The translations under genes and the position numbers were made by a program. Shown one piece after another: positions 1-64,000 of a stretch of 64,000 nucleotides of DNA. The stretch's first letter is position 1. The number at the start of each line of letters is the position of its first letter. Below the pieces are notes generated by a model. It ran no database searches and was not told the DNA's origin. It worked only from the letters and a program-made list of their open reading frames with translations. Source of the DNA: Nitrospirota bacterium (GTDB taxonomy: Bacteria; Nitrospirota; Nitrospiria; Nitrospirales; Nitrospiraceae); assembly GCA_963701855.1 (NCBI GenBank), contig CAVPBK010000006.1, forward strand, positions 1,376,001 through 1,440,000, written 5' to 3'.

Positions 1-1
1 G

Positions 2-94
2 CCGAGAGGTGATCGTGTGCTGAAGTTATTGGACGATCTCCACGTCAACACGGAGGCCGAGGGCGGGTCGTCCGAAGAGCAGTCGAGTTTGTAG
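2..94 (+). CDS. rbfA: 3' end of ribosome-binding factor A (partial)
   Basis: Frame from position 2 reads PRGDRVLKLLDDLH...SSL* (TAG 92-94); typical RbfA C-terminus, directly upstream of truB. Confidence 0.7.
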   Translation, partial: PRGDRVLKLLDDLHVNTEAEGGSSEEQSSL

Positions 95-107
95 CATCGG
101 GGACATA

Positions 108-1064
108 ATGATGGGTCTCGCACAGAGTTGCGCCGTCGTCGACGGCGTGCTGATAATGAAGAAAGAGTCCGGGTGGACCTCCCATGACGTCGTGGCGAAG
201 ATTCGGCATCTTCTCGGAGGAGTCAAGGTCGGTCATGCCGGCACACTCGATCCTGCCGCAACAGGAGTCTTGCCCGTGCTGATTGGGCGGGGAACCCGCA
301 TTGCGGAATATCTTGTTGAGTGGGATAAAGAATATCGTGCCGTGCTTCGCCTCGGAGAAACGACAGATACGCAGGATGCGACGGGAACGGTCCTGGCGCG
401 CCACACAACGGACTCTGTGACGCCGGAGACGATTCATGAGGTGGTCGGTCGATTTCACGGGCCGATTGAGCAAGTTCCTCCGATGTATTCGGCGGTGAAA
501 GTCGGGGGTGTTCCGCTATATAAGTCCGCTCGGGCGGGCAAAACGATTGCCCGGGACGCGCGAAAGATCGTTATCCATGCCCTTGAGGTGGAGGCGATTC
601 AGGAGCGGGATGTAACGTTACGCATCGTCTGCTCGAAGGGGACCTATGTGCGGACGCTTTGTGCCGACATTGGAGAAGCGTTGGGTGTCGGCGGACACAT
701 GTTGGCGTTGGAGCGCAGGCGGGTGGGCCCCTTGACGATCGATCAAGCGCTGACGGTCGATGAGGTGGTCACCCGTCATGCCCTCGGTCGGTTGGGAGAT
801 GATCTGTTGTCACTTGATCGTGCGTTGGACGAACTGGGGATTGTGGTGGTGGATGAACTAACCGCCGGCCGCGTGCGACATGGGGCTCCGGTGCCTGCGG
901 ACAAGATTCTTCGTTGGGAGGGGGCAGCCAATGTCGAACGCAGGTCACACCGGCCGGTTCGTATCCACGATACCGGCGGATGTCTGGTGGCGATCGGGAA
1001 ATATCCGGACAATTCTGGAGATGCACTCAAGGTTGAGAAGGTGTTGATCGATCAGGACGTATGA
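108..1064 (+). CDS. truB: tRNA pseudouridine(55) synthase
   Basis: K..GWTSHDVV, KVGHAGTLDPAATGVL, PPMYSAVK, CSKGTYVRTL motifs. Confidence 0.97.
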   Translation: MMGLAQSCAVVDGVLIMKKESGWTSHDVVAKIRHLLGGVKVGHAGTLDPAATGVLPVLIGRGTRIAEYLVEWDKEYRAVLRLGETTDTQDATGTVLARHTTDSVTPETIHEVVGRFHGPIEQVPPMYSAVKVGGVPLYKSARAGKTIARDARKIVIHALEVEAIQERDVTLRIVCSKGTYVRTLCADIGEALGVGGHMLALERRRVGPLTIDQALTVDEVVTRHALGRLGDDLLSLDRALDELGIVVVDELTAGRVRHGAPVPADKILRWEGAANVERRSHRPVRIHDTGGCLVAIGKYPDNSGDALKVEKVLIDQDV

Positions 1065-1108
1065 GACTTCGTTGCGGATGAAGGAAAGGAACAGGAAGGA
1101 AGAAGCCC

Positions 1109-1378
1109 ATGGCATTACTCAAGGAAGCAAAGACCGAGTTGATCAAGCAGTACCGGCAGCATGAGACGGATTCCGGCTCGCCGGAAGTCCAGATCGCGGT
1201 GCTGACTAACCGAATCACGTATTTGACAGAACATTTCAAGCTCCACAAGAAAGATCATCACTCTCGGCGCGGCCTGCTTCTTTTGGTCGGGCGTCGGCGG
1301 CGTTTGCTCGACTATCTTCGTGGCGTCAGCGATGCACGCTATCGTGCCGTGATCGAACGATTGGGCATCAGAAAGTAG
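1109..1378 (+). CDS. rpsO: 30S ribosomal protein S15
   Basis: 89 aa; [25 protein letters not shown]. Confidence 0.98.
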
Positions 1379-1521
1379 CATCCCATCTCGCTGTTGCGCC
1401 AGGGTGCACAACAGCGGGTAGTAGTCAGTCGCACAGGTGAACACTGACAGAGGCTGGAGTGCGCCAATCGCTCGAGTCTCTCTCTGTGGACATCTGTGGG
1501 GCCTAACCAGAGGAGACTCAG

Positions 1522-3639
1522 ATGGTACACACAGTTGAAATAGAGGTTGCCGGGCGCATTCTGCGGCTCGAGACCGGTCGTGTAGCACGACAAGCAGACG
1601 GTTCGATTTGGGCTTCATACGGCGACACCGTCGTGCTGGCGACGGCCGTCGCGTCACAGGTTGCCAAGGCGGGCATCGATTTTCTTCCCCTCACGGTCGA
1701 TTATCAGGAAAAATCCTTCGCCGCCGGGAAGATTCCCGGCGGGTATTTCAAGCGGGAAGCGCGTCCATCGGAAAAAGCTGTGCTGACCAGCCGTCAGATC
1801 GACCGGGGGCTTCGTCCTCTCTTCCCTGAGGGCTACTACTTCGAGACACAGGTCATTGCCTCAGTCCTCTCGGCCGATCAGACCGGCTCGTCCGACATAC
1901 TCGCCATTATCGCCTCCTCTGCTGCCCTGACTATCTCGAACATTCCGTTCGACAATCCCATTGCGGGCGTAAGAATCGGCCGGCTGGACGGCAAGCTCGT
2001 CGTCAACCCGGACCTTGAGACGGTGGCGAAGAGCGAACTGCACCTTGTTGTGGCGGGGACGGCTGATGCGGTCATGATGGTCGAAGCGGGCGCGAACGAA
2101 CTGTCCGAAGCCATCATGCTCGAGGCGATCGAGCTCGCCCATGCCGAGATCAAGAAGATTGTGGCCAAGATTCGTGAGTTGCAAGCCGTCGCCGGCAAGC
2201 CCAAGCGAAAAGTGGCGAAAGAGCAGATCGACTCAACGCTCGCCGCTCAAGTGAAGGCCTTGGTGGCGCAAGGGATCCGTGATGCCATCATGATTCCGAA
2301 CAAAGCGGCCAGGCAGGAGCGGTTGGATGAGGTCAAGGATGGTGCCGTTCAAAAACTCAAGAGCGCGGACGATCCGAATCGGGAGCGGCACGTCAAGTTG
2401 GTGTTCCATGAGTTGGAATATACGGAAGTTCGGAACATGATCCTGGAGAAAGGGTCGCGGGCGGATGGACGCGGCCCGGCTGATATTCGTTCGATCACCT
2501 GCCAAGTCAGCGCATTACCACGGACACACGGCTCCGCGATTTTTACCAGGGGCGAGACCCAAAGTTTGGCTGTGGTCACGTTGGGGACCACGGACGACGA
2601 ACAGCGGATCGATGCGTTGGAAGGGGAGTACATGAGGACGTTCATGCTCCATTACAATTTTCCGCCGTTCAGCGTCGGCGAGGCGCGGCCGCTTCGCTCA
2701 CCGGGACGCCGGGAAGTCGGCCATGGCGCATTGGCCGAACGGGCGTTGGCCCCGGTGGTACCCAGCAAGGAAGTTTTCCCCTACACGCTCCGCATCGTGT
2801 CCGACATCCTTGAATCCAACGGATCCTCTTCGATGGCGACTGTGTGTGGTGGAAGCCTTGCCATGATGGACGCCGGCGTGCCGATCAGAGAAGCCGTGGC
2901 CGGAATCGCAATGGGATTAATCAAGGAAGGCGATCGGGTTATGATCCTTTCCGATATTCTTGGGCTGGAGGATCACCTGGGTGACATGGACTTTAAGGTC
3001 TGTGGCACCAAACAGGGCGTGACCGCGTTACAGATGGATATCAAGATCGGCGGCATCACGTCGGCCTTGATGCAGAAGGCCTTGGAACAAGCCAAGGCCG
3101 GCCGTTTGCACATTTTGAGTTGTATGGAGAAGGCGCTCCAAGCGCCAAGGACCACGCTGTCTGCTTACGCGCCACGGATCTTCACGATGAAGGTCAAGCA
3201 GGACAAGATCCGCGAGATCATCGGTCCGGGCGGGAAAACGATCCGCGGCATCATTGCGGATTGTGGAGTCAAGATCAATGTCGACGACAGCGGAACCGTG
3301 ACGATCGCGTCGGTCGACGGAGCCTCGGCCGAGAAGGCCAAAGAGATGATCAGTCGGATTACCGAAGAGGTTGAGATCGGGAAGATCTACATGGGCACGG
3401 TTCGGAAAATCATGGACTTTGGGGCATTTGTCGAGGTTCTTCCGGGAACCGACGGACTGGTGCATATCTCGCAGCTGGCGCATCATCGAGTTCAAGCGGT
3501 GTCTGACGAGGTGAAGGAAGGCGATCAAATTCTGGTGAAGGTCTTGGAGGTGGATCGACAAGGAAAAATCCGTCTCAGTCGCAAGGAAGCCATGCCGGCT
3601 CCGATCGGGGGCGGTTCTCCGGATCCGTCCGCCAGGTAG
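1522..3639 (+). CDS. pnp: Polyribonucleotide nucleotidyltransferase (PNPase)
   Basis: Two RNase PH domains (FLPLTVDY, RREVGHG, ESNGSSSMA), KH (IIGPGGK) and S1 domains; follows rpsO. Confidence 0.98.
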   Translation: MVHTVEIEVAGRILRLETGRVARQADGSIWASYGDTVVLATAVASQVAKAGIDFLPLTVDYQEKSFAAGKIPGGYFKREARPSEKAVLTSRQIDRGLRPLFPEGYYFETQVIASVLSADQTGSSDILAIIASSAALTISNIPFDNPIAGVRIGRLDGKLVVNPDLETVAKSELHLVVAGTADAVMMVEAGANELSEAIMLEAIELAHAEIKKIVAKIRELQAVAGKPKRKVAKEQIDSTLAAQVKALVAQGIRDAIMIPNKAARQERLDEVKDGAVQKLKSADDPNRERHVKLVFHELEYTEVRNMILEKGSRADGRGPADIRSITCQVSALPRTHGSAIFTRGETQSLAVVTLGTTDDEQRIDALEGEYMRTFMLHYNFPPFSVGEARPLRSPGRREVGHGALAERALAPVVPSKEVFPYTLRIVSDILESNGSSSMATVCGGSLAMMDAGVPIREAVAGIAMGLIKEGDRVMILSDILGLEDHLGDMDFKVCGTKQGVTALQMDIKIGGITSALMQKALEQAKAGRLHILSCMEKALQAPRTTLSAYAPRIFTMKVKQDKIREIIGPGGKTIRGIIADCGVKINVDDSGTVTIASVDGASAEKAKEMISRITEEVEIGKIYMGTVRKIMDFGAFVEVLPGTDGLVHISQLAHHRVQAVSDEVKEGDQILVKVLEVDRQGKIRLSRKEAMPAPIGGGSPDPSAR

Positions 3640-3644
3640 CTGTC

Positions 3645-4898
3645 TTGTATCGCAAGCTCGTCCTGGACAACGGGGTGCGGGTGGTGACCGAACGGATGCC
3701 GACGCTCAAGTCGGTTACCGTGGGCGTGTGGGTCAACACCGGGTCACGGGACGAGCAGCCTTCCCAGGCAGGGTATTCTCACTTCATCGAGCACATGCTC
3801 TTCAAGGGAACGCGCAAGCGTTCTTCCGCCGAAATCTCTCGCGAAATCGATGTGCTTGGCGGAGAAATGAATGCGTTCACCTCGCGTGAGACGACGACCT
3901 ATTACGTGAAGGTGTTGGATCAGCAACTGGAGCGAGCGCTCGAACTCCTTTCGGATCTGTTCCATCATTCCTGTTTCGCACCCAAAGAAATCCAAAAAGA
4001 AAAACAGGTTGTCCTGGAAGAAATTCGCATGGTCCAGGATGATCCGGAAGATCTCGTGCAAGAGCTTCACATGGGCCAAGTGCTGGGGCGTCATCCGCTT
4101 GGTCGCTCTATTCTAGGCCGAGAGAAGACGATCAGAGGGCTGCGCCGCCAGGATCTGCTGAACTATATAGAAACGCACTACAATCCGGGGCAAACCGTGG
4201 TTTCAATTGCCGGGAACTTTGAGCAGGCCAAGCTTGATCCAATGGTCGCGCGGTATTTTGGCAAGGGCCGAGCCACAAAGTCGATCCACGACAACGGGCG
4301 TCGCGTTCCTGACGTGCATGGCGGTGTCTTGCTGAAGAAGAAACGGTTGGAACAGGTGCATCTCTGTCTCGGGCTCAAAGGCGTGGCGGCCAGCCATCAT
4401 GATCGGTATGCGTTGTATGCGCTCAACAGCGTGTTGGGCGGCAGTGTAAGTTCGAGATTGTTCCAGGAGGTTCGAGAGAAGCGGGGTCTCGTCTATTCGA
4501 TCTATTCCTTCTTGTCCGGTTATTCGGACGGCGGCATGATCACGGTGTACGCGGCGACGAGGCCGAAAGAGGTGGATCGCGTCGTGGATCTTGTCTGCAG
4601 AGAGATCCGGAAGATCGGCATCAAAGGCGTTGAGCAGAAAGAACTTGAGAGGGCAAAAACCCAAATGAAGGGCAGCTTAATGCTGAGCCTGGAGAGTTCG
4701 CACAGCCGTATGAGCAAATTGGCGAAGGACGAGCTCACATACGGACGGCATACGTCGCTGGACGATATGCTGGTTCATATCGATCGTGTGAATGTGGAGC
4801 AGGTTTTCAATGTGGGCCGCCAATTTTTCGTGTTGGACTCCCTCGCGATCACAGGGCTCGGACCTCTCGCCCCACGCAGTCTTCAGGCTTATAGATAA
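3645..4898 (+). CDS. M16 family zinc peptidase
   Basis: Inverted zinc motif HFIEH (HxxEH), NAFTSRE, SSRLFQEVREKRGLVY; common position after pnp. Confidence 0.93.
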   Translation: MYRKLVLDNGVRVVTERMPTLKSVTVGVWVNTGSRDEQPSQAGYSHFIEHMLFKGTRKRSSAEISREIDVLGGEMNAFTSRETTTYYVKVLDQQLERALELLSDLFHHSCFAPKEIQKEKQVVLEEIRMVQDDPEDLVQELHMGQVLGRHPLGRSILGREKTIRGLRRQDLLNYIETHYNPGQTVVSIAGNFEQAKLDPMVARYFGKGRATKSIHDNGRRVPDVHGGVLLKKKRLEQVHLCLGLKGVAASHHDRYALYALNSVLGGSVSSRLFQEVREKRGLVYSIYSFLSGYSDGGMITVYAATRPKEVDRVVDLVCREIRKIGIKGVEQKELERAKTQMKGSLMLSLESSHSRMSKLAKDELTYGRHTSLDDMLVHIDRVNVEQVFNVGRQFFVLDSLAITGLGPLAPRSLQAYR

Positions 4899-4963
4899 GA
4901 GCTTTTGTGAAAGTTTATCAAACGCTGAAAAGTGGATTAAGAAAAAATCGAAGCATCTATCCA

Positions 4964-4976
4964 TAATACATTGATT
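4964..4976 (-). promoter_or_regulatory. Putative IHF-binding site
   Basis: Minus strand AATCAATGTATTA matches WATCAANNNNTTR, in an AT-rich tract upstream of a promoter. Confidence 0.5.
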
Positions 4977-5028
4977 ATTTAATGCATTTCATATCATATT
5001 CGAAACTGTCCACAGGGCAAAGAAATTC

Positions 5029-5057
5029 TTGACACGGTTTCATGGTTTCAGTACCAT
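5029..5057 (+). promoter_or_regulatory. sigma70-type promoter
   Basis: TTGACA (5029-5034), 17 bp spacer, TACCAT (5052-5057). Confidence 0.75.
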
Positions 5058-5242
5058 GAGAAAAATTTTTCATGCGATTCTTGATCGAAGGGACGGAGTA
5101 CGAAGAAATACAAATAGATGTGGCCAAAGTAGCATCACTCATGGCTGCATGATCCCTAAGACTGTTTTATAGCGTTCATCGTCCTTAGAAGTAAGTATCA
5201 TCGGGTATTGTGGTTGCTATTTTTATGAAGGAGGGACTAGGT

Positions 5243-5764
5243 ATGCCAAAGGTCATACTTATCGCCGCCGTGGCAGTGTTTTCTATGCTCGGTTTACTGA
5301 CGGCCCAGTTAGCCGTTGCTGAAGCCCCACCGCCGCCTTCGACTTTGACGGGGCCCACTGACAACATCGTCGGTGGAAAGCCTATGAAGGGAGAAGTCAC
5401 CAAGACTCTCAAAGGTCGGGTATGGTCACAGTGGGCCGATAATCCGGATGGAGAGTTGCTTTTTGGCATTCAATATTGGAACGCTGGGGAGCCTGGTTCA
5501 GGAACTCCAAATGGTCGTTCGTCTTCCGATCTCGACGTGAAGCCTCCGGATCCATTGTTCAGCTGCTGTGGCTGGGGCTTTGTCGGTGGAACGGATAAGA
5601 ACAACCCTTATTCAGGGTGGTACCATGCCGCCACGACCGTCCGGTTGGCGGTAAAGGACAAGGCTCTTATGGACCAGATCATCAAGGCCTCCCAGGAACT
5701 CATCGCGATGGAAGTGAGTTTGGATGGTCGGACGATCACCGGCTTCAAGGTTATTAAGGAATAG
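5243..5764 (+). CDS. Secreted protein of unknown function (possible OB-fold-like beta protein)
   Basis: RBS AAGGAGG before ATG 5243; signal peptide MPKVILIAAVAVFSMLGLLTAQLAVA; Pro-rich linker; no recognised family. Confidence 0.8.
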   Translation: MPKVILIAAVAVFSMLGLLTAQLAVAEAPPPPSTLTGPTDNIVGGKPMKGEVTKTLKGRVWSQWADNPDGELLFGIQYWNAGEPGSGTPNGRSSSDLDVKPPDPLFSCCGWGFVGGTDKNNPYSGWYHAATTVRLAVKDKALMDQIIKASQELIAMEVSLDGRTITGFKVIKE

Positions 5765-5813
5765 ACCTTAATCAGTTTTAACTCTTTCATGTCCTGTTAA
5801 GGAGGACGCGAAC

Positions 5814-6482
5814 ATGAAGTTTCATACGAAAGGCTGGGCTGTGACGGCCGCGGTGGCGCTGGCGGTTTCTGCGGCCTCCACCGCACTGGCGATCGAATCA
5901 TTCCAAGAGCGGTTTGAGTGGGGGGATATGAGCAAGCCGACGACATTGCAGGGTCGCGTGATCGTGCTCGATCCCTACGATGAAGCAGTCTGGATAAACG
6001 TTTCTGTGTTCGGCGGGGCTGCAGAGAGTGGTCTCTTCTGGCAGAAGATCCATCCGGGGAAAAACCTAAAGTTCTACGCAGACAAAGGTGCCTGGGAAGA
6101 ACTCAAGAAGATGGGCCGTCCTCATGCGGGACCAGCTGCCGCGAAGGAAGTGCCACCGTCCAGCACGACTGACCTGATCGAATTTACTGTGACCGAACCG
6201 GAGCAGAATCATCGTGTCATTTCTTCGGTCAAGAAGCTTCCTGAAGTGGCCGGTTCCATGGGGAAGCCTCTGAGCATCTCAGGTCTGCGATTGAAGGAGT
6301 GCGCGGGGAAGAGCGAAATTGAGGCTGGCTGCGCAGCAGCAAAGCAAGGACTCAATACTTCACCGAAGTCTCCTGACGGGGCCGCTTTACCTATGCAGTA
6401 TGATGTGTTGCTTCCAGGTGGTAAGCCCGTTGCAGGGCTAATCCCCTGGACCGCGAAGTACAACCTTGGGTCTGGTCACTGA
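5814..6482 (+). CDS. Secreted protein of unknown function, probable paralog of the upstream gene
   Basis: RBS AAGGAGG; signal peptide ending ALA; TLQGRV motif echoes TLKGRV of the upstream protein. Confidence 0.8.
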   Translation: MKFHTKGWAVTAAVALAVSAASTALAIESFQERFEWGDMSKPTTLQGRVIVLDPYDEAVWINVSVFGGAAESGLFWQKIHPGKNLKFYADKGAWEELKKMGRPHAGPAAAKEVPPSSTTDLIEFTVTEPEQNHRVISSVKKLPEVAGSMGKPLSISGLRLKECAGKSEIEAGCAAAKQGLNTSPKSPDGAALPMQYDVLLPGGKPVAGLIPWTAKYNLGSGH

Positions 6483-6505
6483 CCCGAGAAAGTCAATGAC
6501 TTCTG

Positions 6506-6540
6506 AGGCGGCATTTCCGAAAGGGGATGCCGCCTTTTTA
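6506..6540 (+). terminator. Rho-independent terminator
   Basis: AGGCGGCATTTCC-GAAA-GGGGATGCCGCCT followed by a T run, between convergent genes. Confidence 0.85.
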
Positions 6541-9204
6541 TTTCTCGTGATTGTCTTGCCCGGTTGGACCGATCCGGTGCTGTAGGTCGGCGAGGCGATT
6601 GAGCGCATCGAGCGGAGTCATGGAGAAGAGGTCGATCTGTTTCACTTCTTCGATGATTGGATGTGGTTGGGGGAGCGAGGCACGCGACGGTTCTTTCTCT
6701 GAAGATATTGACATGTCGTCGATGGTGGTATCCGGTCGTTCCAACTGGGCCAGGACTTGTTGAGCTCGGGCAATCACCGTAGAAGGGAGCCCCGCTAGTT
6801 TTGCGACATGAATACCATAGCTGCGATCTGCGCCGCCCGGCACAATTTTACGCAAGAAGACCACGTCTCCATCCCGTTCCTGGACTGCTACGCAATAGTT
6901 TCTGATCCCCTCCCGCAACCCTTCCAGTTGCGTCATTTCGTGATAGTGAGTGGCGAACAGCGTCCTGGCCCCCAGATGCCGGCGGTCTTGGATGTGCTCC
7001 GCAATTGCCCATGCAATGCTCAGTCCATCATAGGTGCTGGTCCCTCGGCCGATCTCATCCAGAAGAATTAAGCTGCGGGAGGTCGCACTGTTCAAAATAT
7101 GCGCCGATTCGATCATCTCCACCATGAAGGTACTCTGTCCAGCAGCCAAGTTGTCCGAGGCCCCCACGCGTGTGAAAATCCGATCGACCAATCCAATGCG
7201 GGCTTCGGTCGCCGGCACAAAACTTCCGATCTGCGCCAACAATACGATCAGCGCGACCTGACGGAGGTAGGTACTCTTTCCAGCCATATTAGGCCCTGTG
7301 AGGATCACAAGCCGGTTGCCCTCACAGTCGAGAGAAGTGTCATTGGGCACGAAGGTCAGATCGTTGCCGAGTTGCTCAACGACAGGATGTCGGCCTTCTC
7401 GAATGAGAATTGTGTGGCTCTCATCGACGAGGGGTTTGACGTAGCGATGTAATGCGGCGGTTTCGGCCAGACCGGCAAGGACGTCGAGCAACGCCACGGT
7501 CTGGGCCATGGCTTGAAGACGAGGCATCTCGTTCGCCAAGCGCCCACACAATTGCTCGAACAGCTCCTGCTCGAGCGCCAACAGTTTAATTTCTGCCCCT
7601 GTGACACGCTCTTCCAGTTCTTTCAGTTCCGGCGTCATGAATCGTTCGGCATTGACCAGCGTCTGCTTGCGAATGTAATCGGGCGGGATGCGGGAGAAGT
7701 GCGTCTTGGTGATTTCGATGTAGTAGCCGAACACCTGATTATAACGAACCTTCAACGAGTCGATTCCCGTTCGCTCCCGTTCTTTGGCCTCCAACGAGGC
7801 GATCCAGCCTTTGCCCTCCGTGCTTGCCTTGCGCAGTTCATCGACCTCGGCATGGTACCCTTCTCGAATCATGCCGCCGTCACGAAGCGACAGCGGGGCA
7901 TCCGCCTTGACGGCCTGCTCAATCGTGTCATGCACGTCGCGGCAGTCGTCCCACGACTCACGGACAGCGGCCAGTAACGAGGCGCCGAACGGTTTGAGAT
8001 GGGACCGTAACTCAGGCAGGGCGCTCACGGACTGTTTCAAGGCGAGTAGTTCGCGAGGTCCCGCGACGCCGAGCGTCACGCGACTGCTCAAACGGGCGAT
8101 GTCTTGTACATCACGGAGCGTAGTCCGGAACGACACGCGTTGTTGAATCCGGTCTTTCAACTCCCCGACCGCATCGAGTCGAGCTTGAATGGCGCTGCGA
8201 TCGAGGAGCGGTCTGATGAGCCAATCGCGTAACAAGCGACTACCCATGGCCGTCGCGGTGCGGTCCAGCACCGACAAAACCGTGGGCTGGTCCTGCCCTG
8301 ATCGGTGCTCACCGGCTCCCAACGGTCGTATGAGTTCGAGATTGCGAATCGTCGCGCTATCCAAATGCATCGCGTCGCTGCTCCAGCGAGTTTGCAGACG
8401 GCGGAGGTGTGCGAGGGAGGCGGTCGGCTGGGTTTCACGAACATATCGCAGGACCGCTCCGGCGGCTCCGATCCCGGCGGTCAAGCCGCGACAGCCGAAT
8501 CCGTCAAGCGAGTGCACCGCAAACTGTGTCTGGAGTAGATGCGTGGCGTCCTTGGGATTGAAGGAGGCCGAGGGTTGTGCGCAGAGGCGTGGCCCACGCA
8601 GGCGAGTCAGGCACAATCCGGCATTCGTAGCGGAATCGGGGTGGAGCAGTTCACGCGGTTCCAGCCTAGCCAGCTCATCCATGAGCTGGAGCTCTGCCCG
8701 TGCTCCCTGGAACTCTGTCATCCAAAACTCCCCGGTGGAGACGTCCAGACAGGCCAGTCCAATGACGGATTGCCCCTTGGCAGATGGGGCCATGGTGTCG
8801 GAGAAGGCGACAGCCGTCAAGAAGTGCGACTCTCCCGGTGCAAGGAATTCAGTATCGATCAGCGTGCCCGGCGTATACAAACGAACGACTTCGCGTCGCA
8901 CGAGACCCTTCGCGAGTTTCGGGTCCTCCACCTGTTCGCAGAGTGCGACGGTTCGCCCAGCCTTGAGGAGCTTTGCGATATAACCTTGAGCCGCATGGTA
9001 GGGCACTCCGCAGAGCGGAACTGGGTTGGGGCTGGATTTGTCGCGAGAGGTGAGGGCAATGGAGAGCAGTTTGGAGGCGATCTGCGCATCCTCGTAAAAC
9101 ATTTCGTAGAAGTCGCCGACGCGGAATAACAGAACGGCATCGGGATAGCCGCGCTTGATCTCGCGGTATTGCCGCATCAAGGGTGAGGCGCCTGCGTCAC
9201 TCAT
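6538..9204 (-). CDS. mutS: DNA mismatch repair protein MutS
   Basis: SPLMRQY, FRVGDFYEMF, TGPNMAGKSTY, DEIGRGTST, SYGIHVAKLAG; start placed at MSDAG. Confidence 0.98.
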   Translation of the reverse strand: MSDAGASPLMRQYREIKRGYPDAVLLFRVGDFYEMFYEDAQIASKLLSIALTSRDKSSPNPVPLCGVPYHAAQGYIAKLLKAGRTVALCEQVEDPKLAKGLVRREVVRLYTPGTLIDTEFLAPGESHFLTAVAFSDTMAPSAKGQSVIGLACLDVSTGEFWMTEFQGARAELQLMDELARLEPRELLHPDSATNAGLCLTRLRGPRLCAQPSASFNPKDATHLLQTQFAVHSLDGFGCRGLTAGIGAAGAVLRYVRETQPTASLAHLRRLQTRWSSDAMHLDSATIRNLELIRPLGAGEHRSGQDQPTVLSVLDRTATAMGSRLLRDWLIRPLLDRSAIQARLDAVGELKDRIQQRVSFRTTLRDVQDIARLSSRVTLGVAGPRELLALKQSVSALPELRSHLKPFGASLLAAVRESWDDCRDVHDTIEQAVKADAPLSLRDGGMIREGYHAEVDELRKASTEGKGWIASLEAKERERTGIDSLKVRYNQVFGYYIEITKTHFSRIPPDYIRKQTLVNAERFMTPELKELEERVTGAEIKLLALEQELFEQLCGRLANEMPRLQAMAQTVALLDVLAGLAETAALHRYVKPLVDESHTILIREGRHPVVEQLGNDLTFVPNDTSLDCEGNRLVILTGPNMAGKSTYLRQVALIVLLAQIGSFVPATEARIGLVDRIFTRVGASDNLAAGQSTFMVEMIESAHILNSATSRSLILLDEIGRGTSTYDGLSIAWAIAEHIQDRRHLGARTLFATHYHEMTQLEGLREGIRNYCVAVQERDGDVVFLRKIVPGGADRSYGIHVAKLAGLPSTVIARAQQVLAQLERPDTTIDDMSISSEKEPSRASLPQPHPIIEEVKQIDLFSMTPLDALNRLADLQHRIGPTGQDNHEK

Positions 9205-9541
9205 TGCGTCGGTCTCGATGTGATTCACCGGTGCGGGTGGGGGATACACGATCGGTGGCTGTATCGAGCGAGACGCGTAGCCGCTCTAAGTCTACTTCGG
9301 CTTCTTGCAGCGCTTTGGTTTTTCTGCGGAGTTCGATACGGCTCCGCACCCATGGAGGGAAAAGAAGAATACCGGAGACGAGTAGCCCAACCGCAAATCC
9401 TGCCAGGATGGGTTTATAGATCGGCGTCGAGGCTTCAAAGAGACCAAAGAAGTACCGGAGCGTGACTTCCTGTTCCTGGTTCTGAAGGAAAAAAGCCAGG
9501 GAGAGGAGCAGCAGAACTCCGACCAAAATCAGTCTAATCAT
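9197..9541 (-). CDS. LapA-like (DUF1049) membrane protein
   Basis: TM helix, FFLQN..V.L.Y motif, second TM helix, then coiled coil. Confidence 0.7.
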   Translation of the reverse strand: MIRLILVGVLLLLSLAFFLQNQEQEVTLRYFFGLFEASTPIYKPILAGFAVGLLVSGILLFPPWVRSRIELRRKTKALQEAEVDLERLRVSLDTATDRVSPTRTGESHRDRRNE

Positions 9542-10086
9542 GACCTCGTTGTTGCCTTTCTCTTCAAGGTCTGGCGTGGTGATGTTCGATGCATCCTGCT
9601 CGTCTTGCGTGACTGCATGCGCAAGCGGGCGAGAACCTGGTCAGAATTCGGCCCTGTTGCGAGCAACTGAATTGTTCGGCTCCGCACGGCACGATGGTGT
9701 AGAGCAATTTCGATCCGGTCATGCGGCAGCGCGGCAAGGCCCTTGTCGGCCCATTCTATGGCCGTCACAGACAGGCCCGAGAAATACTCAGATAATCCTA
9801 TCGATTCAAGTTCGCGGAATGTGCGAATACGATACAGATCCACATGGACAAGCGGCAGGCGCCCTTGATCGTATTCGTGAATCATGACGAATGTGGGACT
9901 GGTCACCGCCAGTGGCGATGCGCCAAGGCCTTGTGCGATTCCGCGAACGAGCGCCGTCTTGCCTGATCCGAGCGGTCCATAGAGCGCGATCGTTTCTCCT
10001 CCGCGAAGTTCGTGGCCGATCGCTTGGCCTAGCCGATTGGTGTGCTGGTGAGATGTGGACACCAGCTTCCACGGCAGACTCGACAT
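9538..10086 (-). CDS. tsaE: tRNA threonylcarbamoyladenosine biosynthesis ATPase TsaE
   Basis: GPLGSGKT, VTSPTF, HVDLYR, IEWAD; start may extend to 10164. Confidence 0.95.
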   Translation of the reverse strand: MSSLPWKLVSTSHQHTNRLGQAIGHELRGGETIALYGPLGSGKTALVRGIAQGLGASPLAVTSPTFVMIHEYDQGRLPLVHVDLYRIRTFRELESIGLSEYFSGLSVTAIEWADKGLAALPHDRIEIALHHRAVRSRTIQLLATGPNSDQVLARLRMQSRKTSRMHRTSPRQTLKRKATTRS

Positions 10087-10135
10087 AGTGTTATGGCGAG
10101 CGGCAGGCCGGTTCGCCTTGACTGGTCGGGTGACG

Positions 10136-11689
10136 TTAGGTCGTTTTCGTTCGTTGGAGCGCATAAGGAATTTGAGAGATGAGGTCGCTGGCGAGCATCC
10201 CGGGCTGTCCGAGGTGTTGAGAGGCTAAGTCGCCAGCCAATCCATGAAAATAGGTTGCGGCACAGGCAGCCTCCCAAGCGGGAACTCTTTGCGCCAGTAA
10301 GCCGACGATCATGCCGGTCAACACGTCGCCGGTTCCGGCTGTGGCCATGCCGGGATTACCGGTCGGGCAAATAGCAACAAGCCCATCGGGTCGGGCAATA
10401 ACGGTTCGTGCGCCTTTTAAGACGACGAACACGCCGCGTTCTCGTGCAAATCGTCTGGCCGTGCCGATTCGGTCTGTGTTGACACTCTGTATGGTGGCAT
10501 CGACTTCGAGCCGGGCCATCTCACCAGGGTGTGGGGTGAGAATGGGCGGAGTTTTACACTCGGTCAGCAACGAGACCCGGCCGGCCAAGGCGTTCAGCGC
10601 ATCGGCATCGAGAACCGAGGGCCGATCCAGATGCTTCATGAGCAACTGCACGAGTTCGACGGTCTCGTGATGTGTCGAGAGCCCAGGACCAATGGCGATA
10701 GCAGTGCGTCCTTGGATAAAGGCTACGACACGATCGAGTCCTGAGCGGGCGAGAGTACGTGCCTTTGTTTCGGGGAGAGGCATCGTCATCGCTTCCAGTA
10801 ACTTGGCTTCCAGTACATCGTTGACGCTGCTGGGGGTGGCCACAGTCACCAGGCCGGTTCCAACGCGGAGTGCTGCACGGGCCGCCAGCGCCGCGGCGCC
10901 TGTTTTTCCCACGGACCCCGCAAGAATTCCCGCATGGCCAAACGTTCCCTTATGGGAGGAGGGCAGGCGTTCGGGCAGAGACTGAAACGCGCTATCGCTT
11001 GTCAGGAGCAAGGTCCGGCTCTCGATGGCATTCACATAGGACGGTGGAATGCCGATATCTACGACGCGGATAATGCCGGCTTGGTTGATCCCGGCATCGA
11101 GATAGAGGCCGAGCTTCGGGAGGCCACATGTGATGGTCAATGTGGCGCGGATCGCTTGTCCTAGGATGGCGCCGGTATCGGCATGGAGACCGGATGGAAT
11201 ATCGATTGCGATGACAGGTTTCCCGGCATTGTTAATGAGTTCGATGGCCTCACGATAGGCTCCGGTCACTACGGAAGACAATCCGGTGCCAAGGAGGGCA
11301 TCGACGAGAATGTCGCTGGAGGCAAGAAGGGGCCGCGCCTGGTCGGCAGACCGGAATCGAATGATCGCTGTTCGTCCGGCGACCCGAACGAGCCGGCGAT
11401 ACATCGTCGCAGCATCGCGACTCAGGTCGGTGATCGGTGTGAGGAGCTGCACATGAATTCGTGCACGTCGGCGGTGGAGCAGTCGGGCCACAACCAATCC
11501 ATCTCCTCCATTGTTCCCTTTTCCGCAGAGGATGGTAATGGTCTTGCCTCGTACTGGTCCACAGTGTTCCTCCAGATACCTGACAATGCCTTCGCCGGCC
11601 CGTTCCATCAAGACGGTACTGGGGACATGTGCTTCGGTGATGGTGCGGCGATCGAGCGTCTGCATTTCGGTCCCGGTCACGATCTTCAT
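10136..11689 (-). CDS. nnr: Bifunctional NAD(P)HX epimerase/dehydratase
   Basis: LMERAG, GKGNNGGDG, DALLGTG, DIPSG, HKGTFG, LTPHPGEM, MATAGTGDVL. Confidence 0.95.
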   Translation of the reverse strand: MKIVTGTEMQTLDRRTITEAHVPSTVLMERAGEGIVRYLEEHCGPVRGKTITILCGKGNNGGDGLVVARLLHRRRARIHVQLLTPITDLSRDAATMYRRLVRVAGRTAIIRFRSADQARPLLASSDILVDALLGTGLSSVVTGAYREAIELINNAGKPVIAIDIPSGLHADTGAILGQAIRATLTITCGLPKLGLYLDAGINQAGIIRVVDIGIPPSYVNAIESRTLLLTSDSAFQSLPERLPSSHKGTFGHAGILAGSVGKTGAAALAARAALRVGTGLVTVATPSSVNDVLEAKLLEAMTMPLPETKARTLARSGLDRVVAFIQGRTAIAIGPGLSTHHETVELVQLLMKHLDRPSVLDADALNALAGRVSLLTECKTPPILTPHPGEMARLEVDATIQSVNTDRIGTARRFARERGVFVVLKGARTVIARPDGLVAICPTGNPGMATAGTGDVLTGMIVGLLAQRVPAWEAACAATYFHGLAGDLASQHLGQPGMLASDLISQIPYALQRTKTT

Positions 11690-11837
11690 CGGTGCCCTTG
11701 CGTGCGGGATCGACCCCGGATAAGGAATCGGGTGAGCGCGGGGAGAAAAGAGATCTGTTGCCTGCGTCGCAATGTCATGACAGGGGCGAATCGCGTTGTC
11801 CACAGGGGGACACAGAGTGCCGTACCGGCGCGATGGT

Positions 11838-12551
11838 TCAACTCAGCAACGCTTTCATCTCCCTTACGGCCTGGTCGAGGCCCACCAGCACCGCTCGGGC
11901 AATGATGCTATGGCCGATATTGTATTCGACGATTTCCTGAATGTGAGTCAATCGCGTGACGTTGCGATAGTCCAAGCCGTGCCCGGCATTGACGCCCATT
12001 CCGAGTTTATAGGAGAGTTTCGCGGCCTGCGTAATGGCCTCTACTTCCGCGTCGGCTTCTTTCGAGCGTTTGGCATTCGCATAACGGCCTGTGTGGATCT
12101 CGATGAAATCGGCTGAGACTCGATGCGCGGCTTTGACCTGGGCCAAATCCGGTTCGATAAAGAGGCTGACGGGAATATTTGACTCGTGGAGCAGGGTTAC
12201 GATCTGCTGAATACGATCTTTATGGCCGGCTACGTCCAGGCCTCCTTCAGTCGTGAGTTCCTGACGCTGCTCCGGGACGAGCGTAACCATGTCTGGCTTG
12301 ACGGTCAGGGCGATCTTGGCCATCGTTTCATCAGCGGCCATCTCCAGATCGAGCTTGGTGCGGATGAGTTCCCGCAAGAGGCGAAGATCGTGGTCTTGAA
12401 TATGGCGCCGATCTTCTCTGAGGTGAACGACAATGCCGTCGGCCCCGGCTAATTCCACCAATACGGCAGCGGCAAGAGGATCCGGGTCGGTTCCACCACG
12501 AGCCTGCCGCAACGTGGCCACATGGTCGATGTTCACCCCAAGTCGTGGCAC
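11838..12551 (-). CDS. pdxJ: Pyridoxine 5'-phosphate synthase
   Basis: [37 protein letters not shown]. Confidence 0.98.
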
Positions 12552-12836
12552 AGACCCTCCATTCTACTATGTGGAGCAAGGAGAAACTGAGTTGAGTGAT
12601 GAGAGCGAAAGGCGTTGCAGTTGTAACAGAAATCAGCAGGGTGGGGCAAGGACCGGGATGTGGAATTGAGGGGGTGTTGTCCTGGCCAATCAAAGGGGTC
12701 GGGCTACCGAACCCCATAGAATCACGACATAATTTGACTCGATACGCTCTGCGCCATTAGAATAGGCCCCCTAACGTGGCGGAGAGCGATCACGCGATCG
12801 CTTCCGCGCGTGTGAGGATTACGGACAGGAAACCTC

Positions 12837-14033
12837 ATGGGATTAGGCGACGGATTTTATCGCATCAAACGGTTACCGCCTTATGTATTCGCCCAGGTGC
12901 AGAGTCTCAAGCTCGAAGCTCGTCAACAGGGCGAAGACATTATCGACTTTGGAATGGGAAATCCTGACCAACCGACACCGAGCCATATCGTCGAGAAGAT
13001 GATCGAGGCGGCGCGGAAAGGAAAAAATCATCGCTACTCGGCTTCGCGCGGGATTACCAAGTTGCGGCACGCGATCGCTGGTTGGTACAAGCGGAATTAC
13101 AATGTCGATTTGGATCCTGAGACCGAGACCATTGTCACGATCGGTTCCAAAGAAGGATTGGCACACCTGGCGCTGGCCTTGATCGGCCCCGGCGACGTCG
13201 TCCTGACGCCGACGCCGACTTATCCCATTCATATGTATAGTTTCATCATTGCGGGCGGAGAAGTCCGTGGGGTTGAGTTGCGCCCGGACAGTGATTTCTT
13301 CGACGATTTACAGCGGGTCTATCGCCAGACCTTCCCAAGGCCGAAGATCTTGGTCATCAATTTTCCGCATAATCCTACCACCGCCGTAGTGGATCTTGAG
13401 TTCTTTAAGAAGATCGTCGTCTTTGCCAAAGAACATAACGTGATTGTCATTCATGACCTGGCTTACGCCGACTTGGTGTTCGATGGATATAAAGCGCCGA
13501 GCTTTCTGCAGGTTCCCGGGGCGAAGGATGTCGGCGTCGAGTTCTACACTCTTTCCAAGGCCTACAACATGCCTGGTTGGCGCGTGGGATTTTGTTGCGG
13601 CAATCGCGAGGTGGTTGGAGCCCTGGCGAAGATCAAGAGTTATCTCGATTACGGTATTTTTCAGCCCCTTCAGATTGCCAGCGTCATTGCCCTCAATGGG
13701 CCGCAAGATTGTGTCAAGGAGACGGTGCTCCGTTACCAGAAGCGTCGAGATGTGTTGGTGAGCGGGCTGAATCGCATCGGGTGGCAGGTGAACAAGCCTG
13801 TGGCTACCATGTTTGTCTGGGCCAGAATCCCGTTGCCCTATCGGTCTTCAGGGTCGTTGGAATTTTCGAAGCTTCTGCTCCGCGAGGCGAAAGTGGCCGT
13901 GTCTCCTGGGATCGGATTCGGTGAGGGCGGGGACGAGTATGTGCGGTTCGGTCTTGTCGAAAATGAACATCGCACGAGGCAAGCCGTGCGAGGCATTCGC
14001 AAGGCTCTGAAGCTTGAGGGGTCAGAAGAGTGA
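12837..14033 (+). CDS. alaC: PLP-dependent class I/II aminotransferase (AlaC-like)
   Basis: [40 protein letters not shown]; usual position before hom. Confidence 0.8.
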
Positions 14034-15343
14034 TCTCGCGTGTGGGCGTCGGCATCATTGGGTTCGGAACGGTCGGAACGGGCGTCGTGAAGATTCTCTT
14101 GGAGAATGCTGCTTTAATCAGCCGCCGGGTCGGCGTACCGATCGAGATCGTTCGGATTGTGGACCTCGATGTGACGCGTGACCGAGGTCTTGCCCTTCCA
14201 CCAGGCCTCCTTACGACCGATGCGAAGCAGATTCTTGCCGATCCGTCGATCGACATCGTCGTGGAGTTGATCGGGGGCTGCGATGTTGCCAAACGCATAA
14301 TTCTTGAGGCCCTTGCGGCAGGCAAACATGTCGTTACCGCCAATAAGGCCTTGCTCGCGCTACACGGAGAAGAAATATTTGCCGCGGCTTCCCGCGAGGG
14401 TGTCGACCTAGGGTTCGAAGCGAGCGTGGGCGGGGGGATTCCCGTCATCCAGGCTTTGAGGGAAGGGCTGGCTGCAAACACTATCCAATCTATTTATGGG
14501 ATCATCAACGGGACAGCCAATTACATTCTTTCGCGCATGACCCATGAAGGCCAGAGTTTTGAGGCGGTACTCGACGAAGCAAAGCAAGCCGGCTATGCCG
14601 AAGCGGATCCGACATTCGATGTGGCCGGTATCGATTCGGCGCACAAGCTAGCGATCCTGGTGGCGCTAGCCTATGGGATGCCGGTCAATGTGAAAGAGGT
14701 GTATACCGAGGGGATTACCCACATTACGCCGCTCGACATCGCGTATGCCAAAGAGTTCGGTTGTACGATCAAGTTGCTGGGCATCGCGAAGCTGGTCGGC
14801 AATGAAGTCGAAGCACGAGTGCATCCCACGATGCTGCCCTCCTCATCTCTGATCGCCCAAGTCGAAGGAGTCTACAACGCGATTCAACTTGTCGGCGATG
14901 CCGTGGGCGACGTGGTGCTCTATGGCCGGGGAGCGGGGTCCATGCCGACCGGCAGTGCGGTGGTCGGCGACCTCATCACCATCGCGCGCAATCTGTTGAA
15001 AGGAGCGGTTGGGCGAGTGCCGCCCGCTTCGTTCCAGCAAGACCAGCGTCGTCCGCTTCGGATGCGGACGATGGAAGAAATCAGCTCGCTCTACTACCTC
15101 CGGTTTATGGTGTTGGACCGCCCCGGCGTCTTGTCTCAAATTGCAGGGGAGCTGGGCCGGTGCGGCATCAGTATCTCATCCGTCCTCCAACAGGGACGGC
15201 GCGAAGGGCAGACGGTTCCGGTCGTGATCAAGACTCATACTGCCATGGAGCGTGATGTCCAAACGGCATTGCGAGCGATCAATCACATGGCCTTCATTTC
15301 CGAGCCCACTACCTTGATTCGGGTCGAGGGTAAGGACGAGTAA
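14030..15343 (+). CDS. hom: Homoserine dehydrogenase with C-terminal ACT domain
   Basis: [36 protein letters not shown]. Confidence 0.97.
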
Positions 15344-15347
15344 CGCA

Positions 15348-16406
15348 ATGAATCGCTGGCGTGGTGTGATCGAAGAATATCGGAAGTTTCTGCCGGTGAC
15401 CGACCGTACACCCGTGGTGACGCTCGGCGAAGGCAACACGCCGCTCATAAGGGCGACGCGGCTGGCCAAACAGATCGCGCCCGGCATTGATCTCTATCTC
15501 AAATTCGAAGGCATGAATCCGACGGGATCCTTCAAGGATCGCGGCATGACGATGGCCATCTCAAAGGCCGTTGAGTCCGGCTCCAAGGCGGTGATCTGTG
15601 CCTCCACGGGGAATACCTCTGCCTCCGCTGCAGCCTATGGCGCGCGGGCAGGACTGGCAGTCTATGTGTTGATTCCTGCCGGGAAGATCGCGATGGGTAA
15701 GCTGTCACAGGCTATGATGCATCAAGCCACAGTCATCCAGATCGAAGGAAACTTCGACCAGGCGTTGACCATCGTCAAAGAATTGTCTGCGACCTATCAC
15801 ATCGAGTTGGTCAACTCGATCAATCCCTATCGGATCGAGGGGCAGAAGACCGCCGCGATGGAGGTCTGCGATGAACTCGGCGATGCCCCGACTGTTCATG
15901 TGCTGCCGGTTGGAAATGCCGGCAACATTACTGCCTATTGGAAGGGGTATCAGGAATACCGTGCAGCCAATCAATCCACGAAGTTGCCTCGAATGGTCGG
16001 ATTTCAGGCGGCCGGCGCCGCGCCTATTGTGCTCGGACACATCGTGGAACATCCGCAGACGGTGGCCTCGGCGATCCGTATCGGCAATCCGGCCAGCTGG
16101 GAAGCGGCTTTGAAGGCTGTGAAGGAATCCGTGGGAGCGATCGACTCGGTGACGGACGAAGAAATTCTCCAGGCTTATAGGGTGGTGGCAGCGACGGAAG
16201 GGGTCTTCTGCGAGCCGGCGTCCGCTGCGTCGGTTGCCGGCGTGATGAAGTTGAGCAAACAGGGCGGGCTTCACGAAGGCGAGACGGTGGTCTGCACCTT
16301 GACCGGCCACGGATTGAAAGATGCCGACACAGCCATTAGTGTATCGGCTCAACCAAAAACCGTTAGAGCGACGCGGGAGGATGTCGCTCGTCTTTTAAAG
16401 GTGTAG
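15348..16406 (+). CDS. thrC: Threonine synthase
   Basis: [37 protein letters not shown]. Confidence 0.96.
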
Positions 16407-16428
16407 CCACCATGCGAGCAAGGCTTCG

Positions 16429-17670
16429 ATGAAACATGTGATTCTTCATGCCGATGGGATGGCAGACCATCCCCGGAAGGAATTGAGCGGATGGACCCCT
16501 CTTCAAGCAGCTTCGACCCCTCACCTGGACCGCCTCGCGCAGGGTGGGGAGCTTGGGCTTCTGACTGCGGCGCCTGAGAACGTGCGGCAGGGGAGCGGTC
16601 TGATGGGAACTGCCATCCTCGGATACGACCCCAAGAAGTACTACCAGGGTCCCGGTCCGCTCGAAGCGGCCAGTCTGGGGGTCGCCATCGGCGAGCATGA
16701 TGTGGTCTATCGCTGTACGATGGTCACGTTGCGGGCAGACGCTCAGTCCGGAAATAAAGGCGGATTGAACGAGATCAAGAAGCTCGGACCGCACATGGTG
16801 ATGGATGATGCGACTGCAGGCCTGATTTCGACGGAAGAGGCCCGCGAATTGATCGAGGCGATCAATGAACAGCTCGGATCGGAGATGATTCAGTTCTATC
16901 CAGGATTAGGCCATCGGCATCTCATGGTGTGGGTCAACGGGAAGTCGCGAGCGGTCTGTACCGATCCACAGTTATTGGTCGGCCGGCCGATCGCCGATGT
17001 ATTGCCGACGGGAGACGGATCCGACATTCTCTGGAAACTCATGGACGCCTCGTTTCAGATTCTGCGCGATCATCCCCTCAACGATGAACGTCTGGGGGCA
17101 GGTCAGAAGCCTGCCAATTGTCTCTGGCTCTGGGGCCAGGGCCGGGCCATTCTCTGGCCAAGCCTTTCTGAGCGATTGAAGATGTCCGGTGTGGTGGTTT
17201 CACAGAGCGATGTTCATCGCGGACTCGGCATCATGGCCGGGCTCGAAGCTGTTGATGGCGCGCGATTAACCGGTTCGGATTTTCGCACCCAAGCGGCAGT
17301 TGCTCTGGAGGAACTGAAGAAGAAAGATTTTGCATACGTGCATGTGGAGTTACCGGACGAGGTCATTTACGGATCCGATGTCGCGGCCAAGGTGAAGGGC
17401 ATCGAAGCGGTTGATCGCGAGCTGGTAGGGCCGCTGCTCGAAGGACTGGCCAAATTGGGCTCCCATCGCATCGTGGCCTTCTGCGATTCGGGCAGCCTGC
17501 ATCATGGCCAAGCGGAGGAAGGTCCGGGATTCTTCGCCTATCGTGACAGTGCCGCAGCCTCCGCGGCCGGGACCGGACGGAGATTTATCGAGGCTGATGC
17601 TAGAGCTTCGACCGTGCCTCCTCGCGATGCGACAAAGTTCGTCGTGCGGCTGTTTGCGAAAGGATCCTGA
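16429..17670 (+). CDS. ApgM-like (cofactor-independent phosphoglycerate mutase / proposed homoserine kinase) protein with degenerate metal site
   Basis: DGMAD, TPLQAA.TP.LD, LGYDP..YY.G.GPLEAAS, HPLN..R...G..PAN..WLWGQG. Confidence 0.8.
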
Positions 17671-17675
17671 CGGTC

Positions 17676-18917
17676 GTGGCGCTGATTGTCCAGAAATATG
17701 GGGGGACGTCGGTGGGCACGATCGAGAGGATCCACTGCGTGGCCGACCGCGTTGAGAAGGCTCACAAGGATGGCTATCGTGTCGTGGTTGTCCTGTCCGC
17801 GATGAGCGGAGAAACAGATCGGTTGCTTCGGTTGGCGCACGAAGTCACGCCGCTGCCGGACGATCGTGAACTCGATATGCTCCTGTCGACTGGAGAGCGG
17901 GTGACCATTGCATTATTGGCGATGGCCTTGCGGGCCAGGGGACTCGATGCTCGATCCTTTACGGGGCGCCAAGTCGGGATCATGACCGACAGTGCTCATA
18001 CGAAAGCGCGTATTACTCGGGTAAGTGCTGATCGAATCCGTGAGGCTCTGCTTAAGGGGATCATTCCAGTAGTCGCCGGTTTTCAAGGAATCAACGAGCA
18101 GTCGGATGTCACAACATTGGGGCGTGGCGGATCCGATCTCACGGCAGTCGCATTGGCGGCGGCGCTGAAGGCCGATCGGTGCATCATTTTTACCGACGTT
18201 GATGGCGTCTATACGTCGGACCCCAACATTGTACCGGCGGCTCGACGAATCGACAAGATCTCTTATGAGGAAATGTTGGAAATGGCCAGTCTGGGTGCCA
18301 AAGTGCTGCAGAGCCGCTCCGTCGAATTTGCTGCGAAGTTCAACGTGCCGGTGGAGGTGAACTCCAGCTTCAAAGAAGGAAAGGGGACACTCGTGACGCG
18401 TGAAGATGAGGATATGGAAGCGGTCGCAGTGTCGGGAGTCACCGGCGATCGAAATCAGGCCAAGATCACGATTGTGGGCGTGCCGGACAAACCAGGGATT
18501 GCATCTAAACTCTTTGGGCCCGTGGCCAAGGCAAACATCAATGTCGACATGATCATCCAGAATATGAGTCAGTCTGGCATGACGGACATTTCCTTCACGA
18601 TTCCACGGGCGGACATCAAGAAAGCCTTGCCGCTGATTAAGGACGTGGCGAAAGGCATCGACGCCAAATCGGTTGCCGTAACCGAGGCGATCGCGAAGGT
18701 CTCGCTGGTCGGCGTAGGGATGCGATCCCATTCTGGGGTCGCTGCCAAGATGTTTGAAGTCTTATCTCAGGAAGGCGTGAATATTCTCATGATCAGCACG
18801 TCGGAGATCAAGATCTCCTGTGTCATCGATGAAAAGTATGCTGAACTCGCGATGCGTTCGCTCCATGCTGCGTTCGGGTTGGATCAATCGCCTGCAGGAG
18901 ACCGAAGCCCGAAGTAG
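17676..18917 (+). CDS. lysC: Aspartate kinase
   Basis: [24 protein letters not shown], two ACT domains. Confidence 0.97.
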
Positions 18918-18975
18918 AGGATTTCGGCAAGGTGAATCTCGACAGGCTCGTCCGGATCCTGGTATCGTTTTCATT

Positions 18976-20628
18976 ATGGCTCAAAAATCTTCACAGTCGC
19001 GATCCTCGCAAGGCAAGTCGGTTGGCTCTGCGTCGTCCGGCGCACTTCCGTCTGCCGCCCGTCCGGCAACGCTGGAGATTTATGACACGACCTTACGGGA
19101 CGGGGCTCAGGCTGAGGATGTCACCTTTTCGGCCGAAGACAAGGTTCGGGTCGCCCAACAGCTGGATGGGCTGGGCGTACAGTTCATTGAAGGTGGGTGG
19201 CCCGGAGCGAATCCCAAAGACATCGAGTTCTTTCGGATGATCAAAACCGTTCCGTTGCAGACGGCGACGGTGGTAGCGTTCGGGTCGACCAGAAAATCGA
19301 GCAACGCGGTGCAGAAGGATCCGAATATCCGGGCGTTGCTGGACGCAGAGACCAAGATCATTACGCTCTTCGGGAAAACCTGGTCACTGCACGTCACCGA
19401 TGCGCTCGGAATTTCCCTGGTGAAGAATCTAGAACTCATCAGCGATTCCGTGGCCCATCTCCGCTCGAAAAGCCGAAGGGTGTTCTACGATGCGGAGCAT
19501 TTCTTCGATGGATACAAGACCAATCCAGACTACGCGCTGGAGACCATTCGTCACGCTGTCGCGGCCGGGGCCGAGCGGGTGATTCTCTGCGACACCAACG
19601 GCGGATCGATGCCCTGGGAGATCAAAGAGATCTGCGAGGTCGTTCGGCGGGAGTGCGCGGTGCCCTTGGGGATTCACGCCCATAACGATTGCGAAATGGC
19701 TGTCGCGAATTCGCTGGTGGCGATCGAAACCGGCGTGGTACAGGTGCAGGGGACGATTAACGGGATCGGTGAACGGTGCGGCAATGCCAATCTTTGCTCG
19801 ATTATTCCCAATCTTGAACTGAAGATGAAACGTCCGGCGTTGAAAGACCGTTTGAGCCATCTCAAACGGGTTTCTGGATTTGTGACCGAGATCGCGAACC
19901 TCATGCCCAATAAGCACCAGCCTTATGTGGGAGATTCGGCGTTTGCCCACAAGGGCGGAGTCCATATTCATGCGGTGCTCAAGAATCCCGCGACCTATGA
20001 ACATGTGATTCCTGAGCTGGTCGGCAACCGCCAGCGTGTGCTGGTATCGGATGCTGCAGGTCGGAGTGGGTTGCTGGAGAAGGTCGAGGCCTACGGGATC
20101 AAACTGGACAAGGGGCATGTCAAGTTGCAGGAGTTGATCGGCATGTTGAAGGAGCGTGAAAGTCAAGGATACCAATTTGAGGCGGCGGAGGGCTCCTTCG
20201 AATTGCTCATGCGGAAGGCGATGGGGACGCATAGGCCGGCGTTCCAACTCCTGGGGTTTCGGGTGATTGTCGAGAAAAAACAAGACCATGGCACTTCGTC
20301 GTCAGAAGCTACAGTGATGGTGAAGGTCGGTGAAGTGGTGGAGCATGCGGCAGCAGTCGGAGCCGGCCCGGTCAATGCGCTTGACCATGCGCTGCGAAAA
20401 GCGTTGGAAAATTTCTATCCCCAACTCCGAGAAGTCAAACTGCTCGACTACAAAGTGCGAGTGCTGTCGGCCAATCATGGGACGGAGTCCAAGGTCCGAG
20501 TATTGATTGAATCAGGCGATCATAAGGATAAATGGGGTACCGTCGGTGTGTCTGAGAACATCATGGAAGCAAGCTGGCAAGCGCTTGCGGACAGCATTGA
20601 ATACAAGTTACTTGCCAGAGATGAATGA
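18976..20628 (+). CDS. cimA: Citramalate synthase
   Basis: YDTTLRDGAQ, EGGWPGANPKD, YDAEHFFDG, HAHND, AHKGGVH, WGTVGVSENI. Confidence 0.92.
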   Translation: MAQKSSQSRSSQGKSVGSASSGALPSAARPATLEIYDTTLRDGAQAEDVTFSAEDKVRVAQQLDGLGVQFIEGGWPGANPKDIEFFRMIKTVPLQTATVVAFGSTRKSSNAVQKDPNIRALLDAETKIITLFGKTWSLHVTDALGISLVKNLELISDSVAHLRSKSRRVFYDAEHFFDGYKTNPDYALETIRHAVAAGAERVILCDTNGGSMPWEIKEICEVVRRECAVPLGIHAHNDCEMAVANSLVAIETGVVQVQGTINGIGERCGNANLCSIIPNLELKMKRPALKDRLSHLKRVSGFVTEIANLMPNKHQPYVGDSAFAHKGGVHIHAVLKNPATYEHVIPELVGNRQRVLVSDAAGRSGLLEKVEAYGIKLDKGHVKLQELIGMLKERESQGYQFEAAEGSFELLMRKAMGTHRPAFQLLGFRVIVEKKQDHGTSSSEATVMVKVGEVVEHAAAVGAGPVNALDHALRKALENFYPQLREVKLLDYKVRVLSANHGTESKVRVLIESGDHKDKWGTVGVSENIMEASWQALADSIEYKLLARDE

Positions 20629-20658
20629 GTGAGAAGTCTGATCCGACATTTTTTCCTC

Positions 20659-20687
20659 TTGACAGGCCTTATAACCTCACGTAACTT
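20659..20687 (+). promoter_or_regulatory. sigma70-type promoter for ihfA-merR
   Basis: TTGACA, 17 bp spacer, TAACTT. Confidence 0.65.
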
Positions 20688-20768
20688 ATAGCGAAACTGC
20701 TAATCGTGCGCGGTGAAGTTTACGGGTGATCATTCGATGATGTTTGCGCAGGTGTCGGAGGGGAAAGC

Positions 20769-21044
20769 ATGAGGAAGGCAGATATCGCGAACGAAATCTA
20801 CAAGCAGGTCGGTATTTCGAAAAATGAAGCCGCTGATATCGTCGAACTCGTGCTGAATATGTTGAAAGATGTGTTGCGCAAGGGAGAGTCGGTCAAGATT
20901 GCCGGATTCGGAAACTTTGTGGTACGAAGCAAAGGGGCGCGGAAGGGCCGGAACCCTCGAACCGGCGAAGAAATAGGCATCACGCCTCGCCGCGTGGTGA
21001 CGTTTCGTCCCAGTCAAGTGTTTAAGAAATACGTCAATTCATAG
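20769..21044 (+). CDS. ihfA: Integration host factor subunit alpha
   Basis: HU/IHF fold: VKIAGFGNF, GRNPRTGEEI.ITPRRVVTFRPS; followed by merR as is typical. Confidence 0.9.
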   Translation: MRKADIANEIYKQVGISKNEAADIVELVLNMLKDVLRKGESVKIAGFGNFVVRSKGARKGRNPRTGEEIGITPRRVVTFRPSQVFKKYVNS

Positions 21045-21087
21045 CCTCGTTCAATCACCTTAACTCATCCCACCACGAGGACCGGTC

Positions 21088-21438
21088 ATGGGGAAAGAGC
21101 CCAGGCTGGGCAGCAAGATCTTTTATAAGATCGGCGAAGTTAGCCAGATTGCCGAGCTACCGGCTTACGTGTTGCGATTCTGGGAATCAGAGTTCCCGTT
21201 TCTCAAGCCCAAGAAAAGTCGTGGGAACCAGCGGCTTTATGTCAAGCGAGAAGTCGAGACTGTGCTGGAGATCAAGCGGATGCTCTATGAAGAGGGACAT
21301 ACGCTCGCAGGTGTCAAACGATATTGGGCCAGGCGAGGCCGTGTGGCAAGCCAACGGGTACGCCCCAAAGAACTTGCGCAGAAGCTTCGAGGGAATCTCC
21401 AGGCGATTCTCAAAATTATGGAGTCGCATTCCAACTAA
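21088..21438 (+). CDS. MerR family transcriptional regulator
   Basis: YKIGEVS, VLRFWESEF, GNQRLY. Confidence 0.92.
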   Translation: MGKEPRLGSKIFYKIGEVSQIAELPAYVLRFWESEFPFLKPKKSRGNQRLYVKREVETVLEIKRMLYEEGHTLAGVKRYWARRGRVASQRVRPKELAQKLRGNLQAILKIMESHSN

Positions 21439-21529
21439 CGATAGCTCTGCCTTGTCGATTCCGAGCCGGTTGCATTCCAGCTCCCTCCAGAGGACAATGC
21501 GGGAGAGGGTGAAATTGAATAGAATATGT

Positions 21530-21606
21530 CGGGGCGTGGCGCAGCCCGGTAGCGTACTCGCTTGGGGTGCGAGTGGTCGGCCGTTCAAATCGGCTCGCCC
21601 CGACCA
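21530..21606 (+). tRNA. tRNA-Pro(GGG)
   Basis: CGGGGCG/CGCCCCG acceptor stem, anticodon arm CTCGC-TTGGGGT-GCGAG, T loop TTCAAAT, 3' ACCA. Confidence 0.97.
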
Positions 21607-21682
21607 ATACATAGAGTGTTGAGGACTGGGACGAATAGGATAGTCGGGTACCTGGTTCTCAGCACTCAGTACTGAAACAGAG

Positions 21683-21705
21683 AGCTGCCGCCGGCAGCTT
21701 TTTTT
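21683..21705 (+). terminator. Rho-independent terminator after tRNA-Pro
   Basis: AGCTGCC-GCC-GGCAGCT followed by a T run. Confidence 0.75.
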
Positions 21706-21720
21706 GTTCCTGACGGCCCC

Positions 21721-22524
21721 ATGCGTATTTTGGTCACGAATGATGATGGGATTCACTCGCCTGGGTTGACGGCGCTCGCCAAGGCTTTGTCGAGAGTGGG
21801 AGAAGTGTGGGTGGTCGCGCCGGATCGTGAGCGGACCGCGGTGGCGCATGCCGTGACGCTTCATAAACCGCTGCGAGTGCATCAGGTCGGAACACAGGTC
21901 TACGCGGTTAACGGAACGCCGGTCGATTGTGTGAATCTTGCCGTGCTGAAGCTTCTGCCTGCGCCGCCTGATCTCCTCGTGTCAGGAATCAATAAAGGCG
22001 TGAACCTCGGCGACGACGTGTTGTATTCCGGAACGGTCTCGGCAGCGATGGAAGGGACGATCCTCGGTGTCCCCTCTATGGCTGTGTCGCAAGAGGGGCA
22101 GAAGCATTTTTATTTTGACGCAGGGGCTCGGTATGCCGTTCGAATTGCTCGCTTGATTCTGAAAGAAGGTTTGCCGGACGAAACGCTCGTGAATTTGAAT
22201 ATTCCGAACCGGCCGTTCGGGTCTATCACCGGAGTTCGAGTCACCTGTCTCAGCCGCAGGCGTTTCGACAATCCAATCATTGAAAAGGTCGATCCGCATG
22301 GCCGGACCTACTATTGGATTGCCGGGACTCGTATCTCGTGGAGCCGAAGCAAGGATGCCGACCATGAAGCGCTTGAGGAAGGGGCGGTTTCGCTGACCCC
22401 CATTCATCTCGATACGACGAATCATGGGGCATTAGATCGTTTCCGGAAATGGGAAACGGTACGTCGACCCATCGCACGTCGGGCGGCTGGGTCGTCGAAA
22501 CCAAAGGGCAAACAGCGGAGTTAG
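21721..22524 (+). CDS. surE: 5'/3'-nucleotidase SurE
   Basis: ILVTNDDG, GTPVDCV, SGINKGVN, YSGTVSAA. Confidence 0.97.
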   Translation: MRILVTNDDGIHSPGLTALAKALSRVGEVWVVAPDRERTAVAHAVTLHKPLRVHQVGTQVYAVNGTPVDCVNLAVLKLLPAPPDLLVSGINKGVNLGDDVLYSGTVSAAMEGTILGVPSMAVSQEGQKHFYFDAGARYAVRIARLILKEGLPDETLVNLNIPNRPFGSITGVRVTCLSRRRFDNPIIEKVDPHGRTYYWIAGTRISWSRSKDADHEALEEGAVSLTPIHLDTTNHGALDRFRKWETVRRPIARRAAGSSKPKGKQRS

Positions 22525-22530
22525 CGTGCT

Positions 22531-23169
22531 GTGGGAAATCTGATCGAAGCAATTATCACAGAGCTTAGCCGGTTTGTTGTGTCGACGATCTCGACATTCG
22601 GCTACACCGGTATTTTTATCACCATGGCCATTGAGAGCGCCTGCATTCCCCTACCCAGCGAAATCATCATGCCCTTTTCCGGGTATCTTGTGACGACGGG
22701 ACAGTTCACGATGCTGGGCGTGACATTGGCCGGCGCTCTCGGGAACGTCGCTGGGTCGGTTGTAGCCTACTACGCCGGCGTGTGGGGAGGCCGGCCTTTC
22801 GTCGAGCGATACGGACCCTATGTGCTGGTGTCGAGAAAAGACATCGAGATGGCGGATCGATGGTTCGCGAAATATGGCGATGCAGCGGTATTTTTCAGCC
22901 GGATGCTTCCGGTTGTCCGGACCTTCATCTCGTTGCCGGCCGGCATCGCCAGAGTGAATATTTATCGGTTTATGCTCTACACGTTTCTCGGGGCATTGCC
23001 ATGGTGCTATCTTCTGGCCTACATCGGCGTGAAAATGGGAGAGCAGTGGGAGCATCTGAGAGACTATTTCCATCAGTTCGATATCGTGATCGGCATCTGC
23101 CTAGCGCTTGCCGTGGGGTATTTTCTCTGGTCCCATTGGCCGAAGCGCCGCATTTCTCCGGAGTTGTAA
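22531..23169 (+). CDS. DedA family membrane protein
   Basis: ESACIPLPSE, RMLPVVRTFISLPAG. Confidence 0.93.
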   Translation: MGNLIEAIITELSRFVVSTISTFGYTGIFITMAIESACIPLPSEIIMPFSGYLVTTGQFTMLGVTLAGALGNVAGSVVAYYAGVWGGRPFVERYGPYVLVSRKDIEMADRWFAKYGDAAVFFSRMLPVVRTFISLPAGIARVNIYRFMLYTFLGALPWCYLLAYIGVKMGEQWEHLRDYFHQFDIVIGICLALAVGYFLWSHWPKRRISPEL

Positions 23170-23176
23170 CTCACCC

Positions 23177-24610
23177 ATGCTCTCGATCTACAACACGCTC
23201 ACAGGGAAAAAGGAGCCATTCCACCCGCTCCAGCCAAAGACCGTTCGGATGTATGTCTGCGGTGTGACCGTCTACGACTACTGCCATATCGGTCATGCGC
23301 GTAGTGCGCTTGTGTTCGATGTGATCCGACGCTATCTGGAATTCAGCGACTATAAGGTTGAATTTGTGAAGAACTTCACCGACGTGGATGACAAGATCAT
23401 CAAGCGGGCGAATGAGCAGGGCGTCAGCTGTGACACGATCACCGCGAAGTATATCCAAGCCTACTTCGAAGATATGGGGAGACTGGGCATTCGCCAAGCT
23501 TCCATTGAGCCCAAGGCCACAGAACACATGACCGACATCATTCGTTTGACCGAGACCTTGGTGAAGAAGGGATTGGCCTATCAAGTCGATGGAGACGTGT
23601 ATTTTGAAGTGGCCAAGTATTCTGCCTATGGCCGTCTCGCAAAGCGGCGATTGGACGACATGCAGGCCGGCGCACGCGTGGATGTGGATGAACGAAAACG
23701 CCATCCAATGGATTTCGCACTCTGGAAGAGCAGCAAGCCTGGCGAGCCGTCATGGGAGAGCCCCTGGGGTCCTGGCCGTCCGGGCTGGCACATCGAATGT
23801 TCCGCCATGGCGATGCGCCATTTGGGTGAGACCTTCGATATTCACGGCGGAGGGATGGACCTGATTTTCCCGCACCATGAAAATGAAATCGCGCAGTCAT
23901 GTGGGGCGACCGGCAAAGAGTTTGCGCGCTACTGGGTCCACAACGGCTTTGTGCAGATCAACCAGGAGAAGATGTCCAAGTCCCTGGGGAACTTCTTCAC
24001 AATTCGCGAGATCTTTGAGAAATCAAAATGGGCTGAAGCGGAAACCGGAGAGACGTTGCGGTATTTCCTGCTCGGGACCCATTACCGTGGTCCATTGGAA
24101 TTTTCCGATCGGAGCCTGCAAGAGGCCAAGAACGCAGTGGATGGATTCTATGACTTGTTCATGCGACTGCGTGAGCCCAATACGAATTCCACGGCGGATA
24201 AGGAACTGGCAGGGATGATCGAGCAATGCCGGTCGGCATTTCGGGATGCGATGGAGGAAGATTTTAATACGCCCGTGGCAATCGCAGAGTTGCAAAGACT
24301 GAGAACTGATGTGAACAAGCTGCTGGTACAAGGTCTTTCGACTGAGGCGCGACTGAGTGCCAGGGAGGAATTTCGGTCTCTAGGAAACGTGCTGGGCTTG
24401 TTTAGCTTGGACAAATGGCACTACACCCTCAAGGCTGAGACAGGTAGCTATCAACTTTCAGATGTGGATATAGACCGTAAGGTTGCGGAACGCAATGAAG
24501 CCAGAAAACAGAAAGACTTCACGAAGGCCGACGAGATTCGTCAGTCCCTCGCGGCCCACGGCATCGTCATCGAGGACAAGCCCGATGGCACCAGCCGGTG
24601 GAAGCGATAG
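23177..24610 (+). CDS. cysS: Cysteine--tRNA ligase
   Basis: CGVTVY, HIGH, GRPGWHIECS, KMSKS. Confidence 0.98.
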   Translation: MLSIYNTLTGKKEPFHPLQPKTVRMYVCGVTVYDYCHIGHARSALVFDVIRRYLEFSDYKVEFVKNFTDVDDKIIKRANEQGVSCDTITAKYIQAYFEDMGRLGIRQASIEPKATEHMTDIIRLTETLVKKGLAYQVDGDVYFEVAKYSAYGRLAKRRLDDMQAGARVDVDERKRHPMDFALWKSSKPGEPSWESPWGPGRPGWHIECSAMAMRHLGETFDIHGGGMDLIFPHHENEIAQSCGATGKEFARYWVHNGFVQINQEKMSKSLGNFFTIREIFEKSKWAEAETGETLRYFLLGTHYRGPLEFSDRSLQEAKNAVDGFYDLFMRLREPNTNSTADKELAGMIEQCRSAFRDAMEEDFNTPVAIAELQRLRTDVNKLLVQGLSTEARLSAREEFRSLGNVLGLFSLDKWHYTLKAETGSYQLSDVDIDRKVAERNEARKQKDFTKADEIRQSLAAHGIVIEDKPDGTSRWKR

Positions 24611-25370
24611 TCCCCCGGAGCTGATTTACGGGCTGCATGCTGTGCGCGAAGCCTTGCGAGCCAGTACGCGTCCGCTTCAGCGGCTGCTCATGCTGCGAAC
24701 CGATCGACAATTTGCTGATCTCGTCCAGCTGGCGAAGGCGCAGCGAGTCCCAGTTCACATCGAGCCTCCGTTTGCCTTCAATCGCTTGGTGCCGGGAGGA
24801 CATCACCAGGGCGTGATCGCGCTCATCGCCTCGAAATCCTACGATACGACGGAGCAGATTTTCGAGCGGGCGAAGACCAGAGGTGAGAAGCCGTTTCTCG
24901 TACTCCTTGATGGGGTCGAAGATCCGCACAACTTGGGAGCGGTCTTGCGGACGGCCGAAGCGGCGGGTGTCCATGGGGTATTTATCCCGGAACGCCGCGC
25001 AGTCGGCCTGACATCGGTGGTGGCGAAAGTCTCAGCCGGAGCGCTCGATCATATCTCCGTCGGGCGCGTGGGCAATCTGATTCGTCTGATTCAGGATCTC
25101 AAAGAGGCAGGCCTGTGGATCTACGGCGTGGACCCACAGGCGGCGAAACTCTATACCGACATCGATATGACTGGTCCGATTGCGCTGGTGCTTGGAGGAG
25201 AAGGGGAAGGCCTTCGCCCTGGTGTGTTGAAGGAGTGCGACGACCGCATCAGGATTCCAATGCAGGGCCGTATACAGTCGCTGAATGTCTCAGCTGCAGC
25301 AGCCGTTACGTTGTTCGAAGCGGTTCGCCAGCGTCGCAGGAATGTCGTGCCGCCGCCTAGCGAATCTTGA
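24585..25370 (+). CDS. rlmB: 23S rRNA Gm2251 methyltransferase (TrmH/SPOUT family)
   Basis: YGLHAV, HQG, DPHNLGA..R, GGEG.G, IPM.G.IQSLNVS. Confidence 0.93.
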   Translation: MAPAGGSDSPPELIYGLHAVREALRASTRPLQRLLMLRTDRQFADLVQLAKAQRVPVHIEPPFAFNRLVPGGHHQGVIALIASKSYDTTEQIFERAKTRGEKPFLVLLDGVEDPHNLGAVLRTAEAAGVHGVFIPERRAVGLTSVVAKVSAGALDHISVGRVGNLIRLIQDLKEAGLWIYGVDPQAAKLYTDIDMTGPIALVLGGEGEGLRPGVLKECDDRIRIPMQGRIQSLNVSAAAAVTLFEAVRQRRRNVVPPPSES

Positions 25371-25632
25371 TCGTCCCGTCTTGGATCGCGGTTTTGAGCA
25401 GCTGAGCCGTGTTCGACACGCGCATCTTTTTCATCATGTTGGCCCGATGCGCCTCGACGGTCTTGACGCTGATCTTGAGTCGTTGACCGATTTCCTTGTT
25501 TTTGAACCCGGCCCAAATCAGTTCGAGAATTTCTTTCTCCCGGCTGGTGAGCGATTCAGGGCGCTTCTTGCGGGGTGGCGGGGTCAGATCGGCCAGGGAA
25601 GGTTTATTTTTCGTCTTCGCAGTCCGTGCCAT
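25357..25632 (-). CDS. Stand-alone LuxR-type HTH regulator
   Basis: LTSREKEIL, G.KNKEIG..L.IS.KTVEAHRANMMKK; no receiver domain; RBS AGGAGA. Confidence 0.9.
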   Translation of the reverse strand: MARTAKTKNKPSLADLTPPPRKKRPESLTSREKEILELIWAGFKNKEIGQRLKISVKTVEAHRANMMKKMRVSNTAQLLKTAIQDGTIKIR

Positions 25633-25850
25633 TATCATGTTCTCCTTTAACGAATAAAATAGTACGGTATAATTCACCGTGACGGAGATACGCCCAGAAC
25701 AAACCCTCGCCAAGAAGTCGGCGATTATAAGAACTTTCTTGCTATAAGTAAACTGTGAAAAATCGGCTCCAGTGAAGTTACCTAATTTATTTCATTTGGC
25801 ATGTAGAGCGACTCGGGTGTTCCGAGCCGCAGTCTGCTTCTGAGTCGATT

Positions 25851-26633
25851 ATGCATGAATGGTCTCTCTATCTTGTAGCCGGGATCCTAGGCGCGTTGAT
25901 CGGCAGTTTTCTCAACGTCTGCATCTTCAGACTGCCCCGAGGTGAATCGATCGTCTGGCCCGGCTCCCATTGTCCCTCGTGCACCCACGCTATCGAGTTC
26001 TACGACAATATTCCTCTGTTGAGCTATCTGTGGCTTGGTGGACGCTGCCGGGCATGCCGCACGCCAATTTCGATACGCTACCCCCTCGTCGAAGTCACCA
26101 ACGCCCTCGGTTATCTCACCATCTTATGGTACTTTGGCCCAACTTGGACGACTGCTCTCTATGCCCTGTTGTTTTCGGCGTTGGTTGTGGTGACGGGAAC
26201 AGATCTCACCCATAAGATGATCCCCAATGTCATTACACTCCCAGGAATGGTGGTCGGACTTCTGGGCGCAGTGACCGTGTTGCCGGTGGGTGTGATCAAT
26301 TCTGTGGTCGGTCTCACCGTGGGAGGCGGCATCCTCTGGTTCCTGGCTTGGCTGAGCCCCTATCTTTTCGGTAAAGAGGGAATGGGCGGTGGCGACATCA
26401 AGTTATTGGCGATGATCGGTGCGTTTCTTGGCTGGAAGCCGGCACTCCTCACCATCATGATCGGCTCGCTCACTGGTTCTATCATCGGCATCAGTTTGAT
26501 CGCCCTGCATATCACCAAGCGTGACGATTATATCCCCTTTGGCCCCTTCCTTGTGTTGGGAGCGCTCCTCTCCCTATTTTTCGCCCAACCGCTCCTCGAC
26601 TGGTATCAAGGATTTCTTGGCCCTACCTTCTAG
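25851..26633 (+). CDS. pilD: Prepilin peptidase / N-methyltransferase
   Basis: GSFLNVCI.RLP, CPSC and CRAC zinc motifs, MGGGDIKL, IPFGPFL. Confidence 0.96.
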   Translation: MHEWSLYLVAGILGALIGSFLNVCIFRLPRGESIVWPGSHCPSCTHAIEFYDNIPLLSYLWLGGRCRACRTPISIRYPLVEVTNALGYLTILWYFGPTWTTALYALLFSALVVVTGTDLTHKMIPNVITLPGMVVGLLGAVTVLPVGVINSVVGLTVGGGILWFLAWLSPYLFGKEGMGGGDIKLLAMIGAFLGWKPALLTIMIGSLTGSIIGISLIALHITKRDDYIPFGPFLVLGALLSLFFAQPLLDWYQGFLGPTF

Positions 26634-26894
26634 CGTTCCCCTGTATCTCTTCGGGCAAATCCCTGTATCTAAATAGTGAGGTGCTTTTCTAGTTTTCCTC
26701 TGCTTTCTTGGCCAGTTCATAGGTCGGTCCTCTTCCATGTTTCCTCGTGACAACGCGAAACCGTGTGAACTTGCAAAGTATTCTGCTTCCGTTCCTCACC
26801 AATCATTCAGTTCTCTGGCCGTGGACCAGCGTGGGCACGGGTCTTGGAGACCGCGTTCATCATCGTGAGGTGAACTCTTCTGCGAGAGTGGAGC

Positions 26895-27344
26895 ATGCCG
26901 AGAGAATCACAACTACAGGAACAAGGCTGGAGCTTGACAGAACTTCTCGTCGTACTGGCGATCATGGGCATCATGGCGGCATTGGCCGTGCCGAGTTATC
27001 AGACATTGGCAGCAAGAGTGCAGGCGCGGAGCGCCACTGCAGAGATTGCTTCGGAGATCCGGTTCGCCAGACAACTGGCGATGGCCAGGCGAGAGCGCCT
27101 TCGGGTCATATTCGACCGAGAGGGCCGTACGATTACGCTTCGACGTGCAGATGCCGAGGGCATCCTGCACGTTTATCAGTATGGGGAAAAGGGGGTGCTC
27201 GTCGAGGAGCCAACCGCCGGCCCTGAACTGTTGTTTCATCCCAGTGGCCGGTCGGTGACCCCGACAACCATTCGCGTCCGCGACAGTCAGGGTGGAGAAA
27301 CCACGTTTACTGTAAACATCACCGGAAGAGTGTCCGTCTCATGA
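26895..27344 (+). CDS. FimT/GspH-like minor pilin (set 1)
   Basis: Class III signal QG|WSLTEL, hydrophobic helix, AR..A motif, C-terminal V..TGRV. Confidence 0.85.
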   Translation: MPRESQLQEQGWSLTELLVVLAIMGIMAALAVPSYQTLAARVQARSATAEIASEIRFARQLAMARRERLRVIFDREGRTITLRRADAEGILHVYQYGEKGVLVEEPTAGPELLFHPSGRSVTPTTIRVRDSQGGETTFTVNITGRVSVS

Positions 27345-27832
27345 AGCGGGATCGATTATTTCATGCAGAGGGCGGAGCCAGTTTTTCCGAAGTGCTGGTG
27401 GCTATGACGCTGACAATGATCGGACTGGTCGGTGCTATGGGGGCGTTTCAGGCGGCAGAGCGAAGTTTTCGAACAGGAGCGTTGGCGACGCGTGCCCAGG
27501 CAATGGCGGAATCACGGATTGAAGCGAAGCGATCTGTGAGATGGGATCGTCTCTTGTTGGACGATCTGAATTACGATGGTGTCCCGGACCTTGTCATGCA
27601 TGACGATGGAGCAGGCGGCGATGTGCTGGCAGGTGATGGGGTGTACTCCGGTAGATTGGACCAGGATGGCGTCCAGTTGATCTGGACGGTGACGCCGAGC
27701 CGTTCCGGTTCGCTGTCGGCTTCAGGGCATGTCTTAATTGAAGCTCGTGCAGTCTATGCTGCCGGTGAGGGTCAGCGTGAAGTACGGATCGGCACACTAC
27801 GGGCCAATCCAGTATTCGTTGGGAGCCGGTAA
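27341..27832 (+). CDS. PilV-like minor pilin (set 1) with acidic DDG..GD..AGDG insert
   Basis: GG|ASFSEVLVA; MHDDGAGGDVLAGDGVYS. Confidence 0.7.
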   Translation: MKRDRLFHAEGGASFSEVLVAMTLTMIGLVGAMGAFQAAERSFRTGALATRAQAMAESRIEAKRSVRWDRLLLDDLNYDGVPDLVMHDDGAGGDVLAGDGVYSGRLDQDGVQLIWTVTPSRSGSLSASGHVLIEARAVYAAGEGQREVRIGTLRANPVFVGSR

Positions 27833-27857
27833 CGTGTCGTCACTCGGAGTAGACAGG

Positions 27858-28598
27858 ATGGGGACAGGACGGCATACAAGAGACACATACCATGGAATAG
27901 GGATGGAGGCAGGGACCAGTCTGACTGAGCTGATGTTTGCCATAGCGGTTGGGCTGGTCGTCTTGGGCGCCACGCTTCAGGCCTTGTCCTATTTCCAGCA
28001 ACAGTTTATGAGGCAACAACGTGAGGTTGCGCAACAACAAGATCTTCGCCTTGGATTAGAAGTTCTTGAGCAGGAATTGAGGCTCGCAGGGTCCGGCTCT
28101 CTCACCACGATGGCTTCAGACTCAGTGGAGTTTTCGGCGAATCTGCACGGCCTCTCGACAACGGTCACGGCAGCGGCGGCGATCGGCCAAACGGCTCTGT
28201 TGGTCGAAGATGGGCGAGGGTGGGAGGACCGGAAGACTATTGTGGTCTGTTGGGCCGAGCGATGCGAGACGCTGGCTCTGGCTCGTGATGGACAGCGACG
28301 GCTGCTTACGGTGACGCAGCCGCTGACAGGAGCGATCCCATCAGGAGCTTCTGTCTCCCTCATGAATCATGTCCGTTACTATAGCGGTCGCGATGATCAG
28401 GGTGTTCTGAGGTTACTGCGGAAGGTTGATGGCGGAGCAAGTGTCTTGGTCGGAGATATCAGAGAAGCACGGTTCTCCTACTGGGATGAAAACGGGCAGG
28501 CCGTGACACAGTCGGCGCTCGTCAAACGGGTCGTCGTTGAAGTGATGATACTCGACCGAGGGATTCGTGCGGTTCGAGAAATTAGCTTCCGGACATAG
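27858..28598 (+). CDS. PilW-like minor pilin (set 1)
   Basis: AG|TSLTELM; QQDLRLGLEVLEQELRLAG; start uncertain. Confidence 0.75.
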   Translation: MGTGRHTRDTYHGIGMEAGTSLTELMFAIAVGLVVLGATLQALSYFQQQFMRQQREVAQQQDLRLGLEVLEQELRLAGSGSLTTMASDSVEFSANLHGLSTTVTAAAAIGQTALLVEDGRGWEDRKTIVVCWAERCETLALARDGQRRLLTVTQPLTGAIPSGASVSLMNHVRYYSGRDDQGVLRLLRKVDGGASVLVGDIREARFSYWDENGQAVTQSALVKRVVVEVMILDRGIRAVREISFRT

Positions 28599-28632
28599 CG
28601 GCGGCGCCACCAATAAACATGGGAGTGAGGAT

Positions 28633-30119
28633 ATGGAGATGGGGAAGCGGCGCGCATCAGAACTCATGAATCTTTGCGACGAGGGGCATGTGCTTCTCGC
28701 GTCGCTCATGCTGATCTTTCTGCTTGGGGTCGCCGGCATGACGTCTCTTTATCTGGCCAGTCAGGATGGACCGGGCGTCAGCGCCATGAAAGAGGACAAC
28801 GTCGCGCAACAGTTGGCCGACGGTGCGGCGGATGTCGTGATGAGTTGGTTTCACGATCCGAGTGTCACCCCGACATCCCTTGCTGGATTGCTCATGAAAC
28901 GCCAGGGAGATTTCACCAGCGGGCCGTCGTTTTTCGACGCAGCTGGGCGTTCGCAGTTTGTTGGGACCGCTGACCATCCCGACATCCTCCTTGATGCAGC
29001 GAACCAAGCGGACAATCAGATGCTCAATGATTCCCCAAGCGGCTTCTCCCGTGCGCTGGGAGGACTTGGCCGAATTCTTAAGTTGAAAGTGTATGGTCCT
29101 CTGCAGCCAGGCTTGCTAAGCACGGTTGAGGTTACGGCCACGACGGTTGATCACCGCCGGTCACAAGAACGGTTCAGCTCCAGCTCGGGGCTCTGTCGAT
29201 TCCCGCGGTTCGCTCGGCGGTGCAAATTGTACAGACTCTTGGCGCCATGCAGCCAGGCGGTGAATCTCCCGTCATGGTCCATTGGGGTGATCAACGAGTA
29301 TTGGGCGATCTTGCGGTGCAGCGAGTCGAGGATCTGGTCCTTAAGAGCAGCGCGGCCCCAGTTACCGGTCAGTCGTATGACCAGATGTTGTATGCGCAAG
29401 ATCGCTGGGCTGAGTACTGGATTGGAGGTATTGTCTCAGTCATCGCACCTCCGCCAGGGCAAGGAGCCAATCTTCCGCTTTATGAAAATGTTCACCAGCA
29501 ACAATATCCGACGCCTGGGGTGAGGCTCGATCAGTGGGACTACGACTCGCTCAAGAAGATCGCGCTGCGTTGGGGGATCTATTATCGACTCGATCGTATG
29601 GGGCAGCTCCATCCACAAGGAGCCACGGATTCTGATCAGGGAATCATGCCCGCAGATGCGTTGGAATCTCACACCATCGGAGATCATCGTGGACTGGTCT
29701 TCATCGACACAGTCGATGGGCAATTACCGCGTATAGACAATATGGGAACGCTGGTGCTGGATACGGACTATTTTGAAGGTCTGCTGGTCGTTCAGGGTCA
29801 TGTGGTATGCAGGCCTCGCGCAGCAGGGAAATCTGTCCCAGCTCTCAGTCCATCTCAACCGGGGACAGAATCGCTAGGGGCAAGGGTACCAGTGCAATTG
29901 TCGGGCATCCACGTCAACGGTCTGTTGTATGCGGCTGGTGCGATCAGGATGGAACGATCTACTCGTCTGTACGGTGCGATGATGGCAGGACAGAGTGTGA
30001 CGTCGATCGGAGCTGGTACTGTGATCGAGGTCTGGTACAACGCCGATTTGGCGCAGGGACTGTTTCGAGGGGTTCCGGTTGTGTATCGGGCGCCGGGAAC
30101 CTGGCTGGCGAAGTACTAG
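28633..30119 (+). pseudogene. Large PilX-like protein interrupted by one frameshift near 29155 (mutation or sequencing error)
   Basis: EG|HVLLASL...LGVAG PilX-type N-terminus; frames 28567-29523 and 29220-30119 join as ...TVDHR(P)VTRTVQLQLG if one base is restored. Confidence 0.75.
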
Positions 30120-30121
30120 CC

Positions 30122-30280
30122 GGATGCTGGAAAGCCCGCCAGCATCGTTCTCGCATCGCTCAGAGGCTCAATTAGAGTTTTTCCGAGGCCGGAAAGCACT
30201 GGATGGGCCTATCCGTTTGCCAAGAGCCATTCTAGGGGCGAACTCGCTGCGGCCTTGCTGGGCGGTCTTCTTGAGCATCC
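30122..30280. repeat. MITE-like intergenic repeat with terminal inverted repeats
   Basis: GGATGCT...AGCATCC ends; internal CGCCAGCATCGTTCTCGCATCGCTCAGAGGCTCAA and CTCGCTGCGGCCTTGCTGG; partial copy at 61763. Confidence 0.7.
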
Positions 30281-30390
30281 AGCCGGTGTGCACCTGTTAC
30301 TCCAAACGTACCGAAAAATGAAGTTTCGGTATCCCCACAGAGCTTTTCCATAGCCTGCCAGCGGGAAGGCGAGCGTGAAAGGTTTTGTGC

Positions 30391-32208
30391 ATGATGGTTG
30401 AGACAGATCTGGTGGCTGGGGGGACTGGGGGGACTGGGGGGAAGAAGGGCAGCCGCGCGTCGAAACTCTCTCGTTGCACGATTGAGCAGAATGTGCTGGA
30501 TACGCTGACCTATCGCGGAATCATCAGTCAGGTCGACGTATTGGCGGCGGTCGATGATTCGAAAGACGGCGCATTCGATCTTGAAACAGTACTCCTCGAC
30601 CGCTATCGTGTTCCGAAGGACGCTTTAGGGTCTGCCTTGAGCGATTTTTACCAATGTCCCTACCTGCCGTATGACGAACGAACTGTCATCGATGCCGATC
30701 TGCTCAAAACGCTCAACCTCGACTATCTCCGGAAGAATCTCTGGTTGCCGATCACGCGTCGAGGCTCACTCATCGACGTGCTCACCAGCGATCCGCACGA
30801 TCTCGACAAGGGGTGGGATGTGCGGCGCACATTTCCGGGGATGACCATTCGTTATGCCGTAGGTCTTCGTCGGGACATCGAGCAGTTTCTCGATTTGGCC
30901 AAGGGTCAGGGAACCAGTGGATCCATCGGATCCATTCTCGGTGAGTTGATCAATGAAATCCATCTTGAGCCCGCCATCGATCCCGTATCTGGTGGGATCG
31001 ACGAGAACGACTCAGCCATTGTGCGGCTGACCAATCAAGTGATCGCCGAAGCCGACCGTCTTGGCGCATCGGACATTCACATCGAACCATACGCGGATCG
31101 TAAAGACGTGGCTGTGCGCCTGCGCATCGACGGTGCTTGCTCGACATTCATGAAGATTCCGGCGGCTTATCGGCGGGCCATCGTATCGCGCATCAAGGTC
31201 ATGGCCAATCTTGACATCGCGGAACGCCGCAAACCCCAAGACGGCAAGATCCGGTATCGATTGGCGAAGGATCGAGAGATCGAATTGCGTGTCGCGACCC
31301 TGCCCACCTCAGGACAGGACGAAGATGTCGTGCTGCGTCTTCTGACGGCCAAGCAACCGATGCCGCTCGACGCGATGGAATTTGCCCCCGCCACTTTGCA
31401 GGCTATTCTAGCCATCGCAGAGAAACCACACGGGATCATCTTGTGTGTCGGACCGACTGGGTCCGGCAAAACTACAACCTTGCACGCAATTCTCAAGCAC
31501 ATCAATACCGACGAACGAAAGATTTGGACAGCCGAAGATCCCATTGAAATCACCCAGGACGGTCTCCGCCAAGTGCAGGTCCATCCGAAGATCGGCCTGA
31601 TCTTCGCGACCGCGATGCGGGCGTTTCTGCGTGCCGACCCCGACGTCATCATGATCGGCGAAATGCGGGACAGAGAAACGGCCGACATTGCCATTGAAGC
31701 CTCGCTCACGGGCCACTTGGTGCTAAGCACCCTCCATACGAACAGTGCGGTCGAAACGATAGTCCGTTTGTTGGATCTCGGGTGCGACTCGTTCAACTTT
31801 GCCGATGCCATGTTGGGAGTGCTCGCCCAGCGCCTGTGCAAACGAATCTGCATCCAGTGCAAAGAGGCCTATCATCCGAGCCAACAGGAGTACGACGAAT
31901 TGGTGCAGGGGTACGGTACGCAGGACTGGTCCACCGTCGGCATCGAGTACACAGCCGATTGGAGTCTGTACCGTGGACGTGGCTGTGAGACCTGCAATCG
32001 AACCGGCTTCAAAGGGCGAGTGTCCCTCCATGAATTGCTGCTTCCCTCGGAACACATGAAACATCTCATCCAGACTCGATCACAAACCGCCCAGATGATG
32101 ACTCTCGCGACGAAAGAGGGGATGGTCACACTGGTCCAAGACGGTATTCGAAAGGCGCTACAGGGACTCACCACCTATCGCCAAGTCAGAGCTGTGGCAA
32201 TGAAATAG
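30391..32208 (+). CDS. GspE/PilB family pilus assembly ATPase
   Basis: ASDIHIEP, PQDG, GPTGSGKTTT, LRADPDVIMIGEMRD, TGHLVLSTLHTN, CIQC and CETC. Confidence 0.95.
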   Translation: MMVETDLVAGGTGGTGGKKGSRASKLSRCTIEQNVLDTLTYRGIISQVDVLAAVDDSKDGAFDLETVLLDRYRVPKDALGSALSDFYQCPYLPYDERTVIDADLLKTLNLDYLRKNLWLPITRRGSLIDVLTSDPHDLDKGWDVRRTFPGMTIRYAVGLRRDIEQFLDLAKGQGTSGSIGSILGELINEIHLEPAIDPVSGGIDENDSAIVRLTNQVIAEADRLGASDIHIEPYADRKDVAVRLRIDGACSTFMKIPAAYRRAIVSRIKVMANLDIAERRKPQDGKIRYRLAKDREIELRVATLPTSGQDEDVVLRLLTAKQPMPLDAMEFAPATLQAILAIAEKPHGIILCVGPTGSGKTTTLHAILKHINTDERKIWTAEDPIEITQDGLRQVQVHPKIGLIFATAMRAFLRADPDVIMIGEMRDRETADIAIEASLTGHLVLSTLHTNSAVETIVRLLDLGCDSFNFADAMLGVLAQRLCKRICIQCKEAYHPSQQEYDELVQGYGTQDWSTVGIEYTADWSLYRGRGCETCNRTGFKGRVSLHELLLPSEHMKHLIQTRSQTAQMMTLATKEGMVTLVQDGIRKALQGLTTYRQVRAVAMK

Positions 32209-32368
32209 CCGATCCGCAGTATTTGTTTGAGGCAGCATTCTTCTGTCTCACGGTTCCCTTCTGCTCATGAATTCCTCCATTGAGGCGTTCCTTCTTCGAC
32301 AAAAATTGTCTCCCGTAAGTCCGAAAAACGTTCATGCGAGTCAGAATAACCCCTGATACGCTCTTGAA

Positions 32369-32381
32369 CATCAATGGCTTG
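32369..32381 (+). promoter_or_regulatory. Putative IHF site upstream of the sigma54 promoter
   Basis: CATCAATGGCTTG, one mismatch to WATCAANNNNTTR. Confidence 0.5.
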
Positions 32382-32406
32382 CAAATGATTTCCCATGTGT
32401 TCTTGG

Positions 32407-32422
32407 CGGCATGTCCCTTGCG
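32407..32422 (+). promoter_or_regulatory. sigma54 (-24/-12) promoter for pilin set 2
   Basis: CGGCATGTCCCTTGCG: GG-N10-GC with TTGC, about 50 bp before ATG 32473. Confidence 0.65.
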
Positions 32423-32472
32423 TGAGAGTGCCTGGCGCTATAGATCTATCAGGACAAAACAGGACAGCCGAA

Positions 32473-32943
32473 ATGCTTTGGCGGAAGAACGACCAGCACG
32501 GTTTCACACTGATCGAGTTAATGATTGTCGTGGCGATCATCGGGATCGCCTCGGCGCTTGCGATCCCAAACTATGTGGAATGGAAAGCCCAGCATGATCT
32601 GCGGGCGGCCGTGAGCGAGTTTGCCGGGAACTTAAACCTTGCGAGAGTTGTCGCGATGAATCGCAACCGCCAAGCGACGGTCACAATTCAAGTGGGGGGC
32701 ACTGGACTCATTAACGTCGACGGAACTGCGGGTGGGGCTCCAATATTTAGCACTCAGACGATGAACGGAAGTGTGACGGGGTTGCCAGGCGGCACAACGA
32801 ACGTAGCGTTTTCGTCACTGGGCTTGAGCAAAGCCGCTGCGAATCAAGTCATTCCGCTCGTGAATGCTAGAGGGGTAGTTTACTCCGTAGTAGTGATGCC
32901 ATCAGGGAAGGTGACATGGTGCGCAAACTCCACATGTCCATAA
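32473..32943 (+). CDS. FimT/FimU-like minor pilin (set 2)
   Basis: HG|FTLIELMIVVAII; C-terminal F...G...V..SGKV and Cys pair. Confidence 0.9.
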   Translation: MLWRKNDQHGFTLIELMIVVAIIGIASALAIPNYVEWKAQHDLRAAVSEFAGNLNLARVVAMNRNRQATVTIQVGGTGLINVDGTAGGAPIFSTQTMNGSVTGLPGGTTNVAFSSLGLSKAAANQVIPLVNARGVVYSVVVMPSGKVTWCANSTCP

Positions 32944-32960
32944 ATGCGCGACTGCTCCGT

Positions 32961-33461
32961 ATGACGACTCGGGTCTCGTGGCGTAGGCACGAGGGGTTTA
33001 CGCTCATCGAGAGTATGGTCGCTGCCGTGATATTGACGATCGGTCTCCTGGCTTTGACAGGCATGCAATCGTTCTCATTGAGAAAGAACGTCGATGCCAA
33101 CAACCAAACACGGGTGACGAATCTGGCGGCGGATATGCTCGAACGCATTCAATTTAATCGTCGTAAGGCAGCAAATTATCACAACATCAATGTGAGCTCG
33201 GGAACGACGACGTGTCCGACCGCCGCAGCCGACGTGATGGCGAACGGAGACTGTACCCAATGGCGCACGTTGCTGCTGAGTTCCAACCTTCAAAACATCG
33301 CAGGGACCGTCACCCTGAGCCCGGTTCCTCCGGCTACGGACCCCCTCGGATTGAACCGCAGTACCGTGACAGTCCTGGTGACATGGACTGAAGCGTCCGG
33401 CGTAGATGTAACAGCAACTTCGAAGACGGTACGTTTGGACACAGTGGTCGCGCCTGAATAG
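32961..33461 (+). CDS. pilV: Type IV pilus modification protein PilV
   Basis: EG|FTLIESMVA..IL.IGLL; LAADMLERI; D...W; VTVLVTW. Confidence 0.85.
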   Translation: MTTRVSWRRHEGFTLIESMVAAVILTIGLLALTGMQSFSLRKNVDANNQTRVTNLAADMLERIQFNRRKAANYHNINVSSGTTTCPTAAADVMANGDCTQWRTLLLSSNLQNIAGTVTLSPVPPATDPLGLNRSTVTVLVTWTEASGVDVTATSKTVRLDTVVAPE

Positions 33462-33463
33462 TT

Positions 33464-34630
33464 ATGGAGAGGTGCATGGTGGATGATGTGAAGGATGTGC
33501 GGGTGCTGTGTGAACGGGGGTTCACGCTCGTTGAGCTGATGATCGCAATCGTGATTTCGTCAGTCATCGTCGCGGGTGGATATACCGTACTGACCACAAC
33601 ACACAAGGCCACGATCTCGAATGAGAGAGCGGTCGGAACGCAGCAAAACATTCGGGTAGCCATGGAGTTGATAGCCAGGGACATCAAACAAGCAGGATTT
33701 GGTATGCCGGTGGCTCCCAATACCCCCGTGGGTGGGACCGCCGGCAATTGTGCGACGGGCGCAGGTACAACGGCCGCGGCGATGATGCCGGTCGATAACA
33801 ATTCAGCTATTCCACTAACCGCCGTCAACGATACGGGTGCCGATACCATTTCGCTCGTAGTTCCACGAACGAATTCTACAAACGGCGCAGTTCCTGGTTG
33901 GGTTCTAGCCAGTGCGGCTCCCTCGGGGGGGGCAGGATCATTTACCACCATCACCTTGACGAGCACGGCGGTCAACGAGATGGTGGCCGAAGGCATGCTG
34001 AACGGCTCTGGTGCCTATGTCTCACTGGGAGGAGTGATCACGGTGCCTGTGACATCGAGTAGCGGAGCGACGATAACACTCGGAACCCCAACGTATGCTC
34101 CGATAAACTTCCCGGTTGGAACACAGGTCTATCTCCTACAGTGCGTAACCTATCAAGTGCAAACCGGGGCAGCCAACTGTGGCTCTGCCGGTCCCTGTCT
34201 GACGCGAACGGTGGATAGCGGTACGGCTCCGACCGTCACCACTTCTCTCGTGGACGGGGTTGAAGACATGCAATTTGCCTATGCGTGCGACGGGTGTAAC
34301 ACCACGATCAATGGGGGTATCCCCAACAGCGTGATCGATGACTTTAACGCCAACAATACGTTCGACGTAGCCGATTTCCAAACCAATAGGGTCTGGGCGT
34401 TCGGGACGTTTGATCCTGCGACGATTCGGCTCGTACAGATCAACATCGTTGCGCGCCAAACAGCGATTGATCAAGGTACGGGAGAAGGAATTCAAGCAGG
34501 GGCCTTGAGTGGACCGCTTCAGGTCAGCGACCATTTGCCTTCGAACGACGCAGGATACACTGCGGCAACCTATCAATCATTCCGCCGTCGCTTCCTGACA
34601 CGGACTGTTGATACAAGGAATATGCAGTGA
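33464..34630 (+). CDS. pilW: PilW family minor pilin
   Basis: RG|FTLVELMIA; QQNIRVAMELIARDIKQAGF; LVDGVEDMQFAY; C-terminal RN. Confidence 0.88.
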   Translation: MERCMVDDVKDVRVLCERGFTLVELMIAIVISSVIVAGGYTVLTTTHKATISNERAVGTQQNIRVAMELIARDIKQAGFGMPVAPNTPVGGTAGNCATGAGTTAAAMMPVDNNSAIPLTAVNDTGADTISLVVPRTNSTNGAVPGWVLASAAPSGGAGSFTTITLTSTAVNEMVAEGMLNGSGAYVSLGGVITVPVTSSSGATITLGTPTYAPINFPVGTQVYLLQCVTYQVQTGAANCGSAGPCLTRTVDSGTAPTVTTSLVDGVEDMQFAYACDGCNTTINGGIPNSVIDDFNANNTFDVADFQTNRVWAFGTFDPATIRLVQINIVARQTAIDQGTGEGIQAGALSGPLQVSDHLPSNDAGYTAATYQSFRRRFLTRTVDTRNMQ

Positions 34631-35301
34631 ATATGCGTTGGGAGATGCGAATGAGGACGAGTATACGAATGATGTGGCAAGGTCTCGTCACGCCCCAACG
34701 GGGCGAAGAGGGCATCGCGCTTATCACGACATTGGTTATTTTGCTCATTATGACCGTGTTGGGGGTAGGGGCTGTGGCTGTCACGGCGTTGGAAAATCGA
34801 ATCGCGGGGTTCCAGCGAACCGGCGAATCTTCGACCAGTGCGGCGGAATCATGTGTGGGAACGTCCGTGAACATTATTCAGCAGACATTGGCAACAAGCA
34901 ATCTCACCGTGCCGGTAACGTTCGTTTCGGCGGCAGGTCCGGTTCTGAACTCAGCGGAAGTGGCAGCGAATCCTTCTCTGTCTATGGAAATTTCGGGGGT
35001 TTCGGTCAACGATCCGGATCTTGTGACGGGAGCGGGCGCCGCGGGCCCTGACTACAGTCTGCAAATCAATGGGTACTCCGTTCTAGGCGATATCGATTTC
35101 TTATACCTCGTACCGAGAGCTGGATCTGGCGCTGGCAGCGCGGGGGGCTACGAAGGGACCGGTGGCGGTGGTTCGTCTGGCGGAGTCGATAGACTGTATC
35201 GAATCGATTGCCGGGCGACGTTGACGGCCGTCGGAACCGAAAGTCGCGTGATGGCCGTCTACGCCTGTACCTTGAACGGCATATGTGAGAAGAAAATCTA
35301 A
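34627..35301 (+). CDS. pilX: PilX family minor pilin
   Basis: EG|IALITTLVILLIMTVLG (no Glu5); AAES; YRI; start may be a downstream Met. Confidence 0.85.
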   Translation: MNMRWEMRMRTSIRMMWQGLVTPQRGEEGIALITTLVILLIMTVLGVGAVAVTALENRIAGFQRTGESSTSAAESCVGTSVNIIQQTLATSNLTVPVTFVSAAGPVLNSAEVAANPSLSMEISGVSVNDPDLVTGAGAAGPDYSLQINGYSVLGDIDFLYLVPRAGSGAGSAGGYEGTGGGGSSGGVDRLYRIDCRATLTAVGTESRVMAVYACTLNGICEKKI

Positions 35302-35375
35302 AATGCAGAGGAAGCTATTCAGTGCACGGTCATAAGGTCGCGGCAAGTCATTGGTCGAGCAGAAGGAGTAACAGT

Positions 35376-38300
35376 ATGAAACGTTTTACCATTGCTCTCC
35401 TGGTCGCACTGGTCGCGATCCTGGGCCATCACCAGGCCATAGCGCAGACTATGAATAGCTATTCGGCCTATCCTCCGTTCATCAACAAGTCCGTCCCTCC
35501 CGCCGTCATGCTCATGATGACCAAAGACCACCGGCTGTTCCTCAAGGGCTACAACGACATCGTCGATTTAGACAACGGAAAACCGGGTGGCGATGCGGCG
35601 GTCGATACCACCTACAAAGATAACATCGACTATGTCGGCTACTTCGATTCGAAGAAGTGTTACGACTATGCCTCAACGGCAGTAGCGGGATTTGGCGGCA
35701 CGGGACGTTTTAATGCCGCTGTCGCTGGGACGGGAACCTATGGGCATTATTGCTCGGCCAAGTGGAGCGGTAATTTTCTGAACTGGGCGACCATGGCACG
35801 TATCGACATCATCCGCAAGGTGCTCTACGGCGGAAGGCGCGTTGTGGATAATGCCGGCAGTTCCACCTTGCCGATGAGTGGGAACAACGGGCTGACCGTC
35901 TTGGGGCGAACGACCACCCCGCGTGACGCCCACTCCTGGGCCAAGCCCTATGCTGGGGCAGACCTTGCCTCGTTGGTCCCCACTGCGGCCTTGGGGATCG
36001 GTGCAGCGGTGACCATCTGCAACACCAATAGTGCGGCCACGGAAACCGTCGGCTATATGATGGTGTTGAACGGCAACTTTCCGGATGCCGACAGTACGGA
36101 GATCTACCAGTGCCACGCAATCAACAATACTGCGCCAGATTTTACCACCGGGGCCGGGAATCAATGGATTACGACCTATCGCGTCGCCGTCAAGGTCTGC
36201 GATTGGACCGTCGGATTGGAATCCAATTGCGATACGTACTACGATGACAATACGCAGCTCCGACGAATACCTACACTTACAAGCCCCAGGGATTGCTCCA
36301 GCGCATGGCGGTGAATTCCAATGGAAGCGCCGGCACGAGCGACGACACAATTACGATGCGGTTCGGTCTGATCTCCGGGAGTTATAACAAAAACTTCAGC
36401 GGAGGCGTGCTGCGAAGCAAGATCACCGACCTCTATAGCCAGGAGATCAATCGCCGAACCGGGCAGATTCTCGGTACCTCTCAAGTCATCAAGACCATCG
36501 ATATGTTCAGGATCATGGGCTACAGTTTCTCGTCGGGCTATAGTGGGGCAAGTCCTGAGGACGGCTGTGCCCTTCAGGGAAGTGTCCCTGCCGAAGGGAC
36601 GTGCCGCAGTTGGGGCGAGCCCTTCGCGGAGATGTTTTATGAAGCGATCCGGTATTTCCGCGGCCTGGCCGCGACCGGCAATGCCACCACGCAGTTCTAT
36701 GCGGCAAGCCCCGACAATGGCATTCAGAGTTACGCCATCGGGGACGGTACGTTCGCGTTGAATACCTTCCCGGTCGTAGCCAGCAATGCGTATCAGGATC
36801 CCTATACGACGGGGGCTACTCCTGTCTGCGAATACTGCTCCAAGCCCTTTGTCTTGATGTTCGGGGATGCCTTCCCTTCCCACGATTCCGACCAGCTGCC
36901 GGGAGCCCAGGCCTGGACGCGGCGCCCAGCCAGGTCAACCCTACGACGAACGATACGGGCCTGTCCCTGTCGACGCTCTTGACCAATTCGCAGATGGATA
37001 CATTGGATCCGATCACATCCGTGATCGTCGGGGACATCGGTGGCACAACCAACTCGTTGTGTTCAGCGAAGGCTACGACCACCTACCTCAACATCCGAGG
37101 CCTCTGTCCGGAAGAGCCCAACAAGTACGGAACCTACTATCTCCCAATGCTGGCCCATTATGCCAAGACCACGGATCTGCGCGGGGCCTTGGGGAACGAC
37201 ACGACGAATTCGGTTAAACAGAACATAACCACCTATGCCGTCGTGGCCAGCGCGCCGACCCCGATATTGGAATTTACCGTGGGAGGCAAGAAGGTTCAGT
37301 TAAACCCGGCCTTTCATAGTGGTTGCCCGGCAGCTTCGAGTACAGCTCCTGCCGGCGATCTAAAGCGGTTCGGAGTCCAAGCCCCCACACCGGACTGCGC
37401 GGCAGCGGGGACGGGTGGATGGAGCGCTCCCGGCAGTGGCAGCCCCCCATACCAGGGGAACAAGGGTGAACTGGTCTCGTTCGAAGTGTGTGCGAACAAC
37501 GATGAAGCTGTGAATAGCTATACCTCTTGCTACGAAATAATGTTCAACGATGCAACCTACGGAGGGGATTGGGATCTCGACCTTCGCTATCGGCTCTATG
37601 TGAAGACGGGGCTCACCACCATCACGGTGAAGACCAAGCCCATTTATGCCAACTCGGGAAACGGCAACTGGGCCGGCTACTACATCAATGGAGTGAGCGG
37701 AGGTGGGGCGTCATAGGGGATGCCACCTCAGCCACGGGAGGCGGCGCGCCTCGAACACGGGGTCCGGGGAATATTATGACATCCGCTGCGGAAATGGGAT
37801 CACCGGCAATTCAGTCGGATGCCAGCGGTATTTTGGTGGTGCCGTGCAAACCGTTATTCCTTATACGCTCGCGGTGGAACGGACATTCACGGTTACTGGT
37901 TCGAATGCCGGCCTCTTGAAAGACCCCCTCTGGTACGCCAGCAAATATGGCGGATTCAAAGACAGCGATAAGGTTTCGACCACTGGCTACAATGTGCCGG
38001 ACAAGACGGCGGAGTGGGATGTGAACGCCGACGGTTTACCGGATAGCTATTTCTTTGCGCAGAACCCGCTGGAGTTGGAAGGGAAACTCTGCGGCTGCCT
38101 TCGCGGCGATTCTGAACCAGACTTCGTCGGGAACTGCGGCCTCCGTGTTGTCGTCGTCTACTACGGGCGAAGGCGCGATCTATCAATCGTATTTCTATCC
38201 GACCCAGTACGAAGCAGAGAGGGAAATCAAGTATGCGGGCTACGTGCAGAGCCTCTTTGTCGATACGTACGGGAACTTCAGAGAGGATACGGTCAAGGAC

Positions 38301-40745
38301 AATCGACTGGTTCTGACAGAGGATCGTATCGTCGTCACGCGATATGATGCGGTGAATGACACGCTCGCCATTGATATATATGTCGATGCCAACGGGGACG
38401 GGAAAGCCGACCCGACACGCGACACGAATAGCGATGGTATCCTCGACACGGCTTTTTGCGACGATTCCCCCAATCAGTGCGACAAGGTCCTGGCCGATAT
38501 CAACCCGATCTGGGAAGGGGGACGAAATCTTGCGCTGATGAGTCCAAGCAGCCGAAATATTCTCACGTGGGTGGACCTCGACAACAATAAGCTGGTTAAG
38601 AACATAGCTGCACCGACTGGCGCTGCGACGGAGGAGTATATTTCATTCGACAGCACCAATGTGAGTAAGCTCACGGGCTATCTCAATCTGAGTGGCGCGC
38701 CGGCAGCCTATACGGCCGCGAACATCATTGATTTCATCCGCGGCACGCAAGTGACCGGACTCCGTGACCGGACGTTGACCGTCAAGGACACCTCCGGCAC
38801 TCCCGTTTCTGCCGTGTGGAAGCTCGGAGATTCGGTCTATTCAACACCCGTCATCGTCGGTGCGCCGAGGGAACGGTTTGATCTCCTGTACGGGGATTCC
38901 TCATACACACCGTTTTACAGCCAATACAAAAATAGGCGGCAGGTAGCCTATCTCGGAGCCAACGATGGGATGATGCATGCCATCAACGTTGGTGTCTACA
39001 ACCCAGGAGACGACACGACAACTCCCGCGAAGATCGAGCACGGGTGGTACTCCAATACAGCCACTGCGGATGGGCGTGGGGTGAACATCGGCGATGAACT
39101 CTGGGGCTTTATTCCGCAGGAATTGCTGCCTCATCTTCGATGGCTGGCCGATCCCGGCTACACGCATGTCTACTACGTCGATTTGAAGCCCAAAGTCACC
39201 GATGTGCGAATTTTCCCGAACGATGCGGATCACCCTGGGGGATGGGGCACGATTCTCATCGGCGGATTTCGCATGGGCGGGAGCTGTAGCAACTGTACTA
39301 CGCAAGGAACGCCTATGACCTTCGCGGATAATTTTAATGGCATCGCCGGGGTTGATGCGGCGCGAACCTTCTTGAGCTCTTATTTTGTGCTGGATGTCAC
39401 CAACCCGGACAAGCTGCCGACATTGCTCTGGAGCTTTTCGGATCCGAGTCTCGGACTTACCACGAGCTATCCGACAGTCGCCCGTGTCAGTCCATTGACT
39501 GACGCCAAGATCGATAACACCAACGCAAAATGGTTCATGATCGTGGGGTCCGGCCCCACGAGTTATGATGCGGGGGTTGGACAGACGGCCAAAATATTCG
39601 CGGTCAACATCAACGACCGCATGACCTCAACCGCCGCGGGCGTGGTCACTAAGTTCGATGCCTCGGGAGGAGGAGCCACTCCTCCGAACTCCTTTGTCGG
39701 CGATTTGGTCGCGTTCGACCGAGACCTTGATTACCGAACCGACGTCATATACGGGGGGAAAGTCATCAGTGCGACACCGTGGGAAGGGAAACTCATCCGT
39801 CTTATGACCGGCTGCTGGAGCGCTTCTACGCCGGTCTGTAACACGAGCCCGAGTTTGTGGGGTGTGCCTTCGGGCACGGCCGGCGTTCAAGCGCCCTCTG
39901 AAATCCTGTATCAATTTAAAGATGGAGGGGGGACGGCCCGTACGTTGGGACCGGTTCCTGCCGCTGTCGGCGTGGCAATCGACCAGACAGGCAATACCTG
40001 GGTGTTTGCAGGAAGCGGCCGATACTATACTCAAACCAGTGGGACAGGAGATAAGATCGATGCCTCAACCCAATATGTGCTGGGCATCAAAGACTCTGTC
40101 TTGCAAGGCTCCGGTGGGTGTGTCGGCGGCGATGCCACGATAACCGGCTGTCGTCTGGACTCCACGCTCAACAACGAGCTGATCGATATGTCGACGGCGA
40201 CCATCTGCCAATTAGGATCTGGAACCTGTACCGGCACGGGCGCAAATCAGCAGGTGACCAGCGTTCCCGCAATGGCGGCTGGCGGAAACTATGCGTCGCT
40301 CATGTCGCTTGTCCAAAGCAAAAGAGGTTGGTTTGCTAAATTAACGGTTCCTGCTAGTGGGCCCAGTGAACGGTCTGTGGCCAACCCAGTTGTGCTGGGA
40401 GGGATTGTGTTCTTCCCGACCTTCACTCCGAGCGGCGACTCCTGTGTTGCGTCAGGAGCCAGCAATCTTTATGCATTGTATTATGTCACCGGTGGCGCCT
40501 ATTCATCACCCATCGTGGGGATGACGGGTCAGAATATCAACAGTAAGACCAGCCTTGGCGAAGGGTTGGCGACGACTGTGGCGATCCACCTGGGAGCTCA
40601 GGGGGATGGCACGACTGGAAGCGGCAGCCAAACTGGCGTGAAAGCCTGTTCGCAGTCCAGCACCGGAGCTATCAACTGCGTGAATACCGGCACGGCTTCG
40701 GCCGTCGCAAGTCATTTCCTCTCATGGATCAATCAGCGGGATTGA
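35376..40745 (+). pseudogene. pilY1: PilY1/PilC tip adhesin (about 1790 aa if restored) broken by five frameshifts between about 36250 and 38090
   Basis: Signal peptide; Y.GYFD..KCY, WSGNFLNWATM.RID..RKVLYGG, K.PLWYASKYGGF, LGD...STP, GANDGM.HA, ELWGFIP..LLP.L; consecutive ORF fragments in shifting frames. Confidence 0.88.
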
Positions 40746-40761
40746 TCCGGAAAAAATAGAC

Positions 40762-40794
40762 CTCCGCGCGCCACCTGTTCGGTGGTGCGCGGAG
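40762..40794. terminator. Stem-loop after pilY1
   Basis: CTCCGCGCGCCACC-TGTTC-GGTGGTGCGCGGAG; A run upstream, weak T tract downstream. Confidence 0.5.
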
Positions 40795-40807
40795 ATTGTG
40801 GAACCTC

Positions 40808-41785
40808 ATGCCGAAGGATCTTGTGCAGGCCATACACGTTTTCATTGGGGTCATAACTCTTGCCGTCTTGGGACTGATTGGGTGCAACTTCGATTCATCC
40901 CAGACGGACGCGATGGGAGCTGGCACCGCTGGGCCGAACCATCCCCCGGTCATCCGCTCGGTAACCCTTGTCCCCATTCCAATCATTCGCGAAGGGGTGG
41001 TGACGGCGACGGTCGATGCCGAAGACTTGGACAGAGATGCCCTGACATTCACATTCAAGTGGATCGTCAACGACGAGCTGAGACCTGAAGAGGTCTCCGC
41101 CACGTTTCATCCTGAAAGCGTGAGCCGCGGTGATCGCGTGGTCGTCGAGGTGATTCCTCACGACGGGAAGGTCTCGGGCCTGCCTGTTCGTAGCGGGTCG
41201 GTTGTTGTCGGCAATACGCCGCCGGCTATCCGTGCCCTGACCATTCAGCCTAGCGGTGCCAAGGTTGGGGATCGACTCGTCGCGACAGTGGATGGCAGCG
41301 ATATGGATGGAGACGACGTCCGCTATACGTACCGGTGGTCCCACAATGACCGATTGGTCGTGGAGGGCGAACAAGGAACGCTGGATACAACTGGTTTCTC
41401 GCGGGGTGATGCCATCGCCGTTTCCGCAACGCCCCATGACCGTGACAGTCATGGCAAGGAACAGCTGTCGGAGCTGCTGACGTTGGCGAATAGTCCTCCA
41501 AAATTCACCTCATCCGCTCAGGGCGTCCTGGCGCAGGGACAGTTCGGCTACGTCGCATCGGCGACGGACCCCGAGAATGATCCAATGACCTTCGCGCTCG
41601 AATCGGCACCACCCGGCATGACGATCGATGAAAAAACTGGACGGATTCAATGGGAGGTTCCTGCCGCTTCAGCGAGAGGCTATAGGGTAAAAGTCTTGGT
41701 CAAGGATGACCATCAAGGATGGGCCACGCAGGAATTCAACGTGGCTATCGACAATCCCGTAACTGCCAAGCGCGAAGGGCGCTGA
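40808..41785 (+). CDS. Putative lipoprotein with Ig-like repeats
   Basis: Lipobox LIGC; three N.PP repeats with D.D.D...Y/F.W; C-terminal P.GMTID..TG.I.W. Confidence 0.8.
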   Translation: MPKDLVQAIHVFIGVITLAVLGLIGCNFDSSQTDAMGAGTAGPNHPPVIRSVTLVPIPIIREGVVTATVDAEDLDRDALTFTFKWIVNDELRPEEVSATFHPESVSRGDRVVVEVIPHDGKVSGLPVRSGSVVVGNTPPAIRALTIQPSGAKVGDRLVATVDGSDMDGDDVRYTYRWSHNDRLVVEGEQGTLDTTGFSRGDAIAVSATPHDRDSHGKEQLSELLTLANSPPKFTSSAQGVLAQGQFGYVASATDPENDPMTFALESAPPGMTIDEKTGRIQWEVPAASARGYRVKVLVKDDHQGWATQEFNVAIDNPVTAKREGR

Positions 41786-41887
41786 CGACGCGCCACGCAC
41801 TGATTCGATCTTCTGCTTGTCACACCTTTCCTCGGTTTGTTACAATCATTCACTATTGCTGCAGGGAGGGAGCACGCCTTAGCGTTT

Positions 41888-42958
41888 GTGCGTAAACTTA
41901 AACTCAGAGAAGGCACCAACACCTCCGTCCTGTTCGGTCACCACGACCGGCACCTCAAGCTGATCGAAGAAGATCTCGGTGTGCGCCTCTCGGCCCGCGG
42001 CGAGGAACTCACTCTCGACGGTACTGCAGATGCCACTCGCTATGCAGAACGTGTCCTCACAGAACTCGCCACCCTTGCCAACGATGGGATGGTGCTTCAG
42101 CCGGACGACATCACTCACGCCCTGAGCGCGCTCCGTCAGAGTCCCGAGACTCCGATTAAAGAACTCCTTGCCAATGCGGCGACTATCGTCACCAAGAAAC
42201 GATTCGTTGCGCCGAAGACACCGACGCAAAAATCCTACATCGAAGCAATCGAGACGCACGACATCGTGATCGGCATCGGTCCCGCCGGCACAGGCAAGAC
42301 ATATTTGGCAATGGCCATGGCGGTTAGTGCCCTCATGAAGAAAGAAGTGAGCCGCATCATTCTGGCGCGGCCAGCTGTTGAGGCTGGTGAAAAGCTTGGG
42401 TTCCTACCGGGCGATATGTATGCCAAAGTTAATCCCTATCTCCGCCCTCTGTACGATGCGCTGTTCGACATGATGGATATGGAACGGGCTGCTCGCGCGA
42501 TCGAGCGGGGCGACATCGAAATTGCGCCGCTCGGCTTTATGCGAGGCCGTACATTGAACGATTCGTTCGTGATTCTCGACGAAGCGCAGAACGCCACGGC
42601 GGAGCAAATGAAGATGTTTCTCACGCGGCTTGGTTTCCACTCCAAAGTGGTTGTCACCGGCGATATCACACAGGTGGACTTGCCGCCTGAACGGGTCTCC
42701 GGCCTGATCGAGGTACGGGAGATTCTGCGCGACGTCGAGGGCATTGAATTCGTGTACTTCGACGAGCGAGATGTGGTCCGTCACAAGCTGGTGCAGGACA
42801 TCATCAAAGCGTACGATCAACATCAAAACCCCGCTCAGTCTTCCGGTCCCTCTTCCGGCGCGGCAGGACGCCGACCGTCGCTGGCGCCGCATAATAAGCA
42901 ACCGAAGCCCGCCCCCCCTTCTGCACCGCTCACGGACTCCTGGGGCCAGTCACATTGA
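41888..42958 (+). CDS. phoH: PhoH family ATPase (YbeZ-like)
   Basis: GPAGTGKT, RPAVEAGEKLGFLPG, MRGRT, DEAQN, GDITQVD. Confidence 0.95.
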   Translation: MRKLKLREGTNTSVLFGHHDRHLKLIEEDLGVRLSARGEELTLDGTADATRYAERVLTELATLANDGMVLQPDDITHALSALRQSPETPIKELLANAATIVTKKRFVAPKTPTQKSYIEAIETHDIVIGIGPAGTGKTYLAMAMAVSALMKKEVSRIILARPAVEAGEKLGFLPGDMYAKVNPYLRPLYDALFDMMDMERAARAIERGDIEIAPLGFMRGRTLNDSFVILDEAQNATAEQMKMFLTRLGFHSKVVVTGDITQVDLPPERVSGLIEVREILRDVEGIEFVYFDERDVVRHKLVQDIIKAYDQHQNPAQSSGPSSGAAGRRPSLAPHNKQPKPAPPSAPLTDSWGQSH

Positions 42959-43521
42959 TGCCGGTTTATATGCAGAGTCAGGTCCGACGTATCACGTTTG
43001 ACCAGGTGAGCATGGAACGGTCGGCACGGGCGATTCTTGCCGATGTCGGGGAGACGTCGGCGGATCTGGGTATCCTGTTCGTGGGCGATCAGCGGATGAG
43101 GAGCCTCAATCGTCGGTATCGGGGCAAGGATCGCACAACCGACGTGCTGGCCTTTGCCATGCGGGAAGCTTGTGCACCTCATGCCTTTCGACAGGCTCAG
43201 GGCAGGTCCGTATCCTTCACGCCGGATATACTGGGGGATGTGGTAATTTCGGTGCCCACAGCATGGCGCCAGGCGATAGAGGCCGGGCGATCCTTGGATG
43301 AGGAGCTTGCCTGGTTGTTGATCCACGGCATTTTGCATCTCTGCGGCTACGATCATGAGCGGAGCGAGAAAGAAGCGCGCCGGATGCATCGTCGCGAACG
43401 GATGATTCAGCGGTCGATCGCGCGAGTTCCGAAACGAGCGAATCGAATACGTCAGGGTTCGACAGGCGCACCGTCGCGAGCCAAGTCGAGTGACGCATCG
43501 CACATTACGCATCATAGGTAG
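42958..43521 (+). CDS. ybeY: Endoribonuclease YbeY with an in-frame repeat insertion
   Basis: LN..YRGKD..TDVLAF, LGDVVIS, HGILHLCGYDH. Confidence 0.95.
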   Translation: MPVYMQSQVRRITFDQVSMERSARAILADVGETSADLGILFVGDQRMRSLNRRYRGKDRTTDVLAFAMREACAPHAFRQAQGRSVSFTPDILGDVVISVPTAWRQAIEAGRSLDEELAWLLIHGILHLCGYDHERSEKEARRMHRRERMIQRSIARVPKRANRIRQGSTGAPSRAKSSDASHITHHR

Positions 43522-43525
43522 ATCT

Positions 43526-44464
43526 ATGGGATGGCTGCAGCGACTGAGTGGCGGGCTCACCAAAACGCGCAACGTCGTTCGTGGATCCTTGGATCGGCTG
43601 CTTGGCCGTGCGGCGGATCCTGCCCTCTTGGAGGAATTCGAAGCGGCCCTCATTGCTTCCGATCTCGGCACCCGTGTTGTGGATCGCGTGATGGAGCGCC
43701 TTAAGAAACAGCTTCAAGGGACCGATGCCTCACAGCCCGGTCGGGTGCAAACGGTATTACGGGACACCCTGCTCGATGCGTTGACACCTGTGCAAGGGCT
43801 GTCGTTGGGGCCCCTGATCGCGAACGGCCCCAAGCCTTTCGTCATCCTGGCTGTAGGGGTGAACGGTGTGGGTAAGACGACCACGATTGCCAAGATTGCG
43901 CAACGGCTCGTGCAGGCAGGGACAGTGCCATTGCTGGTAGCTTGCGATACTTTTAGAGCAGCGGCGATCGATCAATTGCAAGTCTGGGCCGACCGAGTTG
44001 GTGTTGATATGATTCGTCACCGCCATGGAGCCGATCCAGCCGCCGTCGCGTTCGATGGGATTGCCGCCGCGAAAGCGCGGCATGTGGACGTGGTTTTGAT
44101 CGATACAGCCGGCCGGCTGCACACGAAATCGAATCTCATGGACGAACTCCGCAAGATCACGCGCGTCATTGGGCAGGAATGCCCCGGCGCACCGCACGAA
44201 GTGCTCCTCGTACTGGACGCCACGGTCGGGCAGAACGCGCTGTCCCAAGCTCGTCAATTCCATCAAGCGGTCGGTGTTACCGGCTTGGTCTTGACGAAGC
44301 TCGACGGCACAGCTCGCGGAGGGATTGTCATCGCGATTGCCGAGGAACTCAAGTTGCCCGTGAGGCTGATCGGAGTCGGGGAGTCGGTCGAGGATCTGCA
44401 GGATTTTCAGAGCGACGCATTCGTGGACGCGCTCCTCGGGACGACAGCCTCGGCCTCTGCATAG
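43526..44464 (+). CDS. ftsY: SRP receptor FtsY
   Basis: GVNGVGKTTT, DTFRAAA, DTAGR, TKLDGTARGG. Confidence 0.97.
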   Translation: MGWLQRLSGGLTKTRNVVRGSLDRLLGRAADPALLEEFEAALIASDLGTRVVDRVMERLKKQLQGTDASQPGRVQTVLRDTLLDALTPVQGLSLGPLIANGPKPFVILAVGVNGVGKTTTIAKIAQRLVQAGTVPLLVACDTFRAAAIDQLQVWADRVGVDMIRHRHGADPAAVAFDGIAAAKARHVDVVLIDTAGRLHTKSNLMDELRKITRVIGQECPGAPHEVLLVLDATVGQNALSQARQFHQAVGVTGLVLTKLDGTARGGIVIAIAEELKLPVRLIGVGESVEDLQDFQSDAFVDALLGTTASASA

Positions 44465-44583
44465 TCTCCAGTGAGATCCCGTCATTTTCTTCTCCGCCCG
44501 CATCGCCTGTGCTAGGCTGAGACTCCGAATGAACCAGCATTCTGCCAATGCGCGTAGCGCAGTCCTGTCTATGAGGTTGAGAT

Positions 44584-45366
44584 ATGATCAAGATTCTGGT
44601 CATCGACGACGATCGTATGAATTGCGAACTGATCCAGTCTGTCTTTACCCGACATGGGTATCAGGTATTGTCGGCGACGAGCGGGGTCGAAGGCCTGACC
44701 CTCTTCCGCCAGCAGGCCCCGCGAATCACCATTCTCGATCTTCGCATGCCTGAAATGGATGGGCTGACCGTCCTCAAAGAAATCCGTGCGTACGACCCCC
44801 ATGCGCCGGTGATCATTCTGGGCGGCGGGGCAACCGAGGGACAGGAAAATCAAGCGCGGGGATTACGCGTGACCGATTTTATCCGAAAGGGCTTGTCGCT
44901 CGATGTGCTGGTCGAATGCGTCAACCGGGTGGTGCAGCTTCCGTCTAAGTCCGTCCCCGCTCTGTCGGTGGCAGGTAGCGCAGCCGTGGCCGATACGGGG
45001 GAAACAATCCTTGTCGTCGATGATGAGCCGTTGGTTCGCGACCTGCTCGTTCAGTTTCTCAGCCTCCGTGGCTATCGGGCACTTGGTGTGAAAGACGGCC
45101 CCGAGGCTCTCTCGATGGTGGAGCAATCTCCGCCTGACTTAATCCTTCTCGACCTGTTTATGCCAGGCATGGAGGGAGTCGAGGTGCTCAGGCAACTCCG
45201 CCAACGCGAATACGCCGGCGGGGTCATCATCATCACCGGGAGTCACGACGAAGAACGCCTAGATGAAGCCTGGGCCGTGGGGCCGCAAGAAGTCATCGTA
45301 AAGCCGATCGACTTGGAGCAATTGTTGATATCCATCCAGCTTGTGCTCGTCTGTCGCGAATGCTAA
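44584..45366 (+). CDS. Tandem receiver-domain response regulator with no output domain
   Basis: Two REC domains: ILVIDDD...LDLRMP and ILVVDDE...LDLFMP...KP. Confidence 0.9.
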   Translation: MIKILVIDDDRMNCELIQSVFTRHGYQVLSATSGVEGLTLFRQQAPRITILDLRMPEMDGLTVLKEIRAYDPHAPVIILGGGATEGQENQARGLRVTDFIRKGLSLDVLVECVNRVVQLPSKSVPALSVAGSAAVADTGETILVVDDEPLVRDLLVQFLSLRGYRALGVKDGPEALSMVEQSPPDLILLDLFMPGMEGVEVLRQLRQREYAGGVIIITGSHDEERLDEAWAVGPQEVIVKPIDLEQLLISIQLVLVCREC

Positions 45367-45376
45367 AACTCTTCCG

Positions 45377-47635
45377 ATGCCGATCGGAAGCAGAATTGTC
45401 ACGATTGCCTGTCTATTTCTCCTCGCGCTTCTTAGCCACGGGGCTTTCGGCATTGTCTGCGCAGCCGACCCAGTCCTGCCGCGAGTCGTCATTCGGCATC
45501 ACGAGTTATTCGTCCAGATCGTCCCTGAACAACATGCGCTCATTGCGAAGGATCGGCTGACGCTTGAGGTGCCGCAGCAGAAGCCTCCGATTCGTTTCTC
45601 ACTCGCCTCCACGCTTCAGATAGACCACATTGTACTTGTGCAAAAATCGGCCGGGACGGAATCCCTGATTCAGGATGTGCCGTTTGAACTCGAGCGTGGT
45701 CCCACGCCGGAGTCAGCGCAACAAATCGTGATTCCCCCGCAGGTCGCGGCAGCAGGATTGGTTACGCTGGATGTGCACTATCATGGCGTCATCAACGATC
45801 CGCCGCGAGATCCTCGCCACCTTCGATTTGTGACGCCTAGCGAGACCGCCGGACATATCGGGCCGGAAGGCGTCTATATAAGCAGCGAAAGTTCCTGGTA
45901 TCCCGATGTCCCGGAATCGCTCAGCACCTATACGCTGTCGGTCGCCGTGCCGGCGGGGTGGACCGCCGTGACCCAAGGGAAGGCTGGTGAGCCGCGCATT
46001 TGTCCCGATGGGCTCTGTCACAGCGATAACATGGTGGTGACGGACTGGGTCGTGACGCAGCCGAGCGAGGCCCTCACGCTCGTGGCGAATACATTTGTCT
46101 CTTCGTTTCGAGACTGGACGGCCAAGACGGGTCAGAGGATTCGGCTCTCAACCTATTTTTTCCCTGACGATGCGCATCTGGCCGAGGAATATCTCGATGC
46201 CACTGCGCGCTATCTGGACGCCTATATTCCCCTGCTAGGCCCCTATCCGTTCGAAAAGTTCGCCGTGGTGGAGAATTTCTTTGCCAGTGGGCTCGGCATG
46301 CCTTCGTTTACCCTGTTGGGGAGCGGCATCATTAAACGGCATTATGTGCAGCCCTACGCACTTGGCCACGAGATTGTGCATTCGTGGATCGGCAATGATG
46401 TCTTCAATCGCGCCGAGCGCGGGAATTGGGTGGAAGGTCTGACGACGTACCTGGCTAATTATTACTGGCACGAACTGATGGGAGATCGTGCGCAAGCACA
46501 GGAGCAGCGGCGCCTGATGGTGCAGAGCTACAACCTCCATGTGCCTCCGGAGCGGGACTATCCGGTCGCGCAATTCACGCAGAAACTGGATGAGCATGAT
46601 AATGCCATCGGCTATCAAAAAGCCGCCATGCTATTTCATCTCCTGCGCCAGGAGGTAGGAGAGGAGACGTTTTGGCGGGCACTAAAAAAATTGGTGACGC
46701 AGTATCACGGCAAGCATGCAGAATGGCGCGATCTTGAGCGGATTTTTGCAGAAGAGAGCCGCCAGGATCTCCGATGGTTTTTCGCGCAATGGCTGGAACA
46801 GGATGGGGCGCCGGTACTGTCGTTGCTGGAGGCAGCCGCCCGTCCAGTGGCGGAGGCGCCGATGCAGACCTTTCAGCTGGAGGCCACAATCGTCCAATCG
46901 AACAAGCCTTTCCGTCTTCCTCTACAAGTACGGATTCGCATGGAGAATGACCGCGAGCAGATGCTGACTGTGCCGCTGCGTTCCCTCCGTGAGAGGATCT
47001 CCGTGACCTTGCCCGCCCGCCCGATCACGATCGATCTCGACCCCGAGTTCATGACCTTCCGGCGGATCGCTCGGCAGTCGCTGTCTCCGGTGCTTAATCA
47101 TTATGTGACCGATCGGCGGCGATCGGTGCTGACGGGGTTTACGGATGAGCAGGACCATCCCTCGCCGTTTCGGGACGTGGTTGCGCGTATCGAAACTCAA
47201 GAGCGGCAGAAACCGATCGGCGAGCGAACGATGATCGTCTCGCTGGCTTCAGACGGGCTGTTGCCTCAGGAAGGTTCGGTGTTAGTATTGGGCGGCCCGG
47301 AATCCCGTTCGGGGGTTCAATCGATCATGGCCCAGCACTGTGGTGAGCGCGCGACTCTGAATGACAGGGGGGTCACCGTGATGGGGACAGTGTACGAAGG
47401 GCCTGGGCTAGCCCTGCTGGTCAGTTGCCACCGGGTCGATCGTCCAGGCAGTGTCGTGACGGTGTTGTATGCGGCCACGCCACAGGCTGTGGCGAAGGTG
47501 GCGCGACTGCTCTTTTTTTACGGATGGAATAGTTTCGTGTTGTTCAAGGATGGAGCGGTGGCTGCCCGTGGGGAGTGGCCGCTCACGGGCGAACGTACGG
47601 AGGTGCGTGTCGATGTCAACAATCCCATTCGGTAA
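45377..47635 (+). CDS. M1 family (gluzincin) aminopeptidase, exported
   Basis: HEIVHSW...NWVEGL (HExxH-18x-E), GYQK. Confidence 0.88.
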   Translation: MPIGSRIVTIACLFLLALLSHGAFGIVCAADPVLPRVVIRHHELFVQIVPEQHALIAKDRLTLEVPQQKPPIRFSLASTLQIDHIVLVQKSAGTESLIQDVPFELERGPTPESAQQIVIPPQVAAAGLVTLDVHYHGVINDPPRDPRHLRFVTPSETAGHIGPEGVYISSESSWYPDVPESLSTYTLSVAVPAGWTAVTQGKAGEPRICPDGLCHSDNMVVTDWVVTQPSEALTLVANTFVSSFRDWTAKTGQRIRLSTYFFPDDAHLAEEYLDATARYLDAYIPLLGPYPFEKFAVVENFFASGLGMPSFTLLGSGIIKRHYVQPYALGHEIVHSWIGNDVFNRAERGNWVEGLTTYLANYYWHELMGDRAQAQEQRRLMVQSYNLHVPPERDYPVAQFTQKLDEHDNAIGYQKAAMLFHLLRQEVGEETFWRALKKLVTQYHGKHAEWRDLERIFAEESRQDLRWFFAQWLEQDGAPVLSLLEAAARPVAEAPMQTFQLEATIVQSNKPFRLPLQVRIRMENDREQMLTVPLRSLRERISVTLPARPITIDLDPEFMTFRRIARQSLSPVLNHYVTDRRRSVLTGFTDEQDHPSPFRDVVARIETQERQKPIGERTMIVSLASDGLLPQEGSVLVLGGPESRSGVQSIMAQHCGERATLNDRGVTVMGTVYEGPGLALLVSCHRVDRPGSVVTVLYAATPQAVAKVARLLFFYGWNSFVLFKDGAVAARGEWPLTGERTEVRVDVNNPIR

Positions 47636-48740
47636 GTGTTGTGTGCTCGGACTCGTCTGTCTGTTGTCGGGTGAGCAGCAGGGACAGGCAGAGGACCTTT
47701 CGTCGAAAGTTCAGGCGGTTTCCGCTCACCAGGCTGAGCGGCATTTGAAGAACATTCGCCAGCTGACGGTGGGCCGGCAGAATGCCGAAGCCTACTTTTC
47801 CTTCAGCGGGACCAAATTGATTTTTCAATCCACGAACAATTGGACGAAAGATACCCACGAGGCTACTCTCAAGCCGGCCGACGCCGGGTTGGGCTGTTAT
47901 CAGATGTACGTGATGGACCTGGACAGCGACCGCATTCGATTAGTGAGCACCGGCATGGGGGCCACGACGTGCGGATACTTTTTCCCCGGCGATCGCCGCC
48001 TGCTCTACTCGTCGACCCATGCGTCGGGTCCGAGCTGTCCGCCTAAGCCGAAGCGGGAGGGGGCCTATCGCTGGGCCTTGGACGATTACGACATCTATGC
48101 GGTAGGCATCGATGGACAGGATATGCAGCGGCTGACCTCCACGCCCGGCTACGATGCGGAAGCGACTATATCGCCGGACGGCAAGACAATCGTCTGGACA
48201 TCCGTGAAAGATGGGGATCTGGATCTCTATGCCATGAACCTCGATGGCTCGAATCCCCGCAGGCTGACGCACGAGATCGGCTACGACGGTGGGGCGTTCT
48301 TTTCGCCTGACAGCAAGCGCATTGTCTACCGGGCGGCGCATCCCAATGATCTGGCGGAAATCGACAAGTATAAGAACTTGCTTGCCCAGCGCCTAGTGGA
48401 GCCGGGGCAACTTGAAATTTTTGTGATGAATGCGGATGGGAGTGGCCAACGTTTGGTCACGTCGAACGGCGCTTCGAACTTTTCGCCGTTCTATTTTCCA
48501 GACGGCAAGAGGATTATCTTCTCGTCGAATATTGAAACAAAGGGCGAGGGAGGCCGGCCAAGTTTTCATCTCTACGCGATTGGTGAGGATGGGAAAGGTC
48601 TCGAACGGCTCACGTTCGACGGACAATTCAACAGTTTCCCCATGTTCTCGCCGGATGGTACCAGGCTGGTCTGGGTATCGGATCGCCAGGCCAAGACCCC
48701 TGGCGAGTTCAATGTCTTTCTCGCCGACTGGGTGCCATAA
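47613..48740 (+). CDS. TolB-like PD40 beta-propeller protein
   Basis: NAEAYFS; repeated SPDG/SPDS/FPDG blades. Confidence 0.88.
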   Translation: MSTIPFGKCCVLGLVCLLSGEQQGQAEDLSSKVQAVSAHQAERHLKNIRQLTVGRQNAEAYFSFSGTKLIFQSTNNWTKDTHEATLKPADAGLGCYQMYVMDLDSDRIRLVSTGMGATTCGYFFPGDRRLLYSSTHASGPSCPPKPKREGAYRWALDDYDIYAVGIDGQDMQRLTSTPGYDAEATISPDGKTIVWTSVKDGDLDLYAMNLDGSNPRRLTHEIGYDGGAFFSPDSKRIVYRAAHPNDLAEIDKYKNLLAQRLVEPGQLEIFVMNADGSGQRLVTSNGASNFSPFYFPDGKRIIFSSNIETKGEGGRPSFHLYAIGEDGKGLERLTFDGQFNSFPMFSPDGTRLVWVSDRQAKTPGEFNVFLADWVP

Positions 48741-48761
48741 AGCGGTGATGAGTGATCAGTG

Positions 48762-49898
48762 ATGAGTGATCACGTAAGCCAAGACCGCGACTCCGACACG
48801 ATTACTCCTCGCCCCGCACCCCGCATCTCCCACGTATCTGCACGGGTTCGCCTCGTTCCCCTGCTTTTTTCACATGCCGCCCTCATCCTGGCATTCGTGG
48901 GGTTGTTTGAGTGGGATGTGCCGTTGACTAGGTTCATCCGTTCTCTCAACGATTTTCACATGGACCACCTCGCTAATCCCTGGCTGGCTCAGTTCAGCGA
49001 TATCGGTGACCGCCTCGGCAAGGGGGAATCTCTGGTGATCCTGAGCCTCGCGCTGCTGGCGGTCGGGTATGGATTGAAACATCCGCCGTGGAAAGATGCG
49101 GGCTGGCAGAGTCTCATTGCGCACGGTCTTGCCGCGTTGAGCGCCAATATTTTGAAACATGCCATCGGCCGTCCCCGCCCCAAGTTCATGCATGCCGGGA
49201 ATCTAGATCTCTCCCCAGTCAGCGGCAGCGGATGGGATTCATTTCCGTCCGGGCATGCGGCTGCCGCGTTCGCGGTCGCAATCGTGCTGGCTACAAAGTT
49301 CCCGCGAGTGAGATGGCCCATCATCGCGATGGCGGTGGCCATTGCCGCAAGTCGGATCATCCGCGGGTCTCACTATCTGACCGACGTGGCCGGAGGAGCC
49401 GCCCTCGGCTGTCTGATGGGAATGATTGCAGCCCATCCCTGGCGTGAATGGCGTTCATCAGTTGCAATGGCTGTTAGTCGGATGACGCCATTTATTGTTG
49501 CGACGCTCGCGCTTGTCTGGACGATCATGCATCTTCCATCCGAAGACTGGCCATTTCAACAGCTCTTGCGGGGTGGGCTGTTGCTCACCTTAGCAGGACT
49601 CGTGGGCCATGTCTTGTGGTCGATGCAGTTGTCATGGTGTCCGGCCAGTCTGTCCGGATCGCTGGCTCGAGGTCTGGTGGGATTGGGGCTAGGGATGACG
49701 ACGGGCTCTTTGTTCGTCACGACCATTGTGCTGCTCGTCTGTGCTGCACATTGGTTGGACGGGCTTTCTGGCCAGGTTGAGTCCATGGAGGAGAATCATG
49801 TGGGGCTACGGACGGCTATGACGGAGGGTCTGTTCGTCGCGGCCATGCTGTTGGTGCTGGGGGCAAGCTATGTTCTGAAAGGCATCGTGCCGATGTAA
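48762..49898 (+). CDS. PAP2 family membrane phosphatase
   Basis: K...GRPRP, SFPSGH, SRIIRGSHYLTDV; start uncertain. Confidence 0.9.
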   Translation: MSDHVSQDRDSDTITPRPAPRISHVSARVRLVPLLFSHAALILAFVGLFEWDVPLTRFIRSLNDFHMDHLANPWLAQFSDIGDRLGKGESLVILSLALLAVGYGLKHPPWKDAGWQSLIAHGLAALSANILKHAIGRPRPKFMHAGNLDLSPVSGSGWDSFPSGHAAAAFAVAIVLATKFPRVRWPIIAMAVAIAASRIIRGSHYLTDVAGGAALGCLMGMIAAHPWREWRSSVAMAVSRMTPFIVATLALVWTIMHLPSEDWPFQQLLRGGLLLTLAGLVGHVLWSMQLSWCPASLSGSLARGLVGLGLGMTTGSLFVTTIVLLVCAAHWLDGLSGQVESMEENHVGLRTAMTEGLFVAAMLLVLGASYVLKGIVPM

Positions 49899-49980
49899 GT
49901 CTTGTTTTTTGGTTTATTTTATTTGTCTTGTTTGTCTGGTTGACCCCACCAACCAGATGAACCAAACAAACCAGATCAAC
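49899..49980. repeat. 9-bp-period inverted array (hairpin), probable bidirectional terminator
   Basis: TCTTGTTTG/TCTGGTTGA units, then AACCAGATG/AACCAAACA/AACCAGATC; between convergent genes; similar copy at 61795. Confidence 0.7.
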
Positions 49981-49983
49981 CGT

Positions 49984-51750
49984 TCAGTGGCCGAGAATGG
50001 TAGGCGGCGGAGGTGGGATTGCACCCTCTGGAATCGTCACCATTGACTGGTTGGCCAGCAGCACGTATCCATAGCGTTTGAGAATGGGGACCAGTCCAGT
50101 GGCTTCTGCTGGCAACTTCGATTGTGCGCTCTCCGGCAAGAGAATCATCACTCGCGTTGGCTCTTTCAGGGCCGCTCGTATCTTGTCTTCTTCCCCAATG
50201 GGTACGAAGAGTGTCTTGCGTTTCGCGTAAAATACAGACGATGGTCTTAGGGTGCCATAGGCAATGAACTGATCCTGGCGACCCAGGTTCAGTCCTGCGG
50301 CATAGGCGAGTTCCTGCGGGGGTGCGACTACATATCGATTGATGTGTGGAATTACAATCACGATGATGATCAGAACCAGACCGGCCAAGGTTCCTCCTGC
50401 AGCCCAAAAGGCTCCTCCGCGCCGCTCGTCGTTCAATCCAAGATATCCCACCAATGTCATCCCGACTAACAACAGGACTGCAACTAGATAGGGGCCGCTG
50501 CCGAGTTCCACCTGTCCGGCCAAGGGAAACTCTCGCACCATCTTGGAGGCGTAGGCGGCGTAGAGTGTGGGGAGGCAGGCAAAACCGATCGCCAAAAGAT
50601 ACCCCACTCCCATCATGAGATGAATAGAGCCTCGAACCCCTTTCGTCGCCGGGTCTTGCAGGCACCGGGACCAGTAGGAGGCTGTCAACAGGGCGGCGGC
50701 GGGAAACAATGGGCCAATATAGTGGGGGAGGCGGGTCGCAGAGGCCGTGAAGAATACAAAGGTGCCTACAACCCATAAGGCCGCAAAGAGATCGAGTTCG
50801 GAAGTTCCCGACGGGTCTGGACGAGTACGCGCACGGCGTATGAGGTACCAATCTTTGAGTGTGCGATAGAGCGGGACAGGGAGGAGCGCGCTCCAAGGAA
50901 AGAAGCCTAAGAGCAAGACCGGGAGATAGAAGAAGATGGTGCCCTGATGTCCCTCCATCGGACTGAAGAATCGGCCGATTGTATGAGCCTTTGCGCCTGT
51001 CGCATAGGCGTCGCCATGCACGAGAAACATGGCCGCATACCAGGGGGCGGCGAGCAGAATGAACAGCGTCATGCCTGCAAGGGGAACTCCCTTTTGCCAA
51101 TACTCGTGCCATCGGCGCGTCCAGGTGAGATAGAGTGCCGCTGCGATAAGGGGCACGGCGAATCCGACCGGACCCTTCGTCAGCGTGGCGAGGGCCATGC
51201 CGATATAAAACGCCCAGATCCATCGGCGTGTGCCGCCTATCCCATGCAAGCCCAGCCAGAATCCATACAGCGATGCCGTGGTAAAAAAGATCAAGACACT
51301 GTCGGTGAGTGCCATGCGTCCGAGTCCAAGGATTTCCAGGTTGAGCAAGAGCATCAATCCGCCGAAGAGCGCGACGGTTCGATCGCGCTGGTGTACAAGA
51401 AACAGGTAGTGCATGAGGATCAACCCCACGCCGAAGAGGGCCGAAGGGAATCGTGCGGCGAACTCGTTGGAACCAAACAGGCGATACGATTGCTCCATCA
51501 GCCAATAGAGTAAGACCGGTTTTGCGACGCGCAGCTCGCCGTTGAACGTTGGAGTCAGGCGATCCCCCGACTCGAACATTTCGCGCCCGGCTTCGGCGTT
51601 CCGTCCCTCGTCGCGGTCTGTCAACCCCATGTCGCCAAGCCCCAAGAAGAACAACAGCCCCGATAGGAGGAGGAGGGCCAGAAGTAGCAGGGCGTGGTGC
51701 GAACCGTCGGTTGTGGTCATAGAATCATTAGAATTGCGTGATGACTGCAT
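49984..51750 (-). CDS. ArnT/PMT family (GT-C) glycosyltransferase
   Basis: DRDEGRNAE..REM, KPVLLYW, ARFPSA, LTKGPVG, many TM helices; start may be 51720. Confidence 0.9.
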   Translation of the reverse strand: MQSSRNSNDSMTTTDGSHHALLLLALLLLSGLLFFLGLGDMGLTDRDEGRNAEAGREMFESGDRLTPTFNGELRVAKPVLLYWLMEQSYRLFGSNEFAARFPSALFGVGLILMHYLFLVHQRDRTVALFGGLMLLLNLEILGLGRMALTDSVLIFFTTASLYGFWLGLHGIGGTRRWIWAFYIGMALATLTKGPVGFAVPLIAAALYLTWTRRWHEYWQKGVPLAGMTLFILLAAPWYAAMFLVHGDAYATGAKAHTIGRFFSPMEGHQGTIFFYLPVLLLGFFPWSALLPVPLYRTLKDWYLIRRARTRPDPSGTSELDLFAALWVVGTFVFFTASATRLPHYIGPLFPAAALLTASYWSRCLQDPATKGVRGSIHLMMGVGYLLAIGFACLPTLYAAYASKMVREFPLAGQVELGSGPYLVAVLLLVGMTLVGYLGLNDERRGGAFWAAGGTLAGLVLIIIVIVIPHINRYVVAPPQELAYAAGLNLGRQDQFIAYGTLRPSSVFYAKRKTLFVPIGEEDKIRAALKEPTRVMILLPESAQSKLPAEATGLVPILKRYGYVLLANQSMVTIPEGAIPPPPPTILGH

Positions 51751-51777
51751 ATGTTAAGCGGGTTAGATTTCAAAGAA

Positions 51778-52077
51778 TTATGTTTGTGGAGAGGAAGGGC
51801 TGACCGGCGGGTTGGCCTGGCTTGAGCGAGAGATCAGCATAAGGTTTCGAACATAGACGATCGATCCGATACCCTGCCCTGCTATGAAGACTGGATCTTT
51901 CCGATAGATCGCATAGGCGAGTGTGATGAGCCCGCCGATCAGGCTCATGTACCAAAACGAGACAGGAACCTGGCTTTCCGCCTTTTTTTCAGAGGCAATC
52001 CATTGGACCACCCAGCGGCCGAAAAACAGCCCTTGGCCGAGAAATCCGATGGCGAGCCAGATGGTTTCGATGCTCAT
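51778..52077 (-). CDS. Lipid A biosynthesis N-terminal domain (LAB_N) protein
   Basis: GFLGQGLF.GRW.VQW.ASE, P..FWY.SL.GG, D.VFI.GQ, Y.RNL. Confidence 0.9.
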   Translation of the reverse strand: MSIETIWLAIGFLGQGLFFGRWVVQWIASEKKAESQVPVSFWYMSLIGGLITLAYAIYRKDPVFIAGQGIGSIVYVRNLMLISRSSQANPPVSPSSPQT

Positions 52078-52184
52078 AATGGAACCGTCATGCGCGGCAG
52101 GCGAGACGTGTAAGGTAGCCGACTCTCAAGGCCTGTGGAATCTCGCTTGCCGCGGATCTCTCATTCTTCTCGCCTGTCCGCTCG

Positions 52185-52919
52185 TCACTTGTCGCGGAAT
52201 GTATATCGCAGCACCCTGGTTTGCATCCACCGTACGCCAATCAAATCATAGAGAGATTTGAATAACCGGTTGCCCATCCCGTACTTGGAAACGCCGTGAA
52301 TACGGGGGTAGTGCCGGACCGGCACCTCCGTGACCGTGAATCCGTGCATGAGCGCGAGAGCGGGAAAGAATCGGTGCATGCCCTCAAAGAGTCGGATGCG
52401 TTCCAGCACGGGCCGCCGGAATATTTTGAGCGGGCACCCTGTGTCGTGGACGCCGTCGTGGGTAAAGAAGTTTCGCACACGGTTGGCGATTCGAGACGAC
52501 ATTTTCTTCACCAGGCCATCCTGTCGCTCCTGCCTCCATCCGCACACGAGATCGTGGGTATCGGTATAGGGGAGGAGTTTCAAGATGTCCTGGCTATCCT
52601 GCTGGAGGTCGCCGTCGATTTGGATGATGATGTCTCCGGAAGACTGGCTGAAGCCCGCTTCGAGCGCGCAAGTCTTGCCGTAGTTTCGATCGAGGTGGAA
52701 CACCCGAATCTGGGAGTGCTGTGCTGCCAGGCGATCCAGCTCATCACCGCTGCCGTCGCTGCTGCCATCGTCAACGAAGACGATTTCGAACGGCCGAGTC
52801 TTCGAGGCCGCGTGTGAACTCATGACGGTCAGCAGACCCTCAATCAGTGGAACGAGATTGTCTCGTTCATCCTTAATGGGGACGATGACGGAAGCCCATG
52901 GATGGGATGGCACGGCCAT
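52185..52919 (-). CDS. GT2 polyprenol-phosphate glycosyltransferase (ArnC/DPM-like)
   Basis: VDDGSSD, NYGK..AL..G, DGDLQ, DTGC.LK, MHRF.P. Confidence 0.92.
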   Translation of the reverse strand: MAVPSHPWASVIVPIKDERDNLVPLIEGLLTVMSSHAASKTRPFEIVFVDDGSSDGSGDELDRLAAQHSQIRVFHLDRNYGKTCALEAGFSQSSGDIIIQIDGDLQQDSQDILKLLPYTDTHDLVCGWRQERQDGLVKKMSSRIANRVRNFFTHDGVHDTGCPLKIFRRPVLERIRLFEGMHRFFPALALMHGFTVTEVPVRHYPRIHGVSKYGMGNRLFKSLYDLIGVRWMQTRVLRYTFRDK

Positions 52920-53070
52920 GCGGGGTAGATATTCCTGACGCAGAAGGGAGCCAACATACTCACGGGGGCATTCTACAGAATGCCGGGGGGGGCGTCAAAC
53001 GAAGGAAGCGATCAATGATTCAGTGATGGGTGAACAGTGATGATGCAGAACTATGGGGTCTTTCCACCCA

Positions 53071-53661
53071 TCACGGCCCCGGCGCGGCGATTGTGAACCG
53101 CATCGTGCCCATTAGGCTCATCTCGTTGACCTGTTCTCCCACATGGATTTCCACTTTATACCGACCGGGCCTCCATGTGCCTTGCGGTGGGGAGAGTGTG
53201 AGATAGCCGCTGTCGTCTTCGAGCGCAATGTGCATGGCGTCTTGTCCGATCGTCACAGTGGGATCGAGGCCGGCTACCGTTTCTGGGTAGCAGCGTCCAA
53301 TCACCTGGAACCCCTGATAGTGCTGGTGAAGGTGGAACACAATGAAGACTGCCGGGGTATCGGGGCGGAACCGTTCAGTTGGTTTCACCGGCACGATTTC
53401 GTGCGTACGGTGAAAGCCCAGTTCCTCGTCAAATCCTTCCGCTGTCGTAATGGTGCGGAACAGGCCTTGCGGCGGAGCGTCGAAGTCGTAGGGGGTGACG
53501 TCTTGGGTGCGGTTCTGAAAGTCTGGGATGGGGGCATTTTTGGTGATCGGCAGCTCCGCTGCCAGGGCCGGGGTTTCTGTAAAGCCGCAGAAGACAATGA
53601 GTAGTGTGATGAAAAGAATAGGCATGGCTGCTTTCGTACATCGGTCGATGGAAACTGTCAA
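53071..53661 (-). CDS. Exported hypothetical protein
   Basis: Signal-like N-terminus ending ALA; C-terminal W.PG.YKVE Ig-like strand; start may be 53625. Confidence 0.7.
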   Translation of the reverse strand: MTVSIDRCTKAAMPILFITLLIVFCGFTETPALAAELPITKNAPIPDFQNRTQDVTPYDFDAPPQGLFRTITTAEGFDEELGFHRTHEIVPVKPTERFRPDTPAVFIVFHLHQHYQGFQVIGRCYPETVAGLDPTVTIGQDAMHIALEDDSGYLTLSPPQGTWRPGRYKVEIHVGEQVNEMSLMGTMRFTIAAPGP

Positions 53662-53931
53662 GGAGAAGAAGCCGACAATTATCAGCTGTCAGCCCTCAGC
53701 CAGGAAAAGGGAATCTCCGAGTGAGCGTACCATGGCTCAGAAGCTGAGAGCCGAAAGCTGATGGCAGACAGCTGCAGGAAAGCCCGTTGCGGCTGTTTTC
53801 CGCCATCTGTTAGAATCCGCGCTCGTTGCGGCTGGAAGCGAAAATGGCATGACGCGCGCGACAAGCGCGACTCAGGAAGCAAACGAATCCCGCCTCTTTC
53901 GCATGTTTCGCTTGCCCCAACCAGGAATTTT

Positions 53932-55395
53932 ATGTTGCAAGACGCAGATGCCTTACCCCAGCTCATTGGCGACTATAAGCCGGTCGATCAGTGGCAAGTC
54001 CATATCAATAGGCTCTTCTACCACTTCCGGGGCGATCAGATCCGCAGCTTCTACCAAACGTTCGCCTCTGCCGACTATCGGCTCGCCCATGCGCTCGCAG
54101 CAGACTATTTCGAAAAAGTTCGAAAGCGAGAAAAAATGTCAGGCGTCAGGCGTCAGGCGTCAGGCGAAAATGCGTCGGACTCACGCCTGACCCCTGACCC
54201 CTCACCCCTCACGATCTTAGAACTCGGACCCGGTAACGGGAATCTTGCCGCCTGTTTCTTGAGCCATCTCAAGACCCTCGATAAAGATGGACTGGTGTAT
54301 CCCCGCATTCGATATGTGCTGGTCGATTGGGAACAAGCCATACTCGATGCAGCCATGGCTCATCCGGAACTCGCGTCCCACCGCAACCAGATCGGGACGC
54401 ATCGGGGGACCGTGGATCGGCTCGATGGTATAACGGACGGCAGCGTAGATCGCATTATCTGTAACGAACTGTGGAACGATCTCTCAACGAAACTGCTGTC
54501 ACGCCAGGGGGGGAACATTGAAGAAGAGTTCATGCGACCGAACGTGAGCGAGGCCGCGCATGCAAAAATTTCCGACTGGGCGGCTTTTGTCGGGGCGTTC
54601 GACAGCATGGATATAGAGACGCTCAAGGGTTTTCCCCCGTTTCTCGACGACTTGGTATGGGAGCGTGAGTATCGGGCAGTCGAATGGAAGGAGGTCCCCT
54701 ACCGGAAGACGATCACGGATTTTCTCAAACGCATCGATGAGCATGTGCTGGTTCCCGTCAATCTGGGAGCGTATGCCACGATCAAGGAAGCCAAGCGCCT
54801 ATTGGCCCCTGATGCGATTGGGTTCAGCAGTTTCGACGCAGGTACAGCGGACATGGATGTGCTGAACGATCCGGAGAAGCCTTGCTATGGCCAATTTGGC
54901 GGGCAACAGAGCTTCATGGTCAACTTTGCATTAGCCGAAGCGATTGCCAAGCAGTTGGAGGCCGGCACGATGGCCATAGAAAGCCAGCGTGAGTTCGTAG
55001 GGCGCAGCTTGGGAACCAACGTCTTGACCCTCATGGATCTCATCGCCACCCATCCTTCCGCCGGTACAGGAATGGCGCCGTGGGAACAGGACCGCCTGAT
55101 GCTCAAGACTCTCCGTTCATTGAACGAGACCTATCGGAGCCCCTATGCGCGCCATCTGGACTTCCCCATTTCGTTGAAGATGCCATCGGAGGAGCGTGAA
55201 TCGCTTCAGGCTCTCGTGCGTTCCCTCACGCCGACAGGCATTCCGGACACCGTCGCCTACCTCACGGAGGAAGAGTTGACCCTGGCCTCGAAGGATCTCG
55301 AAGACATCGGCTACGATCCTCACTCGTTCATGATTGCCTTGACCGCACCACCGAGCCCTGTGGATTACTGTCATTCTTTTATCCACCCGCGCTGA
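53932..55395 (+). CDS. SAM-dependent methyltransferase, MidA/NDUFAF7-like
   Basis: ILELGPGNG, NELWNDL; carries an in-frame heptamer insertion. Confidence 0.75.
   Translation: MLQDADALPQLIGDYKPVDQWQVHINRLFYHFRGDQIRSFYQTFASADYRLAHALAADYFEKVRKREKMSGVRRQASGENASDSRLTPDPSPLTILELGPGNGNLAACFLSHLKTLDKDGLVYPRIRYVLVDWEQAILDAAMAHPELASHRNQIGTHRGTVDRLDGITDGSVDRIICNELWNDLSTKLLSRQGGNIEEEFMRPNVSEAAHAKISDWAAFVGAFDSMDIETLKGFPPFLDDLVWEREYRAVEWKEVPYRKTITDFLKRIDEHVLVPVNLGAYATIKEAKRLLAPDAIGFSSFDAGTADMDVLNDPEKPCYGQFGGQQSFMVNFALAEAIAKQLEAGTMAIESQREFVGRSLGTNVLTLMDLIATHPSAGTGMAPWEQDRLMLKTLRSLNETYRSPYARHLDFPISLKMPSEERESLQALVRSLTPTGIPDTVAYLTEEELTLASKDLEDIGYDPHSFMIALTAPPSPVDYCHSFIHPR
54139..54213. repeat. Heptamer inverted array within a CDS
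   Basis: (TCAGGCG)x4, then TCACGCC TGACCCC TGACCCC TCACCCC TCACG. Confidence 0.85.
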
Positions 55396-55566
55396 TTATT
55401 TCAGGCTACAGGACCCGATTGCCGAGTTTCTCTGCTTGACTCAGTTCTTGTTCTTCTATACCCTTTATAATCTTCTCCTCGTAGGAGGAAGGCTCCATCG
55501 GGCGCTTGTTTCAACGCTGCAGGGCGAGTGGGTCCGGGTGGAGCAAAAAGAGAAAGCAGGTGATTG

Positions 55567-55836
55567 ATGTTTGGATCGTTTGGATGGATGGAATTGACGC
55601 TGATCCTGGTCATTGTCTTGATCATTTTCGGCGCCGGCAGGATTCCGCAGTTGGGTGAGGGGCTTGGGAAGGCTATTAAAGGATTTAAAAAGAGTGTCAA
55701 CGAGGCTGATGCCATTGACGTGACGCCTCCTCCGTCCGAGGCGCCCGAAGCGCCGCCGCCGCAGGTCGCGCAATCGCAGGCCGTCCCACCGGTTACAGCG
55801 CCGGCTCCATCGGGGAAGCAGGTCAAACAAGGTTAG
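55567..55836 (+). CDS. tatA: Twin-arginine translocase TatA
   Basis: [29 protein letters not shown]. Confidence 0.93.
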
Positions 55837-55939
55837 GGAGACGTGAGGCATGAGGCGTCAGGCGTGAAGCGCCAAGAGGAATCAGACGCTTCCTTTTTTG
55901 CTTTTCGCATGGCGCGTGATGTGTTGCGTATGACGAACC

Positions 55940-56239
55940 ATGTTCGGATTGGGCATCGGCGAAGTTCTCATTATTTTGGTGATTGCATTCTTGCTGTTTG
56001 GCCCTAAGCAGTTGCCTGAAGTCGCTCGCCAAGTCGGGAAAGCGGTCAAGGGGTTCAAGGCCACGGCGGATGATTTACGGAAGTCTGTCGAGCCCGAACT
56101 CAATATGATTCAGCAGGAAGTGAAGATGGTCGAGCAGGACTTTCAGGCCTCGATCAAGGACGCGGAAGAGCAGATCAGCGCTGTGACGACGCCGACAGAG
56201 AAACAGATCGAGTCAAAGGGATCGAACAATCAGGCGTGA
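55940..56239 (+). CDS. tatB: Twin-arginine translocase TatB/TatA-like subunit
   Basis: MFGLG.GE..IILVIA.LLFGPKQLPEVAR. Confidence 0.8.
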   Translation: MFGLGIGEVLIILVIAFLLFGPKQLPEVARQVGKAVKGFKATADDLRKSVEPELNMIQQEVKMVEQDFQASIKDAEEQISAVTTPTEKQIESKGSNNQA

Positions 56240-56532
56240 AGGTGCGGTGAAAAAAGCGGGAAGGGCGAGACGAGTAGGCCTTGGTCTGCCTACCGGCCGG
56301 TAGATGTAGCAGTCTCGACCTGATGGTGTAAGTCCATCTCTCGTGTAATGAATGCCATTCGAGGCTCACGGGAGCCCCCTGAGCAGCCGCCATTTTCATC
56401 TTGGTGGGTATACGACTTGTCCAGTTTATTGTTGATTGTCAGCCCTGCCTCTTATTGCGGTCGACTCGATTAGTTGCCCCACCATCTCATGACTCACCGA
56501 CGGGCGTTCTCTCAAATTCACCGGAGAGCGGT

Positions 56533-58242
56533 ATGAGGAATATCAGACAGACCGGGTGGGCCGGTCTAGCCCTCCTCTGTAGTGTGGCCGTGATGGCAGT
56601 GGGGATGTCATTCGTGACGGCTCCGGCGCAAGCCGCGTATGAATTGCCGGAGGGTGAACAAATCACCCATGCCGCTGTCGTTGCGCGAGCGATTCCGGAC
56701 AAAGACTCATACGAACTCTACGATCCGAAGATCGGGAAGAACTTCGACATCAACAAGTTCTGGATGCGTGCCGACCTTCGCGTGCGGTATGAAATGCGGA
56801 ACAATATCTGCTTCGGGAGCGCCATGGCTGCTAATACTACTTTGGGGGCCTGCAATTCGTTCAACGGCCAAACCTCTGCGAACGGTACTCCTGGTAAGGC
56901 AAACGACAGCTACGCTCTACAGAAGGCGCGTTTGGGTTTCGGCTATGACCTCTCCTCGGACGTGAATTTCTACATGGAACTCCAATACGCATCCGTGTGG
57001 GGCGCTAACGGGCAACAGGGTACCCCGGTCCAAGACAACCAGAGGGCTCAGAATGGCCAGAACTGCGCGAACCCGAGTTGTTTCGGGAACGGCGGCGTTT
57101 TGGGCGTCCGAGCCGGCTATATGTTGATCCGGAACTTCGCCGGGGCCCAAGGCTTGAGCGTGAAGGCTGGTCGGCAATATGTCGTGTTTGGCAACCAGTC
57201 TATATTCGGCGCCTTCGACTGGTCCAACACAGGATTTGCCTTTGACGGTATCATGCTGCAATATAGCACCAAGGCCTGGGATAGTTGGGCGGGGTGGTTT
57301 CGCACTTCTGAGTCCGATCTCGGGCAAGGAGAGCCGCTCGGCGCTCTCCATAACAACCTTCCTGTTTCAGGTAGCACCAACCCCACATTGAATAATGGCA
57401 GCGCGAACATCGATTCCGACGTGTTTCTCTTCTACAACCAGATCAAGTCGGTGCCGGGATTCGTCATCGAACCCTACTACATCCTGTACTCCAACCGATA
57501 CAACTCAGGGGACAACAATAATCAAGGTATCGGTACGCCGAAACACTCGAATCAGACTCGTCACATGGTCGGAGGCCGGATCGAGATGCGCAAAGATAAC
57601 TTTGACGGATGGAACGAAACGATCTACCAGTTCGGTGAAATGGGCGACAACCGTGGGCCCGAGGCAGGCTATGGAAACCAAAAATATCTCCACATCAATG
57701 CCTGGGCGACTAGAAACTGGATCGGCTATACGCATTACGAGTGGACCTGGAAGCCTCGATTGGCGTTCAACTTCGACTATGCCTCCGGCGATGGCAGGGC
57801 AAACTGCACGCTCCCTGGCGGTGGTGCCACAGGTTGTAGCACTGCCAACACGTTTGAGAATTTGTGGGGGACCAACCATATCCACATGGGCTACATGGAT
57901 ACCATGGGCTGGAGGAACATGATGAAACCCTCGATTAACCTCCAGTTTCGCCCAACCAAGGATGACCACATTGAAATTTGGGCCACTAGTTTGAATTTGG
58001 CCAACACGAAGGATAACTGGTATCGCGCCGCCCAAACTGTCTATGTCTATTCGAAGACGAACAACACCACGCGGCACATAGGCAACGAATTGGATATCAT
58101 TTGGACGCGCTTTTTCATGGATGGCAAGTTGTCCTTCCAAGCCGGCTATGGGCACCTCTTTGCCGGCGCATATATCGAGCAGAACTTGGGCACGAGCACC
58201 GATCAGGATTTCGCCTATGCCCAGCTCTGGGTGAACTTCTAG
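56533..58242 (+). CDS. Alginate-export-family outer membrane beta-barrel porin
   Basis: Signal peptide; RVRYE, KAGRQ...FG, W...G.AFDG, YASGD, IGNELD; C-terminal Phe (WVNF). Confidence 0.85.
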   Translation: MRNIRQTGWAGLALLCSVAVMAVGMSFVTAPAQAAYELPEGEQITHAAVVARAIPDKDSYELYDPKIGKNFDINKFWMRADLRVRYEMRNNICFGSAMAANTTLGACNSFNGQTSANGTPGKANDSYALQKARLGFGYDLSSDVNFYMELQYASVWGANGQQGTPVQDNQRAQNGQNCANPSCFGNGGVLGVRAGYMLIRNFAGAQGLSVKAGRQYVVFGNQSIFGAFDWSNTGFAFDGIMLQYSTKAWDSWAGWFRTSESDLGQGEPLGALHNNLPVSGSTNPTLNNGSANIDSDVFLFYNQIKSVPGFVIEPYYILYSNRYNSGDNNNQGIGTPKHSNQTRHMVGGRIEMRKDNFDGWNETIYQFGEMGDNRGPEAGYGNQKYLHINAWATRNWIGYTHYEWTWKPRLAFNFDYASGDGRANCTLPGGGATGCSTANTFENLWGTNHIHMGYMDTMGWRNMMKPSINLQFRPTKDDHIEIWATSLNLANTKDNWYRAAQTVYVYSKTNNTTRHIGNELDIIWTRFFMDGKLSFQAGYGHLFAGAYIEQNLGTSTDQDFAYAQLWVNF

Positions 58243-58365
58243 TAAGACCTTCAACCTTCACCTAAACCTAACTTTGCTGCTCCGGCCTTGCCCACGGTGA
58301 GTCGGTCCTCTATACTCCCCTCGCGCACATGTTCCCCAACCGTCCATCGTTTTTATAATCTCACC

Positions 58366-60240
58366 GTGGATGATCTGACCAGACAGCTCAGCGAACAGTT
58401 CGGGTTTGCGAAGTTTCGTCCAGGCCAGGAGGAGGTCATTCGCGCCGTGCTAGCTGGGCGTGATGCGATGACGGTCATGCCGACCGGCCAGGGCAAGTCG
58501 CTCTGCTATCAATTGCCTGCGACACTCTTGCCCGGGTTAACGTTGGTCATTTCTCCGCTCATCGCACTCATGCAAGATCAGGTGGCAAGCCTGAAGCAGC
58601 GAAAAATAGCGGCGGCGGCGTTTCATTCTGGCCTCACGGGGATTGAAAAGCACCGCGTGATGGAGGACCTCAATCAGAAACAGCTTCAGTTGCTCTATCT
58701 GGCGCCGGAACGGATGCAGCATGAGGGGTTTCTCCAGCTCTTGCGGTCGCTGTGGGTCTCGCTCTTGGTGGTCGACGAAGCCCACTGCATTTCCCAATGG
58801 GGCCACGATTTCAGACCCGATTATCTCAAGATCGGCCGCCTTCGACAGGAACTGACGAATCCTCCTTGCCTGGCTCTGACTGCCACGGCTACGGCTCGTG
58901 TGCAAACGGATCTGTGCAAACGATTGTCGCTTCGCGATCCGTTCCGGCTGGTCGCGGGTTTCCGCCGGGACAATCTCGCCTTGTCCGTTCGTCATTGCCA
59001 AACCCGCCAGGAGAAACTGGCAACGTTGGAGCGGCTGGTTCATGAGACGGAGAAAGGCACGGTCCTGATCTATTGCGCCACGCGCCGGACGGTAGAGGAT
59101 GTCGCGGAATGGCTTGAACAGTCTCACGAGTCGGTCGGCTACTACCATGCGGGTCTCTCGGATGAGGAGCGGCGGCTTGTGCATGAAGACTTTCGCCGGG
59201 GGACCGTGAGGATTCTGGCTGCCACGAATGCATTCGGCATGGGTATCGATAAGTCGGATGTCCGGCTGGTCGTCCATTTCGACATTCCGGGAAGTGTGGA
59301 GGCCTATTACCAAGAGGTCGGGCGGGCCGGCCGCGACGGACGACCTGCTGCCTGCTGGTTGTTGTTCCATGAGCGGGATCTAGCCACGCAGGAATATTTT
59401 ATTCAGCAGGCGTCACAAGATCCCGAAGGCGCCGAACGCGCTAAGCGGATGAAGACGCTCCTCCAAGAAATGCTGGGATACGTATCGGTATCGACCTGTC
59501 GACAGCTCGCAATTCTTGAGTATTTCAGCGACGAAGCCGAGCTGGCCCTAGGCCCCTGCGGCCTTTGTGACCGTTGCGTCGCTCCGGTGCGGCAGCCGAG
59601 TCGGGAGGTCTCCCATGATGATGCCGCTTCCGCGAAAGCCATCCTGGAGACCGTGTCCTGGTGCAGGGGGCGGTTTGGCGTGAGTCGAATTGTCGAGATT
59701 CTTCGCGGAAGCCGTTCGAAAGCGATGCAGGCGTATGGCGCAGAAGATTGCCCGACATACGGAATGTGCCGCGCGCGTACGAAGCTGTCCATGACCGGTC
59801 TAGTGCGGGAGCTGATCGACTCAGGGTATCTTCAGGTCGAAGGCACGGAGTATCCCACTCTCGATGTGACGCGCAGGGGACAGGAAGCTCTGCAAGGGAT
59901 CGATGCAGTAGTGTTGAAACAGAGAGAGGAGCCTCAGCCCGATTCACCGGTGACAAAGCCATTCCGAGAAAGCGCCGCATCTGTGGTTGCCCTGCGAGCA
60001 TCGCCGGCGGATCCGCAGCTCTTTGAACGGCTCAGGCAGCTCCGCACGGAGCTTGCGGAGGAAGAGGGCGTCGCGGCCTTTGTAATATTTCATGACAAAA
60101 CGCTGAAGGCCATAGCCGGCTACAAGCCCGTGACGCCCGCTGCCCTGTTGGAGATTCCCGGCATCGGCGTTTTGAAGGCAGAACGATATGGCAGGCGAGT
60201 GCTGGCGGTGGTGAATGAAATTCAACAAGCCATCAGCTGA
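58366..60240 (+). CDS. recQ: RecQ family DNA helicase with RQC and HRDC domains
   Basis: FRPGQ, PTGQGKSLCYQ, DEAH, SQWGHDFRP, YYQEVGRAGRDG, HRDC (IF.DKTL). Confidence 0.95.
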   Translation: MDDLTRQLSEQFGFAKFRPGQEEVIRAVLAGRDAMTVMPTGQGKSLCYQLPATLLPGLTLVISPLIALMQDQVASLKQRKIAAAAFHSGLTGIEKHRVMEDLNQKQLQLLYLAPERMQHEGFLQLLRSLWVSLLVVDEAHCISQWGHDFRPDYLKIGRLRQELTNPPCLALTATATARVQTDLCKRLSLRDPFRLVAGFRRDNLALSVRHCQTRQEKLATLERLVHETEKGTVLIYCATRRTVEDVAEWLEQSHESVGYYHAGLSDEERRLVHEDFRRGTVRILAATNAFGMGIDKSDVRLVVHFDIPGSVEAYYQEVGRAGRDGRPAACWLLFHERDLATQEYFIQQASQDPEGAERAKRMKTLLQEMLGYVSVSTCRQLAILEYFSDEAELALGPCGLCDRCVAPVRQPSREVSHDDAASAKAILETVSWCRGRFGVSRIVEILRGSRSKAMQAYGAEDCPTYGMCRARTKLSMTGLVRELIDSGYLQVEGTEYPTLDVTRRGQEALQGIDAVVLKQREEPQPDSPVTKPFRESAASVVALRASPADPQLFERLRQLRTELAEEEGVAAFVIFHDKTLKAIAGYKPVTPAALLEIPGIGVLKAERYGRRVLAVVNEIQQAIS

Positions 60241-60243
60241 AAG

Positions 60244-60861
60244 CTATCTAAAATTCCCTGCCTGTGCGAAGCGCGCTTGCAGCTCCGTGTAGGTTCTCGT
60301 CACTGGAAACTGCGGGAACTCCTTGGGAAGATGCTCTGGGGGACAGAAAAAGAATCCCGCGTGGGCTTCTCCTAACATGGCGGTATCGTTGTAGGCATCG
60401 CCGGCGGCCAGGACGTGAAAATTGAGGGACTTCAGTGCCGCCACCGAGTGTTTCTTCTGATTCTGCATCCGCATGTGGTAATTGACAATGTGGCCGGCTT
60501 GATCGATCTCCAGCTGGTTGCAAAAGAGCGTTGGGAATCCCAGCCGGCGCATCAGCGGTAGGGCGAACTGATAGAACGTATCGGACAAGATGATCACCTG
60601 GCATCGCTCGCGGAGCCAGGTGACAAAATCCATGGCTCCCTCCAGCGGACCCATCTTGTCGATGACCGCCTGGATATCGTGAATGGTGAGCTTGTGCTGG
60701 TCCAGGATGGTCAGGCGCCGTTTCATCAAGGCATCGTAATCCGGCATCTCGCGGGTTGTAATTTTCAGTTCGTCGATGCCGGTCTTGAGTGCAACGTTGA
60801 TCCAGATCTCCGGCACCAACACCCCTTCCAAGTCCAAACAAACAATCACAGGTTTTTGCAT
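60244..60861 (-). CDS. thrH: Phosphoserine phosphatase / homoserine phosphotransferase
   Basis: CLDLEGVLVPEIW, TTRE.PDYD.LM, ILSDTFY.F, AAGDAYND. Confidence 0.93.
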   Translation of the reverse strand: MQKPVIVCLDLEGVLVPEIWINVALKTGIDELKITTREMPDYDALMKRRLTILDQHKLTIHDIQAVIDKMGPLEGAMDFVTWLRERCQVIILSDTFYQFALPLMRRLGFPTLFCNQLEIDQAGHIVNYHMRMQNQKKHSVAALKSLNFHVLAAGDAYNDTAMLGEAHAGFFFCPPEHLPKEFPQFPVTRTYTELQARFAQAGNFR

Positions 60862-60894
60862 GCAGTCTCTCCTCTTCACTCACAGCAGTAGAAT

Positions 60895-61686
60895 CTAGCT
60901 GTCAGCTTCTTTGCTACGTTTCTGAAACGCCTGACTGAGGAACCGCCACATGTTATCGAGGACTTGGTCCAAGAGGGACGAGCCGGACCAGGTTCGTCTG
61001 GACTCCTCTTCATGTCGTTCAGCCCACTCTAAGGCCATCGGGAGTGGGATGAGTCGAGGGGGAGAACTGGTCAAGGTTCCCCAGACCAGCCCAAGAATGG
61101 AACTGATTCGCATCGAGACTGGAAGGGGTGTGACCGGATTCCTCACCAAATCCTGGCACAGTTGTGCCGGCGAAGTGACGAGGAGTTCCCGGCATGCGGC
61201 TGGTCGTGACTCATAAATCGAACACATCTCGTCCTCTAAATAGGGACATGGGATTCTCAGTGCATAGTAGGACCGGTTAATCGGATCGAGTTCCTCGTCT
61301 GGCACTGGCCTATTGGCCTCTGCAACATCGTTGAGCCGGTCCCACAGACCCGCTCGTTTCAGTTTATCCTTCCTGTCTCTGAGGCGATTCAGCAGATGGG
61401 TTCGTCGATCTATCGGCAGCTGGTCCACATACTCGCGCAACGCAAACGCTTCCGGTGCGGAAAGCGGAACCAGCATACGGCAACAAGCGGCGCAGCCCAT
61501 CCGGCAGGAAATGGTCTGGCCTGCTGTAATGGCCTGCTGGATTTCCAGTTGTGCGGCTTCATCCCCCAGGCGGCGCGTGACTGGGACAATCGCCATGATG
61601 GGGATGAAGCCCGTCGGCACATCAATGGCCGTGGTTAGCCGTCCTGCAGGGGTATGTAGCGCCACCTCAAAACGTTCGACCATCAC
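60895..61686 (-). CDS. YkgJ family cysteine cluster protein
   Basis: CRMGCAACC; CPYL...CSIYESRPAACR. Confidence 0.9.
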   Translation of the reverse strand: MMVERFEVALHTPAGRLTTAIDVPTGFIPIMAIVPVTRRLGDEAAQLEIQQAITAGQTISCRMGCAACCRMLVPLSAPEAFALREYVDQLPIDRRTHLLNRLRDRKDKLKRAGLWDRLNDVAEANRPVPDEELDPINRSYYALRIPCPYLEDEMCSIYESRPAACRELLVTSPAQLCQDLVRNPVTPLPVSMRISSILGLVWGTLTSSPPRLIPLPMALEWAERHEEESRRTWSGSSLLDQVLDNMWRFLSQAFQKRSKEADS

Positions 61687-61794
61687 AAACTTTCTCCTCG
61701 TTCTGCTGTTTTGTCGGCATCATAGAGAACCGTTCGTCGGCTGGTCAACCGCGCAACCAGTACAGGCTGTTGAAAACGTCCGCCTGCTTTGTTT

Positions 61795-61862
61795 GCGGTT
61801 TGTCTGGTTCATCTGATTTCTCTGGTTCAACCATATAAACGAAACAAACCAGAGCAACCAGT
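61795..61862. repeat. 9-bp-period inverted array (second copy)
   Basis: TCTGGTTCA TCTGATTTC TCTGGTTCA, then AAACGAAAC AAACCAGAG CAACCAG. Confidence 0.65.
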
Positions 61863-61915
61863 GGTTCTTGCTCCCTTTCCAGTACAGCTGCATAATATGG
61901 GCAAAGGAGAGCGGT

Positions 61916-62278
61916 ATGGCGTTGTCCGGTCATGTGACGGGCTTGCTCAAAGAATACATGCGGGATCTGGTCGAGCAGGCGAAGCAAGAGACGGCGGCCC
62001 ATGCCTCCTTTGGTTTTTCCCCTACACCCTACCGGTCGGATCAGGCGCTGTCCGATTTGTTGGCCATTCTAGACGATCGCATTGAGTCCGAAGGGGTGCA
62101 AGTCGGATTACCGGACGGGTTTCTTCACCAGATGTGGGGGCTTTGTAACGATGCCCGTGCTCAGGTGACTGATCGTGTGTGGTTGGATATAAACAGCAGC
62201 GACCAGCCGTCGTCGAAGGCCAGGGTTCGAGAGTTGACCTATCGCGCGCTACTCGCCGTTCTCGAGTCTCCAAGCTAG
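61916..62278 (+). CDS. Hypothetical protein
   Basis: RBS AAGGAG, ATG 61916, helical 120 aa product. Confidence 0.75.
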   Translation: MALSGHVTGLLKEYMRDLVEQAKQETAAHASFGFSPTPYRSDQALSDLLAILDDRIESEGVQVGLPDGFLHQMWGLCNDARAQVTDRVWLDINSSDQPSSKARVRELTYRALLAVLESPS

Positions 62279-62455
62279 CCCGAACTGTTTATGAATACCT
62301 GCTACGTCAACTGGTCCTCTGGTCCGACGGGGCTTTTCTCGCTCGGCCTCCTCGACGGAATGCCCGTGCGCCTCCGTCGGCATTACTTGCGAGAAACCCA
62401 GGCTGGCTTCGGTTTCGAACGCCTCGCGACGGCATTTATAAATAATCCTGGTTGG
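62275..62455. repeat. Long nested hairpin, MITE-like element or structured RNA
   Basis: Imperfect terminal IR (CTGTTTATGAATA / CATTTATAAATAA); inner stems TTTCTCGC/GCGAGAAA and CGACGGA/TCCGTCG. Confidence 0.55.
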
Positions 62456-62466
62456 AGGAGCGATCA

Positions 62467-63642
62467 ATGAAGGGTGCAATCATATCCGGTGGCCCCGGGG
62501 CGTTGCTTCTAGGTCTTCTGCTGTGTTGGCCTGTGGGAGAGGCTGAGACGGGCGTTCGTGTGACGGAGTTGGAGGTCGATCTCGTGCCAGTGATTGCCCA
62601 AGGTCTTCAGTCGCCGCTCTATCTGACCCATGCAGGCGATGGGTCCAGGCAGCTTTTTGTCGTCGAGCAGCCTGGAACGATTCGAGTCATCGTGCAGGGC
62701 GTCCTTCAGGATAAGCCGTTTCTCGACATCACGAACCGGGTCTTGTCGGGAGGAGAGCGTGGATTGCTCGGGCTGGCGTTTCATCCGAACCACCGGAAGA
62801 ACGGCCGATTTTTCGTGAACTATACCAGGCGCAATGATGGTGCCACGGTCCTCGCTGAGTATCGTCGGCAGGGCCTGAGTCTACAGGCCTCGACCGAGGA
62901 GCGAACGCTGATGATCGTGCCTCAGCCCTATGCGAATCACAATGGGGGGATGGTGGCATTTGGACCGGATGGGTTTCTGTACGTCGGTCGAGGCGACGGC
63001 GGCTCAGGAGGCGATCCCCAGAATCGCGCACAGGACCCGGCGGAGCTGCTGGGGAAAATTCTCCGCATCGATGTGGATGGCGCGCCGCCCTATGCCATTC
63101 CAGCGGACAATCCATTCGCGCGCGCGGGTGGACGTCCTGAAATCTTTGCCTATGGGGTTCGGAATCCCTGGCGATTCTCCTTCGATCGTGAAACTGGAGC
63201 GCTCTGGCTTGCCGACGTCGGGCAGAACAAATGGGAAGAGATCGATCTTGTCACGCGAGGGGGCAACTACGGCTGGCATATCATGGAGGGAAGGCATTGT
63301 TTCCTTCCGGAGAAGGACTGTCAGGTTGAGGGGCTGATCATGCCGGCCTCCGAGTATGGCCACGACCAAGGCCGATGTTCAGTGACGGGAGGCTATGTCT
63401 ATCGAGGCCGGAATCTCCCTGCGCTCCAGGGGAGCTACCTATTCGGAGACTACTGCAGTGGAGAGATCTTTGCTGTTCTTGTCGGGAGCAGCGTTGCCGG
63501 AGACAGCGAGCCGCGCGTGCTTCGAAAGAGCGGAATGCGGATTTCTTCGTTCGGCGAGGACGAAATGGGTGAAGTCTATGTGGTTGATCACAGAGGAGGC
63601 CTGTACCGTCTCGGTCCTTCTCCCGCGCAGCCTGGTCGTTAG
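62467..63642 (+). CDS. PQQ-dependent glucose/sorbosone dehydrogenase family protein
   Basis: GERGLLGLAFHP, NHNGG, GDGG, GKILRID, G.RNPWR.SFD, GNYGW. Confidence 0.92.
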   Translation: MKGAIISGGPGALLLGLLLCWPVGEAETGVRVTELEVDLVPVIAQGLQSPLYLTHAGDGSRQLFVVEQPGTIRVIVQGVLQDKPFLDITNRVLSGGERGLLGLAFHPNHRKNGRFFVNYTRRNDGATVLAEYRRQGLSLQASTEERTLMIVPQPYANHNGGMVAFGPDGFLYVGRGDGGSGGDPQNRAQDPAELLGKILRIDVDGAPPYAIPADNPFARAGGRPEIFAYGVRNPWRFSFDRETGALWLADVGQNKWEEIDLVTRGGNYGWHIMEGRHCFLPEKDCQVEGLIMPASEYGHDQGRCSVTGGYVYRGRNLPALQGSYLFGDYCSGEIFAVLVGSSVAGDSEPRVLRKSGMRISSFGEDEMGEVYVVDHRGGLYRLGPSPAQPGR

Positions 63643-63705
63643 CGGGATGTTTAAAGGGCGGTCTTCGTACCAACCACAACCCTAGCGAACTTTCTCAGTC
63701 TACTG

Positions 63706-63999
63706 CTAAAGTTTCCCTGTCAGCCAATAGATCACTATGCCTGCTACTTCGGTCACTGCTTCCTTGGTGTGCTGTAGCTGGATATCGCTCGGCAAGACAT
63801 CAAACGGGTCAATGTCATCCAAACTCTCTCGTGGCAGGTTCTGTGAGACATAGTCGCAGGGGGCCGGCGTGACGCGGAAGCCTTGCTTCGTAAATACCGG
63901 GACCGCGCGTGGCAGATGGCTGGCTGAACTCACGAGTAGAATTGACGCGGGTCCGAGCAGCCGTTTGGTTCCTGCCGCGTTTTCGTAGGTGTTGCGGGC
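63706..63999 (-). CDS. YdcF/DUF218 family protein (3' part; runs off the window)
   Basis: RNTYENA...ILLVSSASHLPRA. Confidence 0.85.
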   Translation of the reverse strand, partial: ARNTYENAAGTKRLLGPASILLVSSASHLPRAVPVFTKQGFRVTPAPCDYVSQNLPRESLDDIDPFDVLPSDIQLQHTKEAVTEVAGIVIYWLTGKL

Positions 64000-64000
64000 T

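What the first reader, a model, noticed from the sequence alone, without database searches (positions are those of the whole stretch)
5243..6482. Orphan operon of two secreted proteins that look like hidden paralogs
Seen: two signal-peptide proteins with identical AAGGAGG RBSs, inserted between the pnp operon and mutS, with their own promoter and terminator. They align by eye: KTLKGRV vs TTLQGRV; TVRLAVKDKALMDQIIK vs NLKFYADKGAWEELKK; LIAMEVSLDGRTITGFKVIKE vs LIEFTVTEPEQNHRVISSVKKLPE. Protein 1 has an aromatic-rich insert with vicinal Cys and a His (FSCCGWGF...SGWYH). Protein 2 has a C-x9-C pair. Inference: a strongly expressed periplasmic heterodimer of OB-fold-like beta barrels, possibly binding a metal, redox cofactor or small ligand. 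In a nitrifier, a link to periplasmic nitrogen or energy metabolism is possible but speculative. This is my best candidate for an undescribed system.
Basis: partly seen in the sequence, partly recalled or inferred. Interest (0 to 1): 0.8.

Follow-up and report, generated by a model that had tools for sequence, protein, structure and literature searches.

The report
Abundant periplasmic OB-fold pair of Nitrospira
Two neighbouring genes for small exported proteins of unknown function, found only in nitrite-oxidizing Nitrospira and their close kin and expressed there at very high levels, look like distant copies of one small barrel-shaped binding domain.

Summary
Window 5243-5764 (P1, 173 aa) and 5814-6482 (P2, 222 aa) are two Sec-type exported proteins. 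Each has an AAGGAGG ribosome-binding site. They share a conserved sigma-70 promoter and a terminator.

- **No known family:** Pfam, NCBIfam, PDB sequence and Rfam searches gave nothing.
- **Distribution:** the pair is not an orphan insertion. It is a fixed signature of three Nitrospirales families. NxrA was found in most sampled genomes of these families. Neither protein was found in an NXR-negative sister family (f35) or in the rest of the phylum sample.
- **Expression:** published data place the syntenic N. moscoviensis genes at transcript ranks 6 and 13 of 4391. The N. marina proteins reach about half of GroEL's abundance.
- **Fold:** low-confidence AlphaFold models give both the same b1-b2-b3-helix-b4-b5 order. 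SilF/CusF is the best PDB match for both.
- **Paralogy:** profile comparison supports distant paralogy weakly (P about 0.001-0.004; 0 of 300 shuffles reach the score).
- **Metal site:** the CusF metal ligands are missing. P2's C-x9-C pair and P1's His are not conserved.
- **Open:** heterodimer formation and ligand are not shown.

My best reading is a non-catalytic periplasmic binding or adaptor pair tied to the nitrite-oxidizing lifestyle. The function remains inferred.

The parts
4970..4975 (+). Conserved ATTGAT box about 55 nt upstream of the -35 element; role unknown
   Evidence: Invariant or nearly invariant columns T89 T90 G91 T93 of alignment A5, 20 Nitrospiraceae upstream regions
5029..5057 (+). 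Sigma-70-type promoter: TTGACA, 17-nt spacer, TACCAT
   Evidence: Consensus scan, 10 of 12 matches. CTTGAC and T/TA/T of TTTCAGTACCAT are invariant in 20 of 20 aligned regions while the mean column identity is 41%. Syntenic N. moscoviensis genes have 18-31 times the RPKM of the upstream ymxG gene
5058..5242 (+). Inferred 5' untranslated leader of about 180 nt, with AAGGAGG at 5228-5234
   Evidence: Distance from promoter to start codon. RBS invariant in 20 of 20. No Rfam family matched. The transcript start itself was not mapped
5243..5764 (+). P1, 173 aa, exported protein. Signal peptide about residues 1-26; variable N-terminal stretch to about residue 52
   Evidence: ORF and translation. 497 homologues, all 'hypothetical'. 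Single copy in the genome
5399..5473 (+). P1 residues 53-77: predicted strands b1-b2 of the OB-like core
   Evidence: AlphaFold model, strands 55-64 and 71-75, block pLDDT 66-75
5474..5635 (+). P1 residues 78-131: conserved Trp/Tyr/Gly/Asn-rich insert in the b2-b3 loop, with vicinal Cys108-Cys109
   Evidence: 24 of the 41 invariant columns of alignment A3 lie in residues 74-131. Modelled with low confidence, pLDDT 41-53
5636..5761 (+). P1 residues 132-173: predicted b3, helix, b4, b5
   Evidence: Model strands 132-137, helix 140-150, strands 155-161 and 164-171, block pLDDT 80-89. This is the segment hhalign matches to P2
5799..5805 (+). AAGGAGG ribosome-binding site of P2
   Evidence: Sequence; kept in the orthologues listed
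5814..6482 (+). P2, 222 aa, exported protein; signal peptide residues 1-26 (ALA|IE)
   Evidence: ORF and translation. 915 homologues. Single copy
5892..5936 (+). P2 residues 27-41: near-invariant mature N-terminal peptide, IE[AS]FQERFEWGD[ML]SK, net acidic
   Evidence: 14 of the 18 positions 27-44 are invariant in 42 sequences spanning 47-91% overall identity. Synonymous codons vary freely there, so the constraint is on the protein. pI 4.4
5937..6251 (+). P2 residues 42-146: OB-like core (b1 43-53, b2 58-63, conserved b2-b3 loop 64-83, b3 84-89, helix 91-100, b4 121-130, b5 133-141)
   Evidence: Model. Best PDB matches SilF 8bwv_B, Z 8.9, rmsd 1.9 over 72 residues, and 8bhu, Z 8.2. Foldseek lists SilF/CusF at E 2e-3 to 2e-2
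6252..6392 (+). P2 residues 147-193: variable linker. It holds the C-x9-C pair in family f1 only
   Evidence: Alignment A2; pLDDT 46-54
6393..6458 (+). P2 residues 194-215: conserved C-terminal motif (Y196 D197 V198 P201 invariant; G208 I210 P211 nearly so)
   Evidence: Alignments A2/A4; not confidently modelled
6505..6546 (+). Intrinsic-terminator-like hairpin plus T run between P2 and the convergent mutS
   Evidence: 14-pair stem with 8 GC pairs and a T-rich tail

Best explanation
Shown:
- This is a two-gene operon with its own conserved strong promoter.
- It encodes two Sec-exported proteins of about 15-17 and 20-21 kDa when mature.
- Neither protein belongs to a described family.
- They are found as an adjacent pair in the three Nitrospirales families in which NxrA was found in most sampled genomes. 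They were not found in an NXR-negative sister family or in the rest of the phylum sample.
- The syntenic genes of two cultured species are among the most abundant transcripts and proteins.

Supported but not proven, about 0.7:
- Both proteins are built on the same OB-type five-stranded barrel of CusF/SilF-like shape.
- They are distant paralogues.
- P1 carries a 54-residue conserved aromatic/Gly/Asn insert in the b2-b3 loop.
- P2 carries a shorter conserved b2-b3 loop, a near-invariant acidic N-terminal peptide and a conserved C-terminal motif.

Inferred mechanism, about 0.3:
- The two act together in the periplasm as a non-catalytic, metal-free binding or adaptor module.
- The usual OB binding face (the b2-b3 loops) and P2's N-terminal peptide would hold a macromolecular partner.
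- I take that partner to belong to the periplasmic nitrite-oxidizing and electron-transfer machinery. The role would be organising or docking, comparable to what the unrelated NXR-T protein does for anammox NXR.
For: Anatomy:
- ORFs, RBSs, promoter and terminator.
- The promoter core and RBS are invariant in 20 of 20 upstream regions.

Distribution:
- P1 and P2 each match the same 76 of 301 phylum genomes: f1 50/50, f2 24/24, f3 1/1, and 0 of 225 others.
- The P1 profile matches 238 of 251 order genomes: f1 111/112, f2 105/112, f3 21/21, f35 0/5. Among high-quality genomes it matches 212 of 217.
- In f35, P2 matches 0/5 and NxrA 0/5, while pnp matches 5/5 as a control.
- Nitrospira-type NxrA at 69-97% identity occurs in f1 40/50, f2 24/24 and f3 1/1. 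Outside the order identity is 42% or less.
- P1's orthologue (NIDE4124 / NITMOv2_4476) is one of 140 gene clusters that Kop, Koch et al. 2025 list as diagnostic of nitrite-oxidizing Nitrospirales.

Expression:
- N. moscoviensis Table S1: NITMOv2_4475 has RPKM 9262, rank 6. NITMOv2_4476 has 5383, rank 13. The neighbours are ymxG 299 (rank 805), pnp 551 (rank 338) and mutS 114 (rank 1992).
- N. marina proteome NSAF: 0.42-0.57 and 0.29-0.35 for the pair. Comparators are GroEL 0.60-1.00, pnp 0.18-0.20 and the M16 peptidase about 0.03.

Fold and paralogy:
- Both models have the same secondary-structure order.
- SilF is the top VIA-align match for both: P1 Z 6.7, P2 Z 8.9. Nearly all other rows are OB folds.
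- Foldseek independently puts SilF/CusF at or near the top.
- hhalign gives P 0.0014-0.0042, and 0 of 300 shuffles reach the score.

Against a metal site and for a binding role:
- P2 has no invariant Cys, His or Met beyond the start codon.
- The invariant residues are Trp, Tyr, Gly, Asn, Asp, Glu and Arg, clustered in the loops.
- The constraint on P2's N-terminus is on the protein, not the DNA.

Pairing:
- The genes are adjacent on one strand in the 76 genomes.
- Protein abundances are similar.
- In f2 the charges are opposite: P1 -1 to -5, P2 +1 to +5.

Precedent:
- Anammox NXR-T is lineage-specific, encoded away from nxr in most genera, expressed at NXR level, and organises NXR.
Against: - No experiment or computation here shows that P1 binds P2 or anything else.
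- Both AlphaFold models are of low overall confidence (mean pLDDT 58.8 and 57.9). P1's insert and P2's tail are not modelled.
- Structural Z-scores under 9 are in the range where only a common arrangement may be shared, as the notes say. No Foldseek match reaches E 0.001.
- hhalign probability is only 8-18%.
- The link to NXR is one phylogenetic event shared by about 140 gene clusters. P2's orthologue is not on that list.
- The operon is not near nxr. The genome's two nxrA copies lie on another contig and about 480 kb away.
- A P1 profile search of 1.84 billion representatives found only 40 proteins, essentially its own family. So other lineages with periplasmic NXR have no recognisable P1. 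That argues against a core NXR subunit.
- There is no haem motif and no membrane anchor.
- P1's Cys pair is lost in the one f3 sequence aligned.
- Expression data are for syntenic genes matched by position, length and annotation. They were not matched by sequence, and they are not from this genome.
Confidence: 0.4

Rival explanations
1. Envelope structural role. The pair is an abundant periplasmic protein that binds peptidoglycan, outer-membrane glycan or another envelope polymer through its aromatic/Asn/Gly-rich loops. It would help build or brace the Nitrospira periplasm, independently of nitrite oxidation.
For: - Abundance is of the order seen for envelope proteins.
- Expression is steady, unaffected by low oxygen in N. 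marina (fold change about 1) and over the N. moscoviensis time course.
- The invariant Trp, Tyr, Asn, Asp and Gly loops resemble sugar-binding surfaces. That resemblance is my inference.
- OB folds that bind glycans, and the periplasmic protein YgiW, appear in the structural lists.
- Conservation is at housekeeping level, about 50% identity between f1 and f2, like the neighbours M16, mutS and truB.
- There is no linkage to nxr.
Against: - No known cell-wall-binding domain was found: Pfam gave nothing for 39 and 42 members.
- There is no lipobox and no anchor.
- The pair was not found in the NXR-negative sister family or in the other 225 phylum genomes, which also need an envelope.
Confidence: 0.2
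2. The two proteins act separately, and the resemblance is only a shared common fold. They would be neighbours in one operon without forming a complex and without common descent.
For: - BLASTP finds nothing between them.
- hhalign probability is at most 18%.
- OB barrels are very common, and Z under 9 may mean only a common arrangement.
- In N. moscoviensis the downstream gene has 1.7 times the RPKM of the upstream one.
- Only P1's orthologue is on the published list of 140 clusters.
Against: - The pair is strictly adjacent and co-occurs in all 76 genomes.
- The same three segments align in the same order. The score was beaten by 0 of 300 shuffles.
- Both have the same best PDB match out of 48,161 chains.
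Confidence: 0.15
3. CusF/SilF-like metallochaperone or periplasmic metal buffer, for example for copper, molybdate or iron needed by nitrification enzymes.
For: - SilF and CusF are the best structural matches for both proteins.
- The location is periplasmic.
- Several orthologues of P2 end in Gly-His or His-His.
- P1 has a vicinal Cys pair.
Against: - Pfam CusF_Ec (PF11604) does not match P1 or P2 at E up to 10, nor any alignment member at E up to 1.
- Run over the whole genome, PF11604 finds nothing in G000, while the E. coli and Caulobacter controls match.
- The Met/His/Trp metal site of CusF (recalled from the literature, not from a call) has no counterpart. P2 has no invariant Met, His or Cys. 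P1's His128 and f1's C-x9-C pair are not conserved.
- The neighbours are pnp, M16 peptidase and mutS, not efflux genes.
- Expression is constitutive and extremely high, not metal-stress-like.
Confidence: 0.1
4. Redox or cofactor-binding protein that uses P1's vicinal disulfide next to aromatic residues.
For: Cys108-Cys109 are invariant in 37 of 37 f1+f2 sequences and are flanked by invariant Trp and Gly. Expression is at the level of respiratory proteins.
Against: - The Cys pair is replaced by Gly-Gly in the one f3 sequence aligned, and that genome still carries NxrA.
- There is no haem, flavin or iron-sulfur motif, and no Pfam cofactor domain.
- P2 has no conserved redox-active residue.
Confidence: 0.05

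Closest known systems
CusF / SilF periplasmic Cu(I)/Ag(I) chaperones (Pfam PF11604 CusF_Ec; PDB 8bwv, 8bhu, 8bbz, 1zeq, 2qcp)
   Same: Small Sec-exported periplasmic proteins built on a five-stranded OB-type barrel. They are the best or near-best structural match for both P1 and P2 with two different programs.
   Different: - No sequence similarity: PF11604 does not match.
- No conserved Met/His metal site.
- The pair is larger. P1 has a 54-residue loop insert. P2 has an N-terminal peptide and an 80-residue tail.
- It comes as two paralogues in one operon.
- It is not next to efflux genes.
- It is expressed constitutively at top rank.
Small exported bacterial OB-fold proteins such as YgiW (PDB 1nnx), plus B. 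subtilis YobA (4qy7), DUF2500 (3q6c) and PilY2 (3tdq)
   Same: Signal peptide plus a single OB barrel, mostly of unknown or stress-related function. They appear in the structural lists at Z 4.6-7.1.
   Different: No Pfam match to any of these families. They rank below SilF. None is known to me as a conserved paralogous pair or as a top-ranked transcript; that last point is from recall, not tested.
NXR-T (Kustd1705) of anammox bacteria, the tubule-inducing NXR subunit
   Same: This is a functional analogy only. NXR-T is a lineage-specific exported accessory protein, encoded away from the nxr cluster in most genera. It is expressed at the level of the NXR subunits and organises NXR into a superstructure (passages read in PMC8387239).
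   Different: NXR-T is a dimeric four-helix-bundle c-type haem protein. P1 and P2 are predicted beta barrels without a haem motif. No physical link between P1/P2 and NXR has been shown.

Membership tests
CusF/SilF (Pfam PF11604 CusF_Ec) | Sequence match to the family profile above its curated cut-off | tested here: not met
   No PF11604 match for P1 or P2 at E up to 10, or for 39 and 42 orthologues at E up to 1. The whole-genome scan finds 0 matches in G000, while the E. coli and Caulobacter controls match.
CusF/SilF (Pfam PF11604 CusF_Ec) | Small periplasmic five-stranded OB barrel | tested here: inconclusive
   SilF is the top VIA-align match: P2 Z 8.9, rmsd 1.9, 72 residues; P1 Z 6.7, rmsd 2.6, 68 residues. 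Foldseek E-values are 2e-3 and 0.13. The models have mean pLDDT of only 58-59, and Z under 9 can reflect a common arrangement.
CusF/SilF (Pfam PF11604 CusF_Ec) | Conserved Met/His (plus Trp) Cu(I)/Ag(I) site; the residues are recalled from the literature, not from a call | tested here: not met
   P2 has no invariant Met, His or Cys after the start codon. In P1 the only invariant S-containing residues are C108, C109 and M143. His128 varies.
CusF/SilF (Pfam PF11604 CusF_Ec) | Encoded with cus/sil metal-efflux genes | tested here: not met
   The neighbours are truB, rpsO, pnp, M16 peptidase and mutS, in the window and in 13 other genomes.
OB-fold (structural class) | Strand order b1-b2-b3-helix-b4-b5 forming a small barrel | tested here: met
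   P1: strands 55-64, 71-75, 132-137, helix 140-150, strands 155-161, 164-171. P2: strands 43-53, 58-63, 84-89, helix 91-100, strands 121-130, 133-141. These are predicted, and the core blocks have pLDDT 66-89.
OB-fold (structural class) | Structural neighbours are OB-fold proteins | tested here: met
   Most of the 50 listed rows for each model are OB-fold proteins: SilF, SSB, PriB, MCM N-domains, RPA, toxin B subunits, YgiW and IF1.
Nitrite oxidoreductase subunit or accessory protein (NxrC, NXR-T) | Encoded in or beside an nxr gene cluster | tested here: not met
   The genome's nxrA copies are at C8:53939-57373 and C6:898189-901623. The pair is at C6:1381243-1382479.
Nitrite oxidoreductase subunit or accessory protein (NxrC, NXR-T) | Haem-binding motif | tested here: not met
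   No CxxCH motif in either translation. No cytochrome domain in Pfam.
Nitrite oxidoreductase subunit or accessory protein (NxrC, NXR-T) | Co-occurrence with NXR across genomes | tested here: met
   The pair and Nitrospira-type NxrA both occur in f1, f2 and f3. Neither was found in f35 (0/5 each) or, for the pair, in the other 225 phylum genomes. This is one clade, so it counts as one event. The P1 profile finds no relatives beyond its own family in 1.84 billion representatives.
Nitrite oxidoreductase subunit or accessory protein (NxrC, NXR-T) | Physical association with NxrABC | not testable with these tools
   Needs co-purification or complexome profiling.

The most novel reading that the evidence does not exclude
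P1 and P2 form a heteromeric, Nitrospirales-specific accessory component of the periplasmic nitrite-oxidizing system. It would be a metal-free OB-fold adaptor that docks NXR or its soluble electron carrier and helps arrange the enzyme at the membrane. P2's invariant acidic N-terminal peptide would be the docking element. This would be the Nitrospira counterpart, built on an unrelated fold, of anammox NXR-T.
Probability: 0.2. Interest if true: 0.85.

Novelty: new variant of a known kind. Interest (0 to 1): 0.62.

Why it matters
Nitrospira carries out much of the nitrite oxidation in soils, waters and treatment plants, and in comammox species complete nitrification.

- **Open question:** how its periplasmic nitrite oxidoreductase is anchored, organised and wired to the respiratory chain is still unknown.
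- **What this pair is:** two proteins ranked 6 and 13 of 4391 transcripts in N. moscoviensis and abundant in the N. marina proteome. They are restricted to the NXR-bearing Nitrospirales and have no family assignment.
- **State of the literature:** I found no discussion of them in print. The locus tags appear in no main text of the searched library. They appear only in supplementary tables.
- **What follows:** the pair is a concrete, easily expressed target for structural and interaction work. It could also serve as a lineage marker for nitrite-oxidizing Nitrospirales in metagenomes and metaproteomes.
- **If it is not NXR-related:** it would still define a new family of paired periplasmic OB-fold proteins that resemble CusF in shape but lack its metal site.

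Tried and rejected
- **Complex prediction.** P1 27-173 and P2 27-222 with matched 37-row alignments gave 'no answer'. The runs scored 0.37, 0.01 and 0.27 against a mark of 0.32, and the controls were not run. This is no evidence either way.
- **The listing of cluster members.** It was switched off. The organism names of f2 and f3 therefore come only from matching the pattern to a paper.
- **Family and similarity searches that gave nothing.**
  - Pfam and NCBIfam.
  - PDB sequence profiles (best E 0.35-1).
  - Rfam on 4850-6600.
  - BLASTP of P1 against P2.
  - Search for longer or fused forms of P2.
  - The search of earlier findings.
- **ESM Atlas.** P1 found only its own clusters. One carries an automatic 'CHRD' name, and Pfam did not list CHRD for any of the 39 P1 sequences at E up to 1. 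P2's best was DUF4431 at 0.81. These are leads only.
- **Chance matches.** P0279 and P0282 from the representative search are long Ig-like repeat proteins that match a short Gly-Trp-Tyr stretch.
- **P0246.** This 355-aa protein has a P1 domain after 230 extra residues. The extension matches no family and may be an over-long gene call.
- **A hoped-for natural experiment.** Ten of 50 f1 genomes gave no NxrA match. NxrB is present in G195, G065 and G213, sitting at contig ends or truncated. In the three re-checked genomes where NxrB was found, the missing nxrA is therefore an assembly artefact.
- **Reading the pair as part of the pnp operon.** Rejected because of the conserved promoter and the 18-31-fold jump in RPKM.
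- **AB5-toxin B-subunit reading.** These appear only lower in the structural lists (Z 4.3-6.6). No A-subunit-like gene is adjacent.
Full report
**What is there.**
- The + strand carries two ORFs: P1 at 5243-5764 (173 aa) and P2 at 5814-6482 (222 aa).
- Each begins with a short basic tip, a hydrophobic stretch and an AxA site, so both read as Sec-type signal peptides. That reading comes from the sequence; no predictor was run.
- Each is preceded by AAGGAGG, at 5228-5234 and at 5799-5805.
- Upstream lie truB, rpsO, pnp and an M16 peptidase on the same strand. Downstream, mutS converges on the opposite strand.
- A promoter-like site (TTGACA 5029-5034, 17 nt, TACCAT 5052-5057) and a 14-bp terminator hairpin (6505-6536) frame the pair.
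- In an alignment of 20 Nitrospiraceae upstream regions the mean column identity is only 41%. Even so, CTTGAC of the -35, parts of the -10 region and the RBS are invariant. The promoter is therefore conserved, not a chance match.
- No Rfam family matches the leader or the genes.

**No known family.**
- Pfam and NCBIfam give nothing for either protein, or for 39 P1 and 42 P2 orthologues scanned one by one.
- Profile searches of PDB sequences give nothing better than E 0.35.
- A P1 profile search of 1.84 billion representative proteins found only 40 proteins at E up to 0.001. Most are fragments of the same family, and two are chance matches to repeat proteins.
- No longer or fused form of P2 was found.

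**Distribution.**
- Each gene is single-copy in the window's genome.
- In a phylum sample of 301 genomes, P1 and P2 each match the same 76. These are all of families f1 (50/50), f2 (24/24) and f3 (1/1), and none of the other 225.
- An order-wide sample of 251 genomes with the P1 profile gave f1 111/112, f2 105/112, f3 21/21 and f35 0/5. Among high-quality genomes 212 of 217 match. Apart from f35, the misses are one f1 genome and seven f2 genomes, 59-95% complete.
- In f35, P2 is also not found (0/5) and NxrA is not found (0/5). pnp is found in 5/5, which serves as a control.
- In two f35 genomes truB-rpsO-pnp-M16 is kept, but HU-like and UvrA-like ORFs follow. Neither the pair nor mutS is there.
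- In 13 f1, f2 and f3 genomes examined, the pair is followed by mutS in 12; the 13th is cut by a contig end. It is preceded by truB-rpsO-pnp-M16 in 11. The pair is a stable part of the chromosome, not an orphan insertion.
- Of the 80 named genome records kept, 75 carry Nitrospira, Nitrospiraceae, Nitrospirales or Nitrospirota names. The other five are 'uncultured bacterium'.

**Relation to nitrite oxidation.**
- The window's genome has two near-identical nxrA copies and an amoA, so its genotype is that of a complete ammonia oxidizer.
- Nitrospira-type NxrA (69-97% identity) is found in f1 (40/50), f2 (24/24) and f3 (1/1). Outside the order, matches are 42% identical or less.
- Ten f1 genomes gave no NxrA match. 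In three that were re-checked, NxrB is present but sits at contig ends or is truncated. In those three the gap is an assembly artefact.
- Kop, Koch et al. 2025 (PMC12342949) state that Nitrospiraceae, UBA8639 (lineage IV) and NS-4 carry NXR, and that UBA2166 is the only Nitrospirales family without it. I read passages and all of section 23.
- I infer that f1, f2, f3 and f35 correspond to these four families. No tool gave me the names.
- Their Table S12 lists 140 gene clusters proposed as diagnostic of nitrite-oxidizing Nitrospirales. It contains NIDE4124 / NITMOv2_4476, the syntenic counterpart of P1. It does not contain the P2 counterpart.
- Their supplementary PDF and Table S5 could not be read.
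- The pair and NXR therefore share one phylogenetic origin point. That is a correlation from a single event.

**Expression.**
- Mundinger et al. 2019 (PMC6606698, Table S1; I read single rows) give these values for N. moscoviensis:

| Gene | Length | Mean RPKM | Rank |
|---|---|---|---|
| NITMOv2_4475 | 657 nt | 9262 | 6 |
| NITMOv2_4476 | 510 nt | 5383 | 13 |
| ymxG | | 299 | 805 |
| pnp | | 551 | 338 |
| mutS | | 114 | 1992 |

- The paper counts 4391 coding sequences. It does not mention these two genes in its main text.
- Bayer et al. 2020 (PMC8115632, supplementary file 4; I read single rows) give these NSAF values for the N. marina proteome:

| Protein | NSAF |
|---|---|
| Hypothetical protein, 179 aa, between the Zn peptidase and MutS | 0.42-0.57 |
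| Hypothetical protein, 229 aa, same position | 0.29-0.35 |
| GroEL | 0.60-1.00 |
| pnp | 0.18-0.20 |
| Zn peptidase | about 0.03 |
| MutS | about 0.01 |

- No protein named 'cytochrome c' in that table exceeds about 0.25. Neither protein of the pair changes under low oxygen.
- Orthology to P1 and P2 rests on position, length and annotation, not on sequence comparison.
- No main text in the searched library holds the locus tags.

**Fold and paralogy.**
- AlphaFold models from 39- and 42-sequence alignments have low overall confidence: mean pLDDT 58.8 and 57.9.
- The core elements are better, at 66-89, and come in the same order in both:
  - P1: strands 55-64, 71-75, 132-137; helix 140-150; strands 155-161, 164-171.
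  - P2: strands 43-53, 58-63, 84-89; helix 91-100; strands 121-130, 133-141.
- This is the OB-fold order.
- Against 48,161 PDB representatives, SilF, a CusF homologue, is the top match for both. P1 scores Z 6.7 (rmsd 2.6, 68 residues). P2 scores Z 8.9 (rmsd 1.9, 72 residues). Most of the remaining rows are OB folds.
- Foldseek finds no match at E 0.001 or better, but it also puts SilF/CusF at or near the top.
- BLASTP sees no similarity between P1 and P2.
- The score of 24.5 exceeds all 150 column shuffles (maximum 19.4), all 150 block shuffles (maximum 22.5) and the reversed profile at 12.3.
- Taken together, I put distant paralogy at about 0.7.

**Conserved features.**
- P1's b2-b3 loop holds a 54-residue insert as conserved as the core. 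It is rich in Trp, Tyr, Gly and Asn.
- P1's Cys108-Cys109 are invariant in 37 of 37 f1+f2 sequences, but are Gly-Gly in the one f3 sequence aligned.
- P2's most constrained part is the first 18 residues of the mature protein, with 14 invariant positions. Synonymous codons vary freely there, so selection acts on the protein.
- P2 also has a conserved b2-b3 loop and a C-terminal Tyr-Asp-Val...Pro motif.
- P2's C-x9-C pair is confined to f1.
- P2 has no invariant Cys, His or Met. CusF's metal site has no counterpart.
- The CusF Pfam model finds nothing in this genome, while control genomes match.
- Mature sizes are about 15-17 and 20-21 kDa. P1 is mildly acidic. P2 is neutral to basic, with opposite charges in f2. 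That calculation started P1 at residue 28.

**How it most likely works.**
- Shown: the operon, export signals, conservation, distribution and high expression of the syntenic genes.
- Inferred: the two proteins work together in the periplasm as a non-catalytic, metal-free binding module. It would use the OB binding face and P2's N-terminal peptide.
- I commit, at about 0.3, to a partner within the nitrite-oxidizing and electron-transfer machinery. The precedent is anammox NXR-T, an unrelated haem protein that is encoded elsewhere, expressed like NXR and organises it (passages of PMC8387239).
- The main rival, at 0.2, is an envelope-binding structural role.
- A metallochaperone (0.1) and a redox protein (0.05) fit the conserved residues poorly.
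- Two independent proteins with merely convergent folds remain possible (0.15).
- Arguments against a core NXR subunit: the operon lies far from nxr, it has no haem motif, and P1 has no recognisable relatives outside its own family.

**Novelty.** The genes are annotated and appear in supplementary tables. I found no description of the pair, its fold, its paralogy or its expression rank in print. I rate it a new variant of a known kind: a paired, CusF-shaped but metal-site-free periplasmic OB family specific to nitrite-oxidizing Nitrospirales.

Noticed in passing
window 9197-9541 (-): A 114-aa ORF with a hydrophobic N-terminal half lies between mutS and tsaE. tblastn finds it in the f1 loci L072-L074 and the f3 locus L069, but in none of the f2 loci.
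   Followed up: partly
window 4970-4975 (+): An ATTGAT box about 55 nt upstream of the -35 element is conserved in the 20-sequence upstream alignment. It could be a regulator site or a second promoter element.
   Followed up: no
G000:C8:53939-57373, G000:C6:898189-901623 and G000:C5:108602-109306 (outside the window): The genome carries two nxrA copies 99% identical to each other and an amoA match (PF02461, E 5e-92). That is the genotype of a complete ammonia oxidizer.
   Followed up: partly
G195:C1:3456928-3458184 and other f1 genomes: Ten of 50 f1 genomes gave no NxrA match, among them the one-contig genome G195. NxrB is present in G195 from residue 11 on, and at contig ends in G065 and G213. 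nxrA is therefore often lost or collapsed in assemblies.
   Followed up: yes
L070 (G112:C1:1898000-1911500) and L068 (G258:C8:86500-93380): In these two genomes the 6 kb upstream of the pair hold no truB, rpsO, pnp or M16 match, while mutS still follows. The mutS side of the linkage is the more stable one.
   Followed up: no
P0246 (355 aa, from the representative library): A P1 domain (residues 231-353) follows 230 extra N-terminal residues that match no Pfam family above its cut-off. It is either an over-long gene call or a rare fused form in a low-GC relative.
   Followed up: partly
N. moscoviensis NITMOv2_4475/4476 and N. marina genes 2597406921/22 (published tables): The downstream gene has 1.7 times the RNA of the upstream one in N. 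moscoviensis. In the N. marina proteome the upstream product has the higher NSAF. This may reflect differential mRNA stability, an internal promoter or a species difference.
   Followed up: no
N. moscoviensis NITMOv2_2496 (main text of PMC6606698): [quoted passage not shown] Whether it is related to P1 or P2 was not tested.
   Followed up: no
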